Positions 1 to 64,000 of a stretch of DNA of 64,000 nucleotides are shown here, one piece after another (the stretch's first letter is position 1; each line of letters opens with the position of its first letter). The stretch comes from Candidatus Poribacteria bacterium (GTDB taxonomy: Bacteria; Poribacteria; WGA-4E; WGA-3G): NCBI GenBank assembly GCA_964291315.2, contig OZ219753.1, positions 2,240,001-2,304,000 of the forward strand. The letters are read 5' to 3'. A model generated the notes under the pieces. The model ran no database searches, was not told where the DNA came from, and saw only the letters and a list, made by a program, of their open reading frames with translations. The position numbers were made by a program, and so were the translations under genes.

Positions 1-569
1 TATTCATGCGCACAGATGGCGCGGGGACGAATGCTGCTGAGATTTTTACCATGCAAATCGTACTTTATAGCATTCTTATTAGTTTCGGTATCAGTTGCAA
101 CGGTCTGCGGGAGGAAGCAAGAACATGGTGGATGTTGAAATCCGCTCCGGTCACACCAAAACTCGTATTCACAAGCAAATTTTTGACTGCGTTGTGCTGC
201 ACTGTGGTCTATGCGGAATTCTGGTCGCTCACTGTTATTTATCTGCTTCGAATTCCACGAGAGAATTGGATACCGATGCTACTCATCCCTATTATAACGC
301 TTCCCGCAGTATGTGCAGTGAATACAATGACTGGCACACTCTCGTGGATGGCAGAACTGACACAGCAACCGAAACCTTTCTTGCGAGTTTTAACTTTCAC
401 TGTGATACTCATAGCTGATATAATACTTCTCACGCCCCCGATAATAGCGTGGTATACTCAGAACCTTATAGTGTTTATTGCCTTGATATTCTTTCTTGCC
501 GGTGTCTTCATGATGTCCTATAGGCGGGGAATACATAATACCGGCAAATTGTTGGTTGCACAGCAGTAA
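1..569 (+). CDS. Multi-TM membrane protein, probable ABC-2-type permease (5' truncated by window edge)
   Basis: Several hydrophobic helices; 'E...WWMLKSAPVTPKLVFTSKF' resembles putative ABC exporter permease motifs. Confidence 0.6.
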   Translation, partial: FMRTDGAGTNAAEIFTMQIVLYSILISFGISCNGLREEARTWWMLKSAPVTPKLVFTSKFLTALCCTVVYAEFWSLTVIYLLRIPRENWIPMLLIPIITLPAVCAVNTMTGTLSWMAELTQQPKPFLRVLTFTVILIADIILLTPPIIAWYTQNLIVFIALIFFLAGVFMMSYRRGIHNTGKLLVAQQ

Positions 570-639
570 TGTCCATACACCTAATGAGATTAACTAACAC
601 GTCTGTTTTTACATACATGAGCAGAAGAAAGAAGAGAAT

Positions 640-1170
640 ATGTTGATAGCGTATGAAGGGATGATGCCTAGTGTACATCCATCTGTTTTTGTGGCCCCGG
701 GAGCAATGATTGTTGGTGATGTAACAGTCGCGGAAGAATCGAGCATCTGGTTTAATAGCGTACTCCGCGGCGATTTAGAACCGATCCGTATCGGATGTCG
801 TACCAACATTCAGGACGGTTCGCTGATACACATGGACAAAGAAATTCCGTGTCTCATCGGTGATGATGTTACCATCGGGCACGGTGCGATTCTCCACAGC
901 TGCACCATCGGGAAAGAGGCACTCATAGGTATGGGAGCGGTACTCTTAACAGGGTCGATCATTGGGGAACGTGCCATTATCGCAGCTGGCACGCTCGTAC
1001 GCGAAGGACAGGAGATCCCTCCTGCATCGATTGCTATGGGAGTGCCCGCAAAAGTGCGGCGTGAGGTCACGGAAGTCGAACTTGAACGCGTCCGACGTGG
1101 TAAAAACGATTACGTCCTACGTGGCAAACTGATGAAAAATAGCCTCCAGCAGTCTGCAGCCTGCAGTTAG
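640..1170 (+). CDS. Gamma carbonic anhydrase family (YrdA/CaiE-like) hexapeptide-repeat protein
   Basis: VLRGD, NIQDG..IH, VTIGHGAILHSC, GVPAK motifs. Confidence 0.9.
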   Translation: MLIAYEGMMPSVHPSVFVAPGAMIVGDVTVAEESSIWFNSVLRGDLEPIRIGCRTNIQDGSLIHMDKEIPCLIGDDVTIGHGAILHSCTIGKEALIGMGAVLLTGSIIGERAIIAAGTLVREGQEIPPASIAMGVPAKVRREVTEVELERVRRGKNDYVLRGKLMKNSLQQSAACS

Positions 1171-1239
1171 CAAGAGGCCCCCGGTTTATCAGAAAATCTC
1201 TTTACTGAAAGTTTCTAATAAATAGTAAAAGGAGAAACA

Positions 1240-2280
1240 GTGGCAAAACGAACATGTTTGATGATTGGCGGCAGCGGTATGGCAGGCGGTTGGATTAACA
1301 ATTTCACTACGAGCTTCAAGCATCGCATTGAAATCGTGGGCTTAGCAGACGTGAATAGAGATGTTCTTACCATACAAGGCGAAACGTTGGGCCTCAGCAC
1401 CTCGCAGCTTTTCACAGACTTCAATGAAGCTTGTGCAACCGTGAAAGCAGACTTCTGTGGTATCGCTGTTCCACCGCAATTCCACAGTCCCGCGGCGATT
1501 GCCGCTATGGAAAACGGGATGCCGGTTATTTGCGAAAAGCCGATCGCCGACACGTTGGAAGCAGCGAAAGCAATGGTGCGTACCGCGCAGAAAACCGGAT
1601 TGCCGTGCACTATCATCCAGAACTATCGCTACGCCGATAACAAACAGGAGCTGATTCGCATCCGTGACGAAGGGAGATTAGGACGACTTCAGCATATTGT
1701 CGGCAGATATGCCTGCGATTACCGCCGCTATCTTTCGTGGGGGAAAGCATGGCGACACGATATGGATTTTGGGCTCTTGTTTGAAGGCTCAGTCCACCAC
1801 CTAGACATGCTTCGCTTCCTCTCGGGCGGAGATTGTGAAACCCTGATAGGATTCGGGTGGAACCCAGAATGGTCCAGCTTCAAACACTACTCTAGCGGTC
1901 TCTATATAATGCGGATGAATAACGGTATACATACCTCTTATGAAGGCAATAGCTCATCGGCAGGCATCGTCAACTGCTGGAATCATGAACACTACCGCGC
2001 CGAGTTCGAAGAAGGAGCCGTCGAAATATCGGGCGGAAACCAGATGAAGGTCCACCGCATCGGCGGAGAAACAGAAGTCTACGAGGCACCCGCAATCCGT
2101 TATCAAGCACATCAGTATCTGTTTGATGAGTTCCTGAATTGGCTTGATGGGGACGAACCCTCTGATACACGAATCGAAGATAACATCAAAAGTTTCGTTC
2201 TAGTCATCGCAGCGATGGAAACAACGCTTGACGGGCAACCGAAACAGATTGCCGATTACCTTAGCGATTTGCAACTTTAA
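1240..2280 (+). CDS. Gfo/Idh/MocA family oxidoreductase
   Basis: N-terminal Rossmann fold GGSGMA, CEKP, HHLD; GTG start after AAGGAG. Confidence 0.9.
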   Translation: MAKRTCLMIGGSGMAGGWINNFTTSFKHRIEIVGLADVNRDVLTIQGETLGLSTSQLFTDFNEACATVKADFCGIAVPPQFHSPAAIAAMENGMPVICEKPIADTLEAAKAMVRTAQKTGLPCTIIQNYRYADNKQELIRIRDEGRLGRLQHIVGRYACDYRRYLSWGKAWRHDMDFGLLFEGSVHHLDMLRFLSGGDCETLIGFGWNPEWSSFKHYSSGLYIMRMNNGIHTSYEGNSSSAGIVNCWNHEHYRAEFEEGAVEISGGNQMKVHRIGGETEVYEAPAIRYQAHQYLFDEFLNWLDGDEPSDTRIEDNIKSFVLVIAAMETTLDGQPKQIADYLSDLQL

Positions 2281-2482
2281 GGCGTACGTAGGCGCTTGCG
2301 TTCAGGTCGGTTGTGTCTCGAACAGACCTTAGCTGCGCCTGTGCGCTACTGCCCCACTGTTCACTTAGATTATGAAGCGTTAACAGCCGTTTCATCACCT
2401 CATCACCTTTGACAGGGGCTGTCCGAACGTCTGGTCGATATCGACAGTCTCGATACTGACTATACTTAACCGTTTAAAAGTT

Positions 2483-2779
2483 ATGCTCAACCCAAATAAG
2501 GAAGTACCGCTTCTCCTTGAGGATATTCCCGAATCGGAGCAGCGTGCCCTGCTTGAAAAGGTAGCAACATGGATTGTACGACGCGGTTTGGCGCCCGTTG
2601 CAATCCTCTTCTTAGAGACCGGCAAACCGATTAACTTTCTAGGCAGTCAAATTTTGATCGGATTTAGCCCTTTTATTCAAGCGATTTTCAAAGGAGACGA
2701 ATACCAGAAATTCGCGCTTATCTTGGAAAAAGACGCAAATGTTGAACTGCTTATTGAATTGATTGAGGCGCATTCATGA
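2483..2779 (+). CDS. Conserved hypothetical protein
   Basis: 98-aa ORF with protein-like composition; AILFLETGKPINFLGSQ. Confidence 0.7.
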   Translation: MLNPNKEVPLLLEDIPESEQRALLEKVATWIVRRGLAPVAILFLETGKPINFLGSQILIGFSPFIQAIFKGDEYQKFALILEKDANVELLIELIEAHS

Positions 2780-2915
2780 CGGTTTCGTTGGTAAAATAGG
2801 CGCGAATTCTCTATCAACCACGGGACATGCGAGCCGAAGTACCACGCCTGATTGGATATAGGGAGAAGACCGTTCATGCAAAAACGGTTTTAGCTAATCA
2901 CAAGGAAAGGGAAAA

Positions 2916-4265
2916 ATGGCAATTGAATTGCGAATGATTCAGATGGATCAGACGATGACGAAGGGAAAAATCGGTAAATGGCTCGTCAAAGAAGGCGATA
3001 CCGTCAATCAGGGACAACCGTTACTTGAGATTGAAACCGATAAGGTAGTCCACGAACAGGAGTCGCCTGCTGACGGCGTTATCGTCCAGCTTCTTGCCGA
3101 AGAGGGTGCCAATGTTCCAGTGAATGCCATCTTAGCAATCATCGGGGCCCCGGGGGAAGAAGTGGCACGCGTTGAAGTGGGTGCGGCTGCGGAACAACCA
3201 GCGTCTGTACAATCTGAACAACCCAAAGTAAGTGCATCAACAACTCATGAGATAAAAGCCTCTCCGGCCGCCCGTCAGCTCGCTGAAAAACTCGCTATCG
3301 ACATGACAGCGGTCAAAGCCTCTGGCCCCGGCGGACGTATTCTTGAAAGCGACGTACAACGGTATATCGACTTGAGAGGCCAAATATCTGCTGACGATGC
3401 CTCACGCCTTAAGGCATCGCCGCTTGCTCGGCGTTTAGCGAAAGAACACGGGCTCGATCTGAGATCAATTGTCGGCTCTGGTCCCGATGGCAGAATTGTC
3501 CGCGACGATGTGTTGCAAGCAGACAGCACAGCTTCATCTCTCTCCGCGCCTGTTGTAGAGACAGCTGCCCCTCAGCAGGCAACAGAAATTATTTCTATGA
3601 GCGGTGTCCGCGAGATCATCGCGGAACGAATGACCCTGAGTGTCCAAACGAACGCCAGCGTCACGCTCCACACAGAGATTGACGCAACAAACTTTGTGGA
3701 GCTGCGCGGGATGCTCAACGACAAACTGCAGACGAGAGAGGTGAATCTCACCTATACGGATCTGCTCGTGAAAGTCGTCGCAAATGCGCTGCGGGAACAT
3801 CCACGCCTCAACGCAACGCTTACAGATGACAGGATTCACCTGCTCTCAGAAATTAATATCGGGGTAGCAGTCGCTATAGAAGAGGGTCTAGTGGTACCGG
3901 TCGTTCGAAACGCAGATACTGCAAGGTTATCAGAAATCTCAGCACAGGTGAGCGGTTACGCTGATCGGGCACGTCGCAATCAGCTAACACCCGGAGAACT
4001 TCAAGGCGGTACTTTTACGATTACAAACCTCGGGAATTTTGGGATCGATGCGTTTACCCCTATTATCAATCCACCCGAGAGTGCTATTCTTGGAGTGGGA
4101 CGGATTCTAAAAAAACCGGTTGTTCATGAAGATGAGATTGTTATTCGTAACATGCTGACGTTGAGCTTGACGTTTGACCACCGTGTTGTGGACGGTGCGC
4201 CTGCTGCGCAGTTCCTACACACGATCGCTGGATATATTCAAGATCCGTATTTGTTGTTGGTGTAG
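2916..4265 (+). CDS. 2-oxoacid dehydrogenase E2 (dihydrolipoamide acyltransferase)
   Basis: Lipoyl domain ETDKV, two E3/E1-binding domains (ASPAAR..GPGGRI, ASPLAR..GPDGRI), catalytic DHRVVDG. Confidence 0.95.
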   Translation: MAIELRMIQMDQTMTKGKIGKWLVKEGDTVNQGQPLLEIETDKVVHEQESPADGVIVQLLAEEGANVPVNAILAIIGAPGEEVARVEVGAAAEQPASVQSEQPKVSASTTHEIKASPAARQLAEKLAIDMTAVKASGPGGRILESDVQRYIDLRGQISADDASRLKASPLARRLAKEHGLDLRSIVGSGPDGRIVRDDVLQADSTASSLSAPVVETAAPQQATEIISMSGVREIIAERMTLSVQTNASVTLHTEIDATNFVELRGMLNDKLQTREVNLTYTDLLVKVVANALREHPRLNATLTDDRIHLLSEINIGVAVAIEEGLVVPVVRNADTARLSEISAQVSGYADRARRNQLTPGELQGGTFTITNLGNFGIDAFTPIINPPESAILGVGRILKKPVVHEDEIVIRNMLTLSLTFDHRVVDGAPAAQFLHTIAGYIQDPYLLLV

Positions 4266-4268
4266 TTC

Positions 4269-7200
4269 TTACTCATCCTCATCCGGCTGGATCCCCACTT
4301 TTTCAAACATCAGGTCCAAATACGATTTCTGATCTTCGAAAAGTTTACCGGTAGAACCGTCTTCCTTCTTTTGATGCCAATCGAGTCGAAGTATGTTGTA
4401 GGGCAAGAGATTTTCTCTAACAAACGCAACCGATTCTCGATGTCCTAACTGGGAGCTATCTCGTAACAATAGAAATGCATTGAGGCAGAAGGTTCGCCCT
4501 GTTTCAGCTGCTAACTGCTTTTCGAGAGCGATGAGCGTCTTATCCTCAGATTTTTGAGCGAGTTTAACTTTCGGATGCAGCGTATAGTTGCCCTTTGATC
4601 CCCCGATGATGTCGCGTTCCCCCTTTGGATCAATAAAAATAAGATGTGTTATATTCTTTTGCGTATCAAGCGCCCATAACACAAAATCAGGATAATAGCT
4701 CCCTGCGTCACTTTCTAAATAGATACCGATCTTCTGCATGTTGCGCATCAGATAGAATTCGTATCTTTCGCTCCGTAGGTAACGGATCTTGATATATTCT
4801 GTCAAGTTTTCAACAAACTTCTTTTCACCTGCGTTTAACCGATCGGGGGCTACTTTAACTTCGCGATGCTTGTGTTCTACCTCTTCCTGAGGGAGCATAA
4901 GGGGTTCGTAAATATGCCGATGGCCTCGAGGCAAGTGGAGGCGCAGTCTGTTTTGGAGTTGAAGGTATGGGTTTTCTTGGAGTGCATCCGTTTCAGCGTT
5001 CTCAACCTGCTGCAAAAAGGTGTCCAATTCATCTTGCGTTGGAAATTCTTTTGTCACCGTATATGCATAGATAAAATCGCTCCGTTTTAAGGGTTCATAA
5101 ACATAGTTCGTGCGATTGATATGGGCGTTTATGCGGTTCCGCAAATTACGGGCGACATCAATTACAATCCGATAGTTGAGTCGATCTGTCCAAGCGATCG
5201 GATCTTGTCCCTGCTTTTTATAGCGAATTTCTGTGACGAGCAATAAGAAATTAACGAGGGTCGGTTCATAATTTGCTCTGCTATAGAGTTGGAGCTGGTT
5301 TTTCTGCGCTTCCCGCCGAATAACGGTGGCCAGTTTTGCTCTATTCAAATAACAAGCGTACTTTTCATTGTTCTGCCGTAGATCCTCATAGACATCTGGT
5401 GCGTTCTTTGTTCTATCTGTTCGGTAATCTAGCGTCAGGGGTCTCCAATTATTGAGGGTGCCTGATTTTTCGGTGCCTTCCTCAAGATAGGTATAATGTA
5501 TGCTCCGTCCCTTGAAGGTTACGCGTTTTATCCCGCTGCCTGCCGTCTTGCCCTGCTTAAAAATGGGCAATTTGTGGCGATATTCCTCAAAGTTAACCGC
5601 TGTGCTGCTATCTATTTTAAAAACCGTTGGATTGACCTGAATCTTAAAGACGTGTTGAAGGGCGACTCCTCCGGCGTGAACTTCATCCAGGAACCGTTTC
5701 AGGTAGCTTTGTCGCAAACTATAGACAGTCAATGTTTCCAAGCGCCGGATGTCAGATTCTTTGTTTTGATACGGAAAACGATAGTCGGATTGATGCTCGA
5801 TATACCGCCGTTTTCCATTTCCGCCTTTGCCTCGCAAGCGAACCCCGCGACCGAAGATCTGAATAATCAGGTTTCCTGGGGAGCTCCCTAAGTTAATCAA
5901 ATCGATGACAGAAAGCCGGTAGGAGTTCCAGCCTTCAGCGAACTTACGACTTCCGATCAACACATTTATGGGGCTAGTCTCGTTATCAAGATTCTCAAAT
6001 TGGAGGTTTGGGTCTTTAATTGCCTCAAGGCGCGTTTGGATGCGGCTGTTTTCAATGCTATTGTAAAAGCTGATAGCATCGCCGACGTTAATCATTCCCC
6101 ATTTTTCGCCATCTCCGTAAGAGAGGAGCAGCTCGCTATTACTGTCTGGGTTTCGAGCGATGACTAAGGGCCCGATAATGTCGTCATTGAAGATGGATCT
6201 GAATTTCTGGCGTTCCCGCTCGCTCAATGCTGCGAGATAATCGAGGACTTTCTGGATGTCGGAAACTTCATCATTTCTGCCCTCTTCCTTCGGATTTTCG
6301 ACGGTGTGCCCCATAAACGCCATTAAGGGCCGATGTACCGTCAGGTCATCGTCCGTCCCTTCATCGTCTTGCACTCTATAGAAGGCCTCTAATTTTTCCG
6401 CCATGACTCGGAGACACTCGTCTAGGTTATCCTTAATTTCTGTCTCGGGTTCATCAGCTACTATATCTGCTGCGATAGGCTTGAAGAAGTGGTCTTTGCC
6501 ATAGCCATCGTTATAAAATCGGGCGTAATCGTATCGATAGATGATTGCATTGTCATATTCGTCTTTCAACGTCTTGGCGACATTATGAAAGGTGGCGGAA
6601 TATTCAAATAGGAAGGAATTTCGCACATTGAGGCGGTTCCGGAGTTCTCTGAATTTACCAGACTGCTGACTGGTCAAACCGATGTGTGCTTCGTCCACTA
6701 AAATGAGCCGCCGAATCTCCGCCTCATCTGGCAAATGGAAGTAGTCATCTTCCTTCTGTAGCAGCCCTTGGGTCGTGTCAATGGTGAGTTCGATCCGGTT
6801 ATTATAAGTTTCATTGAGTTTATCGACGTAGGGTTTCAATTCGCGTTCATGCTGTTTAATCAGGTTTGCCAACGGGGTGGTTAGGAAGATTTGAAGGCGT
6901 GCGTTGCCTTTTCGGCAGAAATGATGAAAATATTGGAGGATATTAAGGTGCATGACGAGCGTTTTCCCGCTGCCGGTCGCCATCCAATACGCCAGCATGC
7001 GTTGTGCTTCTGCGTCGCTATTTTCACTGTATCCCTCCGATTGCCGATCAGCAAAAAAGCACTCTGTGAAAAGCAGTGCCAATACCTGATAGTAACGCAG
7101 CTTAAAGGTCTGCCTCGTCAGGTAATGGTAATCGTCCAGGAAGCTCCGAATCCGCTCTAGCGGCTCAACGGGCAGTTGTAATAACCGATCCGGATCATAC

Positions 7201-7289
7201 AATTCAATATTCCGCTTTGTCCCGTCATCTTGAACGTCAATTCTGTTTTCAATTAGGATTTTTGTCTCGTAATCTTGATAAAGTGGCAT
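4269..7289 (-). CDS. res: Type III restriction enzyme Res subunit (SF2 helicase plus PD-(D/E)xK nuclease)
   Basis: MATGSGKT, DEAH, FEYSATF, FAEGWN, QIFGRGVRL, YYPDF..IDPKG; downstream of mod. Confidence 0.9.
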   Translation of the reverse strand: MPLYQDYETKILIENRIDVQDDGTKRNIELYDPDRLLQLPVEPLERIRSFLDDYHYLTRQTFKLRYYQVLALLFTECFFADRQSEGYSENSDAEAQRMLAYWMATGSGKTLVMHLNILQYFHHFCRKGNARLQIFLTTPLANLIKQHERELKPYVDKLNETYNNRIELTIDTTQGLLQKEDDYFHLPDEAEIRRLILVDEAHIGLTSQQSGKFRELRNRLNVRNSFLFEYSATFHNVAKTLKDEYDNAIIYRYDYARFYNDGYGKDHFFKPIAADIVADEPETEIKDNLDECLRVMAEKLEAFYRVQDDEGTDDDLTVHRPLMAFMGHTVENPKEEGRNDEVSDIQKVLDYLAALSERERQKFRSIFNDDIIGPLVIARNPDSNSELLLSYGDGEKWGMINVGDAISFYNSIENSRIQTRLEAIKDPNLQFENLDNETSPINVLIGSRKFAEGWNSYRLSVIDLINLGSSPGNLIIQIFGRGVRLRGKGGNGKRRYIEHQSDYRFPYQNKESDIRRLETLTVYSLRQSYLKRFLDEVHAGGVALQHVFKIQVNPTVFKIDSSTAVNFEEYRHKLPIFKQGKTAGSGIKRVTFKGRSIHYTYLEEGTEKSGTLNNWRPLTLDYRTDRTKNAPDVYEDLRQNNEKYACYLNRAKLATVIRREAQKNQLQLYSRANYEPTLVNFLLLVTEIRYKKQGQDPIAWTDRLNYRIVIDVARNLRNRINAHINRTNYVYEPLKRSDFIYAYTVTKEFPTQDELDTFLQQVENAETDALQENPYLQLQNRLRLHLPRGHRHIYEPLMLPQEEVEHKHREVKVAPDRLNAGEKKFVENLTEYIKIRYLRSERYEFYLMRNMQKIGIYLESDAGSYYPDFVLWALDTQKNITHLIFIDPKGERDIIGGSKGNYTLHPKVKLAQKSEDKTLIALEKQLAAETGRTFCLNAFLLLRDSSQLGHRESVAFVRENLLPYNILRLDWHQKKEDGSTGKLFEDQKSYLDLMFEKVGIQPDEDE

Positions 7290-7346
7290 TATTTCTCTAA
7301 ATATGTGTCAGAAGGATATGTATGCGTGTCACTCTGCTTTCACAGC

Positions 7347-10300
7347 CTACGCTTCAACAGGATCCAACACTCCACCCGGGTCAAAGTCGGATGTTGTGAT
7401 AAGACGGACCTGTCGCAGCTGCGAACCCGCAAGTAGCGTATGCTGATCTGTGTCATAGTTTATGTCTAACTCGGTCGCATCTTTTAAACGAGCATCCGCC
7501 AGAATTGCCAATAACTGAGACGTATCGTCCGCCTCGGTCACGTTGCGGAATATAACCAACTGCTTACCACTCTTCACAACCCGATAGATGCGATCGCCTA
7601 AGTCAAAACGCAGCCGCCGCTGAATAGGGAGCCCCTTTAGGTAGCAGTATGTCTCCAGCACATCTACGAAACCCTCTCTGTTCTCTTTACCGTATCTGAT
7701 GCGGTTAGAAAAGGGAGAGCGCATATCCATACTCAATCGGATCGCGTTTTCCTCGGGGCGATAGAGATATTTGACAGGCGGAGGCTTGTCATCCGTGTTT
7801 AGACGCTTAACTTGTGTAAAGTCGGGGGGGTAATTTGCTAAATTGTTAAGAACATCCTCATATTGTTCCAAGTGCTGATACTTGACAATGCCGATAGTGC
7901 CGTCTATCTCTTTACGGGGGTCGGGTCGCCCGTTCTTCCAATGCTGTGAGAACATGACCCGGTGGATTCGTTCCTTGAGAGTGGTTTCGAAGTAGTCGCC
8001 CATTTCAACGAGGATAAATTTGCGATTGCCTTTGTCAGTCTTGTTGAGGTTAAGCACAGCGTGCCCGGTTGTTCCACTGCCGGCAAAATAATCGAAGACT
8101 GTCTGATCAGCCCCCATACCACAGGCCAATAGACAGTCAGATACAAGATAAACTGATTTCGGAAAGTTGAAATTGCCATTGCCCAAGATTTCCTCTAGTG
8201 CTTTTGTTCCATAGCGGGCAGCAGCATAAGTTCCGGCACTCCACCATGTTTTTGGGACAGCGTTTTCCTGCATACGTGATTTATATTCTACCCGAATGTT
8301 GTCCACGCGTCGAACCCTATATTGGTTTCTCTCTCTTGCTACCTTTTCTTTGCCATGTCGCCACCTTTTTTCTACGCCTGCTTTAATAGGCCAAACAGCT
8401 ACTTCATCCTCATGAGGTTGTTCTAAAACATTGTAAGTTCGTCCCGCTTCATCCCAATTCATATCTGGAATTCGGATAGTATTATCTTGTTTCACGTAAA
8501 TTGGATAGAACATAGTGGGAACATCTATTCTATTGTCGCCTGGGGGGCGCCGTATTAGATTGTCCCATGTGAATCGTCCTTGTGTATCTTGGTGTGGGTA
8601 ACTATTTTTCTGCTTTTCCGTCTTCGGCAACCAACCAGGGGATGCCCCTGAATTTCCATAAAATAGGGCATATTCATGTGCAGGTGAAAAATATCCTCTT
8701 CTCGCTCGCCCCTGCGGATTTGAACGCACTGCAGCAATCCCTAACTCCTTCTCAAAAATATCCACTAAAAGGAAGCGTAACGGTGAAACCTCCACATCAT
8801 CAATAGCAACGCAAATAGTCCCTTCATTTTGTAAAAACTGTTTTGATAGCAAAAGCCTGTCATACATTAGCGATAACCAAGAAGAGTGTTTGTAGTCGTT
8901 TTTATATAGAATTGAAGAACCTTGGGTGTTGTAGGGCGGATCAATATATATACAATTTAACTTTTTTCTATATTTTTCCAGGATAAGATTTAACGCTTGA
9001 AAGTTTTCACTGTTGATTAGAAGTCCATCAAGGTGCGCCTCTACATCGTCAAAATGTGCAAGGAGTTCATCAACAAACGCCTCATCAAAATAACGGGTAT
9101 CTAACGGGAGCGTCGGATATAAACCCTCAAGCAACGGAAACTCCGCCGTCAAGTCAATACCGAACGTCTCACGCCACACAGAAAGTTGTACAGCGTTCTC
9201 CAAAACACGACCCATCAGCTCCTCACGGAAACCAGGATCCCCCGCAGTCACCTCCCAAATCTTGCCCACAGAGATCAGGTAGTCGCTAGAAACTACCTTC
9301 TTCTTCATCAGAAACAGCTGCTTCTGAAACGTCTCAACAGCAACCAACAACGCAATCACTGCATCCGTGACATCACGAAACGCCGTCGCTATCGCAAACG
9401 CCGGGTTTTCAGGACTGGGATTCAAAAGCGTGTCCAGATCACCGAGAATCGTGCTCTGGATATAACGACACTGCTCGGTTTTCAGGAAACCCTCCAAATC
9501 TTTGTGGATAAAGTAGTCCGAATCCAGACCAACAAAAAAGGCGTTCAGATTCTTGTCAAACGCATGAAATCTAAGCACCTGTGGGTGATCCTGCAGCACT
9601 GCCTGCCGCAGCCGCTTATTGCTCCCAAGCGTCCTGAACTCCAGACGATCCGCCAACTTTCCAGCGTAATCCGATAAACTCATACGCATCGCAGCGATCC
9701 CTTGCAACCTACCCTTTTGCACCTTGTCATACGTATCCGACAAGTCCCTAAAGACCGATCTCCCCTGTTCCTCGCCTCTCTTAGGACGCTCATAGAGGTA
9801 GACGCTCACATCATCAGTGTCAGAGAAGATACTCGCATTCAACGCACGATAGAGATCCGCCTTCGGCGTCGAAGCCTCTGCTAAGTGAAAAATAACGCGC
9901 CACGTCGGCTCAGCAGCGTCAGAATGTGCAGGCTCAACTCTATCAAAACGATAATGCTTGAAAGCATCAGGATTGCTATTCTGTGCGACGCTCACACTTG
10001 GCGCACCCTCTAACCTATACTCTATCCGCTGACCTTCCACCTCAAAGGCAACACTATTGAAACCCGAGGCTGTCTTCACGTAGTAGCTGCCTTGGCTCTT
10101 CCAATGGAAGAGTGTATCCGTACCACGATACTCTGCCCGGTCGGGATAATCTATTTTATAGAGTGTGGTGCTTCTCGCATTATAGCCGAAGTCCCCCTCA
10201 CGGTAGTACCCTTCAAAGAAGGTGTGGACATGATTGTAGACGCTGAAAGCGAGCTTGGATATAAGATCCACAGGCTCCGTGCGGAGCGGAGCGATCAGTT

Positions 10301-10634
10301 CGTCTTGCTGCTTATATTCGAGAAAGTCTATGAGCAGTTGAAGGTTACCGGGGACATCGCTGAGATACGCTTGCTCCTTCGCACCGCCTTGGTTTCTAAC
10401 ATATTCTTTGACGGCAACCAGCTGAGCGTCGTACAGTGCCTCTGCAGCTTCTGTGAGGGCTTCGTCTACTATCAGCGGCAGTTTTTCGTCAATGAATCGA
10501 TTAATCTCATCACGCTTGATTTTCAGGATACGGAAGATGCCGAAGTCGAGGTCGTTATGTGCGAAGTGAAACATGTCTCGGAGTTTTTCACGGAGCATCT
10601 TGAGAGCGGCGGCGGCTCGTTGTGATTCGGGCAT
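7347..10634 (-). CDS. mod: Type III modification methyltransferase (Mod), long form
   Basis: SENFQAL, IYIDPPYN, FPKS, DYFAGSGTT, FILVEMG; N-terminal DLDFGIFRI. Confidence 0.9.
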   Translation of the reverse strand: MPESQRAAAALKMLREKLRDMFHFAHNDLDFGIFRILKIKRDEINRFIDEKLPLIVDEALTEAAEALYDAQLVAVKEYVRNQGGAKEQAYLSDVPGNLQLLIDFLEYKQQDELIAPLRTEPVDLISKLAFSVYNHVHTFFEGYYREGDFGYNARSTTLYKIDYPDRAEYRGTDTLFHWKSQGSYYVKTASGFNSVAFEVEGQRIEYRLEGAPSVSVAQNSNPDAFKHYRFDRVEPAHSDAAEPTWRVIFHLAEASTPKADLYRALNASIFSDTDDVSVYLYERPKRGEEQGRSVFRDLSDTYDKVQKGRLQGIAAMRMSLSDYAGKLADRLEFRTLGSNKRLRQAVLQDHPQVLRFHAFDKNLNAFFVGLDSDYFIHKDLEGFLKTEQCRYIQSTILGDLDTLLNPSPENPAFAIATAFRDVTDAVIALLVAVETFQKQLFLMKKKVVSSDYLISVGKIWEVTAGDPGFREELMGRVLENAVQLSVWRETFGIDLTAEFPLLEGLYPTLPLDTRYFDEAFVDELLAHFDDVEAHLDGLLINSENFQALNLILEKYRKKLNCIYIDPPYNTQGSSILYKNDYKHSSWLSLMYDRLLLSKQFLQNEGTICVAIDDVEVSPLRFLLVDIFEKELGIAAVRSNPQGRARRGYFSPAHEYALFYGNSGASPGWLPKTEKQKNSYPHQDTQGRFTWDNLIRRPPGDNRIDVPTMFYPIYVKQDNTIRIPDMNWDEAGRTYNVLEQPHEDEVAVWPIKAGVEKRWRHGKEKVARERNQYRVRRVDNIRVEYKSRMQENAVPKTWWSAGTYAAARYGTKALEEILGNGNFNFPKSVYLVSDCLLACGMGADQTVFDYFAGSGTTGHAVLNLNKTDKGNRKFILVEMGDYFETTLKERIHRVMFSQHWKNGRPDPRKEIDGTIGIVKYQHLEQYEDVLNNLANYPPDFTQVKRLNTDDKPPPVKYLYRPEENAIRLSMDMRSPFSNRIRYGKENREGFVDVLETYCYLKGLPIQRRLRFDLGDRIYRVVKSGKQLVIFRNVTEADDTSQLLAILADARLKDATELDINYDTDQHTLLAGSQLRQVRLITTSDFDPGGVLDPVEA

Positions 10635-10668
10635 ATCTATAGGTTCCTTTCACTTGTCAAATACAGGC

Positions 10669-10698
10669 AGTTTAGCATCAATCCCTGCAAACTGTCAA
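10669..10698 (-). promoter_or_regulatory. Sigma70-type promoter for mod-res
   Basis: TTGACA-18 nt-TAAACT with TG extended -10 on the minus strand. Confidence 0.5.
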
Positions 10699-10924
10699 CA
10701 TTTTTGTTAGGCTCACGCGAGTTTGAAAAATCGTGGGTAGGTATCTTTTGTTGACGAACCTGTTGAAAACTTAAGCAGGGCTGCTATCTAAGAATGTTAA
10801 TAGAACAAATGTCAAAATAGAGCACGAAATTTTTGAGGTGAAACAGCTCTGCTATGGATCGGCAGGGCAGGATGGAAACACTGGTCACTGGTTCTGGCGC
10901 GTGAAGCGGTCAATTATTAAAAAC

Positions 10925-11815
10925 TCAGTCAGAGAATCGGACTGAAAATAAGGTGTTCTGTGAACCGTATCCGTCATTGACAAGGGCGTAGTCTAAGCCG
11001 ATATTACCGCGTTGGTAGCCGAAGCCGGCGGTAAGTCCGTGCCTAAATCGCCAGCCTAATCGAATTGCAAATTTGGCGTGCCTCGTCTTGTATTGATATT
11101 CAGCTCCAATAAGCGGTATACCGCTAGCTATGTCGACAGCTGCTAGCAACGTGTCCGATTTTCCAGTAGGCATGTTGACTCTTACGGCAGTGCCAATACG
11201 CCATTCGCGCGAGAGTGCCTCGTTATAGGTTGCGGATTCAAGTCGGTGGTACGACAAATTTGAGAACAGGTTCGGGAATACAGCTCCAAGACTAATGCGT
11301 TGGTTAATGAAACGGAGCTGAATACCCGCATCTACGCCCCATCCGTTTCCGTGTCCTAAAGGCGTTTGTTCGAGATTCACCGAGGTGCTAAAATATTTGG
11401 CATTCATACCGACGTTCAGTTTTTCCCAGATGCAAGTTGCAGCCGACAGCAGTACAATCCGTTCGTGTGAGAGTCCATGTGTATCGCTTGAGTTGAGGAT
11501 TGCTGCGCCAACGGTTTGGCTCGCTCGAATTGGATGTGCAGCGCCTACAAAACTATAACCGATTAGCCCGTATAGGTCGAGATAGCTGACACCGATTTCG
11601 GAGTTAGGTAAGCGCGCCAAACCCGCCGGGTTGCCTATCAGCGCGCTGGTATCCTGCGTTGCTGCCGAGTAGGCCCCGCCCATTCCTGCGGGGGCCGCCA
11701 TGAGCTGAATGTTCTCGAACGCCGCGCTGGCCTGTTCATTTAACAGCAAGATTAACATAAACAAGAAACACCGGTAGCGTTGAGTAGGGGAAAACAGGTA
11801 ATTCGGGTTTTTCGT
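10925..11815 (-). CDS. PorV/PorQ-like outer-membrane beta-barrel protein; likely start at ACG 11815 (ORF track starts at TTG 11764)
   Basis: AAFE..A..AGMGGAYSA..D..A..GNPAGL; GWGVDAG; alternating C-terminal beta strand LFSVRF; AAGGAGG 6 nt before an in-frame ACG. Confidence 0.7.
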   Translation of the reverse strand, partial: TKNPNYLFSPTQRYRCFLFMLILLLNEQASAAFENIQLMAAPAGMGGAYSAATQDTSALIGNPAGLARLPNSEIGVSYLDLYGLIGYSFVGAAHPIRASQTVGAAILNSSDTHGLSHERIVLLSAATCIWEKLNVGMNAKYFSTSVNLEQTPLGHGNGWGVDAGIQLRFINQRISLGAVFPNLFSNLSYHRLESATYNEALSREWRIGTAVRVNMPTGKSDTLLAAVDIASGIPLIGAEYQYKTRHAKFAIRLGWRFRHGLTAGFGYQRGNIGLDYALVNDGYGSQNTLFSVRFSD

Positions 11816-11927
11816 GTGTCGCCTCCTTAGGACTCAATAGCCGGAGCACAACCGTGCCAACGGCTCCTACAAATAGGATAGCATATTTGATACATTTGCG
11901 ACTTGGAATAAACTGCTCTTTTTTGAT

Positions 11928-11957
11928 TTGACGTAATACTATTGTAGATGGTATACT
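11928..11957 (+). promoter_or_regulatory. Sigma70-type promoter for the 12148-15436 operon
   Basis: TTGACG-18 nt-TATACT with TG extension. Confidence 0.5.
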
Positions 11958-12147
11958 ATAGAGGTTAGCATGTATTCAATAGAAAACGTCAACGGCTGTC
12001 TACTGCTTGCAATTACCCATCTCTGGGGATTTTGGCGTGAGAATTGTCCTATTTCATGAAAAAGCTCACACTTGCGGGAGAAAAAATGGACAGCATAGAA
12101 TTTACTTACCTATATCGTTTAACGATAGCAATTCTTAAGGAGGAACA

Positions 12148-12948
12148 ATGACAGATTTGTTTAAAAGTGTAGGAGTAATGTACGCGAGTCTCATGGCAGT
12201 CTTTTTGCTGATAGTGCTGCCCGCCCTTGCAGACATTGATTCCAAGAATATCATGGGAATGTGGCTCTTTGACGAAGGGAAAGGCGGAGTCGCCACGGAC
12301 TCATCAGAACAAGAAAATGATGGCGACATCCACGGCGCAAAGTGGGTAGATGGGAAATTTGGCAAAGCCTTGGAATTTGACGGGGTTGGCAATTGGGTTG
12401 AGGTGCCGCACTCACAGAGCGTTGGGTTTAAAGCAGGCGTGTCATTCACAATTACCCTTCATTTCAAAGGTACGAAGGTCGGTGGATCGCTCGTCGGAAA
12501 GAACTATGAAGATACATCGCAAGCACTTCCGTGGTACCTACTTTGGGACAACGGGTCGGATAACAAAGTAACGCTCTATCTACGCGACAGTGCAGCAACT
12601 AGTTTCCGAGCAGACGGCACAACCGTTATCGGCGACGACAAATGGCACTTCATCGCCGGTCGCGCGGATGCCGACACAAGTAAGGTTTCCATATGGATAG
12701 ACGGCAAAATGGAAGCCGAAGTAGATTTTAATGAAAAAGAAGGGTACGGTACCAGTGAAGGGGTGTTTCATATCGGACGGCACTACGACCGGTTTACGGC
12801 TGGCATCATTGATGATGTTGCTCTCTTTAACGTGGCTTTAGAAGAAGAAGATATGGACGCAATTATGAACAATGGCGTTGAAACCGCTGCCGCAGTTGAC
12901 CCTATACGTAAATTGACGACGACGTGGAGCAGAATCAAACGCCAATAG
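12148..12948 (+). CDS. Secreted LamG/concanavalin A-like domain protein with C-terminal TTW motif
   Basis: Signal peptide; WLFDEG, GKFGKALEFDG, WHFIA, GIIDDV; ends AVDPIRKLTTTWSRIKRQ; AAGGAGG RBS. Confidence 0.85.
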   Translation: MTDLFKSVGVMYASLMAVFLLIVLPALADIDSKNIMGMWLFDEGKGGVATDSSEQENDGDIHGAKWVDGKFGKALEFDGVGNWVEVPHSQSVGFKAGVSFTITLHFKGTKVGGSLVGKNYEDTSQALPWYLLWDNGSDNKVTLYLRDSAATSFRADGTTVIGDDKWHFIAGRADADTSKVSIWIDGKMEAEVDFNEKEGYGTSEGVFHIGRHYDRFTAGIIDDVALFNVALEEEDMDAIMNNGVETAAAVDPIRKLTTTWSRIKRQ

Positions 12949-12958
12949 CGGGGAAATC

Positions 12959-14068
12959 ATGAAACGGATACAGGCAGGGCTAGCCTTAGCACTTCTGCTA
13001 TTTGCAGGACTCAATTGCGGAACAGAAAGCCCTATTGAGGAAAAAGGAGACGTTGTCGGGATCGAAACCCAGACAGGCATGTTGCAAGGAGAGATACAAC
13101 CCATTGAAGGTATCCTGATTCAGGTCCGCTTACTCAGAAACGGACAACTCTTAACGCAGCTCGAGACACAAGCAACTTATGAACTTGAGGGTGTCGAAGC
13201 CGGAAGTTACACCCTCCGGATATCAGCCAAGGGCTATGAAACCAGAGATATCCGTGTCACAGTCGTTGCCGGACAAAGTGTTTCCGTGGATAAAGTGACG
13301 CTTGCAGCGTTAGAATCTCCACTCTCACATCTACGGGGAAGACTAACCGATGTGACGAGCAGTGCCCCAATTTCGGAAGTTCATCTCCAGCTTATCGATA
13401 AAATGGGCAAAGTCTACGAGGCATTAACAACAGAAGCAGGCGTGTTCGCCTTTGAAAACCTCCCGGTAGGGCAAGGCTTCACCTTGAAAATCGAACATGA
13501 GGATTATGAGCGTACCGAGGTGGCGGTGCAACCGATACCTGAAGCCGAGACGTTGGCGATCGATCTGAAACTGATCCCGCTGCCGGCAGTGGAGGCATTG
13601 GCCCCAGGTCAAGGCTTGAACATTGGCAGCCGGGCCCCTGATTTTGAACTGTCCGATGGTAACGGCGAAGGGCATAAACTTGCTAATTACATCGGGAAAG
13701 AAAACGTGGTTATCGTCTTCTTTCGCGGTGTCTGGTGACCCTTTTGTAGAGGACAACTCGTTGAGTTGCAAAAGAACTATTTAGCAATCAAAGCCGCCGG
13801 TGCAGATCTTATCGCGATTAGTTCTGATGGTGAACCCGCGACGCAACAGAACGTCCAAAACCAAGGACTTACATTTGTTGTGTTGGCAGATCCGGATGTG
13901 ACAACTATTGCCGATTACAATGTTGTTGATCCAGCCAATAAGCGGATCGCGCGTCCCGCGTCTTATGTTCTGAAGAAAGACGGAACAATCGCTTGGAAAT
14001 CCCTTGAGGGTGTGGCGATGCGGACGCCGACGGCACAAATTCTCACAGAATTAGGTAAGCTTCAATGA
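12959..14068 (+). CDS. Predicted selenoprotein: lipoprotein-type signal, two carboxypeptidase-regulatory-like beta-sandwich domains and an AhpC/TSA (Prx-like) domain, Sec at TGA 13736-13738
   Basis: ORFs 12959-13738 and 13766-14068 are in frame; read-through gives FFRGVW-U-PFCRGQLVELQK (UxxC in place of CxxC) and 369 aa. Confidence 0.85.
13741..13774 (+). promoter_or_regulatory. Putative bacterial SECIS hairpin
   Basis: CTTTTG/CAAAAG lower stem; CAACTC-GTT-GAGTTG upper stem-loop starting 15 nt after the UGA. Confidence 0.6.
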
Positions 14069-15191
14069 AATCTCACGATTCAGTCACAGCAAGCATCATT
14101 GCTGATAGCCAAGAGGCGGAACACGACCGAGATAAACTTAGCCGACGACAGTTTTTAAATCGACTGGTTTCCGTGGGGTTGGAGGCATCGGTGGTAGTCT
14201 CACCACGTTTCCCGCACTTGCTCAGACGCGTAGTGGACAATTACAACCTGAAAACACACAAACAGTCCCGCTGACACCGGTTGTTGAGGCTGTCGGTAAA
14301 GAGGTTTGGGAGGACGACCAGCTCAATGAAGGCGCGGTTAGTGAACTGCTCGATCAGGCGATGATGAAACTCACTGGCCGCTCCTCTGCTAAAGAGGCGT
14401 GGCGAGATATTGTTCTCCCTGACGATATTGTGGGCATAAAAATCAATCCACTCGGCGGGCCTGACCTCAGGACGCATCCTATCATTGTTGACAAAATCGT
14501 TGAAGGGTTATATGGTGCTGGTGTCCTCAACAAACAGGTTATTATTTGGGATCGGTTTGAAAAACACCTCTTGAACGCTGGTTACCCGATTAAGCAAGAC
14601 GCTAGTGAGGTCCGAACTGTTGCTTCCGACACAGAAGGTATCGGGTATGACAACGAGGTGTTTTACGAAAGTGAAAAGGATAGCATCACCCGGCGAGAAA
14701 ATGGAAGTACCTTCTCCCGGTATTCTCGGATCGTCACACAGATGGTAGATGTGCTGATTAATGTTCCCGTCCTGAAACACCATGCAATGGCAGGAGTGAG
14801 CGGATGTTTAAAGAATTTAGCATTCGGTAGTGTCGATAATACGCGCAGGTTCCATGGAAAACCGCTCTATTGTAATCCGGCGATCGGTGAGATTTTGGAA
14901 CATAAGGTGTTGAAACAGAAATTGGTTCTGAATATTGTCGACGGCTTGCTCGCCTCATTCGACAAAGGGCCGACATATCATGCCGAAAGCACATGGCAAT
15001 ATGGCAGTCTCTTTGTGAGCGCCGATCCGGTTATCCTTGATGTGCTAGTGCTTCAGACCGTTAACCAGAAGCGCGAGGAGATGGACTTAGATTCCGTGTC
15101 TAAGTTCTCCAACCATATCAGCAACGCTAGTGCGCTAGGTTTAGGAACAAATACTCTGGATCAAGCGGATCTTCAGAGAATTGAGGTTTAA
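14065..15191 (+). CDS. Tat-exported DUF362 family protein, interrupted by a 1-nt frameshift at GGGG 14175-14178
   Basis: SRRQFL Tat motif in 14065-14274; adding one G gives ..VSVGVGGIGGSLTTFPALA|QT.. in frame with 14361-15191 (GIKIN, THP, INVPVLKHH..GVSGCLKN, DPV.LD). Confidence 0.75.
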
Positions 15192-15193
15192 CA

Positions 15194-15436
15194 ATGAAAT
15201 GCAGATGGGGCCGTCTATTTTCCATTTTGATTTTCTTTGGCGTTGTGATGATGTTTTCAGGGTGCACTGTGTCCTTCACCCAGAACGACACGCTCCACCT
15301 GGGCATATCAGAACCGACAGAGAAAGTGATGTCCATCGTTGCCGAGTTTGAAGCCAGCGAGACGGATAGCGTAGCGGGTGACGTAACGCAAAAGTCGGGT
15401 AGCGTCTGTGCCGGAGGGGCATGTATTATCTATTAG
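15194..15436 (+). CDS. Small putative lipoprotein with C-terminal CAGGAC
   Basis: Hydrophobic N-terminus with FSGC lipobox-like site; starts 2 nt after the previous stop. Confidence 0.55.
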   Translation: MKCRWGRLFSILIFFGVVMMFSGCTVSFTQNDTLHLGISEPTEKVMSIVAEFEASETDSVAGDVTQKSGSVCAGGACIIY

Positions 15437-15644
15437 CAGGTTTCTGGCCGCCCTGTAGCACTCCCCCCAAATTTGAATAAACGTCGTAAACCCCACTACT
15501 TATTCCATCCAATAGCCATCAGTCAAATAAAAATAGAGCGTGTAACGGATGTGAGAAACAGAGCTGTTACAAAATACCAACTGACGACTTTAAATCACAA
15601 CACAAACGGCGGTTTGATGAAGGGTCTGTGGTATGAGAAAGCTA

Positions 15645-16229
15645 TTAATCCAACTTGATTTTGCCCCAAGTTGTCGTTAAATTCGCAGTCGGATCCACCG
15701 GAAGTACACCTTCCTCAACGAAGATAGTCCACATAATGACAGGGTCTCCGATAACCTCGTCAATACCGAGTAGTTCCACTTTTCCGTCATAGGGTTCATT
15801 AGATTTATAGATGAAATACTCGGTCGGATCATGCGGTGCATCAAGCATCAGTATTTCGCCTGTATCGGTGTAAGCTTTTGTAAACCACCCCTTCGGATCT
15901 TGTCTGCGCTCTTCTGGACGTTTATGCCGGCTATCCCAGGCAGTATAGACATGAGCCGGTCGGTCAATGTTAAACGTCAACTTATAGTCTTGTCCACCCG
16001 GGCAGTCCGCTGACGTAGAAACTTGTGTTAATCCTAGAAACTCTTTCGGGATATGCGTAATCGTATAGTCCCGATCGTGGAAAAATTTACCGCCTTCTTC
16101 CAACTCGACGGCTTCATAGGTACCGCCCTTATTGTCCTCTATCTCCGTTACCACCACCTGGTCCGCAGACAGTGTCAATGAAGTCGCGATGAGTAGGGCA
16201 GCTATATATACAGATACGTTCGGTTTCAT
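15645..16229 (-). CDS. Secreted hypothetical protein with C-terminal TTW motif
   Basis: Signal peptide, AAGGAG RBS; ends PVDPTANLTTTWGKIKLD. Confidence 0.8.
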   Translation of the reverse strand: MKPNVSVYIAALLIATSLTLSADQVVVTEIEDNKGGTYEAVELEEGGKFFHDRDYTITHIPKEFLGLTQVSTSADCPGGQDYKLTFNIDRPAHVYTAWDSRHKRPEERRQDPKGWFTKAYTDTGEILMLDAPHDPTEYFIYKSNEPYDGKVELLGIDEVIGDPVIMWTIFVEEGVLPVDPTANLTTTWGKIKLD

Positions 16230-16358
16230 CTTTGATACTCCTTATTAAAAACCTCATGGAAAACTTGAAAAAAAACACCATTTGTGTCATACTTATGATT
16301 ATATAACAAATTTTTAAATTTTGAAAAACAAATTTCCGATGTAGAGAAGGAAACCACA

Positions 16359-16658
16359 ATGGTTGAACACATCGTCCTACTCAAGTTAAAATCTGGGGTG
16401 CTTGAAGCGCACCTGGAGGCCCTGTCGGATGCCCTTTTAGGAATGGCGGATGAGATCCCCGGGATCGAATCGATAACTGCTGGTGTGAACAATAGTCCTG
16501 AGGGGAAAAGTCAAGGGTATAGTTACGGTTTTATTGTCCGTTTTAAAGATGAAGCGTCCCGCGATGCCTATCTACCGCATCCTTTTCACCATCAAGTGGC
16601 GGCTGATCACATTCGTCCTTTGGTTGAGGATGTTCTCGTTTTCGACTATTCTGTTTAA
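16359..16658 (+). CDS. Dabb family stress-responsive A/B barrel protein
   Basis: HIVLLK, IPGI, G.N.SPE, F..E..RDAYLPHP.H, DVLVFDY. Confidence 0.9.
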   Translation: MVEHIVLLKLKSGVLEAHLEALSDALLGMADEIPGIESITAGVNNSPEGKSQGYSYGFIVRFKDEASRDAYLPHPFHHQVAADHIRPLVEDVLVFDYSV

Positions 16659-16790
16659 GCGAGACGGCAGTCTCGGTATCGCAGTTCACGGTCCGATAGT
16701 CTTTTTAATTTTTATTTTTTGGCGAGGCATCTCATTGCCCCGGGCGTTAAGCGTTTTGCAATAGCCTCGTCTTGTGTGGAGGGACCATAG

Positions 16791-18179
16791 ATGAGTTTGA
16801 ATATAGTAGTGGTTGTCTCGGATACACTTCGTACAGCGTATCTCAGTCCGTATGGTAACGATTGGATTCATACCCCGAATTTGGCGCGGTTTGCCGAACA
16901 GAGTGTGAAATTTACAAATGCGCATCCGGAGTGTTTACCGACAATCCCGACGCGTCGCACCCTACACACCGGTAGGCGTGCCTATCCGTTCAGCAGCTAT
17001 ACTCCTGTGCCGTGGGACAACGTGTATACCCCCGGTTGGCAGCCGATGTCTGCTGACGAGCCTGCGATTGCTGAATCGCTTGTCCAAAACGGGTATCATA
17101 CTGGTTTCTTCGCGGATGTACCTCATTACTTTGTACCGGGCATGAACTTTACGAGAGGTTTCCGCCAGTGGGAATTCATTCGAGGGCAAGCGGAGGATAG
17201 GTACCGGGGTGCGGCGCATGCTGATCCTGCGTTACTCTCTCGCTACCGCGGAAATCCGAGTCGTATCCGTTCCCATATTGTGAACGTCCAACCCGAACGT
17301 CCAGAGGAAACTTGGCATGCAGCGAGGTTGTTCCGATCGGCTATCGAATTCGTTGAACACAACTATCAAAATACTCCTTTTTATCTGTATGTAGACAGTT
17401 TTACCCCGCATGAGACGTGGGAGGCCCCTATTCACTACTACGACCTCTATGGCAAGCGCGAAGACCGGGAACCGATCTGCCTCAACCTGCCTTACGGTTC
17501 ACTCAACGATAAGGAGCTTGAAGAGCGCCTGCCGAGCGTTAAAGCCAACTATGCCGGTCTGGTAACCCTTGTGGATACATGGTTTGGGAAACTAGTGGAT
17601 ACCATCGATCGCCTAGGGCTGCGTGAGAACACACTCATCATCTTCCTTGCGGACCACGGTACAAACTTCGCGGAGAACCCAGACAAGGCGACTGGCAAAC
17701 CCGCTAATTTCATGTATCCAGGGACGATGGATATTCCTATGATGGTCAGCCATCCGTCAGGTGTTAATGCTGGTACGACGTGTGATGAATTCGTCTATAC
17801 GCTCGATGTCCCGGCAACTGTGATAGCGGCAACTCAGGTTGAACCTGCAGGTGAGATACAGGGACAGAGTCTCCTACCACTTGTGGAGGATAAAAGCGGT
17901 TTCATGTCTCGCGAATATCTCACCTGTCGCTATGTGAACTCCGTCTGGTATAAAGACGCGAGGAGTTGGTACTTCTCCAGCGTTGACTTCCAGCAAGATA
18001 TCCGACTGTTTGACCTTGAGGCAGATGTAACATGTCAGCATGACATCGCTGACCGCGGTGCTGATCGGATCGCGCTTGCAAAAGAGCGGATTTTGGCTGA
18101 TGCAAATGGACATTTGCCTCTCTACAAACGCCAAGGCAGAACGGATGCCCTCGGTAGACCACAGTTTGCAGAGGCATAG
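16791..18179 (+). CDS. Sulfatase / alkaline phosphatase superfamily hydrolase
   Basis: VVSDTLR, TPNL, TIPTRR..HTG, PHE.W, ADHG. Confidence 0.85.
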   Translation: MSLNIVVVVSDTLRTAYLSPYGNDWIHTPNLARFAEQSVKFTNAHPECLPTIPTRRTLHTGRRAYPFSSYTPVPWDNVYTPGWQPMSADEPAIAESLVQNGYHTGFFADVPHYFVPGMNFTRGFRQWEFIRGQAEDRYRGAAHADPALLSRYRGNPSRIRSHIVNVQPERPEETWHAARLFRSAIEFVEHNYQNTPFYLYVDSFTPHETWEAPIHYYDLYGKREDREPICLNLPYGSLNDKELEERLPSVKANYAGLVTLVDTWFGKLVDTIDRLGLRENTLIIFLADHGTNFAENPDKATGKPANFMYPGTMDIPMMVSHPSGVNAGTTCDEFVYTLDVPATVIAATQVEPAGEIQGQSLLPLVEDKSGFMSREYLTCRYVNSVWYKDARSWYFSSVDFQQDIRLFDLEADVTCQHDIADRGADRIALAKERILADANGHLPLYKRQGRTDALGRPQFAEA

Positions 18180-18215
18180 TTTTAAATAGAGCTTACCCCA
18201 AAAAAAGAGGTAATA

Positions 18216-18710
18216 ATGATGCGTAATTTCGAACGACTATCTCCATTTTTTGTTGTTCTTATTTTTCTGATGAGCGGAGCCACGCCATCAACTGAAAACC
18301 CAAAACCAGAGGTGGTTGAACTACACGGCAATATTGTTTGCTTAGCCGAAGAGATGCATAGACTCTATAATGCAGAACTCTTTAAAACGCATCCTCATCT
18401 TTATGGTGTTAAAACCAAAAAAGGTAAATATTATACCGTCCTGCGTACATCATTGGCCGAGGCTCTCTTTATTGACGAGCGACTCCATGAAAAAGATCTA
18501 ATTATTAACGGACGCGTCTTTCCAAATACGCAACTATTGGAGGTAATCCGATTCGCCTCCATCAAGAATGACGTTGTACATGAACTCTACTACTATTGCG
18601 ACACATGCTTCATTCGTGCCGTTGCCCCGGGGAATTGCGACTGTTGCCAAGCCCCCGTTGTGCTTATTGAGAAACCGCTAAGTATTGATTCCACAATACC
18701 GTCACCATAG
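18216..18710 (+). CDS. Exported hypothetical protein with Cys-rich metal-binding C-terminus
   Basis: Signal-like N-terminus; YYYCDTC..PGNCDCCQ. Confidence 0.7.
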   Translation: MMRNFERLSPFFVVLIFLMSGATPSTENPKPEVVELHGNIVCLAEEMHRLYNAELFKTHPHLYGVKTKKGKYYTVLRTSLAEALFIDERLHEKDLIINGRVFPNTQLLEVIRFASIKNDVVHELYYYCDTCFIRAVAPGNCDCCQAPVVLIEKPLSIDSTIPSP

Positions 18711-18789
18711 GAGCGTTAACTCGTTCCAACTTAACCGCGAAACGTTGTGGAATGTAATGGAGAAACAACCAGATTTGATAGGGTAAAAG

Positions 18790-19983
18790 ATGGAAAAGCG
18801 ACCTAAAATCGCAGCGATTGTGACGATCTATCACAAATACTCGCATGCGCAACACATTGTCGACAGATTCCTGGAAGGCTACGGCTGGAACGGCCGACAT
18901 CACTATCCGCCTATGGACCTCGTCTCTGTCCACGTCGAACAAGTTAAAGACGACGACCTCAGTCGTGGTCGGTTGGAACGTTTTCCATCAGTAAAGGGAT
19001 ATCCCACAATTGCCGAAGCACTCACCCTCGGAAGCGAGAAATTGGCTGTTGACGGTGTGCTGCTCATCGGCGAACACGGTGAATATCCGACTAACGAAAA
19101 AGGACAACGCCTCTATCCGCGTTACGAACATTTCAAGCAGATGGCTGAGGTTTTCGAAAAAAGTGGGCGCGGCGTGCCTGTGTTCAATGATAAACACCTC
19201 TCTTGGAATTGGAAGTGGGCGCGTGAGATGTACGACATCTCCCAAAACATGGACTTTGCATTTATGGCAGGATCGTCACTCCCCGTTACGTGGCGCATTC
19301 CCTCTATCGACATGCCATTGGGTGTAACAGTCTCCGAGGCAGTCTGCGTCGGTTACGGCGGTGTGGATAGCTACGATTTCCATGCCCTGGAAACTTTACA
19401 GTGTATGGTCGAACGGCGCGAAGGAGGCGAAAGTGGTGTCAAATGGCTGCAGGCGTATCGCGGCGAGGCGTTCTGGGAAGCACACCATACGGAGCTCTGG
19501 TCGCGTGAACTCTTTGAAACTGCCCTTTGCCGCAGCCATACCCTCACACCATCGCGCCCCGGGTTCAACAACTTGTTTCCAAATATCGACGCGTTGAAGG
19601 AGATCGTAAAAGACCCGATAGCTTATCAGTATGAGCACAACGATGGGTTGAAATCTACAATGATTCTGATGAACGGATTGGTGCAAGATTTCAACTTCTC
19701 TGCTTACATCGAGTCAAACAACAAAATTCTTTCAACACAGATGTATCTGCCGATGCCACCGACACGGACGACACTGGCAAACTTTTTCTCTCCGCTGGTT
19801 AACAACATCGAAAAAATGTTTCTGACTGGTGAAGCAACCTATCCAGTCGAACGCACGTTGTTGACTACTGGACTCGTTGCAACAGGTGTTGAGAGTCTCT
19901 TTACTGAAGGCAAGAAGCAAGAGACACCGCATTTAGACATCACCTATCAATCCCCTGAGGCATCAACCTTTTGGAGGACCTAA
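18790..19983 (+). CDS. Conserved hypothetical NAD(P)-binding-like protein (paralog 1)
   Basis: DGVLLIGEHGEYP.N, NDKHL, AGSSLPVTWR, FHALE.LQCMVERR; similar to the adjacent gene. Confidence 0.85.
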   Translation: MEKRPKIAAIVTIYHKYSHAQHIVDRFLEGYGWNGRHHYPPMDLVSVHVEQVKDDDLSRGRLERFPSVKGYPTIAEALTLGSEKLAVDGVLLIGEHGEYPTNEKGQRLYPRYEHFKQMAEVFEKSGRGVPVFNDKHLSWNWKWAREMYDISQNMDFAFMAGSSLPVTWRIPSIDMPLGVTVSEAVCVGYGGVDSYDFHALETLQCMVERREGGESGVKWLQAYRGEAFWEAHHTELWSRELFETALCRSHTLTPSRPGFNNLFPNIDALKEIVKDPIAYQYEHNDGLKSTMILMNGLVQDFNFSAYIESNNKILSTQMYLPMPPTRTTLANFFSPLVNNIEKMFLTGEATYPVERTLLTTGLVATGVESLFTEGKKQETPHLDITYQSPEASTFWRT

Positions 19984-19987
19984 GTGT

Positions 19988-21163
19988 ATGAAGCGCATCG
20001 CTGTTATCGCGACTATCTACCGTTATCTGTCACATGCGCAACACTTCGCTGACCGATTCCTCGTCGGTTATCCGGTCGAAGGCAGATGGCATCGCCCAAA
20101 TATGAAAGTGGTTTCTCTATTTGTTGATCAGAAACCGGAAGGTGATCAGAGTCTTGACCGCGCGAGAGAATTCGGCTTCTCTGTCTATCCAACCATCGCC
20201 GAAGCACTCCGATGTGGCGGCGATAAACTCGCTGTAGATGCGGTACTTCTCATCGGAGAACATGGCGAGTATCCACGCAACGAAAAAAATCAAATTCTCT
20301 ATCCACGATACGAATTTTTCAAGGAATGTGTTAAAGTCTTCGAGGAAGACGGACGCGCCGTGCCCATCTATAACGACAAACACCTTTCCTATAGTTTTGA
20401 GAAAGCAAAGGCTATGTTGGACGACGGACATCACCTCGGTTTTGGGGTTTTGGCAGGATCATCGTTACCCGTCACATGGCGATTGCCCGATGTCGAACTG
20501 CCACTAGAATGTGAGATAGAGGCAGCACTCATGGTAGGCGTAGGCAGCTCGGATCCGATGGATTACCATGCCTTAGAGGCGATGCAGTGCATGGTAGAAC
20601 GCCGAAAAGGCTGCGAGACTGGAATCGCTGCTGTGCAACTCATCGAAGGGTCCGCTGTCTGGGAAGCCGGTAAAAATGGAGATTGGCCACACACGCTTTT
20701 GGAAGCTGCACTTTCCCGAACCGACACACCGTGTGGCTTGACACTTGAAGACGGTAGAACGCAAGACCTACTCGGTACAGGTGAGATTCAGCGACTCGTC
20801 GAAAACCCATCCGCCTATTTTATTGAATATAATGACGGTTTGAAGGCGACGCTCCTCATGCTTAACGGTGCAGTCCGAGATTACTGTTTCGCTGCACAAC
20901 TGAAAGATGCCCCCGGGCCAGTGTCCACGCAGTTTTTTTTAACACCGACCCCGAATGTTACCTATTCTGCATGCCTTATTGCCAAAATTGAGGAACTTTT
21001 TGAAACGGGTGTTGCACCCTATCCAGCCGAGCGGACGTTATTGGTGAGCGGTGCCCTGGAGAGTTGCCTGACTTCACGCAGTCAAGGCCACGTTCGTTTA
21101 GAGACCCCACACCTTAACGTTGCATATCGCGCACCTACGGAATCGCAACATGCACGATATTAA
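19988..21163 (+). CDS. Conserved hypothetical NAD(P)-binding-like protein (paralog 2)
   Basis: Same motifs as 18790-19983. Confidence 0.85.
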   Translation: MKRIAVIATIYRYLSHAQHFADRFLVGYPVEGRWHRPNMKVVSLFVDQKPEGDQSLDRAREFGFSVYPTIAEALRCGGDKLAVDAVLLIGEHGEYPRNEKNQILYPRYEFFKECVKVFEEDGRAVPIYNDKHLSYSFEKAKAMLDDGHHLGFGVLAGSSLPVTWRLPDVELPLECEIEAALMVGVGSSDPMDYHALEAMQCMVERRKGCETGIAAVQLIEGSAVWEAGKNGDWPHTLLEAALSRTDTPCGLTLEDGRTQDLLGTGEIQRLVENPSAYFIEYNDGLKATLLMLNGAVRDYCFAAQLKDAPGPVSTQFFLTPTPNVTYSACLIAKIEELFETGVAPYPAERTLLVSGALESCLTSRSQGHVRLETPHLNVAYRAPTESQHARY

Positions 21164-21228
21164 AATATAAAGGCGGACCCGCGCCCGCCCGTTTTAGGTC
21201 AGCATTAATTTTCAATACAATAGAAAAC

Positions 21229-22839
21229 CTACTTCTGAATCAACATCTTCCGGGTCGCAGTGAATTCTCCGGCTGTGAGGGTATAAAAATAGAGACCGCT
21301 TGCAACAGGTTCACCCAGTTCATTTTTACCATCCCAATACGCTGCACGATCCTTGCTCTGATAATCGCCAGCAGATTGATGCCCCAAAGCTAAGATACGA
21401 ATTAAGCACCCGTCTGCTGCGTGGATAGTTACTGTAGCCTCCGCAGGATCAGCAAGTTTATAGGGGATCCATGTCTCTGGGTTGAAAGGATTTGGGTAAT
21501 TGGGTAACAGTGCTGTTTCTTTGGGGGTCAAGAAAGCAAGGAATTGTTCCAATACGGAAAGCCCGCGCTGAAAATCAGGATCGGTGAGGTTCACCTGCCG
21601 CGTTTGACGCAGCCATGTTTGCAGTTCGTCTCTTGTTGGAGTGTCCCTTAGATCCCGTTGCCATGCTGAGGGTGCACTTGCAGCATCATCCATTGCCGCC
21701 ACAATCAACATCAAATCCGTGATATCCACAACGCCGTCACCGTTAACATCTGCAAGACTGCGTCCTGTTTTACCGAAATGTGTCGAAACGAATGTAAGGT
21801 CTTGGATGTTCACAACACTGTCACCGTTAACATCTTCTGGTTTTCGTGTTTGTGTCGAGGTATCTCCCTGAATGAGCATTGTGAATTCCGAGAGAGTGGC
21901 TTCGTCCCGAATCAAAGTTTGGAAATCTGGGTCAGTGAAGAAATGTCCTATCTGAGGTATCTCTTTAATATAATCTACAAATTGGGACTCTACACCGAAT
22001 GTCTCAAGAAGCTCTGGATATTCAACTATGATTTCAATGAGCTCGGGGGTCAAGCGAGCTCGGTTTTCAGGTATCTCCAGCCAGCTTAGAATATTCGGCA
22101 GTGCACCTTGAATTTCGAGTTGCTGAAAGGTTGATCCGTACTTATCAAACATTTGTGTTGCGAGGGTAACTCTTTGATAAACCGTCGGGCGATATCCATC
22201 GTTCGTAGGGAGAGTCAGCGTGAAATTTGCGGTATCCAGATAAATTTCAAAGAACATTCCCCAATTTCGCTCATTATCACTGACTTTGACCAAGAGGAGG
22301 TTATTACCGGTGTTTAGATCTACACGGAACTGGTCCTGAATTCCTGTTGTGCCTCTGTTAACATCGTTTATATGTATGACTTCGCCATTGAGCCAGACTT
22401 TGACGGCGTCGTCACTCCCGACTCCCATTCGTACATTTCTTTGGGGGTGAGGTGAGATAATGTTAATCAAGGCATATGCGGTATGGTAATCCAAATTCTG
22501 GTCGGTGCTCAACCCAATTTCATTTACGACTTGATTGACGTTGTTAGAATAACAACCCCAAATCCAGAACAAGCAGTCGACTGTGGGGCGGATACGCCCG
22601 CGGGTCCACTGCAATTGTCCCAAAGTTTCATGTTCATTTATGCCATGTTCAGCAACATAGCGTTCCGTTACCGCGCCTTGGCTGGTTATAGCGAGATAGT
22701 CGGTATTAATGTTTGCTCCCTTTGCAATCATCCAGAGCCAGGGCCCTTCTATGTAAGCGGCTGCCGGAGTGCAGGCGGTACAAGGAAGCAAAATTCCTAC
22801 TAAACAACACAATATCCATCTCGACTTAACAATATTCAT
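21229..22839 (-). CDS. Secreted protein: PA14-like beta domain, dockerin-type repeats, T9SS-type C-terminal sorting domain (start reassigned to MNIVK at 22839)
   Basis: GSDDAVKVWLNG; EDVNGDSVVNIQDL/ADVNGDGVVDITDL; NYPNPFNPETWIPY..YWDGKN..SGLYFY..TRKMLI; AAGGAG upstream. Confidence 0.85.
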   Translation of the reverse strand: MNIVKSRWILCCLVGILLPCTACTPAAAYIEGPWLWMIAKGANINTDYLAITSQGAVTERYVAEHGINEHETLGQLQWTRGRIRPTVDCLFWIWGCYSNNVNQVVNEIGLSTDQNLDYHTAYALINIISPHPQRNVRMGVGSDDAVKVWLNGEVIHINDVNRGTTGIQDQFRVDLNTGNNLLLVKVSDNERNWGMFFEIYLDTANFTLTLPTNDGYRPTVYQRVTLATQMFDKYGSTFQQLEIQGALPNILSWLEIPENRARLTPELIEIIVEYPELLETFGVESQFVDYIKEIPQIGHFFTDPDFQTLIRDEATLSEFTMLIQGDTSTQTRKPEDVNGDSVVNIQDLTFVSTHFGKTGRSLADVNGDGVVDITDLMLIVAAMDDAASAPSAWQRDLRDTPTRDELQTWLRQTRQVNLTDPDFQRGLSVLEQFLAFLTPKETALLPNYPNPFNPETWIPYKLADPAEATVTIHAADGCLIRILALGHQSAGDYQSKDRAAYWDGKNELGEPVASGLYFYTLTAGEFTATRKMLIQK

Positions 22840-22847
22840 AGGTGGAT

Positions 22848-22965
22848 TTATCTCCTTATTAACATTTTCCGAGTTGCAGTGAATTCTCCTGCTTTGAGGG
22901 CATAGAAATAGAGTCCCACTTGTACTAGACTCACCGGGTTCGTTTCTTCCGAACGTGTATGCTGA
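22848..22965 (-). pseudogene. Decayed remnant of a T9SS-type CTD coding end
   Basis: AYTFGRNEPGESSTSG, frameshift, LYFYALKAGEFTATRKMLIRR*; matches the C-terminus of the 21229-22839 protein. Confidence 0.7.
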
Positions 22966-23157
22966 AAAACAGGTTTCGCACCTGGCCCCCACGCAGCCAT
23001 TAAAATTTTGTTTGTAATATAACATATTATATACATAATGCCAAATTCAAAAGGTTTGATAAAAAAATGAACTGGCAGAAAGCCTACGTTATTGGTATAA
23101 TAAGTATATCTATCAACATTGACAAACCGAGATTCTTTGTTCAAAAGGATATAAAAG

Positions 23158-23985
23158 ATGAAATTCAAACGCGAAGAAATTTTAGAGCAACTACGTAATA
23201 ATATTGGCGCAGGCAAACCTATCATCGGAGCAGGTGCCGGCACGGGCATCTCTGCGAAATGTGAGGCAGCTGGCGGGATCGACCTGATTATTATCTACAA
23301 TTCCGGGAGATTTAGAATGGCAGGTAGAGGGTCCCTTGCCGGGATGATGCCCTATGGTGACGCAAACCGGATTGTTGTAGAGATGGCGAGCGAAGTGCTA
23401 CCCGTCGTTCCCGACACCCCCGTCCTTGCAGGCGTTTGCGGTACTGACCCATTTCGATTGATGGATGTCTTCTTAAAAGAGATAGATGCAATCGGGTTCT
23501 CTGGGGTTCAGAACTTCCCGACGGTGGGTCTGATTGATGGAACGTTCCGGCAACTGCTTGAGGAGACAGATATGGGATATGGCGCTGAGGTAGAGATGAT
23601 TCGGACAGCCCATCAACTCGGTATGCTCACGACACCTTACGCCTTCAACGAAACAGAAGCGGAGCAGATGGCAGATGCGGGTGCGGATATCCTCGTTGCA
23701 CACATGGGGCTCACTACGAAAGGTTCTATCGGCGCGAAAACCGCTTTCACACTTGAGGATGCCGCCAAACGCGTGCAAGCCATCCACGATGCAGCGAAAG
23801 GGGTTAATCCTGATATCCTCGTTATCTGTCACGGAGGCCCCATTGCAGAACCGGAAGACGCAGCGTATATCTTGGAAAACAGCGATGGTATTGTAGGGTT
23901 CTATGGTGCCTCAAGTGCTGAACGTCTCCCGACGGAACGCGCAATCATAGCGCAGATTGAGGAATTCAAGAAAATTCGGTTATAA
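23158..23985 (+). CDS. Phosphoenolpyruvate hydrolase-like TIM-barrel protein
   Basis: [59 protein letters not shown]. Confidence 0.9.
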
Positions 23986-24215
23986 TTCCCTCTTTATTCC
24001 GCCTGCGCGGTTACCCAACAGCGCAGATTTATCATTAGTAAACGTTTATAACGGCACAACCTCGCCCAATTTAACGCCTATCAAATACGCGATGCCACGT
24101 ATCCATGGTATCATCTCATTTTTTCAGGCGAATTTCGGAGGCACCTCCACCATGAGTGCCTGCTAGAATCACCCTCAGAAAAGGCATCAGTTGTGTATCA
24201 AATCCACCGTCCTAC

Positions 24216-25277
24216 TCACTCATCAAGATAGTTTTCGTTGACATAGCGTGTGATTATTTCAATTTCTTCCTCTTCAAGATAAAGCCCGTTATCTATCATT
24301 CGTGTCATCATCTCGGTTGTTTCTTCTTCAGAGCGAGGCGGATAGTCTTCAACGTCTGTCAGTGGATGACACTGTGAGCATTTATCCTCAAAGAGTGCTT
24401 TCGCTTCAGCCTCATCGTAAGCAATTGGTGGTGTTTCCGCTGCTGCGTCCGATTTTACAGCAACAGTTGCGGTTTGGGCAGCTGCTTTCGCCTCATCGGC
24501 GCGCATCTGTTCCTGTCGTTGTTCCCGTACCGAAACCTGGATATCCGGTGTAATTGCAATGAGGTATGCCGAAACAGCCCACGATTCTTCTGTATGAATA
24601 GGTTCCCCAATCATAGGTTTTATCACCATACGATTGACGAGGCGAACCCAGTCTGTGGGTGTACGCGGCTTCGCGAGAATAGTGCGCAGATCGTGACAGA
24701 TGACACATTTGCTTTGCAGGACATGCTGGCCTTCGCGCAATTTTCGCTTTGACGCGAGTTGATCAAGCGGTGCTTCTGCTGGTAGTCCAGCGTTTTGAAG
24801 CAACTTTCGGGTTCGCGTGATCCCTTCATCGCTGAAGGCGCCTGTCTGTGTTCGCAATGCCACTTCCCGAAAGGTGAAGGGCACGGACAACCCAATCAAT
24901 AGATAGGTACAAATTAGGAGACATGTACCGATGTAGGGCATTGACTCCTCAAAATGTCGAAAAAATCGAAGGATAGCAATTTTGACGAGAATCAACACCC
25001 CAATCGTAATACCGAGCATCAGATGTGCGACAGTGCGCGGCGGCAGTTCAACTTGGTAATTCCACAAGCGCGGCACCATGTGCCACATCATAAAGAGATA
25101 GAGGATGGCGTATGCATAACCGATGAACCGATGGAGTAGCATCAATGAAGGCGGTGCTTCACTGGTCCGTGTCTCCTTATCAAATGGGTACCCCCATAAC
25201 TTAAACATCAAAAAGACGGAGGCGTTCGCAAGTCCTAAAAAAATTAAACCGAGGATTGCACTCGTTGAGGTAGACAT
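24216..25277 (-). CDS. Membrane-anchored dihaem cytochrome c
   Basis: About 4 N-terminal TM helices; two CxxCH motifs (CVICH, CSQCH), each with a downstream RM. Confidence 0.8.
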   Translation of the reverse strand: MSTSTSAILGLIFLGLANASVFLMFKLWGYPFDKETRTSEAPPSLMLLHRFIGYAYAILYLFMMWHMVPRLWNYQVELPPRTVAHLMLGITIGVLILVKIAILRFFRHFEESMPYIGTCLLICTYLLIGLSVPFTFREVALRTQTGAFSDEGITRTRKLLQNAGLPAEAPLDQLASKRKLREGQHVLQSKCVICHDLRTILAKPRTPTDWVRLVNRMVIKPMIGEPIHTEESWAVSAYLIAITPDIQVSVREQRQEQMRADEAKAAAQTATVAVKSDAAAETPPIAYDEAEAKALFEDKCSQCHPLTDVEDYPPRSEEETTEMMTRMIDNGLYLEEEEIEIITRYVNENYLDE

Positions 25278-25302
25278 GTTACATATTCCTTTCGTCTTTT
25301 CC

Positions 25303-26103
25303 TTATATATCCAAGGTAGGGCGATTTAATCGAGAGTGATAGGGCGGCTCCATCACGGCGCGCTGGCGTTCATTCGCCCATTCGGGTACCGGATAGGCGG
25401 GCACATAGGCCATATTACCTGCGGTATAACGGGTTAAGATAGAGCGTCGGGGATGTTCAGCTGTCCACGGTAGTGTTCCGTGTGTCACCGCCTCGGTGAA
25501 AATGACCACATCGCCAGCATTGCAGACGACTTGGCGGATATGCTCTTGGTGTTCTTGGTAAAGTCGCATCTTTTTCGGACACCGATAGTTACTTTTATGG
25601 CTTCCTGGAATGACAATCAACCCGCCTGCTCCGGGCGGTACATCGGTTAGCTGAAACGTGACAACAGTCAAACCGTTATGCATACGCCCCTCACGAAAGA
25701 TGTAGTACTGGTTCGGATCAAAACCGGGGCCGGAGGATCCGTGGAAGGTATGGCCCTCTGCTCCTTTGTTCATTGAAAGCAGAAACATCTGATGATCCAT
25801 ACGGAACCCTTTTCCGAGCATCTCATTGAGATACGAAACGAGTGTCGGATGTGCAAGCATATGCCGGAATGGGTTACACCATGGCTCTTGCCAGTTGAGC
25901 ATACCACCGAGTTCTTCTCTACCGTGTTCACCTCTTAACTCTGGAGACCCGCCATCTAGTGCTTGATCACGTGGACGGATATGTGCCTGATCACTGTGTT
26001 TATCAATAGCTTCGTTCGCACGTGCTACCTCATCAGGGGTGAGCACATTTTTGACAATGAGGTAACCGTTCAGATCAAATAGATACTTTTCGTCAGCGTT
26101 CAT
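25303..26103 (-). CDS. PhyH family Fe(II)/2-oxoglutarate dioxygenase
   Basis: FDLNGYL, LTDV...GGL..IPGSHK, AGDV..F.E...HG, RR; likely start MNADEKY. Confidence 0.85.
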   Translation of the reverse strand: MNADEKYLFDLNGYLIVKNVLTPDEVARANEAIDKHSDQAHIRPRDQALDGGSPELRGEHGREELGGMLNWQEPWCNPFRHMLAHPTLVSYLNEMLGKGFRMDHQMFLLSMNKGAEGHTFHGSSGPGFDPNQYYIFREGRMHNGLTVVTFQLTDVPPGAGGLIVIPGSHKSNYRCPKKMRLYQEHQEHIRQVVCNAGDVVIFTEAVTHGTLPWTAEHPRRSILTRYTAGNMAYVPAYPVPEWANERQRAVMEPPYHSRLNRPTLDI

Positions 26104-26229
26104 TTTCGAGGTCCTCCACTTCATGAATAGCTATCAGCTGTTAATCGTCTAGCACCAGGAATCCGTTGTGGCGATCGCAAATGTTTGTTCATATTATATG
26201 GCCTGGTGACCGGCAACTGCTGAAGGCAG

Positions 26230-27357
26230 CTATACCGCGTAAGCGACAGAACCGTCCTCACGCAAAGGTGTTATGCCGGTATTCATAGGCTGATAACGGG
26301 TTTTCTCGATTAAACTATCGTCCAGCTCAATACCCAGCCCCGGGGCTTCAGGAATTGGAATATGACCGCCTTCCCGTCGGTATGCGACTTTATACACAGC
26401 GCATGCCTCAGATTCATCACTTTTCGTATACTCTTGTGTAATAAAGTTTGGAATACTTGTATCCAAGTGAAGCGATGCAGCAGTAATAAGCGGTCCCAGG
26501 AAGTTATGTGTGACAACAGCGCTGTGATATGCCTCGGCAAGCGCTGCAATTTTCTTACAGTGTGTTATACCACCTGCCAACCCGAGATCGGGGCGCACGT
26601 ATTGTGGGCCGCCTGCCTCGAGGAGCTCACGGAATTCCCATATGCTTACGTTGCGTTCGCCGACGGCGAGAGGGGTTGTCATCCGTTTTGCTAATTCCGC
26701 TTGTGTTGTTATGGTGTCTATCTGAATCGGGTCTTCGATAAAATAGAGATTAAAGGGGGCTAACGCCGATTCTAAGACGATACTATTCATAGGTGTCAGT
26801 TTCCGATGCACCTCAACAATCAGATCAAGATCCGGTCCGCCCCCGTCACGCGCCGCGGCAACGATATCGCGTGCTGTTTTGACGAGTCGATCGACTGCCA
26901 TATCTTGGAAGCCACCCACCAAAGGGTCAAATTTGAGTGCTGTGAAGCCTTCTTGGACAGCAGCTTTTGCTGCTTCATACATTTTCTCCGGTGTACTCCC
27001 GCCGCCGAGAAGATGCAACCGGATTTTATCACGACAGTTCCCGCCTAACAGCTCCCAGATAGGTACACCGAAATGCTTACCCTTGATGTCCCACAAGGCG
27101 ATGTCCACTGCGCTGATAGCACCGCTTAGTGCAGTTCCACGGAACGGCCCCATGCGATAGAGGTACTGCCAGTGGTGCTCAACCCGCAACGGATTCTTTC
27201 CGATCAGGTGTTTCTTAAACGTATTCACGATGCTATCAACAGCCTCTGGATAGCCCCAACAGGCGGTCTGTCCGACACCACTGATACCTGTATCGGTATA
27301 AATCCGAATCACGTAGCCGTTCCCTACGAAAAATGACTCAATTTTATCAATCTTCAT
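26230..27357 (-). CDS. Mandelate racemase/galactonate dehydratase-like enolase superfamily protein
   Basis: SAVDIALWDIKGK, LLGG, KFD, EDP, GER, GGIT, HN. Confidence 0.9.
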   Translation of the reverse strand: MKIDKIESFFVGNGYVIRIYTDTGISGVGQTACWGYPEAVDSIVNTFKKHLIGKNPLRVEHHWQYLYRMGPFRGTALSGAISAVDIALWDIKGKHFGVPIWELLGGNCRDKIRLHLLGGGSTPEKMYEAAKAAVQEGFTALKFDPLVGGFQDMAVDRLVKTARDIVAAARDGGGPDLDLIVEVHRKLTPMNSIVLESALAPFNLYFIEDPIQIDTITTQAELAKRMTTPLAVGERNVSIWEFRELLEAGGPQYVRPDLGLAGGITHCKKIAALAEAYHSAVVTHNFLGPLITAASLHLDTSIPNFITQEYTKSDESEACAVYKVAYRREGGHIPIPEAPGLGIELDDSLIEKTRYQPMNTGITPLREDGSVAYAV

Positions 27358-27488
27358 ATATCGCTCCTGCCTTTTGACAGCAAGTTTTGGATACCCACGA
27401 GATGCATCAAAAGGTGATTTTTATTTTTCATATTGTATCACAAGCCCGCGAATTTAACAATAGAGAAATATCAAGACCAATCAAACAG

Positions 27489-27517
27489 TTGACACAAATT
27501 TGTGGGCGTGTTAATAT
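27489..27517 (+). promoter_or_regulatory. Sigma70-type promoter
   Basis: TTGACA-17 nt-TAATAT with TG extension, upstream of the PhyH gene. Confidence 0.45.
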
Positions 27518-27714
27518 AGTGGGAAGTTTCGCAAATCGGAAATAGGATAACGAATACTTAAAAAACAACGGAAAATGAGAGTCTGCATTAATGAAAGCAT
27601 CAGTAATCGGTTAAGAAAGGTTTGGTATATTAAACCGCACTTTCTGCTATAGACAGCTGAAAGTGAGCCTATTAAACGTCCTGACAACCGATAGATAATC
27701 AATTGGAGGGAAAT

Positions 27715-28527
27715 ATGATCAATCCAACACAGGTTGACACTTTTCGTGAAAAAGGGTTTCTTCTTGGAAGCCGTGTCCTAAGCAACGAACAGATTGAGGA
27801 ATTGCGGGCAGAATTGGCACGCGTCATTGATAGCTACGAAAAACCTGACGTTCCGCAGCCTGTACGTATTGCGAACCTCGGAGGTAAAGCAGATAGCCCG
27901 GTTTGGCAGATCGTCAATATTTGGGAGGCGAGTGCTGCCTATCATCGCCTTATTCACAACCCAGTCATTGTCGAAGAGATCGGACAACTTATGTCAGCAA
28001 CAGAATTGCGGGTCTGGCACGACCAGATTCAGTACAAACCTGCGAAAGTTGGAGGCGTAAATATGTGGCATCAGGATTCACCTTATTGGCCAATACTGAC
28101 CCCCAAAACAAGTCAGGTAACGGCTTGGGTCGCGCTGGATGATGTTGATGAAAGTAACGGGTGTATGCGTATGATTCCCGGCTCCTACCATTGGGGCAAT
28201 CAGATCCCGTTTCTGCATTCGATCAAGGATATTCATTCAATGCCCGATTACTTTGAAGATAAAGAATTGAAGATAGAACTTTGTCCTGTGCCAAAAGGTC
28301 ATGTTCATTACCATCATTCTCTAACATGGCACGGTTCGCACGACAACACCAGTGGAAATCCGCGCCGCGCAATCGCGGTGCATTATATGACAGGTGAGAC
28401 ACAATATGATGCCAGCGGCAACCATGTCATGAAGCCTTTTGTAACAGTCAATGATGGTGATAAATTGGCGGGTGAACACTTTCCTCTTGTGATGGAGGCC
28501 GGGATCCCGACGAATCCCAATTTGTAG
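27715..28527 (+). CDS. PhyH family dioxygenase
   Basis: WHQD, WVALDD..E.NGCM..IPGS, H..L.WHGS..N.S..RR; GGAGG RBS. Confidence 0.9.
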   Translation: MINPTQVDTFREKGFLLGSRVLSNEQIEELRAELARVIDSYEKPDVPQPVRIANLGGKADSPVWQIVNIWEASAAYHRLIHNPVIVEEIGQLMSATELRVWHDQIQYKPAKVGGVNMWHQDSPYWPILTPKTSQVTAWVALDDVDESNGCMRMIPGSYHWGNQIPFLHSIKDIHSMPDYFEDKELKIELCPVPKGHVHYHHSLTWHGSHDNTSGNPRRAIAVHYMTGETQYDASGNHVMKPFVTVNDGDKLAGEHFPLVMEAGIPTNPNL

Positions 28528-28684
28528 TGAATTAAATATGAACTGCTGCACCCTACGTCTATGCAGGCACAAAATAGGGAAGAGGCCATTTCTAATCTAA
28601 CGGCGGTTTTATTACTTTTAGATCATTGCCGACAACGGAGGCAACAACCAGACTTAATCCACAAAAAATGAATTGGAGAAAAAT

Positions 28685-30319
28685 ATGAAAGTTGTTGATG
28701 CAGTTGCAAAAGTCCTTAAAGCCGAGGGGGTAGAGTACCTTTTTGCCTATCCGGTCAACCCGATAATCGAGGCGGCGGCGAAGTTGGACATACGGCCCAT
28801 TATCGTCAGACAAGAACGGATTGGACTTCACATGGCGGACGCGATGAGCCGAATGACTTCCGGGGAAAAGATTGGTGTGTTCTGTATGCAAAGCGGACCC
28901 GGCTCGGAAAACGCATTCGGCGGAGTCGCCCAAGCCTACGGTGATTCCGCACCCATTGTGGTTCTGCCGGGCGGCTATTCCCGAAACATAACCCAGATCC
29001 AACCGAACTTCAATTCTGCTCTGAACTATCGGCACGTAACAAAGTCGTGTGAACAGGTGACGGTGCCTGAAGCTGTTCCAGAAGCTATGCGGCGTGCTTT
29101 TACTCAAGTCCGGAACGGCAGACCGCGCCCTGCACTTGTTGAATTTCCGTCAGATCTGTTTAATGAGGAGATTTCTGACTCCTTTAAACCGACCCCTGTT
29201 CCGACAGTACGCTACGGACCTGATAGTGGTTCAATTGAAGCCGCCGCAGAGACACTGCTTGATGCCGAATGTCCTATTATCTACGCGGGACAAGGGGTGC
29301 ATTACGCGCAAGCATGGGACGCATTAAAAGAACTAGCGGAGCTGCTCAGCGCACCTGTGACAACAAGCTTGGGCGGCAAAAGCGCATTTCCTGAAGATCA
29401 CCCGTTAGCTCTTGGTTCCGGGGGGCGTGCTGTCCCGAAACCGGTACATCACTTTCTCCAGAAAACGGACCTGATTTTCGGTGTCGGATGCAGCTTCACT
29501 CGAACTGGTTTTGGTATTAGGATTCCCGAAGGCAAACGAGTCATCCACGCCACATTAGATCCAGCAGATATGAACAAGGATGTCCCTGTCGAAACTGCCC
29601 TCATTGGCGATGCCGGTCTAATCTTGGATGGATTAGTAGAAGCTGTTCTCGATCGCTCTAACGGCGCATCTAAGGATCACAGAGCTGCCGTCACTCAAGA
29701 AATCAGTGCTGTTAAGACTGAATGGCTAGAACAGTGGAAACCTAAACTTACCTCTGACGCAGTACCGATGACTCCCTACCGCGTCATTTGGGATCTGCTG
29801 CACACCGTCGATGTCAAAAACACGATTATTACGCACGATGCCGGAAGTCCACGCGATCAAATGTCGCCGTTCTGGCAGTCTGTTGCACCGCTCACCTATA
29901 TCGGTTGGGGTAAGACGACACAGCTCGGTTACGGTCTTGGACTCGCGATGGGAGCGAAACTCGCCAAACCAGATCACCTCTGTATCAACGTCTGGGGCGA
30001 TGCCGCTATCGGTTTCACCGGTATGGACTTCGAAACTGCTGTGCGAGAAAGAATCCCAATTTTGTCAGTGCTTTTCAATAATTTCTCCATGGCAATTGAG
30101 ATCCCGATTATGCCTGTCTCCACCGAGAAATACCGTTCTACAGACATCTCTGGGCACTACGCAGATATGGCGAAAGCGTTCGGTGGCTACGGCGAGCGGG
30201 TTGAAACACCAGATCAGATTATTCCAGCTATCCAACGCGGGATCCAGAAAACACAAGAAGGTGTACCGGCTCTCCTTGAGTTTATCACCGCAAAAGAAAT
30301 TCAGATTTCCAGTTTCTAA
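28685..30319 (+). CDS. Thiamine-diphosphate-dependent enzyme (acetolactate synthase-like)
   Basis: RQER...HMAD, QSGPG.EN, GDAAIGFTGMD..N ThDP-binding motif. Confidence 0.9.
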   Translation: MKVVDAVAKVLKAEGVEYLFAYPVNPIIEAAAKLDIRPIIVRQERIGLHMADAMSRMTSGEKIGVFCMQSGPGSENAFGGVAQAYGDSAPIVVLPGGYSRNITQIQPNFNSALNYRHVTKSCEQVTVPEAVPEAMRRAFTQVRNGRPRPALVEFPSDLFNEEISDSFKPTPVPTVRYGPDSGSIEAAAETLLDAECPIIYAGQGVHYAQAWDALKELAELLSAPVTTSLGGKSAFPEDHPLALGSGGRAVPKPVHHFLQKTDLIFGVGCSFTRTGFGIRIPEGKRVIHATLDPADMNKDVPVETALIGDAGLILDGLVEAVLDRSNGASKDHRAAVTQEISAVKTEWLEQWKPKLTSDAVPMTPYRVIWDLLHTVDVKNTIITHDAGSPRDQMSPFWQSVAPLTYIGWGKTTQLGYGLGLAMGAKLAKPDHLCINVWGDAAIGFTGMDFETAVRERIPILSVLFNNFSMAIEIPIMPVSTEKYRSTDISGHYADMAKAFGGYGERVETPDQIIPAIQRGIQKTQEGVPALLEFITAKEIQISSF

Positions 30320-30320
30320 T

Positions 30321-30485
30321 TAGCTGTCGGTTGTCGGTTAAGAGGCATCTCGTAAAGATCTACCCAAATTTTGCCCACATGTGGCAAAATTTGGGCTTTG
30401 CTTACGCTCTTCGTGTACGCTGGAAAGAGACACATTGTTCTGATGCCCCTCTTTAACTGAAGATTGATAACCTATAACTGACACC
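30321..30485. repeat. Intergenic palindromic (MITE/REP-like) element
   Basis: Perfect 13-bp inverted repeat CCCAAATTTTGCC/GGCAAAATTTGGG (30363-30395) inside imperfect outer arms GTTAAGAGGCATC/GATGCCCCTCTTTAAC and heptamer-like ends. Confidence 0.55.
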
Positions 30486-30509
30486 TCTTAAAAAAGGAGT
30501 TCACTCACT

Positions 30510-31280
30510 ATGAAACCTGCAATCGCAGTTCTTTCCCTCATCTTCCTGAGCTTTAGTGTGAAGGCAGCGGCAATAAACGATGACAAAGCATTGGTGCTGT
30601 ACTTCACTTTTGATGAAGACAACGGTGGCAAAGTGAAAGATATAAGCGGAAATAATATCGAAGGCACCCTTGAGGGTGCAGTCTGGTCGAAAGATGGTAA
30701 AATCGGTGGTGCTGTTCATCTTGAAGATTCTGAGCAGTTTGTAGAGGTCGATGCGCTTCCCGAACTCGACATCACGGATGAACTGACAATTCAGGCTTGG
30801 TTTTTCCCAGAAGAATCTCAAGATGACTCTAACCTAATGGGACGTAGGAGCTCCGCGAATGTCGGTGGTTATTGTCTTCAGTGGAGTGCACAGTTCACGG
30901 GGGCTCCGCAAATTGAGACATGGATCAACATCGGAGGATGGCAAGGATCCCGGAACAAACAGACTATTAAGCCCGATTTGGAGAAATGGCACCATGTCTC
31001 TTCGACCTTCGACGGGGAGATGATCCGCCAATACATTGATGGCAAATTAGATGTCGAATTCGCACCACCAAAAGGTAAAATTAGCAGCATCGATGCAGTT
31101 TTTCGCATCGGCAAAGCACAAACAGATCTCCCGGGAATGGTCGGTTTAGTTGATGAGGTGGCCATCTATAACCGCGCACTTACTCTTGATGAGATCAACC
31201 AAGACATGCAAAACGGAGTCTACTTTGCCGTATCTCCGAAGCAAAAACTCACCACAACGTGGGGTAGACTGAAAATGTAA
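30510..31280 (+). CDS. Secreted LamG-like protein with C-terminal TTW motif
   Basis: Signal peptide; YFTFDE, WHHV, YIDG, DEVAIYNRAL; ends AVSPKQKLTTTWGRLKM. Confidence 0.85.
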   Translation: MKPAIAVLSLIFLSFSVKAAAINDDKALVLYFTFDEDNGGKVKDISGNNIEGTLEGAVWSKDGKIGGAVHLEDSEQFVEVDALPELDITDELTIQAWFFPEESQDDSNLMGRRSSANVGGYCLQWSAQFTGAPQIETWINIGGWQGSRNKQTIKPDLEKWHHVSSTFDGEMIRQYIDGKLDVEFAPPKGKISSIDAVFRIGKAQTDLPGMVGLVDEVAIYNRALTLDEINQDMQNGVYFAVSPKQKLTTTWGRLKM

Positions 31281-31356
31281 GGCACATCTATTTGAAACGT
31301 TTTCCTGATCTTCCTATTGGAAACTTGATTCGCGAAGGCGTGAAAAGACACAAAAT

Positions 31357-31989
31357 TCATGGCAGCTCAGGCACAACTGCTTTAAGGGCGTTTTCTTCCG
31401 CCGCAAAACCCTTGAGTTCTGGATTGAGCCTTACCGCTTGTGTGAGCGAGTTTAACGCCTTTTCTGATTCCCCCTCTAAGGCATAGGCACACGCAAGGTT
31501 GTAGTGGAGTAGGGCAGTTTCCGGGAAAGCCTGAAGGGCACGTAGACACGAGACACGGGCATCAGTAGGTAAATTTTGCCGAAGATACGCAGTGGTAAGG
31601 TTAACGTAACCCTCGACTATAGCGGGGGCCATTTCAATCACTTTTTTAAAGTTGGCGATTGCTTCAGCGTACGCTTCAACGTACAGGTACGCCTGCCCAA
31701 GGTTGTTGTAAACAGAAGGTTCCTCCGCAAAGAAAATCGTACGTCTTTTATTTTTGATTGCCTTTTGATACGATTCGATTGCCACTTCCGCTTCACCGTT
31801 GCGCATCAGAAAAGCTGCCTCCCGATAGTGGTCGTTAAACTGGGTTTGGTGATGCCAGACCCAAAGAAATAGCACCGTCACCGCAAGGCAGAACGTCATA
31901 CAGGCAACTCTAAAAACTTTATTGCCGGATATTTGTCCCTCTTCCTCTGTAGGTGAATTTTCTGTAGTCTGATTTTTGTTAGAAGTCAT
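31357..31989 (-). CDS. Membrane-anchored TPR protein (likely start MTSNK)
   Basis: TM segment followed by TPRs (YNNLGQAY, YVNL, HYNLACAYAL). Confidence 0.8.
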   Translation of the reverse strand: MTSNKNQTTENSPTEEEGQISGNKVFRVACMTFCLAVTVLFLWVWHHQTQFNDHYREAAFLMRNGEAEVAIESYQKAIKNKRRTIFFAEEPSVYNNLGQAYLYVEAYAEAIANFKKVIEMAPAIVEGYVNLTTAYLRQNLPTDARVSCLRALQAFPETALLHYNLACAYALEGESEKALNSLTQAVRLNPELKGFAAEENALKAVVPELP

Positions 31990-32043
31990 ATTTTTAACTC
32001 TCATCCACAAATTTCTCACTTTCACAAAAGGAATACATATAAA

Positions 32044-33093
32044 ATGAAAACTTACGGATTCGGTATTATTGGATGTGGAATGATTGCAGACTTCCACTCC
32101 GCTGCAATTTCTGAATTAGAACATGGACAACTTGTCGCAGTGAGCTCTAGAAGTACCGAGAACGCCAAACGGCTCACCGACCGGTATAACGTTGATAGCT
32201 ACACTGATTATACAGAGATGCTTAAACGGGACGATCTAGACATTATCTGCGTCTGTACACCGAGCGGGGCACATTTGAATCCGGCTCTTGCAGCCGCCAC
32301 CGCCGGTAAACACGTCATCGTCGAAAAACCGCTGGAGATTACCTTAGAACGGTGTGATGAGATTATCGAGGCGTGTGACGCAGCAGGTGTTCGTTTGTGT
32401 GCCATCTTTAACTCCCGTTTTACTGAAAGCACGCAGCTTGTTAAATCGGCTATTGAGAGCGGGCGATTTGGTAAACTCACCTTAGGCGATGCCTACATCA
32501 AATGGTATCGTTCCCAAGAATATTACGACAGCGGGGGGTGGCGTGGTACGTGGCATCTTGATGGTGGTGGTGCACTCATGAACCAATCCATTCACGCTAT
32601 CGACCTACTCCAATATTTCATGGGGCCCATCAAATCTGTCCAAGCCTTTACCGATACACTAGCACACGACCGCATAGAGGTCGAAGATACCGCTGTTGCT
32701 GCCCTTCGCTTTGAAAACGGGGCCCTCGGTGTCATCGAAGGAACGACCGCCGCTTACCCAGGCATGCTCAAGAAAACTGAAATCTGTGGCACACATGGCA
32801 CAGTCGTCTTAGCCGAAGAGGACATCGTCATATGGGAATTCTCTCCTGAACTGCCTGAAGATGTGGAGATCCGGGAGAAATTCGCTCAAAGAACGGATAC
32901 CGGGGGCGGGGCTTCAGACCCACGCGCTATTAACCACGCAAACCACCGGCGGCAAATGGAAAACCTCATTAATGGACTTGAACATGATGCCTCACATCTT
33001 GTTGACGGACGTGAGGGACGTAAAGCAGTTGAAATCATTCTTGCTATCTACCAATCGAACCGTGAAAGATGTGCTGTCGAATTGCCGCTATGA
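32044..33093 (+). CDS. Gfo/Idh/MocA family oxidoreductase
   Basis: GIIGCGMIA, CTPSGAH, VEKP, WRGTW..DGGGALMNQSIH. Confidence 0.95.
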   Translation: MKTYGFGIIGCGMIADFHSAAISELEHGQLVAVSSRSTENAKRLTDRYNVDSYTDYTEMLKRDDLDIICVCTPSGAHLNPALAAATAGKHVIVEKPLEITLERCDEIIEACDAAGVRLCAIFNSRFTESTQLVKSAIESGRFGKLTLGDAYIKWYRSQEYYDSGGWRGTWHLDGGGALMNQSIHAIDLLQYFMGPIKSVQAFTDTLAHDRIEVEDTAVAALRFENGALGVIEGTTAAYPGMLKKTEICGTHGTVVLAEEDIVIWEFSPELPEDVEIREKFAQRTDTGGGASDPRAINHANHRRQMENLINGLEHDASHLVDGREGRKAVEIILAIYQSNRERCAVELPL

Positions 33094-33274
33094 TATCTAT
33101 TTCATCTATACCGTAGGGTGGGCAAGGTAGACATCCTTATCCCCCCTTATAGAAGGATTTAATTTCCGAGATTTTAGTTTTTCCATTGGACAAGCTCCGC
33201 TGTAGAATAGATCTCTTGATCACGACTTCATTCGCTTATAAACGTCCACAGATTAGCACCCTAACGGCAACATG

Positions 33275-33457
33275 CTAATTACATTTCCGCTGGCTCATAA
33301 TGAACTCGTAAATTTCTTTAACTTCATCCGGAGAAATCAGAAACCGTTCAATTCCGTGTGCTTCTTCTATATGTTTCTCTCGGACCCTCAGAATACTGTG
33401 TACTATCTGATCTATCTTTTCAAGCTTATCACTTTTAATATGGAGATAGATATCTAC
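33275..33457 (-). pseudogene. Possible decayed T5orf172/GIY-YIG-like domain fragment
   Basis: Start-less open frame VDIYLHIKSDKLEKIDQIVHSILRVREKHIEEAHGIERFLISPDEVKEIYEFI; resembles the 'E..IH..L...G.EWF' pattern. Confidence 0.35.
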
Positions 33458-33615
33458 TGTGCTGGTTTGCTAATAAGAAGGTTTCGTTTTAGCTAATAAT
33501 ATGATGCCCTACTTGTGAGGATAACTGAGGCCAGCAGTGAATTGTGGGTTTCCGATTTCGCGAAATCATTATTAAATTGAAAAACTTCATTTCGATTATT
33601 GTCAGATATTCTCGG

Positions 33616-34617
33616 CTATTCATTGTTATTTCGTTCTTTTCCCGGGAAATTTCCGTTATAGTCAAACACAATTTTAATCGCTTCATTCTTCCTATTCAGT
33701 GCCATTTCAAACCCAAGTTGTGCCTCCGTGAAAGGCAAATGATGTGTAATGATCGGTGAAACATCAATGCGGCCTTGAGCGATCATATCCATCGCCAACG
33801 GAAAGTCGTTGGAGACTTCGGGTCCAACTGATCCGATAAAGTTAATATTTTTTCGGAAGAAATCTGAAAAATGAAAGTTGTAAATCTCATCGTCCGGCAC
33901 CCCGAAGGCGAGGAGCGTTCCGCTATGTTTCAGCAGCGGGAGACACTGGTTGATAGTCTCTGTTTGGTGTCCGACAACTTCTATAACTAGGTCGGCCATT
34001 CTACCTTCTGTAATTTCCTCAACAGCAGCGACGGGATCTTGTTTACTAACGTTAACCGTATGTGTGGCACGCATCTTCCGGGCAACTGAAAGCCGAAAGT
34101 CAACAATGTCAGTTGTTATCACCGTCCGTGCGCCAAGATTGCTCAACATATGCGTAAAGAGAAGTCCCATCGGGCCCTGTCCGACAACAACCGCATCAAG
34201 GTTGAGAAGGTTAGGCAGCTTTCGACATGCCCAGACAACGGTGCCAAGGGGTTGCGACATCAAGATGCAGTCTTGGCGCTGAAAATCCACCAGTGGTACC
34301 GTGACACTTTCATCCGAGAGAAAGTATTCTGAAAGCCCGCCAATATAGCGTGGTAAGGCGAGGACTTTGTCCCCTGGTTTGAACCTATCCGATTTACTGC
34401 CTGTAACAGTGCCAATTGCCTCGTGAATTGATAAACCCGGCTGAAGTGGATAACTTTCGACGGGATGCTCAAGGACAAACGCCGGCATATCAGTGCCACA
34501 AATTGCACTATGAGTAGTTTTTATCATTACTGTGCCGTCAGGATAATCGGCGAGGTCCGGTTGTTCTATGTTAACAATTTCAATCTGGCGGTGTGCAACA
34601 ATTTGTCCAGCTTTCAT
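33616..34617 (-). CDS. Zinc-binding medium-chain dehydrogenase
   Basis: ICGTD, HE..G.V, GQGPMGL, ITHH.P. Confidence 0.9.
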   Translation of the reverse strand: MKAGQIVAHRQIEIVNIEQPDLADYPDGTVMIKTTHSAICGTDMPAFVLEHPVESYPLQPGLSIHEAIGTVTGSKSDRFKPGDKVLALPRYIGGLSEYFLSDESVTVPLVDFQRQDCILMSQPLGTVVWACRKLPNLLNLDAVVVGQGPMGLLFTHMLSNLGARTVITTDIVDFRLSVARKMRATHTVNVSKQDPVAAVEEITEGRMADLVIEVVGHQTETINQCLPLLKHSGTLLAFGVPDDEIYNFHFSDFFRKNINFIGSVGPEVSNDFPLAMDMIAQGRIDVSPIITHHLPFTEAQLGFEMALNRKNEAIKIVFDYNGNFPGKERNNNE

Positions 34618-34704
34618 ATTCTATATTTGATCCTTATAGTTTATAACTAACAGTTTTCAGTTAAGAGTCCGTGGAATTGACACATTAACTTACTGCTATG
34701 AGCA

Positions 34705-35682
34705 TCAACCGGTAACTGACAACTGGCAACTGACATATTTTAAAACGTGTTCGTGAAGTTTCCCGTTCGTTGCGACAATGCCTCGATTCTTGTCCATCCG
34801 TTTTCCGCTCAGAAAATTAAGAGGCGCGCCATTAGTATCTGTGACCGTCCCGCCTGCTTCCTGAACGACAATCAGTCCAGCAGCGTGATCCCAGATACAT
34901 TCGCGATAATCTGGGAAATCGGGATTCGGCAGACGGATATAGAGTGAGGCTTCCCCACGGGCAACAATGCCATACTTCGCTTGACTGTCCATCCGAACCG
35001 GGGCCTCCGTAATTCCAAGTGCTTCTGCAACCTCACTGTGTGCATCGCTGTCGCCATGCGTGGACTCAAAACTCTCAGCGAAGCGGCGCACTTCCTCCGA
35101 TACGCGAACTTGCCGTAAAAAAACTCCTGTTGTTGTATAGAGCCGCGTGCCTTCACCGCGCTCCGCAACAAAAAGGCATCCGCGTTGTTCTGTTCCACTA
35201 TCTTTCAAACGATGCGGTAAATTTGGACATCCTAAAACACCGAGTTGCACAATGCCATCAATAATATAAGCCAGAGCGATTGCGTACTGATCGTGGCGGA
35301 GAAAGCCTTTCGTACCATCAATCGGATCCAGTGTCCAGAAGCATTGTCCAACATCCCCGGTTCCCCTATCAATCCATTCACAAACAGTGTCCAGTGAGAC
35401 CGCCTCTTTTGCAAAACAACCCATATAATCCGTAATGCGTTCTAAAAGTGTTGTGTTGTCCTTAAGTGCTTGCGCACTTTCTTCAGCGACAATAGCTTCA
35501 TCAGGAAAAGCGTCACCAATCGCTTTGCATATCAAGGCTTGTGAGCCGAAGTCAGCGACAGTTACGGGACTTCGATCTCTCTTTTGAATTGCATCAGTTG
35601 ACACCATTTCAGCTTGCACTTGTTCACAGAGGCGCATCGCCTTCAGTACAGCATCTATAGCAATTTGTTTTTTTAATCGCAT
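34705..35682 (-). CDS. 3'(2'),5'-bisphosphate nucleotidase, HAL2/SAL1-type
   Basis: K.D.SPVTVADFGSQA, AEE, DPIDGTKGFLR..QYA, DSQAKY, E.IWDHAAG. Confidence 0.9.
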   Translation of the reverse strand: MRLKKQIAIDAVLKAMRLCEQVQAEMVSTDAIQKRDRSPVTVADFGSQALICKAIGDAFPDEAIVAEESAQALKDNTTLLERITDYMGCFAKEAVSLDTVCEWIDRGTGDVGQCFWTLDPIDGTKGFLRHDQYAIALAYIIDGIVQLGVLGCPNLPHRLKDSGTEQRGCLFVAERGEGTRLYTTTGVFLRQVRVSEEVRRFAESFESTHGDSDAHSEVAEALGITEAPVRMDSQAKYGIVARGEASLYIRLPNPDFPDYRECIWDHAAGLIVVQEAGGTVTDTNGAPLNFLSGKRMDKNRGIVATNGKLHEHVLKYVSCQLSVTG

Positions 35683-35814
35683 TTTCTCTGTTTTTTGGGG
35701 TATTGTCGTTTGTCAGTTTTAAGAGGTCTCTTGTAACTCTATTCTCGCCTTCTTAGAGAGTCCAAACAGGATTGAATTATTACAAGAAGATTCTTGTCTG
35801 GTAACTAATACCCA

Positions 35815-36447
35815 TTAAAATAGTGTTAATTTCGGTAATTTCTCGGCCTCGCGCAACTTCCGCTTCGCCGAGGCGATATCTTCAATAACGGTTTGTCGGG
35901 TAACCTCAAAATCCTCGCCTTCTTGTCTCAGTACATAAGCAGGGTTAAAAGTTGCCATGGCAAAAGGAGCATATAGCGTATCTGTAAACCAGACCCCGCG
36001 CTCCTCGGTAATACGGAAACTTCGATGAATGAGCATCTTCGCAGCGGGTGCGCCCATACACAAAATTACCGAGGGCTGTATCAAAGTTAGTTCTCCGTTA
36101 AGCCATTTAGCGCACGCTTTAATCTCCGAGGCTTTCGGCGGACGGTTTTTTAAAACTCCACCTTTAAAACTTGTCGCCCGACACTTGATGATATTCGTCA
36201 GCCAAATTTGGCTTCGCGCTAATTCGTTTGCAGCGAGCACCTCATCAAGCAAACCTCCAGCAGGGCCAGAAAATGGAAGCGTTGTTTGATTATCAGCAGC
36301 AGACGGTCCCTCTGCAACAATCGCTAATTTTGTGGTGCTCGTCCCGCTGCCAAAGACAACATTCTCACGGGTTTTCGCCAAATCACATGCTGTACAAACG
36401 CTCGCTTGTGTCTTGAGGGTTTGCAGCTGCGCCTGAATAGTACTCAC
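35815..36447 (-). CDS. Uracil-DNA glycosylase family 4-like (Fe-S)
   Basis: C..C.L...R..VVFG.G, EGP, PF.G.AG.LL, N..KCR, NR.P...E...C; GTG start. Confidence 0.85.
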   Translation of the reverse strand: MSTIQAQLQTLKTQASVCTACDLAKTRENVVFGSGTSTTKLAIVAEGPSAADNQTTLPFSGPAGGLLDEVLAANELARSQIWLTNIIKCRATSFKGGVLKNRPPKASEIKACAKWLNGELTLIQPSVILCMGAPAAKMLIHRSFRITEERGVWFTDTLYAPFAMATFNPAYVLRQEGEDFEVTRQTVIEDIASAKRKLREAEKLPKLTLF

Positions 36448-36531
36448 ATTTTATCTCCCATTTATTGTAGAACGCAGTCTTACAGAAGTGTGTTTAAGCA
36501 CATCCATACTTATCCTGCCTATAAACATCTC

Positions 36532-39060
36532 CTACCATGAAGAACCAGAAGTTTTAGCGAATTGAATGCTTGCATGCACCAGCTTGTCGGGTTGAGCCTT
36601 TGTAAACGTCAACCGATATATGGGTGCACTCCAATTATAATGATAATCGCTGCCGTAAGTCGACACGCCTATAGGTAAATATTCGTCCGGTACATGAATA
36701 AAGCAGGTAGCATCTGCTTGTCTAAGGGGTTTGCAAACGAGTAAGTAACTTTGGCTGTGGTTATCCCAACCCGCGGATAAAATTTCGACTGCCCCTTGGG
36801 TATAGTGTATATCAGTTGCAAGCAGTTGTGGGATGTCTTGCTCCTCACGAAAGCAGAGCAGCTTGACAGAACGGGGTGGAATATTAAGTAAGTTCACACT
36901 ATGTGAAACCGTTCCAAGATATTGTCGCATCCAGAAATCGTGAACGAGATACTCTTTAGATTCAGCAAGTCCAAGGGGATCCAATTTAAAGTAAACGTCA
37001 TCTTCGTAATCGTTCCAATTGAAGATTGCCGCAAGGTGCCAGGCTTCGGTAGGTGTCGAAATAGGTAGACTCCAAATTCTTGGAAACGGTTCATCATAAA
37101 GATCTATTGGTATGGCAACGTCTCCGAGAACCGGGAAAATGCGGGCTAGATACGTCGCGCGGGATGCCGTAAGCCCAGTTAATCGGTCGGTGCAGAAGAT
37201 TGCCCCGCCACTTAACGCTGCCGCTGTGATCTCCACAATCGCTTCATTAACAGGCCTGGGCTCACCAACAGCAAGTTCACCAAAGACGGGTTCCCAGAGA
37301 AAATTATGTTCTCGGATATGTGCAGAGTATCTGCCCAAGCGGTGCTTTGTCCCCCGCGGATGGTGCCACGGGTCATTAATACGACTTGAAGTACCCATGC
37401 TCGAAAGGGGCGGGTTGAGCAATGGAGCGTTTAACGAGATGTTCCCAAGGGAAGGTCCCTTAACTGCATTGTATCCGGCGATCAAAATCTCTCTATCAGT
37501 CGATGTGCTTCCTGAGCGAGCCTCCATAACAGAATCTCTTAACAATTCACCTGCAAGACGGTAGAGCTGGACAGATGTAAGGGATTTGTCCTGCCATTGC
37601 AAGTTCTCTGCACCATTAGTGAGACTTGTAGTATAAGCAGTAAAATCTACATTGATGAATGAACATCCGTACGTATTAACTATATGTTTAATCTGTTCTC
37701 GAATATGGCGTTGCACTTCTGGATGTGAGACATCTAACAGTGCGACTTCGGTACCACCTTCAGGCAGATGTGTTGTCGCAGGTTTGTGTTCGTTGCGTCT
37801 TGGCGGTCGGCGTGTCTTTTTTCTTCCTTTTCGGGTTTCTACTTTCTGCTGTATACAATAGTCCGGATGTTCCTGCACAAGTTTGGAATCAAGTGCTGCA
37901 CAAAACGGACTCATCCGGATTCCTACTTTGAAGCCTTTAGCTTGAATCTGGTTGAGAGCCGCTTGCATGTCGTCGGTTTGTGTTTCTGAGTCCTCCGCAT
38001 CTAGCGTATAATGTCCTAATCGCGATCCCGCCCCGAGGTTTAATTGAATGTAATTCACCCCTCCGGGAAAGCCCGGCTGAAAGAACGGGTCTTCTAAGAG
38101 CTTGCCGGTTTGTGTTAATACAGCATCGGTGTCGAGTGGTAGTTGCTCTGCGGGAAAATTCCAAGCAGTAATCGGTGGCCTAGAGGGATACCGGGGGTGA
38201 GTTTCACCACAACCGCTTTTCAGTGCTAACATCTGTGTGTAGTGTTCATAACAGGCTGCAGCATCTCCTGCAAAGTTAAGATACACGGTCTCTGAGGTAA
38301 TCTCTTCCCCAAAATTGCACTGTTGTTTACACAGATGATAAAGTGTCCATAGGTTAACGCCTGATGTCGAGGTCTTTTTATGCGATTGCGAATTGGATTC
38401 GGAGTTGCTTTGATAACCGATCTGGATGCGGGGCCACCATTTCTCTGTTGTCAAAAATCCAAAAACGAGCGTCTTGGCGTTCCGAGTGTCGTACAGCATA
38501 CCATCGTGACAGGGATGCCTAGTATCTGTTTCGCTTAATAGAAAGCCGTCATAGAGTCTTCTACTTACACTAGCAGAGAGCGGTGGCATGTTGATGAAAA
38601 GATGACAATCTGAAGGGGAACTATCAACTAAGACAGCACCGCGGTCCGCTGAAACCCCGAGTACCGTTAAACTGTTCAACTGCAGCGGTCGCTCTGGCTT
38701 GAGGTTTTCAATACCAACTTTCAACAAGATGGCCGGCTGTGCCGCATAACAATTGAGGTAAGTGTTTATCCGAACACCTCGTTCTATTGCTTCGTGTGAG
38801 AAACAGACTTGGTGATAGGTCCCGAAAGCATCTGTCAGCGGAAACGCGGTGGTAAATTCACAGTTACCTGCGTCTTCAGTTCTGATAGTACCTCCGTCAT
38901 CAAGGGTTATTTGTGCACATCCGTTGCGGATAATTGTGCTGCCGCTCTCATCAATGTAATCCCATGTGCCTTTTGAAAGGTTAAATTTAACTTCAAACTT
39001 ATTGTGGTTTATCACGACAAGGTTCCCTCGTCGCGCAACAGCTACATCGTCTGGTTTCAT
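36532..39060 (-). CDS. GH36/GH27 alpha-galactosidase-like protein with degenerate motifs
   Basis: G.K.GI...PF, LD.SHP, VDF, ALSGG....D.L, P.DL, FNW, DFW, IPP.SV. Confidence 0.7.
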   Translation of the reverse strand: MKPDDVAVARRGNLVVINHNKFEVKFNLSKGTWDYIDESGSTIIRNGCAQITLDDGGTIRTEDAGNCEFTTAFPLTDAFGTYHQVCFSHEAIERGVRINTYLNCYAAQPAILLKVGIENLKPERPLQLNSLTVLGVSADRGAVLVDSSPSDCHLFINMPPLSASVSRRLYDGFLLSETDTRHPCHDGMLYDTRNAKTLVFGFLTTEKWWPRIQIGYQSNSESNSQSHKKTSTSGVNLWTLYHLCKQQCNFGEEITSETVYLNFAGDAAACYEHYTQMLALKSGCGETHPRYPSRPPITAWNFPAEQLPLDTDAVLTQTGKLLEDPFFQPGFPGGVNYIQLNLGAGSRLGHYTLDAEDSETQTDDMQAALNQIQAKGFKVGIRMSPFCAALDSKLVQEHPDYCIQQKVETRKGRKKTRRPPRRNEHKPATTHLPEGGTEVALLDVSHPEVQRHIREQIKHIVNTYGCSFINVDFTAYTTSLTNGAENLQWQDKSLTSVQLYRLAGELLRDSVMEARSGSTSTDREILIAGYNAVKGPSLGNISLNAPLLNPPLSSMGTSSRINDPWHHPRGTKHRLGRYSAHIREHNFLWEPVFGELAVGEPRPVNEAIVEITAAALSGGAIFCTDRLTGLTASRATYLARIFPVLGDVAIPIDLYDEPFPRIWSLPISTPTEAWHLAAIFNWNDYEDDVYFKLDPLGLAESKEYLVHDFWMRQYLGTVSHSVNLLNIPPRSVKLLCFREEQDIPQLLATDIHYTQGAVEILSAGWDNHSQSYLLVCKPLRQADATCFIHVPDEYLPIGVSTYGSDYHYNWSAPIYRLTFTKAQPDKLVHASIQFAKTSGSSW

Positions 39061-39177
39061 CCATCAATTCCTTTTCGCCGGTTGTTAGCTGTGGATCAGG
39101 GGTTAAACACGCAGCAGTTTCGGCGGTTGTCAAATACCATAAGCCTGCCCGCGCTGGCAACCACAAACTGAAAACCC

Positions 39178-39912
39178 CTAACTCCGGGCAGAAACAACCG
39201 CCCAACAATATATCAACGTAGTCGGTTCATTGCCTGTGTGGAAAACTGAAAAAGTGTCTCCCGGAGTCACGAACAGAACATCATGTCGTTCCAAAGTGTG
39301 CGTCTCAGCATCAAAGGTCACTACGGCATCTCCATCCGTTAGCACATAGATCGCTTCACTCACTATCGGTTCATGGGTAAAACGCTCATCTTTATTGAGG
39401 TGGATATAGTCTAAGGAGAGATGTACAGAGCCTTTGTGTGGAGAAACGACGCTTCGCCACTCAACAGGCTTGCCAAAAACAGGGCCCCCTCGCGCCATAT
39501 TAATGACTTGGACGTTACTCCGATGCCCAATTTCCGGCACCGGTACCTCATCAGGGGTATCTCGCTCGCCCCGATAGAGTGCCATATCCGGGGGAGATTG
39601 AAAACTAATTAAACGCGCCTTGTTCGAGGTGGTATTAACGGTCCCATGCACTTCCCGCACAGGTACAAAAATCAGGTCACCTGCGGCAATTGGCGTATAG
39701 ACACCGCCTTGTCGGACAGCCCCGCCCCCTTCTAACACGACAATTGCGTCTTCTGAGGCATCGTGGTAATGCTGTGTGAATTCTTGACCAGGGGCATGCA
39801 ATCCATGGTTTAGTGTAATCTGCGTTGAACCCATATCTGGATGTACAACACGCCAATTTTTACCTTTACCCATTTGAAAGGGCATCCCAGATTGCAGATT
39901 CAAGATTTTCAT
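39178..39912 (-). CDS. Bicupin domain protein
   Basis: H.H..SE....VLEG.G, G..I.VP...VHG; second degenerate cupin. Confidence 0.8.
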   Translation of the reverse strand: MKILNLQSGMPFQMGKGKNWRVVHPDMGSTQITLNHGLHAPGQEFTQHYHDASEDAIVVLEGGGAVRQGGVYTPIAAGDLIFVPVREVHGTVNTTSNKARLISFQSPPDMALYRGERDTPDEVPVPEIGHRSNVQVINMARGGPVFGKPVEWRSVVSPHKGSVHLSLDYIHLNKDERFTHEPIVSEAIYVLTDGDAVVTFDAETHTLERHDVLFVTPGDTFSVFHTGNEPTTLIYCWAVVSARS

Positions 39913-39968
39913 GTTCTGTTTTACTGACTTTCAACCTTCGAGGGTTAGTAAAGTGTAGTGAAGTAATG

Positions 39969-40601
39969 TTAATCTAACTCAAGATCTCTGATCCGACTCT
40001 CATGCTCCCAACAATAAAATGATACAACCGTATCCCCGTAACGCGTTTGGCGGTACTTGTGCAAACTTCCGACAGTATGAGGTGTATCAGTCTGCCTTGC
40101 ATGTTCAACAAGCAGCGTACCCGCGCTTCCGAGCAACACAGTTTCTGCCAGCAGCGCCAACCCAGCAGCATACAGTTCAATATGATGCCGTTGCGACTTG
40201 CCTCTTAAACCGACACCATAGGGCGGATCGAAATAGATAACTTCGAAGACCGCTTTCTGTTTATGAAGAGACGCAACCCCCTTTAAAACATCACGACAGA
40301 ATAGATAATACCTTGGATCTGATTCAGTAGTGAGGCCACAAACGTTGAGGTTCCGTTCTATAATAGCTATACACCGTGGATCTCTGTCCAAAAATGTAAC
40401 GTGTTTCGCCCCTCGACTTAATGCTTCTATACCCATACTCCCTGTACCGGCACAAAGGTCGAGAAAATTCGCATCAAAAACCTGCTCCCGTAGGATACTA
40501 AATATCGACTCCTTCACGCGATCGGTAGTTGGCCGGACGAGGCGATTCCCTTTTGGAACGAACAAGCGCCTGCCTCTGAATGCACCAGCAATAACTCTCA
40601 T
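39969..40601 (-). CDS. rsmD: 16S rRNA m2G966 methyltransferase
   Basis: MRVIAG..RGR.L, RPT.DRVKES.F, LDL.AGTG..G.EALSRGA, DPPY, YG.T. Confidence 0.92.
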   Translation of the reverse strand: MRVIAGAFRGRRLFVPKGNRLVRPTTDRVKESIFSILREQVFDANFLDLCAGTGSMGIEALSRGAKHVTFLDRDPRCIAIIERNLNVCGLTTESDPRYYLFCRDVLKGVASLHKQKAVFEVIYFDPPYGVGLRGKSQRHHIELYAAGLALLAETVLLGSAGTLLVEHARQTDTPHTVGSLHKYRQTRYGDTVVSFYCWEHESRIRDLELD

Positions 40602-40723
40602 GTTTTAAGAATCGTCAGCCGTCGGTCGTCGCTCCCACTCGTGAAATGCAGCCGTTACTATCATGTCGGATGACACAAGATTTTTTGTGGACAACTCATC
40701 TTCAATAAGCAGGCCGCCGATAA

Positions 40724-42043
40724 CTATTTGAACAATTCTTCTATAACCGAACCATCGTCAACCACTCGAATCGGTCGGCCCGAACGAGAATAATTCTCCT
40801 CATCAGCATTGATCGCTAGCGCGAAACAGAGCGACGCAAAAAGATCAGGCACGCCGACAGCACCACTGACCACCTGGGTACCATTTTTATTCGTGCTCCC
40901 GATTACCTGTCCACCTCGGGTGCCTCCGCCTGCAACAACAGCGGACCACCCGGTGGTATGATGATCTCTCCCATCGTTGTCATTAATTCTCGGGGTGCGC
41001 CCAAATTCACCGAGCCATAACACAATCGTCTCGTCAAGCACATCGCGTTCAGATAAATCTTTCAAGAGCGTTGAGAACGCCGGGTCGACGACGTTCAGGA
41101 GTTCTTTGGTCCGCTCAAAGTTATTCTGGTGTGTATCCCAACCGTCTAATGAAACTTCCACAAATTTGACACCGGCCTCCACAAGCCGTCGCGCCATCAG
41201 ACAGCCCTGACCAAATTTATTCATACCGTAGGCTTCGCGGACAGCGAGCGGCTCATCATTAAGTTGAAACGCATCTATCTTAGGAGAGTTGATCAGCTGA
41301 TCAGCTTTTTTGTAAACCGCTTCATGTGCTTCCGTGCTGCGCCCTATTCGTTTAGCGATAAAATCTTCCTCAATCGCTCTGAGCATCTTCAGCCGTGCAC
41401 GAAAACGGTGTGTATCCATTTGCGCAGGATACGAGAAGTCTTCCATAGAACGCATCGGATCGTTGATGACAAACGGATCATGTGCAGCACCAAGAAAGCC
41501 GCCAGAATATGTAGGTGCGTTAATATTGACACAATTTGGAAGGTCGGACAGACTATCGTCAAGGTAGTAAGAGGTAAGCGAACCGAGGGTTGGATGCCTA
41601 ACTGCACCACCCGGTGCGTATCCAGTATGCAGTAGGTAGCGGGCGCGTTCATGATTTCCCTCTCGTGAAACCATAGAACGAATGATAGAAAGATGGTGCA
41701 CTTGTTCAGCAATCTGTGGGAGATGTTCGGACACTTGGATGCCTTCAACGCTTGTCGGAATTGCTGCGAAGGGACCACCATTTTTACTACCGGGCTTGGG
41801 GTCGAACGTGTCTATCTGGCTCGCACCACCATTCATGAACAACACAATGCAGTGCTTGGCACGCGGTAGAACGTCCTCAAGCTGCGCCGAACCGCTGGAA
41901 CTGAAGTGCTGCATCGCGACGAGCCCGAGAAAACCTGTAATACTATTTTTGATAAAACAGCGTCGCGAGGTTTTAACATCGGCTAGTGAGCTGTACCACA
42001 ATTCTGGGGCATCGTACTCCGGAACCCACAATTTTGCATCCAT
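40724..42043 (-). CDS. DUF1501 domain protein with Tat-like motif
   Basis: SRRCF; M.GG.SQ.DTFDPKP, GWDTH, EFGRTP..N...GRDH. Confidence 0.9.
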   Translation of the reverse strand: MDAKLWVPEYDAPELWYSSLADVKTSRRCFIKNSITGFLGLVAMQHFSSSGSAQLEDVLPRAKHCIVLFMNGGASQIDTFDPKPGSKNGGPFAAIPTSVEGIQVSEHLPQIAEQVHHLSIIRSMVSREGNHERARYLLHTGYAPGGAVRHPTLGSLTSYYLDDSLSDLPNCVNINAPTYSGGFLGAAHDPFVINDPMRSMEDFSYPAQMDTHRFRARLKMLRAIEEDFIAKRIGRSTEAHEAVYKKADQLINSPKIDAFQLNDEPLAVREAYGMNKFGQGCLMARRLVEAGVKFVEVSLDGWDTHQNNFERTKELLNVVDPAFSTLLKDLSERDVLDETIVLWLGEFGRTPRINDNDGRDHHTTGWSAVVAGGGTRGGQVIGSTNKNGTQVVSGAVGVPDLFASLCFALAINADEENYSRSGRPIRVVDDGSVIEELFK

Positions 42044-42651
42044 ATCGACTCTCCTTATTTCTTACATTCACACTATTTTAACATGTGGATGTCTTATTAA
42101 ACAAGGGAAATCTTCAGATAGGCAGCAGGAGTATCTTTTCCGATGGACGAGATACAGTATATTTAACCTATCTACTGCCGTCATTTGACAGAAAACAGTG
42201 TATCGTCCCCAGGCACCTTTAGCTTTAAAAAGTCTTTTTTACGATTTAAGTGCGCGTTTAGGTGCTGCTGCGAGATGTCAGAGCATTTTAGCGGGGATAG
42301 ATCGCAAGAGAAGTATACGCAAAGTTGCGTGAGAAGTCACGCAACTTTTTTCACTTTTGAAATATTAACGAGCGTAAAAAAATATAACAGAAAAATATAA
42401 AATGAAAGGGGACTGTGAGGCGGGACGAGATCAGAGTCGTGTGCATTAGAGCGTGCAAAACCTGACAGCAAGCGTTCAAAACTGAGGCTTGCTATTTTGA
42501 GAACCGCACGAGGGAGTGTGTCCATCCGTTTTCAGTCTCTTCCAAAAACTTTTGCAAACTATCTCTGATGAAAACGCATGCCCTAACACACATGCGCTGA
42601 CTCTCTCCGAATTTTAGCAAGCACTTCTCCGAGCGTTTTTATCTCCATGGA

Positions 42652-43536
42652 TTAACGGTCAGATTGCTCCTTTTGCCGTTGCTGCCACTTTTGAAAATCT
42701 CGAAGTCGTTTTTCATGTTTTTTACGTGCCTCCCCCTCCGCATCAACTGAGTTATAATAAACGTAGTTCAGGAAAGTCGTATCAGTGGAGAAAGCAGAGC
42801 GGATCCTATGAAAAAGGAGCGGATATTGGATAGCTACCCATAACAGACCATCGTCAACGTTTCCATGCTTTTCAAAGAGACCTCTTATCCTTTCCGCATC
42901 TGCTGTCAGCTGCACTTCTACCATGTTGAGAATCGGCATATTGTAATCGCGGATGATTTGTGTCATTAACCAACCAGACATCTCGACCTCCGCATTGATG
43001 CCGAATCGGGTCTCCAGCATTTTCCGGAATAGTGGGCTCCTCATAAATTTCGCTTTGCTTGGCAACTGCAAACGTATATCGTGTTCACGTATCGGTTTAT
43101 CAGCCCCTCGTTTTATAGCTCTGTCAACCCACCCATCAGTCACTTCACGGTGAACAAGAAAATGTTCGGTGTCCTCGACTTCTGCTCCTGTTTCAACCCG
43201 AAAGTGCTCAGTATAGAAAGGTAGATAATGGTCTTTGGGAGGGAGTATCTTGTTAACAGGGTCCTCAAAGTTAACGATCTCCTCAAACCCTTGAATCGCT
43301 TTTGCGTTCGGATAGGCTTCGGCAAGGAAGGCGTGATATTCGGGACTTGCAGCGAGTTTGTGAACGGTTTTCAGGTCCTTATCTAATATCTCACCGGGGA
43401 ATAGTTTTCTAAGAATATCGCTCGTTTTTTTCTCAAGGGCTGTCGGTTCGGGGATGCTATCTGTGTATTCTGCAGCATTCACAGATATACCGAGACTTAT
43501 CAAAAGGAATAGGCAAACTGTCTTTAAAACTTTCAT
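42652..43536 (-). CDS. Secreted hypothetical protein
   Basis: Signal peptide MKVLKTVCLFLLISLGISVNA; ATG overlaps the upstream TAA. Confidence 0.75.
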   Translation of the reverse strand: MKVLKTVCLFLLISLGISVNAAEYTDSIPEPTALEKKTSDILRKLFPGEILDKDLKTVHKLAASPEYHAFLAEAYPNAKAIQGFEEIVNFEDPVNKILPPKDHYLPFYTEHFRVETGAEVEDTEHFLVHREVTDGWVDRAIKRGADKPIREHDIRLQLPSKAKFMRSPLFRKMLETRFGINAEVEMSGWLMTQIIRDYNMPILNMVEVQLTADAERIRGLFEKHGNVDDGLLWVAIQYPLLFHRIRSAFSTDTTFLNYVYYNSVDAEGEARKKHEKRLRDFQKWQQRQKEQSDR

Positions 43537-43852
43537 TACTTATTCTCCTTGGGAAGTTTTGACTGTCTTCTTTTTTCACGGAGTTGTGCAAGGCGTTCGC
43601 GGACTTTTTCCATGCGTTCTTTGCAACAGGGACACTCCTTCTTTTTTTCTACCGTAGCAGTTATTTGTGTGGTTTCTCTGTGGTTCTCAGAAATATCTAC
43701 GATAACCTGTGGTTTCTCTGTGGTGGGGATCTGCCCTGTTTTGGTGCTGTTCTGCTTATATCGGGGGAGTAGTTCGCGTATCCGATGCAGATTACTCCTA
43801 GTCCGATGAGGGCTATGAGACATACAGCGTAAAAGATGTGTTTGTCTTTCAT
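43536..43852 (-). CDS. Small membrane-anchored protein with CPCC motif, frameshifted at the C5 run (43763-43767)
   Basis: ATG 43852 (TAATG coupling) gives MKDKHIFYAVCLIALIGLGVICIGYANYSP; one extra C joins it to ..RYKQNSTK..KKKECPCCKERMEK..ENK*, whose TAA overlaps the next ATG. Confidence 0.6.
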
Positions 43853-43942
43853 TATTCCTTCTCCTTCTGGCGTTGGATGCGGTCTTCAATGTATGTGGCG
43901 AGCTCGGGATCAGCCTCTTTAAGCTTGCGGAGTCCCTCTTGA
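43813..43942. repeat. 130-bp exact direct repeat, copy 1
   Basis: Identical to 45075-45204 by direct comparison. Confidence 0.95.
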
Positions 43943-44934
43943 AGTCCGTGTTGTGTTAAAGTCCGCATGCCAGCATTAAGACGTTCGGCTGAGAAGCTTT
44001 CACGGAGAGCCGTTTCAAAATCAGCATTGGTGGGCAAGTCAGGTATATCTGCTAGAATGTCCTTTATGGGCTTTGTCTCAAGTTCTTCTATAGGGCGTGC
44101 TATCTGCTTCGGACCCGTTAAATCCTCGGTGTCTTCACGTTGCACCGCTTCGGTACCGCTGTTTTCCGTGGCAACGTCGGTGGGTTTTGGTTCAGCCGCC
44201 AAGTTAGCAGGCGTTGCGGGAGGTAAGGTATCGGTGTCTAGAGACGTAAATTCTGCGACAATACTAGCTGCGTTTTTTTGAATTTCCTGTCCCCACTCGT
44301 ATTCGCCTTCAAACCCATTGAAATATCCACGGCTCCAGATGCCATTTGCCCGGTCTGCGTTGAATATTCTCAGAACCTCTGTGACATCTCTAGAGGGGTC
44401 TTCAAGAAAGAGTTCGGCAATGTAGTGGCGCATCATGGGCTCATAATCCGCGTATTCGCCGGTTGGGAAGTATTCACGAAAGAATGTTTCCTGTACTCGT
44501 CTACCGGTATGCGGTATTCCTAGTTCCTCCAAGAGTTCCCACCAGAGGACGACGTTGAACCCGGGTTTTTCATCTTGCTTTCTGACGTATTCCAAGTGTT
44601 CGGGCGAGTCCAGAATGCGTTTCAGTTCTTCCATCCGGGGTTCACCATCTTTCCAGCCCCATCCAACACGCATTATTTCGAGACGTTCTTCTTTCGCTAT
44701 TTCTGCCCTTTCTTCTAAAGTGAGCGTTTCCTTCCGTTTTTTCCTTTCTGCTTGTGGCGGTTCATCGTCTGATTCTTCCGTTATTTTTGTCGCCTGTGAT
44801 GTTTCGACTGTGCGTGGTTCAGTTTGTGTCTTCACCGGGGCAGAGTCTCTTGGCCGGAAGGCAAACCAGCTAATAACGCAGAGTCCGATGACGATAGTGA
44901 TGATGCTAATGCTATAGACAGGTCTCATCTTCAT
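43852..44934 (-). CDS. N-anchored hypothetical protein (paralog A; start MKMRP)
   Basis: TM anchor, low-complexity linker, C-terminal GLRKLKEADPELATYIEDRIQRQKEKE; AAGGA RBS. Confidence 0.8.
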   Translation of the reverse strand: MKMRPVYSISIITIVIGLCVISWFAFRPRDSAPVKTQTEPRTVETSQATKITEESDDEPPQAERKKRKETLTLEERAEIAKEERLEIMRVGWGWKDGEPRMEELKRILDSPEHLEYVRKQDEKPGFNVVLWWELLEELGIPHTGRRVQETFFREYFPTGEYADYEPMMRHYIAELFLEDPSRDVTEVLRIFNADRANGIWSRGYFNGFEGEYEWGQEIQKNAASIVAEFTSLDTDTLPPATPANLAAEPKPTDVATENSGTEAVQREDTEDLTGPKQIARPIEELETKPIKDILADIPDLPTNADFETALRESFSAERLNAGMRTLTQHGLQEGLRKLKEADPELATYIEDRIQRQKEKE

Positions 44935-44957
44935 TTTAGCTTCCTTTGAATAGAGGG

Positions 44958-44982
44958 CAGTTGTGCCCATGGGGCACAACTG
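44958..44982. repeat. Perfect 11-bp hairpin
   Basis: CAGTTGTGCCC-ATG-GGGCACAACTG. Confidence 0.7.
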
Positions 44983-45074
44983 TTGATTTAAAGTTGGAAC
45001 TAATAACACTCATTGTAATATTGGTAACAAGCATTTCCTGCTTCTCTTTGTGCATCCAAGCATTCAGCTGAAGT

Positions 45075-45204
45075 CTATGAGACATACAGCGTAAAAGATG
45101 TGTTTGTCTTTCATTATTCCTTCTCCTTCTGGCGTTGGATGCGGTCTTCAATGTATGTGGCGAGCTCGGGATCAGCCTCTTTAAGCTTGCGGAGTCCCTC
45201 TTGA
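45075..45204. repeat. 130-bp exact direct repeat, copy 2
   Basis: Identical to 43813-43942. Confidence 0.95.
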
Positions 45205-46196
45205 GGTCCGTATTGATTCAATGTCTTCATAGCACGGTTGAAACGATCGGGTGAAAACTGAGCCCGGAGAGCCTTTTCAAGGCTTTTGTGGATTCGTAAC
45301 TCGGGAGACTCGGGAACTGGAGACGTTAGCGTATCAACGCCTCCCTGCTGCGTAGGGACATCATCGCTGATTGTCTTTTCAACCGGTGAAGGGGTGTCTG
45401 GAAGCGAACGAGTGACCACAGGTGTTTGCCGGTCCCCTGGTAGTAATTTCATTTCCGATTGGGGGCGCTCCGATCCTATGGAATCGTTGATGCGGGCAGC
45501 GGGGCCTTTCTCCTCGGCGGCCAAATACTTTTCCCGCTCGGCTATACGTATCTCTTCAAAGGTCAAACTAGTCCAATCTTGAGAGGAAGGAGGCAGAGAA
45601 CCAAACTTTTTTTCTACCCACGAGAGATACTTCTCGTCTGATAAAAGCTCTATCAAAACAGAAGAGTTACGACGCAGAGAGTATTCCTCTTCCTTATGGT
45701 GTTGATGTTTAAGGATCGCGTCTCTCATCATGGATCGGATAATAGGTTCATTCTCATCAACTGTTCCCCTCGGGAAGTGTTTGCGATATAGGCGATCCCT
45801 TACCGCTAGCACCTCTGGGGTTTCTTGAAAAAAACCGAAACTTTTGCTTTTTTCAAACCACTCATCGGAGGACGGCATGTTATCGAAAAATGCACGACCT
45901 TCTTCGGATTCTACATACATCAACCACCGTTGGAACTTGGGATCGTCGATCTCCTTGGTAATTTCCTTGATAGTCTCAATCATAAAGTCACTCGGTCTCT
46001 CATGAGGGTGGGGGTGTGAGGTATCCTCGGCATGGATGTGAGGATCCCCCTGGTGTGGAGCTTCAGGACGACTCGGCCCCGTTTCATGCGTTTGCATTGT
46101 CTTCTCTGATGCTGTTCGTCTATGGAAAAACCGAAGCACGCTAATGAAGAGAACAACACTGATAGGGAGAAACAGACAAATTTTCACGACTTTCAT
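45114..46196 (-). CDS. N-anchored hypothetical protein (paralog B)
   Basis: TM anchor, His-rich linker, same C-terminus as paralog A; GAGG RBS. Confidence 0.8.
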   Translation of the reverse strand: MKVVKICLFLPISVVLFISVLRFFHRRTASEKTMQTHETGPSRPEAPHQGDPHIHAEDTSHPHPHERPSDFMIETIKEITKEIDDPKFQRWLMYVESEEGRAFFDNMPSSDEWFEKSKSFGFFQETPEVLAVRDRLYRKHFPRGTVDENEPIIRSMMRDAILKHQHHKEEEYSLRRNSSVLIELLSDEKYLSWVEKKFGSLPPSSQDWTSLTFEEIRIAEREKYLAAEEKGPAARINDSIGSERPQSEMKLLPGDRQTPVVTRSLPDTPSPVEKTISDDVPTQQGGVDTLTSPVPESPELRIHKSLEKALRAQFSPDRFNRAMKTLNQYGPQEGLRKLKEADPELATYIEDRIQRQKEKE

Positions 46197-46332
46197 TTGA
46201 CAGTACCTCTCGCCTCTAAATAAAGAGAAATCTTGAGTATAAGAAAGTCTAACTCTTTCACTTTCTGTTATCCAATGGAGCTACCGACGCTTTTCGGACC
46301 TTAATCTTCTTTCAAACTTAAACTTCTTTAAA

Positions 46333-46361
46333 AGTATAATACATTTTCTATTGTTTGTCAA
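46333..46361 (-). promoter_or_regulatory. Sigma70-type promoter for the paralog operon
   Basis: TTGACA-17 nt-TATACT on the minus strand. Confidence 0.6.
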
Positions 46362-46502
46362 ATTTATTTTAACAACAGTACGAGATGAGGGGTGACACCC
46401 AACCCAGAGGTTTGGCAGGCCCCCTTTTGTGGCATCACCTGTTCGATTCTGCAAGGGAGCTCTCTGTTTAAAGATTGAACCATTTATCAAGTTCGCGTTA
46501 GG

Positions 46503-47273
46503 TTAAATATTTGAACGCGACTGGCACCCATCAACGTTCACACAGGCGCCCGTTACAAGACTCGCCCGCTCCGATGAAAGAAAAACGACGACATTCGCAA
46601 CTTCTTCCGGTTTCCCAAATCTACCGAGCGGCATATCGCTTTTCACGAAAGCCTCCATCTTTTCTGGATCCGCTGCTATCCGGCGCGCCCAACCGCCTCC
46701 TGGAAAGAGTATAGAACCCGGGGCAACACTATTGACGCGGATATTGTCCGGTGCGAGCTCTTTTGCCAACGACTTTGTCATGCTAATCTCAGCCGCTTTT
46801 GCTGCGTTATACGTGATATGTCCGCCGCCTTCTCTGCCGTAAATGGAGGTAATCATCAGAATCGAACCACCGCCCTGCTTTTTCATCTCGGGGATTACCA
46901 GCCGATTAACACGTGTCGCTGAAACCAAATTCAGATCGAGGATCTCATGCCATTCAGTATCTGAAATATCTTCCAGCGGGGTCCAACGACTCCCACCGAC
47001 ATTGTTCACAACGACATCGATCCTGCCGTAAGTTTCCACCGTTTCGTGGATAAACGCCTCAACTTGAGACGTATCTGTGACATCTGTGAGTTTAGCAAAA
47101 ACGCGAGCACCTTTTGCCGTGAGCTCCTCTGTTACACTTTGCAGTGTGGCTTCGGTTCTGCCACAGATGCTCAGGCGTGCCCCCTCATCGGCAAACCCGT
47201 GCGCGATAGCACGTCCAATCCCGCGGCTTGCACCTGTGATGACGACAACGCTCTCTTTTAATCCTAAGTTCAT
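46503..47273 (-). CDS. Short-chain dehydrogenase/reductase
   Basis: TGASRGIG, NNVG, YNAAK, VN.VAPG, P.GR.G.PEE. Confidence 0.95.
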   Translation of the reverse strand: MNLGLKESVVVITGASRGIGRAIAHGFADEGARLSICGRTEATLQSVTEELTAKGARVFAKLTDVTDTSQVEAFIHETVETYGRIDVVVNNVGGSRWTPLEDISDTEWHEILDLNLVSATRVNRLVIPEMKKQGGGSILMITSIYGREGGGHITYNAAKAAEISMTKSLAKELAPDNIRVNSVAPGSILFPGGGWARRIAADPEKMEAFVKSDMPLGRFGKPEEVANVVVFLSSERASLVTGACVNVDGCQSRSNI

Positions 47274-47540
47274 TAGAATCCCTCATTCTTTTGTACGGAA
47301 TACCATTTCTAAAAATTCACGTTACCAATTTCATTAAATAGCGTGTAGCACAACCGAACAGGGTATGCTCCAGTTAAAAAATACATCCATCAGAATAGGT
47401 TCACTTGAAAGCGACCTCTCATGAAGTACATCGCTATTATTATAGTTGAGGTCCCCTGGCATGTCAACCGAATAATTATGGAATGCGGTACGACTCCAAA
47501 TAGCTCTTATCTAACAACCGATAGCCACACGAAAACGCCC

Positions 47541-47569
47541 TTGACAATCTAAAAAGGTTATGGTAAAAT
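47541..47569 (+). promoter_or_regulatory. Sigma70-type promoter
   Basis: TTGACA-17 nt-TAAAAT with TG extension. Confidence 0.65.
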
Positions 47570-47627
47570 ATAATATATTAAGCATATCAGAAAGGTTTTG
47601 CCTGTAACGGAAAAATAGGAAGAAATT

Positions 47628-48086
47628 ATGGCGTACTATATCACTGACGAGTGCATCGGGTGTATGGCATGTTTAACCAACTGCCCGGTTGATGCGATTA
47701 CCGGCGACAGAAACATGCTGCACATCATCGATCCAGACATTTGCATTGACTGCAGCGCCTGCGGGATGGTCTGCCCCGTTGAGGCCATTCGTGATCAATT
47801 CGGTGAAGTGTGTAAGTTCATACGTAGACCGACACATCGCCCCATTGCCGTTATCTACGAAGAGCTCTGCTCAGGATGTGACTTCTGTGTCCATATCTGC
47901 CCATGGGAGTGTCTCGAACTTAAGGACCCCGAAACAGGAGAACATGCCGAGAGCTTCTTCGGCATCTGTGAATTGGTGAAACCCAAGGATTGTGTCGGCT
48001 GCAAGTTGTGTGAAGAAGTCTGTATCAAAGACGCTATCCGCATCGAATCGCCTGTCCTTGTAGAACTAGCGGAAGCTGCAGACTAA
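47628..48086 (+). CDS. Polyferredoxin with four [4Fe-4S] motifs
   Basis: Four CxxCxxCxxxC motifs. Confidence 0.9.
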   Translation: MAYYITDECIGCMACLTNCPVDAITGDRNMLHIIDPDICIDCSACGMVCPVEAIRDQFGEVCKFIRRPTHRPIAVIYEELCSGCDFCVHICPWECLELKDPETGEHAESFFGICELVKPKDCVGCKLCEEVCIKDAIRIESPVLVELAEAAD

Positions 48087-48221
48087 CCTTCTCAAGATTG
48101 AACATAGAGAGGGTTGTGACAATAACGGGAATTTCATCGGGAAAACCTAAACCCTATCGCACCTGTTTATTAGAAACCCGCGTGGCCGACGTTCGCACCT
48201 GTCAAAAACAACCGTTAAAAA

Positions 48222-48869
48222 ATGGCGAACACACATCTTTATAAATCAAACCTCGTTATCGTCATTTCCGGACCGTCCGGATCAGGGAAAAGTACTGTTA
48301 TCAATGCTCTCTGCAAAGCAGATCAAACGCTACAGCTATCTGTCTCTGCAACAACCCGAGAGCCTCGTCCTGGGGAAGTAAATGGGCTTCATTACCATTT
48401 TTTGCCCAGGACGGAATTTGAAAATTATATCCGACAAGACAAATTTTTAGAGTGGGCAGAATACGGTGGCAATCTCTACGGCACCCTTAACTCTGAAATA
48501 ACCGCAGCGCGCAAAGCAGAAAAAGACACTCTCTTAGAGATAGAGGTCGAAGGATCCCTGCAAATCCGAGCACGAGACCTTTTTCCATCAAGAAGTTTCC
48601 TTATTTTTCTGCTACCGCCTTCCTTTACTATATTGGAGAAACGTCTCCGCTACAGGCAAACAGAATCCGAGAAAGAACTAAAACAACGTTTGGACATCGC
48701 GAAATCCGAAATCCTCCAAATTCAGCACTACGATTATTGTGTGAGCAATCCCGAAAACAGTACCCAGCAAGCGGTTAAACAGATTCAGGCCATCATTACC
48801 GCCGAACGTTCCCGGGTTGATGACAAATTGATGAAAACAATCATCCCTCGGTTCAATGTTGATGCATAG
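48222..48869 (+). CDS. gmk: Guanylate kinase
   Basis: SGPSGSGKST, SVSATTR.PRPGE..G..Y.F, EWA...N.YGT. Confidence 0.95.
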   Translation: MANTHLYKSNLVIVISGPSGSGKSTVINALCKADQTLQLSVSATTREPRPGEVNGLHYHFLPRTEFENYIRQDKFLEWAEYGGNLYGTLNSEITAARKAEKDTLLEIEVEGSLQIRARDLFPSRSFLIFLLPPSFTILEKRLRYRQTESEKELKQRLDIAKSEILQIQHYDYCVSNPENSTQQAVKQIQAIITAERSRVDDKLMKTIIPRFNVDA

Positions 48870-48877
48870 ATGTAAGT

Positions 48878-50155
48878 ATGGAATTCAAAGATAGGACCAT
48901 CATTTTAGGTGTCACAGGCGGCATCGCCATCCATAAATCACTTGAGATAGCAAGCCAACTCATCAAGAGCGATGCCGCCCTTCATGTCGTGATGACGCAG
49001 AACGCAGCGCGTCTCGTGCAGCCCTTGCAATTTCAGGTTATCTCACGAAACCCAGTTCTTCTGAACCTATTTGACGCGGGTACAGACTGGAAACCGCCGC
49101 ACATCGATCTCGCCGACCGCGCGGAGCTGCTGGCCATCGTTCCTGCAACAGCAAACCTTATCGGCAAACTCGCAAACGGCATCGCCGATGACGCATTGTC
49201 CACCGTGGCCGTTTCTGTTCACTGTCCAATCCTGATCGCCCCCGCAATGAATGGACACATGTATCATAACCCTTTCGTTCAGGAGAACATAGACAGGTTG
49301 AAAACACACGGATTTCACTTCGTTGAACCCGCAAGCGGGGATCTGGCATGCGGCTATGAAGGCATAGGACGCTTGAATACAGTAGAAACAATCGTCCAAC
49401 GCATCGGTGATATACTCTCTATGCCAAGAATAGACACAACAACGAAAAAAGCAGAAGATATGAAAGGGACACGCGTCCTTGTCACAGCAGGGGCAACGCG
49501 CGAATACATCGACCCTGTCCGATTTATCACTAACCCTTCCAGCGGCAAGATGGGGTACGCCATCGCTGAGGCAGCTGCGTCCCGTGGTGCGGAGGTATGT
49601 CTAGTTAGCGGCAATGCTACTGTTGCCCCGCCCATCGGCATTGAGATCCGACATGTCGAAACAACGCTTGATATGCATCACGCTGTTTTGCAAGTGTTCC
49701 CCGAAGTGGACATCGTCATTATGGCGGGGGCACCTACCGACTACCGACCCCGCGATTTCGCCCCCCACAAAATCAAAAAGTCCACCGATCCACTGATACT
49801 CTCCCTCGAAAGGAACCCAGACATAGCCGAAACGCTTGGCGAACAGAAAACGCACCAAACTCTCGTCTGTTTTGCTGCAGAAACGGAAGAGCTTCTTGAG
49901 AACGCAAAAAAGAAATTAATACATAAGAACTGTGACCTTATTGTCGCGAACGACATACTTGAAGTAGGCGCTGGATTTCAATCTGATACCAATATCGTTA
50001 CCCTGTTGGATAGACACAGTACCTATGAACAATTACCACGCGCTCCGAAACGCGATATAGCGGACGCGATCCTGACAAAGGTCGTTGCTATCCGCAACAG
50101 TCGGAAAGCGGGTTTACAAGCCCTCCTACAAGATGAATCCACAGCAGGTCCGTGA
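48878..50155 (+). CDS. coaBC: Phosphopantothenoylcysteine decarboxylase/synthetase
   Basis: GVTGGIA, PATAN, APAMN, LACG..G.GR, TAG.TRE.IDPVRFI.N.SSGKMG, FAAET. Confidence 0.97.
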   Translation: MEFKDRTIILGVTGGIAIHKSLEIASQLIKSDAALHVVMTQNAARLVQPLQFQVISRNPVLLNLFDAGTDWKPPHIDLADRAELLAIVPATANLIGKLANGIADDALSTVAVSVHCPILIAPAMNGHMYHNPFVQENIDRLKTHGFHFVEPASGDLACGYEGIGRLNTVETIVQRIGDILSMPRIDTTTKKAEDMKGTRVLVTAGATREYIDPVRFITNPSSGKMGYAIAEAAASRGAEVCLVSGNATVAPPIGIEIRHVETTLDMHHAVLQVFPEVDIVIMAGAPTDYRPRDFAPHKIKKSTDPLILSLERNPDIAETLGEQKTHQTLVCFAAETEELLENAKKKLIHKNCDLIVANDILEVGAGFQSDTNIVTLLDRHSTYEQLPRAPKRDIADAILTKVVAIRNSRKAGLQALLQDESTAGP

Positions 50156-50978
50156 TTTTTTTCTCTTCAATCATGCACGCCCCAAAAAGCAATTAGGGCA
50201 AAATTTCCTTGTTAACCCAGAAGTTCTCAATATTATTCTCGAAGCTGCGGAACTCAGAAACAACGATACCGTCATAGAGATCGGAGCGGGGTTAGGGTAT
50301 CTCACTGATACTTTGGCGCGATATGTCAAACGTATAATTGCTATTGAAATAGATGAGCTATTATACAATGCCTTAGCATCGCAATTCTCCATAGACCCAC
50401 ACGTTCAACTCCTCAATGCAGACATCCTCAAACTGGAGCTTAACTCACTCCTTGAATCCAAAAATACATCACACGCCTACAAAGTCATCGCAAATCTGCC
50501 CTACCATATCACAACACCGATCTTATGGAAACTTCTTTCGCATCGGCAACAGATTCATAGCTGTGTCCTAATGATGCAGAAGGAAGTAGCCGAAAGGATT
50601 ATCGCGGCCCCGGGTGGCAAAGACTATGGGGCCCTGACAATTGGTGTTGCCTATCACGCTGAAACGAGGCTAATAGCTGCTCTGTCGCCAGAGAACTTCT
50701 ATCCATCACCGAAGGTAGATTCCGCTCTTCTAAAACTAACGATGCGTGAAAGTTCAAAGGTTAGCATCGAAAATGAAAATCTATTTTTTAAAATAATTCG
50801 AACAGCCTTCAGGGCGCGGCGAAAGATGCTAAAGAATGCATTGGTCAGCGGCAGATTCGTGTCAGCAGCGGCATTGGCGGCAGCATTTGAGGCAACGGGG
50901 ATAGCTCCTGAGCGGCGCGCTGAAACATTAGACATCGCGGAATACGCAGCCCTTACTAATTTTTTGTCTCAGTGTTAG
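50133..50978 (+). CDS. rsmA: 16S rRNA dimethyladenosine transferase (likely start MNPQQ)
   Basis: KK.LGQNFL, EIGAGLG, ANLPY.IT, MQKEVAER, P.PKVDS, RAE.L. Confidence 0.95.
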   Translation: MNPQQVRDFFLFNHARPKKQLGQNFLVNPEVLNIILEAAELRNNDTVIEIGAGLGYLTDTLARYVKRIIAIEIDELLYNALASQFSIDPHVQLLNADILKLELNSLLESKNTSHAYKVIANLPYHITTPILWKLLSHRQQIHSCVLMMQKEVAERIIAAPGGKDYGALTIGVAYHAETRLIAALSPENFYPSPKVDSALLKLTMRESSKVSIENENLFFKIIRTAFRARRKMLKNALVSGRFVSAAALAAAFEATGIAPERRAETLDIAEYAALTNFLSQC

Positions 50979-51023
50979 GTGTTTTTATCGCTACCCACGA
51001 GTTTGGAATTTCCGCCTCTGGAA

Positions 51024-51812
51024 TTACAAACGGATGTCTATGTCTAGCAGCTGCCAATACACAATCTTCCAATCTGGTCCTTCGCGGCGGAACTCACATT
51101 TACAACCGGATCTGATTTCTCTCAAGTCTTCTTCCGCACCTCTTCTAGCATCTACATCAAGGCGAACGGTTACTGCCGCTTTTCTAGCATGTGTTACGTC
51201 CATTTGTACATCCTTGAAAACGAATTGAAGAAAGGTGTATTCCTCAAAGAGTTTTTTCATCGCCGGATCGACATCCGCATAATTTTCAGGAATAATACCT
51301 GATGCCACCCCGAAAAGGGTCGCATCATCACTTGCAGCGACGTATGTTTCCGAGAAGTGTGCCTTAATCGCTTCCATGTTTTTTGCGTCTAGGGACTCAA
51401 GAAGACCGGAAAAACGGTCAAAAAATTCCTGCATCTCTAACATTGGATCCCTCAGCGGTGTTAACGCAATATTCACCGTCACACGTTGCTGTTTAATAGT
51501 AAAATTTTGGCTATGAGGTTTGTAATCCGGATCTTCCACAATCAGGTTATAGGTATCTCCATAAAGCACATTTTGAAAAGTGTAAACCCCATCCAAGCCA
51601 GTTTGAATCGATTGTCCAAGCAGCCTTACAGTTACCCCAGGAATGGGATTTCCTGTTCCAGCATCAGTGATGGACCCAGAAGCTGTACCGTATTCAAGTG
51701 CTACTGATTCCTCGGGTTTAGGTTCAATCTCAAGTGCTTCTTCTGCTTGGCCGCATGCAAAAATGGGTATTAGTAGTAACAGAAATAAAATGTTTGTTTT
51801 GCGTGTCATCAT
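51024..51812 (-). CDS. Lipoprotein with carboxypeptidase-regulatory-like domain and NTF2-like C-terminal domain
   Basis: IFAC lipobox; G.ITD..TG.PI.G..V; C-terminal WKIV. Confidence 0.7.
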   Translation of the reverse strand: MMTRKTNILFLLLLIPIFACGQAEEALEIEPKPEESVALEYGTASGSITDAGTGNPIPGVTVRLLGQSIQTGLDGVYTFQNVLYGDTYNLIVEDPDYKPHSQNFTIKQQRVTVNIALTPLRDPMLEMQEFFDRFSGLLESLDAKNMEAIKAHFSETYVAASDDATLFGVASGIIPENYADVDPAMKKLFEEYTFLQFVFKDVQMDVTHARKAAVTVRLDVDARRGAEEDLREIRSGCKCEFRREGPDWKIVYWQLLDIDIRL

Positions 51813-52231
51813 CTGTTTATCATCCTTTTTTGTTACTTAGCCATTACCTTACTTGTAATCATTTAATCATTCAACAAATTTTCCAATTGTTTTTGACGCT
51901 GCAGTTTTGTGAAGAAAAAAATGAACGACTATAGTAAATTATATAAATAATTTTACATATTACCGCATGTACGTTAGTCTTTATACTTATGAGATACTCA
52001 ACATTCATACACAAATCCTACCGCAAAACGTCTCTCACTTTTCCGATCCCTACCGTCGCTGAATGAGCCAAACACCTCATGGGTTTTCCAACTGGCATCT
52101 TTTAAGCCGATGCCCGGTGAAAAAAGCGGAGTATCAGCAGACGCTCCGCGGGGAGAACGTGTTACGGCGATGTGCTCGGGTCTTCCCTATAAAAGTAGTT
52201 CTTTAATTGAGGCACGGCTGGACGGAATCCA

Positions 52232-52390
52232 CTATGGTAATGTTACCATGTGGCAGAATCCGATATGATAAAGCAAACTGATCGACGGGCCGAAAATGAA
52301 TTGCGTTGTTTTCCAGAACCAGAAATCGTTATGAAATAAGAATAATAACGCAATCAGAGAGTATAACTGCCCTTTAGTTTGCGGTTTCAT
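52232..52390 (-). CDS. Small membrane protein, DUF3311-like, possibly truncated
   Basis: LLFLFHNDFWFW....FG....LLYHIGFC; overlaps the TRAP gene stop. Confidence 0.45.
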   Translation of the reverse strand: MKPQTKGQLYSLIALLFLFHNDFWFWKTTQFIFGPSISLLYHIGFCHMVTLP

Positions 52391-54404
52391 GAAGTGTTTC
52401 CTGTTTCTGCCAATTATAGTAGAAAGCAGTAGTACTTGCAACTACAGCTATTCCATGAATCCAAGCGAACTGTACATCAATAGGTGCAAAAAAGAAGATA
52501 AATGCAGCGATAAACAGCACCGTGCGAGTCAATAGTGACAACCGGCTAGCGAAATAACCAGCGATAGCAGCTGCAAAGATAACCGTTCCAAGCAAGGTTA
52601 GAGAAAAATTCATTAAGACTGTCCACACTGCTGGGGTTCCACCGTCCGGTTGCAACCAGAGCAACGCCGGGCGGAGCACAAAGGCGTAAGGTAAAGCAAA
52701 ACCGACAAACGCGAACCTGAACGCCGTGAACGCTGTCGCCATTACCCTAGAACCTGCAATAGCAGAGGCAGCATAAGCTGCTAATGCAACAGGAGGTGTC
52801 ACCATGGACATCATGCCGAAATAAAAAATAAAAAAGTGTGCTGCAAGCGGGATAACCCCTAAATCCAGAAGCACTGGACCTACCAAGATAGCCATTAGTA
52901 GATAACAGACTGATGAAGGCAGACCCATTCCGAGGATAACCGTTGAAATCATCAGAAAGAACAGTGCCAACATCAGATTCGTAGCTGCAAGCGGTAAGAG
53001 TGTGGACGGCAACTTGCCTCCGATGCCGGTCAAGGTCACCACTCCTAAAATAATACCTACACATGCCGCGGCTGCAATCAGTGAAACGCCGCTCTGCGCT
53101 GCGCGCTTACAAGGCCATACTAAGAAGTTGATTCCTTTCAGTAAATCCGAGCTCCCGATACGAGTTTCTGTCCTAGAATCTTGCTTACCTACTTTTGCTC
53201 TCAAGAAATCTAGCAGACTTACAGCAACAACTACTAACAGACTCCAACTTACCGCGCGAAACGCTGTGGTCCCCATCAGTAAAGACCCAATGAGTGTAAC
53301 AAAAGCTGCCAGAAAGATTCCGCCTTGTACGGTTACCATTTTTCCGCGTCCTGCTTCTTGTCCATCGTCATGTGCCTCGATTGGTTCAGGATTGCAAGTT
53401 TTTCCTGCAGTATATCTACGCCTTCTCGCAGCAAAGTGTACCATGCACAACATTCCGGTGTAATAGAGGATTGCTGGCAGCAATGCGGCCTTTATGATTT
53501 CCAGATAGGTGACAGCGGGTTCCACAATCTCCAGCATCATATACGCCGCCGCCCCCATAATAGGAGGAACCAATGCCCCACCAGAACTTGCAGCGGCTTC
53601 AATCCCTCCCGCCATTGCTGGTTGAAATCCGGAGCGTTTCATGAGTGGAATCGTAAAGGTCCCAGTTGTTGCTGTGTTCGCGACTGCAGAACCGGAAAGT
53701 GATCCCATCAGACCGCTGCTGAGCACAGCGACTTTTGCAGGTGCCCCTGTGCTCGAACCAAACACACGCTTTGCTAAATTCAGTACATAACTTGTCGTCC
53801 CGGTTCGTTCCAGCAACGTACCAAACAATACAAACAAGAAAACATAGGTAAACATAACCCGGAGTGCGATACCAAACGTGCCTTGACTGTGCAAAAAAGT
53901 CTGACTGATGATCCGTTGAACCGAATACCCACGATGTGGAAACAACCAATCCGGCATCAAGTGCCCAAAACCGGCATAGAGAAGGAAGCCCAAGGAGAGC
54001 AACGGGAGTGTTATACCGATAGAACGGCGCGTCGCTTCTAAGATTAAGAGAAGTCCGACTGCCCCAAAGATATAGTCCAGCTGCAGCTCCGCACCCGCCC
54101 GTTCACCGAGTGGTTTATCAGCTAACCAGAGACGTTGAAAAATCGGTTCTGTCTGCGTCAGCACGTACCCGAAGCAGAGAATCACACATCCTATCAGCAC
54201 GACATCAAGTAGTTGCAAAACACGACAGTCAACAAAGCGTCGATGGATAGGATAATTCAAAAACACCACTATCAATCCGAGCATCGCGAAAAGAGCTAAC
54301 TCGGATTGTGGTGAAAGCTGTGGATAGTTGACCTCGACTAAGATGAAGAGGCACAGCAGTACAGAAACTGCAAGAAAGATCTTATCTTTCAACTGTTGTT
54401 CCAA
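52374..54404 (-). CDS. TRAP transporter 4TM/12TM fused permease
   Basis: LEATRR, GAPAKVAV.SS...GS.SGS.VAN...TG, EA.AS.GG...PP.MGA, LGMGLP, TPPVALAA. Confidence 0.93.
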   Translation of the reverse strand: MEQQLKDKIFLAVSVLLCLFILVEVNYPQLSPQSELALFAMLGLIVVFLNYPIHRRFVDCRVLQLLDVVLIGCVILCFGYVLTQTEPIFQRLWLADKPLGERAGAELQLDYIFGAVGLLLILEATRRSIGITLPLLSLGFLLYAGFGHLMPDWLFPHRGYSVQRIISQTFLHSQGTFGIALRVMFTYVFLFVLFGTLLERTGTTSYVLNLAKRVFGSSTGAPAKVAVLSSGLMGSLSGSAVANTATTGTFTIPLMKRSGFQPAMAGGIEAAASSGGALVPPIMGAAAYMMLEIVEPAVTYLEIIKAALLPAILYYTGMLCMVHFAARRRRYTAGKTCNPEPIEAHDDGQEAGRGKMVTVQGGIFLAAFVTLIGSLLMGTTAFRAVSWSLLVVVAVSLLDFLRAKVGKQDSRTETRIGSSDLLKGINFLVWPCKRAAQSGVSLIAAAACVGIILGVVTLTGIGGKLPSTLLPLAATNLMLALFFLMISTVILGMGLPSSVCYLLMAILVGPVLLDLGVIPLAAHFFIFYFGMMSMVTPPVALAAYAASAIAGSRVMATAFTAFRFAFVGFALPYAFVLRPALLWLQPDGGTPAVWTVLMNFSLTLLGTVIFAAAIAGYFASRLSLLTRTVLFIAAFIFFFAPIDVQFAWIHGIAVVASTTAFYYNWQKQETLHETAN

Positions 54405-54546
54405 AGAGATTAATTTGAGTCTGCCTTCCGCATTGAAGCGGTCATAGAGCGTTTTTTAAGCAGTGTGTTAAACCACAAGTGAACTGCCTAAACCACTTCA
54501 TTAAGTGTAACAGAAAAATGGGGATATATCAAGAGGAAGTACGGAT

Positions 54547-55605
54547 TCACGTCGAGTTGTCTTCATAAGTGCTGTGCTGCTCTGGTGCTTCCTTCGTCCT
54601 CCGGGTTGCGCCTTTAAACACAGTATAGAGATACCAGAATGCAGGTAGTAATAAAACACCACCTACACCTAATATAATCAGCATCAAACGCAACACAGTA
54701 TCAGACGCAGCCGTGTTTGCAAAAGTTAGGTCCGGTGTGACAAGGAACGGATACTGCGCCAATCCCCAACCGAAAACAATGAGAACGACTTGTATTGGAA
54801 CAAGGATACAAGCATGCCGAAATTGGCGTTTCCAAATCGCCCAGATTGCCCATAGTGCAATCGCACCCGTCAAGATATGAAACGGAATCGACCAAGGTGC
54901 ACTGCCGAGTCCACGCCGAATTGTTGGTGCACCTTCAGCAGATAAAATGAAACTCAGCCCTGCCATTGCCCCGACGCTTACTGCAGAAATGAGTGCACGA
55001 TGCCGAAAGTCTTCTTGTAAGTTGGGGTCCTTTGTCTCTAGTGTCAGATACACCGCTGCAAGCAAGGCGCAGAGTGTCAAGGTGAAAAAACCGATTGCAA
55101 ACGGAAATGGCACAAACCAAGCTGAGATAAAGTCTGTCTTTACCTGTCCACTCGCTACATCAACTCGAATCGCCCCGGATGCAACAGCACCTAATGTAAC
55201 CCCTAGCATGATCGGGGTGATAGCACTTGCAACAGCGAATACTTGGCTCCAGCGTCGGTGCGTCGTGTCAGATTGGACATCGTAGGTCCTAAAGACAAAC
55301 GCTGAGCCGCGCAGCACAATGCCGATAAGCATCAATGTCAGTGGAATATGCAAAGCCGTGCTAATCGCAGCGAATGCCATGGGAAACGCCACAAAAAGCA
55401 ATACAACAATCACGATCAACCAGACATGATTCGCTTCCCAGATCGGTGCAATGGCTTCTGTGATCAAGGCGCGCTGGGCTTTGGCCCGGCGACCTGTCGC
55501 AAACAAATCCCAAATACCGCCACCAAAATCCGCTCCACCTGTCAACATATAGATAATTAGGGAGATAAGCATCACGCCTGCGATGCAAAATTCAAGTGTA
55601 AACAC
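54547..55605 (-). CDS. cydB: Cytochrome bd oxidase subunit II
   Basis: GADFGGG, PIWEANHVWL, AFP, LRG.AF.FR. Confidence 0.92.
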   Translation of the reverse strand: MFTLEFCIAGVMLISLIIYMLTGGADFGGGIWDLFATGRRAKAQRALITEAIAPIWEANHVWLIVIVVLLFVAFPMAFAAISTALHIPLTLMLIGIVLRGSAFVFRTYDVQSDTTHRRWSQVFAVASAITPIMLGVTLGAVASGAIRVDVASGQVKTDFISAWFVPFPFAIGFFTLTLCALLAAVYLTLETKDPNLQEDFRHRALISAVSVGAMAGLSFILSAEGAPTIRRGLGSAPWSIPFHILTGAIALWAIWAIWKRQFRHACILVPIQVVLIVFGWGLAQYPFLVTPDLTFANTAASDTVLRLMLIILGVGGVLLLPAFWYLYTVFKGATRRTKEAPEQHSTYEDNST

Positions 55606-55787
55606 AACACTGCTCCATCGAGCCTCGCTATGAATCCGAACCTCAGATGTTAGAACAGCAAACTCTCACAACGGAGGTTGTCACGCGGGTATAAACATTA
55701 CACTCCGCTGGGGTACACTTTCTTGAAAAAACGCCTTTCCATACGGCTGGAGAGGTGCTTAGAATTCACCGAAGTTCAGTTTCGTTT

Positions 55788-57080
55788 TTAAACTGGCGTA
55801 AAAATAAGGCGGCGCAACAGAATGAAAACAATAATAGAGAGAAATATGTACAGCACCGTAAAACTAATAAAGGGGACAACGAGATGCGGCATCGGGGTCA
55901 CCGCTTCTGCGGTACGCATAAGGTTATAGATGATCCAGGGTTGCCGCCCAACCTCGGTGACCGTCCAGCCTGCTTCAATCGCGATAAAACCAAGCGGGGT
56001 GCAGAACGTGACGAATCGAAGATACCAACGTTGGTTCGGTAACCCTTTACATTTCCATGAAAGCCAGCCGCCGAGAATCGCAGCGATAATTAAGACTATT
56101 CCACACGCGACCATAATCTGAAACGCAAAATGTACGATTGCCACAGGAGGACGATCTTCAGGGGGGACCGCCTTGAGCCCCATAACCTCAGCGTTGAAGT
56201 CGGAATAAGCAAGAAAGCTGAGTGCCCCGGGAATCTCAATCGCATAACGGGTTTCCTCAGCATTTTCGTCAGGAATACCGCCGATGCGCAGTGGGGCCCC
56301 GCGTTCCGTTTCCCATTGTGCTTCCATTGCCGCAAGCTTAACCGGTTGATACTTCGCAAGCCGCTTGGCACTAATGTCGCCTGAAATCGGCTGGAGGAAC
56401 GCAAAGAAACCGCCAACGCTCAAAGCAATAGCAAACGCCCGGCGATGGAAAAGGTTATCCGGATCACGCCTGAGAAAATAGGCATGGATGCCAGCCACGG
56501 CAAACCCAACAGAAAGAAACGCGGCGATTGTCATATGGAGCGTATGACTGAACGCGGATGGATTGAGCATTGCTGCAACAGGATCAATATCTGTTACTTC
56601 GCCATTGACAATAGAAAAGCCAGTGGGGGTATTCATCCATGCATTTGCGGTAACAACGAAGATGCCGGAAAGAGTGCCTCCGAGTAGGACCATCATACCG
56701 GCGAACCAGTGAGCATATTTTGGGATACGGTCCCAACCGTAAAGGTAGAGTCCCAAGAAAATTGCTTCAAGAAAGAACGCAAACCCTTCCAATGAGAACG
56801 GCATACCGATGATGGGACCGGCGTAGGCCATAAAACCGGGCCACAATAGTCCTAACTCAAAGGATAAAACGGTGCCAGAGACTGCTCCAACAGCAAACAT
56901 CACAGCAGTGCCTTTTGCCCACTGCTTCGCCAAGGTTAGGTAGACCGCCTCGCGGGTTTTGAGCCACAATCCTTCAGCAATAACCATCAAGAGCGGCATT
57001 GCTATACCTACAACGGCAAAAATAATGTGAAAGGCCAGGGACATCGCCATTTGTGACCGTGCTGCCAATAAATCTGTCAT
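55788..57080 (-). CDS. cydA: Cytochrome bd oxidase subunit I (short Q-loop type)
   Basis: AR.Q.A....FH, FAVGAVSG, E..AFF.EA.F, NAWMNTP, QP.K.AAME, GW..TE.GRQPW; GGAGG RBS. Confidence 0.95.
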   Translation of the reverse strand: MTDLLAARSQMAMSLAFHIIFAVVGIAMPLLMVIAEGLWLKTREAVYLTLAKQWAKGTAVMFAVGAVSGTVLSFELGLLWPGFMAYAGPIIGMPFSLEGFAFFLEAIFLGLYLYGWDRIPKYAHWFAGMMVLLGGTLSGIFVVTANAWMNTPTGFSIVNGEVTDIDPVAAMLNPSAFSHTLHMTIAAFLSVGFAVAGIHAYFLRRDPDNLFHRRAFAIALSVGGFFAFLQPISGDISAKRLAKYQPVKLAAMEAQWETERGAPLRIGGIPDENAEETRYAIEIPGALSFLAYSDFNAEVMGLKAVPPEDRPPVAIVHFAFQIMVACGIVLIIAAILGGWLSWKCKGLPNQRWYLRFVTFCTPLGFIAIEAGWTVTEVGRQPWIIYNLMRTAEAVTPMPHLVVPFISFTVLYIFLSIIVFILLRRLIFTPV

Positions 57081-57215
57081 GATACTGACCTCCTGCATAT
57101 CCCTGATGTACACTATCGAGGGACATAGACACCGCCCTTATCTCTTGTAGGCTCGGCGCTATTATGGATGTAGGTTGTCTTTGTGCAAATACTCCGAAAA
57201 TCGCCCTTATTGTGT

Positions 57216-58061
57216 TCAAGTATCCCATGATTCAAGTCCGAGAAGTTTTTTGCCCAAGGGGGTCAACTCGGCAGTTCTACCTTGATAATGCTCCTTTTCT
57301 TTCTCCTCTTTCCCAAGGCCTGTTAACCGTTCACGCCATCCGGCAACTCGGCGCTCACGTGACTGAGGACCTCCGTTTGCTGGTGCAGGCGACATGGTGA
57401 TGTATTGTGCCATCCGTGGACGTTCAGCAGAGTTTGGGCTGCTTCCGTGCGGTAAGGCACTGTGCCAGATAACAAGATCACCCGCTTTCCCCGCAATTGG
57501 AACCGCCTCGGTTTGATATTCTCGGACAACCTCTCGTGGGTTGGCATTGTCAGGTAGACTCTTCAACCACCGCTCCAATTTCCGATGGAACCCCGGAATA
57601 CAAGTAAACGCCCCCTGATTACCCGGTGTATCTGCTAGATATAAAACACCTTGTACCTTCAAACGCACCGGCATATCGTCCAACGACATATCCCAATGCA
57701 GATAAGGCCCGGTGAACTTCCAATCTGGACGCTCAGGGGGATTCATGCTCGCGCGATCAAAACTAACCCAAAGCTTCTCGGTTCCCCAAATCTCTGAGAA
57801 CGCCTGATGCACACGCGGGTACTGCCGGTTATCCCATAGCGCTTGATGTTGATACATTTCCACCATGATGCTCCGACGCGGCGGATCTGGATACCAACAC
57901 TCCGGATCGTCTCGATCCATCTCTAGAAAATCCCATACGGCTTGTTCCGCAGCACGGCAATTCTCAAGCGGTACAGCTTCTCGGACAACAACATAGCCGT
58001 GCTCTTCCCAAAATTCTAAGGCTTCTGCATCAAAAACTGGCATTGAGTATCTCCTTACCAA
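57216..58061 (-). CDS. PhyH family dioxygenase
   Basis: HWD, QGVL.L.D....GAF.C.PGFH, AGDL.IW...LPHG..N...PR. Confidence 0.85.
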   Translation of the reverse strand: MVRRYSMPVFDAEALEFWEEHGYVVVREAVPLENCRAAEQAVWDFLEMDRDDPECWYPDPPRRSIMVEMYQHQALWDNRQYPRVHQAFSEIWGTEKLWVSFDRASMNPPERPDWKFTGPYLHWDMSLDDMPVRLKVQGVLYLADTPGNQGAFTCIPGFHRKLERWLKSLPDNANPREVVREYQTEAVPIAGKAGDLVIWHSALPHGSSPNSAERPRMAQYITMSPAPANGGPQSRERRVAGWRERLTGLGKEEKEKEHYQGRTAELTPLGKKLLGLESWDT

Positions 58062-58435
58062 TCAGCTTAATGTCAAGCTGTTCTGTGAACAGAAAAACAG
58101 TTGATTGCCTGAAAATTAGTATGACGTTAAGAGAATACCACAAAATATGCAGAGAATCAACCCTTTTACCTCATAAAATAGATCTAGTCAGTCTCACGGT
58201 ATAAAAATAGCTTGCATAAAAATTGCTATTTATTCAAGTTTCTGTTTCAATACCGTTGAAATTTTGCTTGACGACACAAGATCTTTCGAGTAAAGCTTTT
58301 AAAAATTAAAAAAATGAAAAATAGTTTATACTGTGAGGGAGGCGCGCCCAGTGAGGTTGTACCTACAATATCAAGAGATAGCAAATAATGGGGAATACCT
58401 TCCTATACAATGAGTAAAAGGACAGAATTTGAACT

Positions 58436-58948
58436 ATGCCCGTACCAAAAACACGTAAAGAGCTTCTCGACGCTATCGAGACTAACTTTGAACTTCTTGC
58501 TAAGGATCTTGGGTCAGTGCCTATACAAAAAACTAACGAAGTGACTCTTGAGGGACATGCTAAGGGAACAGTGATGAATGTCCACAATCTGGTAAGTTAT
58601 CTTCTGGGTTGGAATAGACTTGTGCTGAAATGGATTGAAAAAGACGCGAAAGGAGAATCGATTAATTTCCCTGAAACAGGCTTCAAATGGAACCAGCTTG
58701 GCGCGCTTGCGCAAAAGTTTTATGCCGACTTCAGCGTTGTGCCTTTTGATCAGTTGTTGAAGGAGCTTACAATCACAAAGCAGAACATTGTTGATTTTGT
58801 CTCCAGCAAAACCAACAAGCAGCTGTATAGCGCACCTTGGTATAAAGAATACACCATGGGGCGAATGATCCAATTCAACACGTCTTCGCCATATGCTAAT
58901 GCGCGCACGCGGCTACGGAAATGGAAGAGGCAGAATGATATCGCATAA
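58436..58948 (+). CDS. ClbS/DfsB family (DUF1706) four-helix bundle protein
   Basis: MPVPKT..ELL, YL.GW..L.L.W, FPETG.KWN.LG.LA..FY, W....T.GR.I..NT.SPY.NA..R.RKW. Confidence 0.88.
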   Translation: MPVPKTRKELLDAIETNFELLAKDLGSVPIQKTNEVTLEGHAKGTVMNVHNLVSYLLGWNRLVLKWIEKDAKGESINFPETGFKWNQLGALAQKFYADFSVVPFDQLLKELTITKQNIVDFVSSKTNKQLYSAPWYKEYTMGRMIQFNTSSPYANARTRLRKWKRQNDIA

Positions 58949-59043
58949 TGTGAGACCTTCGACAACAGGCTTACTAGAATTTAGAGCTGCTCAGTTGACG
59001 ATATTCGGTAGATGTCAGGTGCTCTGAACTACTAGAGACTGTA

Positions 59044-59280
59044 ATGCCGCTCAATGAGAAGGATCCACATTTTATAAGGCGGGTGTATACAGGGCTGCTC
59101 TGGGACGTGGGAAGACCTGCTCCAAGCGCAACCGTAACCATCTTCTTAATCCTTAGGCTCGGAGAGTACACAACCACTGAAACAGACGGTGTTTACATAT
59201 TTCCACATGTCCAAGGAGATGCCCTGGATATTCGTGTTGAAAATAAAGGTTACGAGTCTAAAGAGGTAGCTGTGTTATGA
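59044..59280 (+). pseudogene. Fragment of a carboxypeptidase-regulatory-like domain gene
   Basis: G.P...ATV......TTETDGVY.F..V....I.V...GYE.KE; no signal peptide or continuation. Confidence 0.4.
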
Positions 59281-59819
59281 TCTAACCAGCCGCTGTCACA
59301 TTACCTATCTCTACTTCTGACACAGACGGTGAGGTTTCTTGTGTTAGAGTAATGGTCTGAGTTGAATACCTGGGGCTTCCAGGTACCGGTACAGAATTGG
59401 GTTCAGTAGTGATCACTGCCTCATACTCGTAGTTTGATTTCAGGCACTGAAGTCAGCAACAACGGTGTAGCTGTCGAGACAGGATAAGGAAAGTCTTGGG
59501 TTTCTATGGAGGATGGCCTCACAATCAACGGTTGAAGATGTTTTGCTGTACACGGGAGGATCTGGTGTTTGTTTTGTATTGACGCGGGTGACTTTTTGAG
59601 GAAGAGGTACACATTGGCTTGGGAGCATGCGTGAGTGCACAGTTCTTGTATAGTGTAGCTCTTTTTACACTATTTATATCGAATGTGATGGAAACCGTTG
59701 ACGTGCACCTTATGTTTAACAGAAAAATTTTCTTGCGATCAATTTAAGTTTGTGATACGGTATAAATACTTCATGAACAGACGCAATTTGCGAATATCAG
59801 GACGAAGGAGAATATCCGA

Positions 59820-60773
59820 ATGCTTAAAGCAGGCTTTATCGGAGCAGGTGGACGCAGTCAAGGCGCACATTATCCAAACGTCAACCGGCTTGAACATGAC
59901 GTTGAAATGCTTGCAGCGTGCGAACTAGATGAAGAAAAACTTGCACAAGTCGCGCATAAATATGAATTTCCCCACACTTTCACAGACCACCGGAAAATGT
60001 TGGATACAACAGATTTAGACATTGTCTATTGCGTGATGAATGAAAAATGGATTTTGAAAACCGCCTTGGATTGTCTCAACGCTGGCAAGCATTTATTCAT
60101 TGAAAAACCACCCGGGGCCAACAGTGATGAAACGCAACAGTTATTAGAGGCAGCAATTGCAAATGATGTTTATTGCATGGTCGGATTTCAACGGAGATAT
60201 GCCGCTGTCACGCGTGAAGCGATGCGACGTGTTGCAGAAAAGGGACCTGTTACATTAGCCGTCACCACTTTTAACAAACAGATGCTCGGGCAGAATCGAG
60301 ATTTTACAACAACGCTTTGGAACGATGTCTGCCACGTCGTCGATTTGCTCCGGTACATGGCCGGTGGTGAACCGGTGGAAGTCACCGCGCATCGCGACAC
60401 GTTCGGGGCAGCACAGCGCAACTTCTACACCGCCTTCGTCCGTTTCGATAACAACGTCACGGGGGTACTCTTTGGGAGCCGCGCATCCGGTGGACGCGTC
60501 CTACGTTCTGAATTGCACGGTGTTGGTATCGGTTGCTACATGAAAATACCCGAAGAAATCGAAATTTACGAGGATAACAACAGAAGTGTTATACAAGGGT
60601 GGAAAGTTGACAATGTGGATCAACGCGATACACCCAGCTACGAAGGGGTGTTAACGATGCATCGCCACTTCGTCGATTGCGTCCGCGACCGAAAAGTCCC
60701 ACTCACAGATCTCCGTGATGTTATTCATTCAATGCATTTTGTTGACCAAATAGAAGGACCTCTGCCCAACTAA
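59820..60773 (+). CDS. Gfo/Idh/MocA family oxidoreductase
   Basis: GFIGAG, GKH.FIEKP, VGFQRR, H.VDL. Confidence 0.92.
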   Translation: MLKAGFIGAGGRSQGAHYPNVNRLEHDVEMLAACELDEEKLAQVAHKYEFPHTFTDHRKMLDTTDLDIVYCVMNEKWILKTALDCLNAGKHLFIEKPPGANSDETQQLLEAAIANDVYCMVGFQRRYAAVTREAMRRVAEKGPVTLAVTTFNKQMLGQNRDFTTTLWNDVCHVVDLLRYMAGGEPVEVTAHRDTFGAAQRNFYTAFVRFDNNVTGVLFGSRASGGRVLRSELHGVGIGCYMKIPEEIEIYEDNNRSVIQGWKVDNVDQRDTPSYEGVLTMHRHFVDCVRDRKVPLTDLRDVIHSMHFVDQIEGPLPN

Positions 60774-60855
60774 TTCTGGCTGTACATTTGGGTGAAACAT
60801 CAGAAATTGGAAATGTCCGCAAACCCATCCAATTAGGAATAGTTACGGATTTTTC

Positions 60856-60884
60856 TTGACATTCCTTTCCCGAAGCGGTATACT
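60856..60884 (+). promoter_or_regulatory. Sigma70-type promoter for the phyH-BCP-PAP2 operon
   Basis: TTGACA-17 nt-TATACT. Confidence 0.65.
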
Positions 60885-60970
60885 GTTTTTACTACACAGC
60901 GAATACTCCTTGATTGCATGCAAATCGCTATTTACATAGATATAGAGTTTTGAAGGGATAGCTTCAATCT

Positions 60971-61837
60971 ATGCTTGACGATAAACATTTAGAACACCAG
61001 CTCACTGAGGAACAGCGCGGCGCTATGGATGAGGATGGATACTTTATCGTTGAAAATGCCCTGCCATCAGTTCTCGTTGAACGTCTTGAAGTACGAGTGG
61101 ATAATATCTACCAGGCCCATCTTGACGCTGGTTACGATCCATACACCCAAAATCAGCTGAGCGAGCATAACAATTTCTTCTATCCGAATTTCCTCGGCAA
61201 GGATCAGGTTTTCGTGAATATTGTGGACTGGTACAAAACTTTCCCGAAAGTTTGGGGTATCTTGGGCTGGAATATCTACTCTTATCACAGTCACTTTATC
61301 ATTACACCTCCGCGCCCTGAGAGGGTTCGCCATAAACCTGCCCCGCTGGGCTGGCACCAAGATAGCGGACGCGTTAATATCGAAATTGAAAGCTCACCCC
61401 GACCGCGGCTCTCTATCAAGGTGGTCTATTGGTTATCTGACTGCTCGGAGCCCGGCCGCGGTAACTTTTATATCATCCCAGGGAGCCATTTGTGGGATAA
61501 ACTAGAGGATCGTCCAACAGACGGATCACTACCGAAGGGCGCGATACCTGTCTGCTGTAAGCCCGGGGATGCGGTTTTCTTCGATCGGCGTTTGTGGCAC
61601 ACACGCAGCGAAAACGATTCAAACATCACTCGCAAGGGGCTCTTTTACGGATACGGCTATCGATGGCTACGGAGCAAAGATAATATGACAATTCCAAAGG
61701 AGATGTTCGAGCGAAATGATCCAATTCGCCAGCAGCTGCTTGGCGGGGGGACAAATGCAAACGGGCATTTTTCACCAAGAAACGCAGATGTACCTCTGAA
61801 GGTATGGCTCGAAGAAAAAGGTGTCCTCGTAAATTGA
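60971..61837 (+). CDS. PhyH family dioxygenase
   Basis: WHQD, IPGSH, PGDAV.FDRRLWH..S.N....RK. Confidence 0.9.
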   Translation: MLDDKHLEHQLTEEQRGAMDEDGYFIVENALPSVLVERLEVRVDNIYQAHLDAGYDPYTQNQLSEHNNFFYPNFLGKDQVFVNIVDWYKTFPKVWGILGWNIYSYHSHFIITPPRPERVRHKPAPLGWHQDSGRVNIEIESSPRPRLSIKVVYWLSDCSEPGRGNFYIIPGSHLWDKLEDRPTDGSLPKGAIPVCCKPGDAVFFDRRLWHTRSENDSNITRKGLFYGYGYRWLRSKDNMTIPKEMFERNDPIRQQLLGGGTNANGHFSPRNADVPLKVWLEEKGVLVN

Positions 61838-61887
61838 ACGAACAAGACTTTGAAACTAAGACAAAATACTCGTGGAGGTACAATATA

Positions 61888-62913
61888 ATGTTTCTAACGC
61901 GGTTGAATACAAGTATCTGGGCTGCTATTTTCATGACAGTCCTCATACTCCCAGCAGCTTCAGAGGAGGAAGCAGTGACAACTCCAGATAGGCTAAAAGT
62001 GGGGATGATCGCCCCCGATTTTGCACTGAAAGATGAACAAGGACTCGAACGAAATCTCAGTGACTACTTAAGTCAGAAAAACGTAGTTCTTGCCTTTTAT
62101 CCAAAAGACTTCACAGGTGGATGAACAACGGAACTCAACTCGCTCCGGGACAGTTTGAGCGAGATAGAAGCAACCGATAGTGTTCTCTTCGGTGTGAGCG
62201 TTGACTCTGTAGAATCACACAAACGGTTCTGTGCAGAGCAAAAATTCGGGTTCTCCCTACTGGCAGATACCGATTTTAAGGTGAGCAGGCAGTACAGCGG
62301 GATCATCGAAAACTTCAAAGCGTCAAAGCGGGCAACCTTTATCATAGATAAAGCGGGATACATTCGTTCTATTGACAGAGAAGTTAACACCAAAACACAC
62401 GGGGAAGATGTCGTTGCCCAGCTAAAAGAGGTGCTACCACAGATAGAAGTCGGACAAAACGCCCCCGATTTTATTGCAGTTGACGGTGAGGGCAAAACGT
62501 ACCAACTGAGCCAATTTCGTGGAAAGAAGAAGATAGTGCTCGCGTTCTATCCGCGCGACTTTGGACGTGGCTGAACAGCGGAAGTTTGCTCGCTCCGTGA
62601 TGAGTCGAGTAGTTTTGCCAAATACGACGCTCAGGTTTTTGGAATCACGACGAATGACGCAGATTCCCATCAGAAATTTGCCGAAGAAAACCAGTTGAAC
62701 TTCCCGCTTTTGGTAGATATAGGTCGCAATCTTTCGCTCCTATACGGGGCAACAAATGCCCTTGAAGGAAGGATTGCAAGATTAACCGTTATCATTGATA
62801 AAGAAGGGAAGATTCTGGCAATTGATAAAGAAGTTAACCCTAGTACACACGGGACAGATTTAGCAGATTTCTTTAAAAACTTGGAAACATCGAACGAATC
62901 TGATGCCCCGTAA
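61888..62913 (+). CDS. Predicted double selenoprotein: signal peptide plus two tandem BCP/PrxQ peroxiredoxin domains, Sec at TGA 62122-62124 and 62572-62574
   Basis: Three track ORFs are one frame; FYPKDFTGG-U-TTE and FYPRDFGRG-U-TAEVC match BCP FYPxxxTPGCTxE; GGAGG RBS before ATG 61888; 341 aa. Confidence 0.88.
62139..62163 (+). promoter_or_regulatory. Putative SECIS hairpin 1
   Basis: CTCGCTC-(CGGGACAGTTT)-GAGCGAG, starting 14 nt after the UGA. Confidence 0.55.
62587..62611 (+). promoter_or_regulatory. Putative SECIS hairpin 2
   Basis: TGCTCGCTC-(CGTGAT)-GAG[T]CGAGTA with one bulged U, starting 12 nt after the UGA. Confidence 0.55.
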
Positions 62914-63517
62914 GACTTTATCAACAATAACTGCCCGATTCGCCTGGGGTGTCTCTGTCGTTTTTAGCCCTTTTTTAGTCCCAATCGCAACAACCATCGG
63001 CGTAGTTCAAAAACATGCCGCACCTCAAGACCTTTACCGATGGATAGGGATTGTTGTGTTGTTTGTCACCGTGTTCCCGGTACTATCAATTGCAGTAATG
63101 GCGCGACTTGCCAAAGTCAGCGATTTACATCTAAAAAATAGAGAAGAACGGTTCCTACCTTTATGCTGCACGCTCGTTAGTATGATTGTAGGAACCTTTC
63201 TATTGCAGGAACTCGGCGCGGCTCGTGAAATTGTTTGGGCAGGTATCGCTTATATCATCAACTGCGTTATTTTTCTGGCCATTACCCTGACGTGGAAAAT
63301 CAGTTTTCACAGCAGCGTCGCCACCGGCTGTATTACCGTGCTGGTGATGCTTGTTAACCTACAATTGGGGTGGCTATTTCTGCTGATCCCACTGATTGCT
63401 TGGGCACGAGTCTATCGAGAACGCCATACACTCCTGCAAACCGTTGTCGGTGCCGTGTTAGCCCTTGGCAACACGTCCATTGTTTTGTATTTAGCCAAAC
63501 TCGGGGGAAGTGGTTAG
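62903..63517 (+). CDS. PAP2-like multi-TM membrane protein
   Basis: SD....REER..P, WKIS.H, WARV....HT..Q...G. Confidence 0.75.
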   Translation: MPRKTLSTITARFAWGVSVVFSPFLVPIATTIGVVQKHAAPQDLYRWIGIVVLFVTVFPVLSIAVMARLAKVSDLHLKNREERFLPLCCTLVSMIVGTFLLQELGAAREIVWAGIAYIINCVIFLAITLTWKISFHSSVATGCITVLVMLVNLQLGWLFLLIPLIAWARVYRERHTLLQTVVGAVLALGNTSIVLYLAKLGGSG

Positions 63518-63647
63518 CTAGTGGCGATTAGAAAGATTAACTGGATGCTGTTCTAATGTGAGTTTGATAAATAATTTCGCTTTTTCTTTAGTTCAAAGAG
63601 AACCCGTTTGGTATAATAGGTGATTATATTTTCCCACACAGCAGGTG

Positions 63648-64000
63648 TCACTTGTTGAGTTGTAGTCTCGATGATGCGATGAATAGGAAAGGAAACCCGC
63701 GAAGCAGACAGAAACCGACTGCAAGCGTTGCAAGGATAAGACTGACGGCTTCAAGAGCATCGTGGTTAAAAACGCTCACACTGGCAAGACTGGTAAAAGC
63801 GAGCATTTTGGTGATGCCACTCATTGCACGGCTGACGCGTGAGCGGGTCAAGGCGTATGTCCATCCTTTTTGTGGGTATCCGCAAAAGCGCTGTAAACTG
63901 TCAGTGAGAAAGCCTCGCGCCATGACTGCTATCGGCATCCAGAGGCTCAGGGGTCCGACTACTGTGAAATAGATCCAGAAGGTGTTTTCGATGATTCGAT
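63648..64000 (-). CDS. Probable CDP-alcohol phosphatidyltransferase, 3' part (truncated by window edge)
   Basis: Frame open to the window edge: RIIENTFWIYF..W.P.....RG.L.D.L..K; hydrophobic C-terminus. Confidence 0.55.
   Translation of the reverse strand, partial: RIIENTFWIYFTVVGPLSLWMPIAVMARGFLTDSLQRFCGYPQKGWTYALTRSRVSRAMSGITKMLAFTSLASVSVFNHDALEAVSLILATLAVGFCLLRGFPFLFIASSRLQLNK

Follow-up and report, generated by a model that had tools for sequence, protein, structure and literature searches.

The 64,000-nucleotide stretch of Candidatus Poribacteria DNA analyzed here (herein referred to as the window) carries a coding sequence at 61888–62913 that, when TGA is read as selenocysteine (Sec, U), translates as a single frame of 341 residues with exactly two TGA codons and a closing TAA stop. 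UGA-1 (62122–62124) would place Sec79 at the peroxidatic position of a first peroxiredoxin (Prx) domain, and UGA-2 (62572–62574) would place Sec229 at that of a second, followed by Cys234 in a U-x4-C arrangement; this gene and all features described below lie on the forward strand. Under translation table 11, the strand yields three open reading frames (61804–62124, 62155–62574, and 62695–62913). The first-pass annotation had joined these fragments into one frame interrupted by two TGAs, and the TGA=U translation bears this out; its coordinates hold, but the fragments that it called annotated are mechanical open reading frames with no annotation visible. The ribosome-binding site that it claimed is found as a Shine–Dalgarno-like GGAGG, read from the sequence, at 61874–61878, 9 nt 5' of the ATG at 61888.

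Upstream lies a gene for a PhyH-family dioxygenase (60971–61837), whose own stop is TGA, and downstream a gene for a membrane protein (62903–63517) with a weak PAP2 match that falls below cut-off. The ATG of the downstream gene lies within the end of the Prx gene, and this 11-nt overlap makes co-transcription of the two possible. An upstream PhyH gene together with a downstream PAP2-like gene is common only to the window and one genome of the same family, and a synteny comparison that looked for a reductant partner found these neighbors not to be shared across families f2–f4; because they are kept only within one family, they do not allow the reductant partner of the Prx to be inferred. A promoter and terminator scan of the forward strand found nothing, with counts no higher than those of shuffled sequences.

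Two PrxQ/BCP domains behind a hydrophobic N-terminus

The protein begins with a hydrophobic segment (residues 1–25, MFLTRLNTSIWAAIFMTVLILPAAS; 61888–61962) that is a putative Sec-type signal peptide or membrane anchor, with a mean Kyte–Doolittle value of 2.4 over 13 residues, an Arg at position 5, and a PAAS|EEE ending. A hydrophobic N-terminus is present in all 38 orthologs examined, the N-termini of the nearest single-domain Cys relatives are also signal-like, and the AF2 model assigns residues 1–31 a pLDDT below 50. The signal-peptide-like N-terminus of the first-pass annotation thus stands as far as hydrophobicity goes, and export is what that hydrophobicity suggests; judged from the sequence, an uncleaved anchor and a cleaved signal peptide are equally possible.

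Behind this segment, domain 1 (residues 35–182; 61990–62433) and domain 2 (residues 183–335; 62434–62892) each have a predicted PrxQ/BCP fold, and the two align without gaps at 41% identity. Two such domains in one frame had been proposed from the outset, and Pfam AhpC-TSA (PF00578) indeed matches in two stretches totaling 234.3 bits, the domain 1 part covering residues 38–161; a profile scan of the genome gives 113 and 112.3 bits for the two domains, each with one TGA (AhpC/TSA cut-off 26), and the NCBIfam BCP model NF006960 scores 173.5 bits when summed over two stretches (cut-off 140). The AF2 model (pLDDT 86.9, pTM 0.84) has as its best PDB matches in Foldseek the BCP, AhpE, and PrxQ chains 3drn, 5epf, 1xvw, 5ima, and 3ixr (probability 1.00, thioredoxin-like Prx fold), each of which spans one domain.

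Both TGAs fall where Cys-containing homologs have their peroxidatic Cys, as the first-pass annotation had recognized. The two-domain protein P0022 has Cys at both aligned sites, P0131, P0142, and P0154 have Cys at the domain 2 site, and many single-domain BCPs have Cys at the TGA-aligned position. Across 39 sequences, the Pro, the U, and the catalytic Arg (R148, R298) are invariant in both domains. Domain 1 (FYPKDFTGGUTTELN) retains a PxxxT/SxxC-type motif with U for C, its P72, T76, and U79 being invariant in the same sequences. The Thr of this motif is a catalytic residue of Prx. Domain 2 (FYPRDFGRGUTAEVC) lacks the canonical motif and reads P222-R-D-F-G226-R-G-U229, with Gly replacing Thr in all 80 loci of the window's family; this substitution, which the first-pass annotation does not mention, makes the peroxidase activity of domain 2 uncertain. 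Families f2–f4 keep the domain 2 Thr (FYPKDFTGGU, FYPMDMTPGU).

In atypical 2-Cys PrxQ, the resolving Cys lies five residues past the peroxidatic Cys. Domain 2 has this +5 Cys (C234) in 78 of the 79 loci found by motif search, consistent with the UxxxxC originally read there. The corresponding position of domain 1 is C in 39 of the 79 loci, Q in 18, N in 17, K in three, and S in two. The claim that domain 1 has N instead of C is hence correct for the window and limited to its sub-clade; most of the genus has C, and other families have R, Q, or K.

We favor, with a probability of roughly 0.8, the reading that the locus is one functional gene whose 341-residue product would combine an export signal or anchor with two Sec-peroxidatic PrxQ/BCP domains, both UGAs being recoded. 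The alternative that fares best accepts a genuine two-Sec protein and divides the labor within it, such that domain 1 is peroxidatic and domain 2 serves in resolution or redox relay, or as a thiol/selenol-disulfide oxidoreductase acting on other extracytoplasmic substrates. A fixed Gly in domain 2 of the window's family beside a PxxxTxxU that domain 1 keeps everywhere, and a +5 Cys that is dispensable in domain 1 and nearly fixed in domain 2, speak for such a division; the modeled pTM is suggestive of a defined inter-domain arrangement, and related tandems in other bacteria have an N-domain that is degenerate and Cys-less next to an active C-domain, from which it follows that tandems of this kind sub-functionalize. 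We nevertheless consider this division of roles unlikely, given that Arg298 is invariant and that the Thr in domain 2 of f2–f4 makes the ancestral domain 2 look like a normal peroxidase.

Probable selenocysteine decoding and conservation of the TGA sites

The genome encodes the full selenocysteine set that the first-pass annotation had proposed to look for: selA (515 bits), a tRNA-Sec gene (selC) adjoined by selB, and selD (357 bits), which carries an in-frame TGA of its own. At least seven in-frame TGA sites are present in the genome, six of them in AhpC/TSA-like domains, and a hairpin lies downstream of 7/7. TGA is otherwise an ordinary stop, closing 426 of the 1960 frames of at least 300 codons, and release factor RF2 is present (497 bits). 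A changed code or near-cognate suppression, by which the TGAs would be read as a standard amino acid (Trp, Cys, or Gly), could appeal to database entries for the short-contig orthologs P0002–P0018, which show W at both sites; however, the likeliest source of these W calls is a TGA=W table that gene callers use when contigs are short, and such a reading is made highly improbable by RF2 and the many TGA-terminated frames (the upstream PhyH gene among them), by the complete selA/selB/selC/selD set, and by the placement of the TGAs exactly at the redox-active Cys position ahead of conserved hairpins.

Bacterial SECIS elements follow usual rules on their distance from the UGA and on their loop. The hairpin that the first-pass annotation expected 3' of a recoded UGA is seen after each TGA, 12–17 nt away; as a conserved element, with 81–92% of cells paired, it stands 14–17 nt from the codon. 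SECIS-like hairpin 1 (62139–62163) starts 14 nt past the UGA-1 codon and has a 7-bp stem (CUCGCUC/GAGCGAG) with an 11-nt loop (−10.6 kcal/mol). SECIS-like hairpin 2 (62587–62611) starts 12 nt past the UGA-2 codon, overlaps the codons for C-S-L-R-D-E-S-S, and consists of UGCUCGCUC, the loop CGUGAU, and GAG-U-CGAGUA. Among 38 distinct sequences, 91.8% of cells of the domain 2 hairpin are paired against 34–47% in slid controls, and two of its pairs have changed on both sides; the domain 1 site reaches 80.7%, with slid controls for both sites at 25–47%, and in other families it bears a hairpin of the domain 2 type instead.

Covariation is weak, the observed score being reached by 54 of 500 shuffles for domain 2 and 14 of 500 for domain 1; most pairs do not vary and are under coding constraint as well. 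Single-sequence hairpin energies are no better than those of shuffles (z −0.6 to −1.3), and an Rfam scan of 61700–63100 returned only a chance snoRNA match (E 8.2) and no SECIS family. It is by conservation, with both TGAs present in every two-domain ortholog seen, that the pattern of hairpin and TGA exceeds chance. The shared SECIS core could also reflect the conserved S-L-R-D peptide, which also occurs in Cys homologs.

Conservation of the gene extends well beyond the window. A two-domain match with two TGAs is found in 54 of 61 related genomes at 50–85% identity (two of the 54 show three TGAs), and no ortholog was found at 1e-20 in three of the 61, whose genomes are 78–85% complete. UGA-1 is TGA in all 38 aligned orthologs, and neither TGA is lost from any of the 80 named Candidatus Poribacteria loci. 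A scan of the phylum gave matches in 110 of 111 genomes of family f1, 11 of 11 of f2, 29 of 29 of f3, and six of seven of f4, with at least two TGAs in every match listed that spans both domains. For codon positions 1/2/3 in turn, the fraction of differences is 0.25/0.17/0.50 in the segment upstream of TGA1, 0.24/0.16/0.54 in the one from TGA1 to TGA2, and 0.25/0.16/0.52 in the one downstream of TGA2; with the same codon-position pattern in all three segments, purifying selection spans both UGAs.

At the level of sequencing runs, both TGA sites are unchanged in contigs from four runs of one study, two of which (X1 and X2) may stem from the source sample. Two of the four run contigs represent a variant strain with 29–33 differences, three of which are third-position changes just 3' of TGA2. 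All three observations that the first-pass annotation had named as telling against recoding were looked for, and none refuted it: the selenocysteine machinery is present, the run contigs have TGA and neither TGT nor TGC, and the orthologs retain the two TGAs, with the frame beyond them intact.

That the locus might be a pseudogene, or a set of three small genes, with translation ending at each TGA, agrees with the three open reading frames of table 11 and with one ortholog (G051) that has an additional internal TAA in domain 1, but is less credible still, as the fragments lack function-compatible starts, a fragment that stops short of the active-site residue would not make a peroxiredoxin, purifying selection is identical on all three segments, and the codons around the two TGAs change between families (50% identity) whereas the TGAs themselves do not. 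On this comparative sequence evidence, 61888–62913 is most probably a genuine selenoprotein gene.

Known relatives and a proposed mechanism

Each domain shares the fold of known BCP/PrxQ proteins (the E. coli BCP type of NF006960, Xanthomonas/Xylella PrxQ, Sulfolobus Bcp1/Bcp4, Mycobacterium tuberculosis BcpB, and AhpE; Foldseek TMt 0.83–0.90, 29–35% identity); the PxxxTxxC-type motif of domain 1 and the conserved Arg are likewise shared, as is the +5 resolving Cys position of domain 2 with atypical 2-Cys PrxQ. In contrast to these proteins, only the Poribacteria protein is a two-domain chain with Sec at both peroxidatic sites, a hydrophobic, putatively signal-like N-terminus, and Gly for Thr in domain 2. 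A Sec-containing Prx (PF00578, TxxU) with one Sec and one domain is tabulated in a 2026 review, where PrxU of Eubacterium acidaminophilum is also listed (PMC13188914). The Poribacteria protein resembles these in its peroxidatic Sec and bacterial SECIS decoding and differs from them in having two Sec, two SECIS-like elements, and tandem domains; its score against the NCBIfam PrxU model NF040737 (119.6 bits) is below the cut-off of 270, and it is hence not a PrxU equivalog.

More than one UGA-encoded Sec per bacterial frame also occurs in "double selenoproteins," for which the same review names MbdU, the HUGP/GUXX-star fusion, and arsenite methyltransferase fusions with two or three Sec (PMC13188914); as described there, these are other folds or heterologous fusions, without a repeated Prx domain plus SECIS. 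The closest parallels in architecture are metagenomic Cys tandem BCPs (P0022; P0126/P0131/P0142/P0154), which are alike in having two AhpC/TSA-type domains in ∼340–400 residues and often a signal-like N-terminus; they differ in having Cys, or an N-domain without a redox residue, and are 28–33% identical to the query. P0022 represents a separate duplication, its two domains being sisters with 100/99 support.

The first-pass annotation did not know this architecture as characterized, and neither a tandem two-Sec peroxiredoxin nor a Poribacteria selenoproteome was found in the portions of the literature searched (including PMC13188914, PMC2398784, and PMC1976440); a related form could be among the additional fusion selenoproteins of Figure S1/Dataset S1 of PMC2398784. 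As Sec-Prx is itself an established selenoprotein family, the novelty is confined to the two-Sec tandem.

We hypothesize that SelB and tRNA-Sec recode each UGA via its own stem-loop, located within the coding sequence over the conserved codons for S-L-R-D. Domain 1 (PxxxTxxU plus Arg) would reduce peroxides through a selenenic acid; as it has no +5 Cys in the window's clade, an outside thiol or domain 2 would be needed for resolution. Domain 2 (U-x4-C plus Arg, Gly for Thr) may form an intramolecular selenenylsulfide in the manner of atypical 2-Cys PrxQ, and both domains would act outside the cytoplasm of the sponge-symbiotic Poribacteria cell. The two-domain form probably had a single origin before the four families of one Poribacteria order split, and both Sec sites would have been retained since. 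The domain tree does not settle whether domains 1 and 2 are sisters, and we hence make no claim that an already Sec-containing unit was duplicated.

A bolder and rather doubtful extension is that the protein forms a self-contained extracytoplasmic two-selenium relay, in which the selenenic acid of domain 1 would be resolved in-chain by the Sec/Cys pair of domain 2 and oxidizing equivalents passed to a membrane reductant system, domain 2 having given up its catalytic Thr in the window's family. Tandem Sec-containing thioredoxin-fold proteins might then have been built repeatedly in Poribacteria, and perhaps in other sponge symbionts, each by duplicating a domain plus its in-frame SECIS. L129 holds a second, unrelated tandem U-x-x-C pair.

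As the first-pass annotation anticipated, standard pipelines miss this architecture, with table 11 fragmenting the gene and the TGAs of short contigs being misread as Trp; gene catalogues consequently lack an antioxidant enzyme that is conserved throughout an entire order of sponge symbionts. A bacterial frame with two independent UGA-to-Sec events, each with its own coding-region SECIS, would provide a clean natural case for studying SelB processivity and the spread of Sec sites through domain duplication, and the loss of Thr beside Sec makes it possible to see in nature to what extent selenium can replace canonical Prx active-site geometry. With at least seven in-frame TGA sites, six of them AhpC/TSA-like, Poribacteria appear to be heavy investors in selenium-based, probably extracytoplasmic, redox defense, which bears on how these symbionts withstand oxidative conditions within sponges.

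Two in-frame TGA codons in a conserved tandem peroxiredoxin

Positions 61888-62913 (+) of the window (G000:C4:2240001-2304000, on contig C4 of genome G000) constitute a genuine, conserved selenoprotein gene. The three mechanical ORFs called here under table 11 (+ strand; 61804-62124, 62155-62574 and 62695-62913) had been proposed in the first-pass annotation to be one frame broken by two TGAs only; indeed, with TGA read as selenocysteine (Sec, U), they resolve into a single 341-residue frame that ends in TAA and in which TGA occurs just twice, at 62122-62124 (+; U79) and 62572-62574 (+; U229), and the GGAGG noted ahead of the ATG at 61888 lies 9 nt upstream. Both TGAs fall, as had been claimed, at the peroxidatic position of BCP motifs (FYPKDFTGG-U-TTELN and FYPRDFGRG-U-TAEVC), and Pfam recognizes two AhpC/TSA domains (234 bits). 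The upstream PhyH gene closes with TGA and a weakly PAP2-like membrane gene downstream overlaps the stop by 11 nt; these neighbors are conserved only within the gene's own family and hence imply no partner.

A six-frame read-through search of 61 related genomes (threshold 1e-20) recovered a match to both domains with two in-frame TGAs in 54 (identity 50-85%); in one genus (g3), four genomes encode only a single-domain form with one TGA, and the three without a match at 1e-20 are 78-85% complete. Across a phylum sample of 176 genomes, matches were found in 110/111, 11/11, 29/29 and 6/7 genomes of four families of one order (f1-f4), and other families gave weak matches only (1e-17 to 1e-29). Among the matches listed, all those that cover both domains have two or more TGAs, and the three with one TGA comprise two partial matches and a variant tandem (L127). 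The best 80 of 363 confirmed related loci, all from Candidatus Poribacteria MAGs or "uncultured bacterium", retain both U residues (a motif search established this for 79, inspection by eye for locus L117). When 38 orthologs are aligned by codon, neither Sec column contains any codon but TGA, and the frame beyond these columns is kept rather than degraded: substitution shares at codon positions 1/2/3 are 0.25/0.17/0.50 before TGA1, 0.24/0.16/0.54 between the TGAs and 0.25/0.16/0.52 after TGA2, the same protein-coding signature in all three segments. Nor do sequencing data reveal TGT or TGC, as contigs from four runs of one study, two of them possibly the source sample, all read TGA at both sites; two of the four represent a variant strain with 29-33 differences at other positions.

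Individual loci depart from this pattern. Two of the 54 genomes, G037 (locus L038, G037:C38) and G048, have three in-frame TGAs rather than two, and a third also occurs in a G087 match; in G037 the additional codon follows the hydrophobic N-terminal segment and precedes domain 1, and either acts as an upstream stop, with translation starting at the next Met, or is itself a third site of recoding. Locus L045 (G051:C4:42613-44109) has an extra TAA inside domain 1 (…GISGID*KSHH…) with the remaining frame and both TGAs intact; the locus is a pseudogene, or else the TAA is an assembly error, the MAG being in 340 contigs.

Selenocysteine machinery and downstream hairpins

The Sec machinery is complete in G000, with selA (515 bits), a tRNA-Sec(tca) with selB directly adjoining (C2:61507-61780) and selD (357 bits; C4:721940-722863, -), which has one TGA in its own frame. 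TGA is otherwise an ordinary stop in this genome, closing 426 of 1960 stop-to-stop frames of at least 300 codons, and RF2 is present (497 bits, cut-off 370).

A 3' hairpin had been invoked as part of the Sec signature, and one lies downstream of each TGA: hairpin 1 (62139-62163, +) has a 7-bp stem (CUCGCUC/GAGCGAG) and an 11-nt loop, and hairpin 2 (62587-62611, +) consists of UGCUCGCUC, the loop CGUGAU and then GAG-U-CGAGUA. Neither beats shuffles on the single sequence (z -0.6 to -1.3), and no Rfam family matched at the locus. Across orthologs, the domain-2 hairpin is paired in 91.8% of cells, versus 34-47% with the partner slid; five of its nine pairs are invariant and two have changed on both sides (CG to UA, GC to AU), a covariation that is weak, since shuffles matched its score in 54/500 trials. 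This type of structure also fits domain 1 of other families (80.7% paired versus 25-42%), and in the window's genus the 7-bp stem is substituted for it at the same place. The hairpins overlie conserved C/N-S-L-R-D-E/S codons, and because Cys homologs share the peptide, coding constraint contributes to their conservation. A hairpin begins ~10-20 nt downstream at all seven in-frame TGA sites found in G000 (selD, four other AhpC/TSA-like genes and the two of the tandem peroxiredoxin); that of selD has the CUCGCUCC arm in common with the tandem SECIS.

TGA occurs in 6/14 AhpC/TSA matches of G000. Window 12872-14158 (+) is a second selenoprotein candidate, with a lipoprotein-like signal (MKRIQAGLALALLLFAGLNCG), an extra ~230-aa N-terminal domain ahead of AhpC/TSA (13622-13996) and an in-frame TGA in FFRGVW-U-PFC (U-x-x-C type), followed by a hairpin. 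Three further AhpC/TSA-like genes have one TGA at a redox motif and a downstream hairpin: C4:1108602-1108973 (-; GT-U-GIC), C1:471388-471774 (+; TW-U-PNS) and C1:367055-367390 (+; SW-U-GC). Family f2 encodes a different tandem two-Sec protein (L129, G043:C1:1503037-1505247; also G060:C1:655535-656542) with a signal peptide, two AhpC/TSA-like domains each bearing F-Y-R-G-x-x-U-P-F-C and a ~190-aa C-terminal extension; it shares 29% identity with the window's protein, and a search of G000 at 1e-20 did not recover it.

Domain architecture and origin of the tandem

The two halves of the protein align without gaps over 142 residues at 41% identity. P72, T76, U79 and R148 are invariant in domain 1, as are P222, U229 and R298 in domain 2, where Gly replaces the canonical Thr in 80/80 loci of the window's family (best 80 of 363) and families f2-f4 keep Thr. 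The first-pass claim regarding the +5 resolving position stood for domain 2 (U-x4-C; C234 in 78/79 loci found by motif search) and in part for domain 1, where the Asn is a feature of the window's sub-clade, the position being occupied elsewhere by C, Q, K, S or R. The NCBIfam BCP model fits (173.5 bits, cut-off 140) and the PrxU model is not reached (119.6 bits, cut-off 270). An AF2 model is confident (pLDDT 86.9, pTM 0.84) with residues 1-31 disordered; Foldseek returned BCP, AhpE and PrxQ structures, each aligned to one domain (TMt 0.83-0.90), and none of the solved chains listed spans both. The proposed signal-peptide-like N-terminus holds as a hydrophobic segment in 38/38 orthologs, likewise present in the nearest single-domain Cys relatives, and suggests that the protein may be exported or membrane-anchored.

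In a domain tree, domain-1 sequences form one clade (100/99). A second clade (100/94) unites the domain-2 sequences with the g3 single-domain Sec form and the C-domain from a variant tandem, and its sister group consists of Cys-containing C-terminal domains from other tandem proteins (98/91). The tree does not resolve whether domains 1 and 2 are sister to one another. It indicates that the tandem formed once, ahead of the f1-f4 split, with both Sec sites kept since; the sole Cys/Cys tandem found (P0022) duplicated independently. Genus g3 (L130/L046 of G053; also G041, G047 and G038) has only the single-domain Sec-PrxQ, a 163-aa frame with U-x4-C and without a hydrophobic N-terminus, in two copies in G053. 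The L127-type variant (G125:C108:3005-4710, with proteins P0019-P0021) keeps Sec in domain 2; its domain 1 is degenerate (FCPTDFLIGS, with Ser at the peroxidatic site and the catalytic Arg lost) and no signal segment is visible.

Known selenoproteins and database gene calls

Sec-peroxiredoxin is an established family, with one Sec per protein in the accessible part of the 2026 review PMC13188914 rather than the two found here; the bacterial proteins with 2-3 Sec catalogued in that part have other folds, and the portion of the GOS paper available describes Prx fused to other domains. Literature searches of main articles turned up neither a tandem two-Sec peroxiredoxin nor a selenoproteome of Poribacteria.

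Full-length database orthologs (P0002-P0018) have Trp at both Sec positions, likely a gene-caller artefact of applying TGA=W to 1-4 kb contigs, and entries P0019-P0021 end at TGA, giving 200 aa. Such Trp calls on short public metagenome contigs are a systematic annotation error through which selenoproteins go unnoticed.
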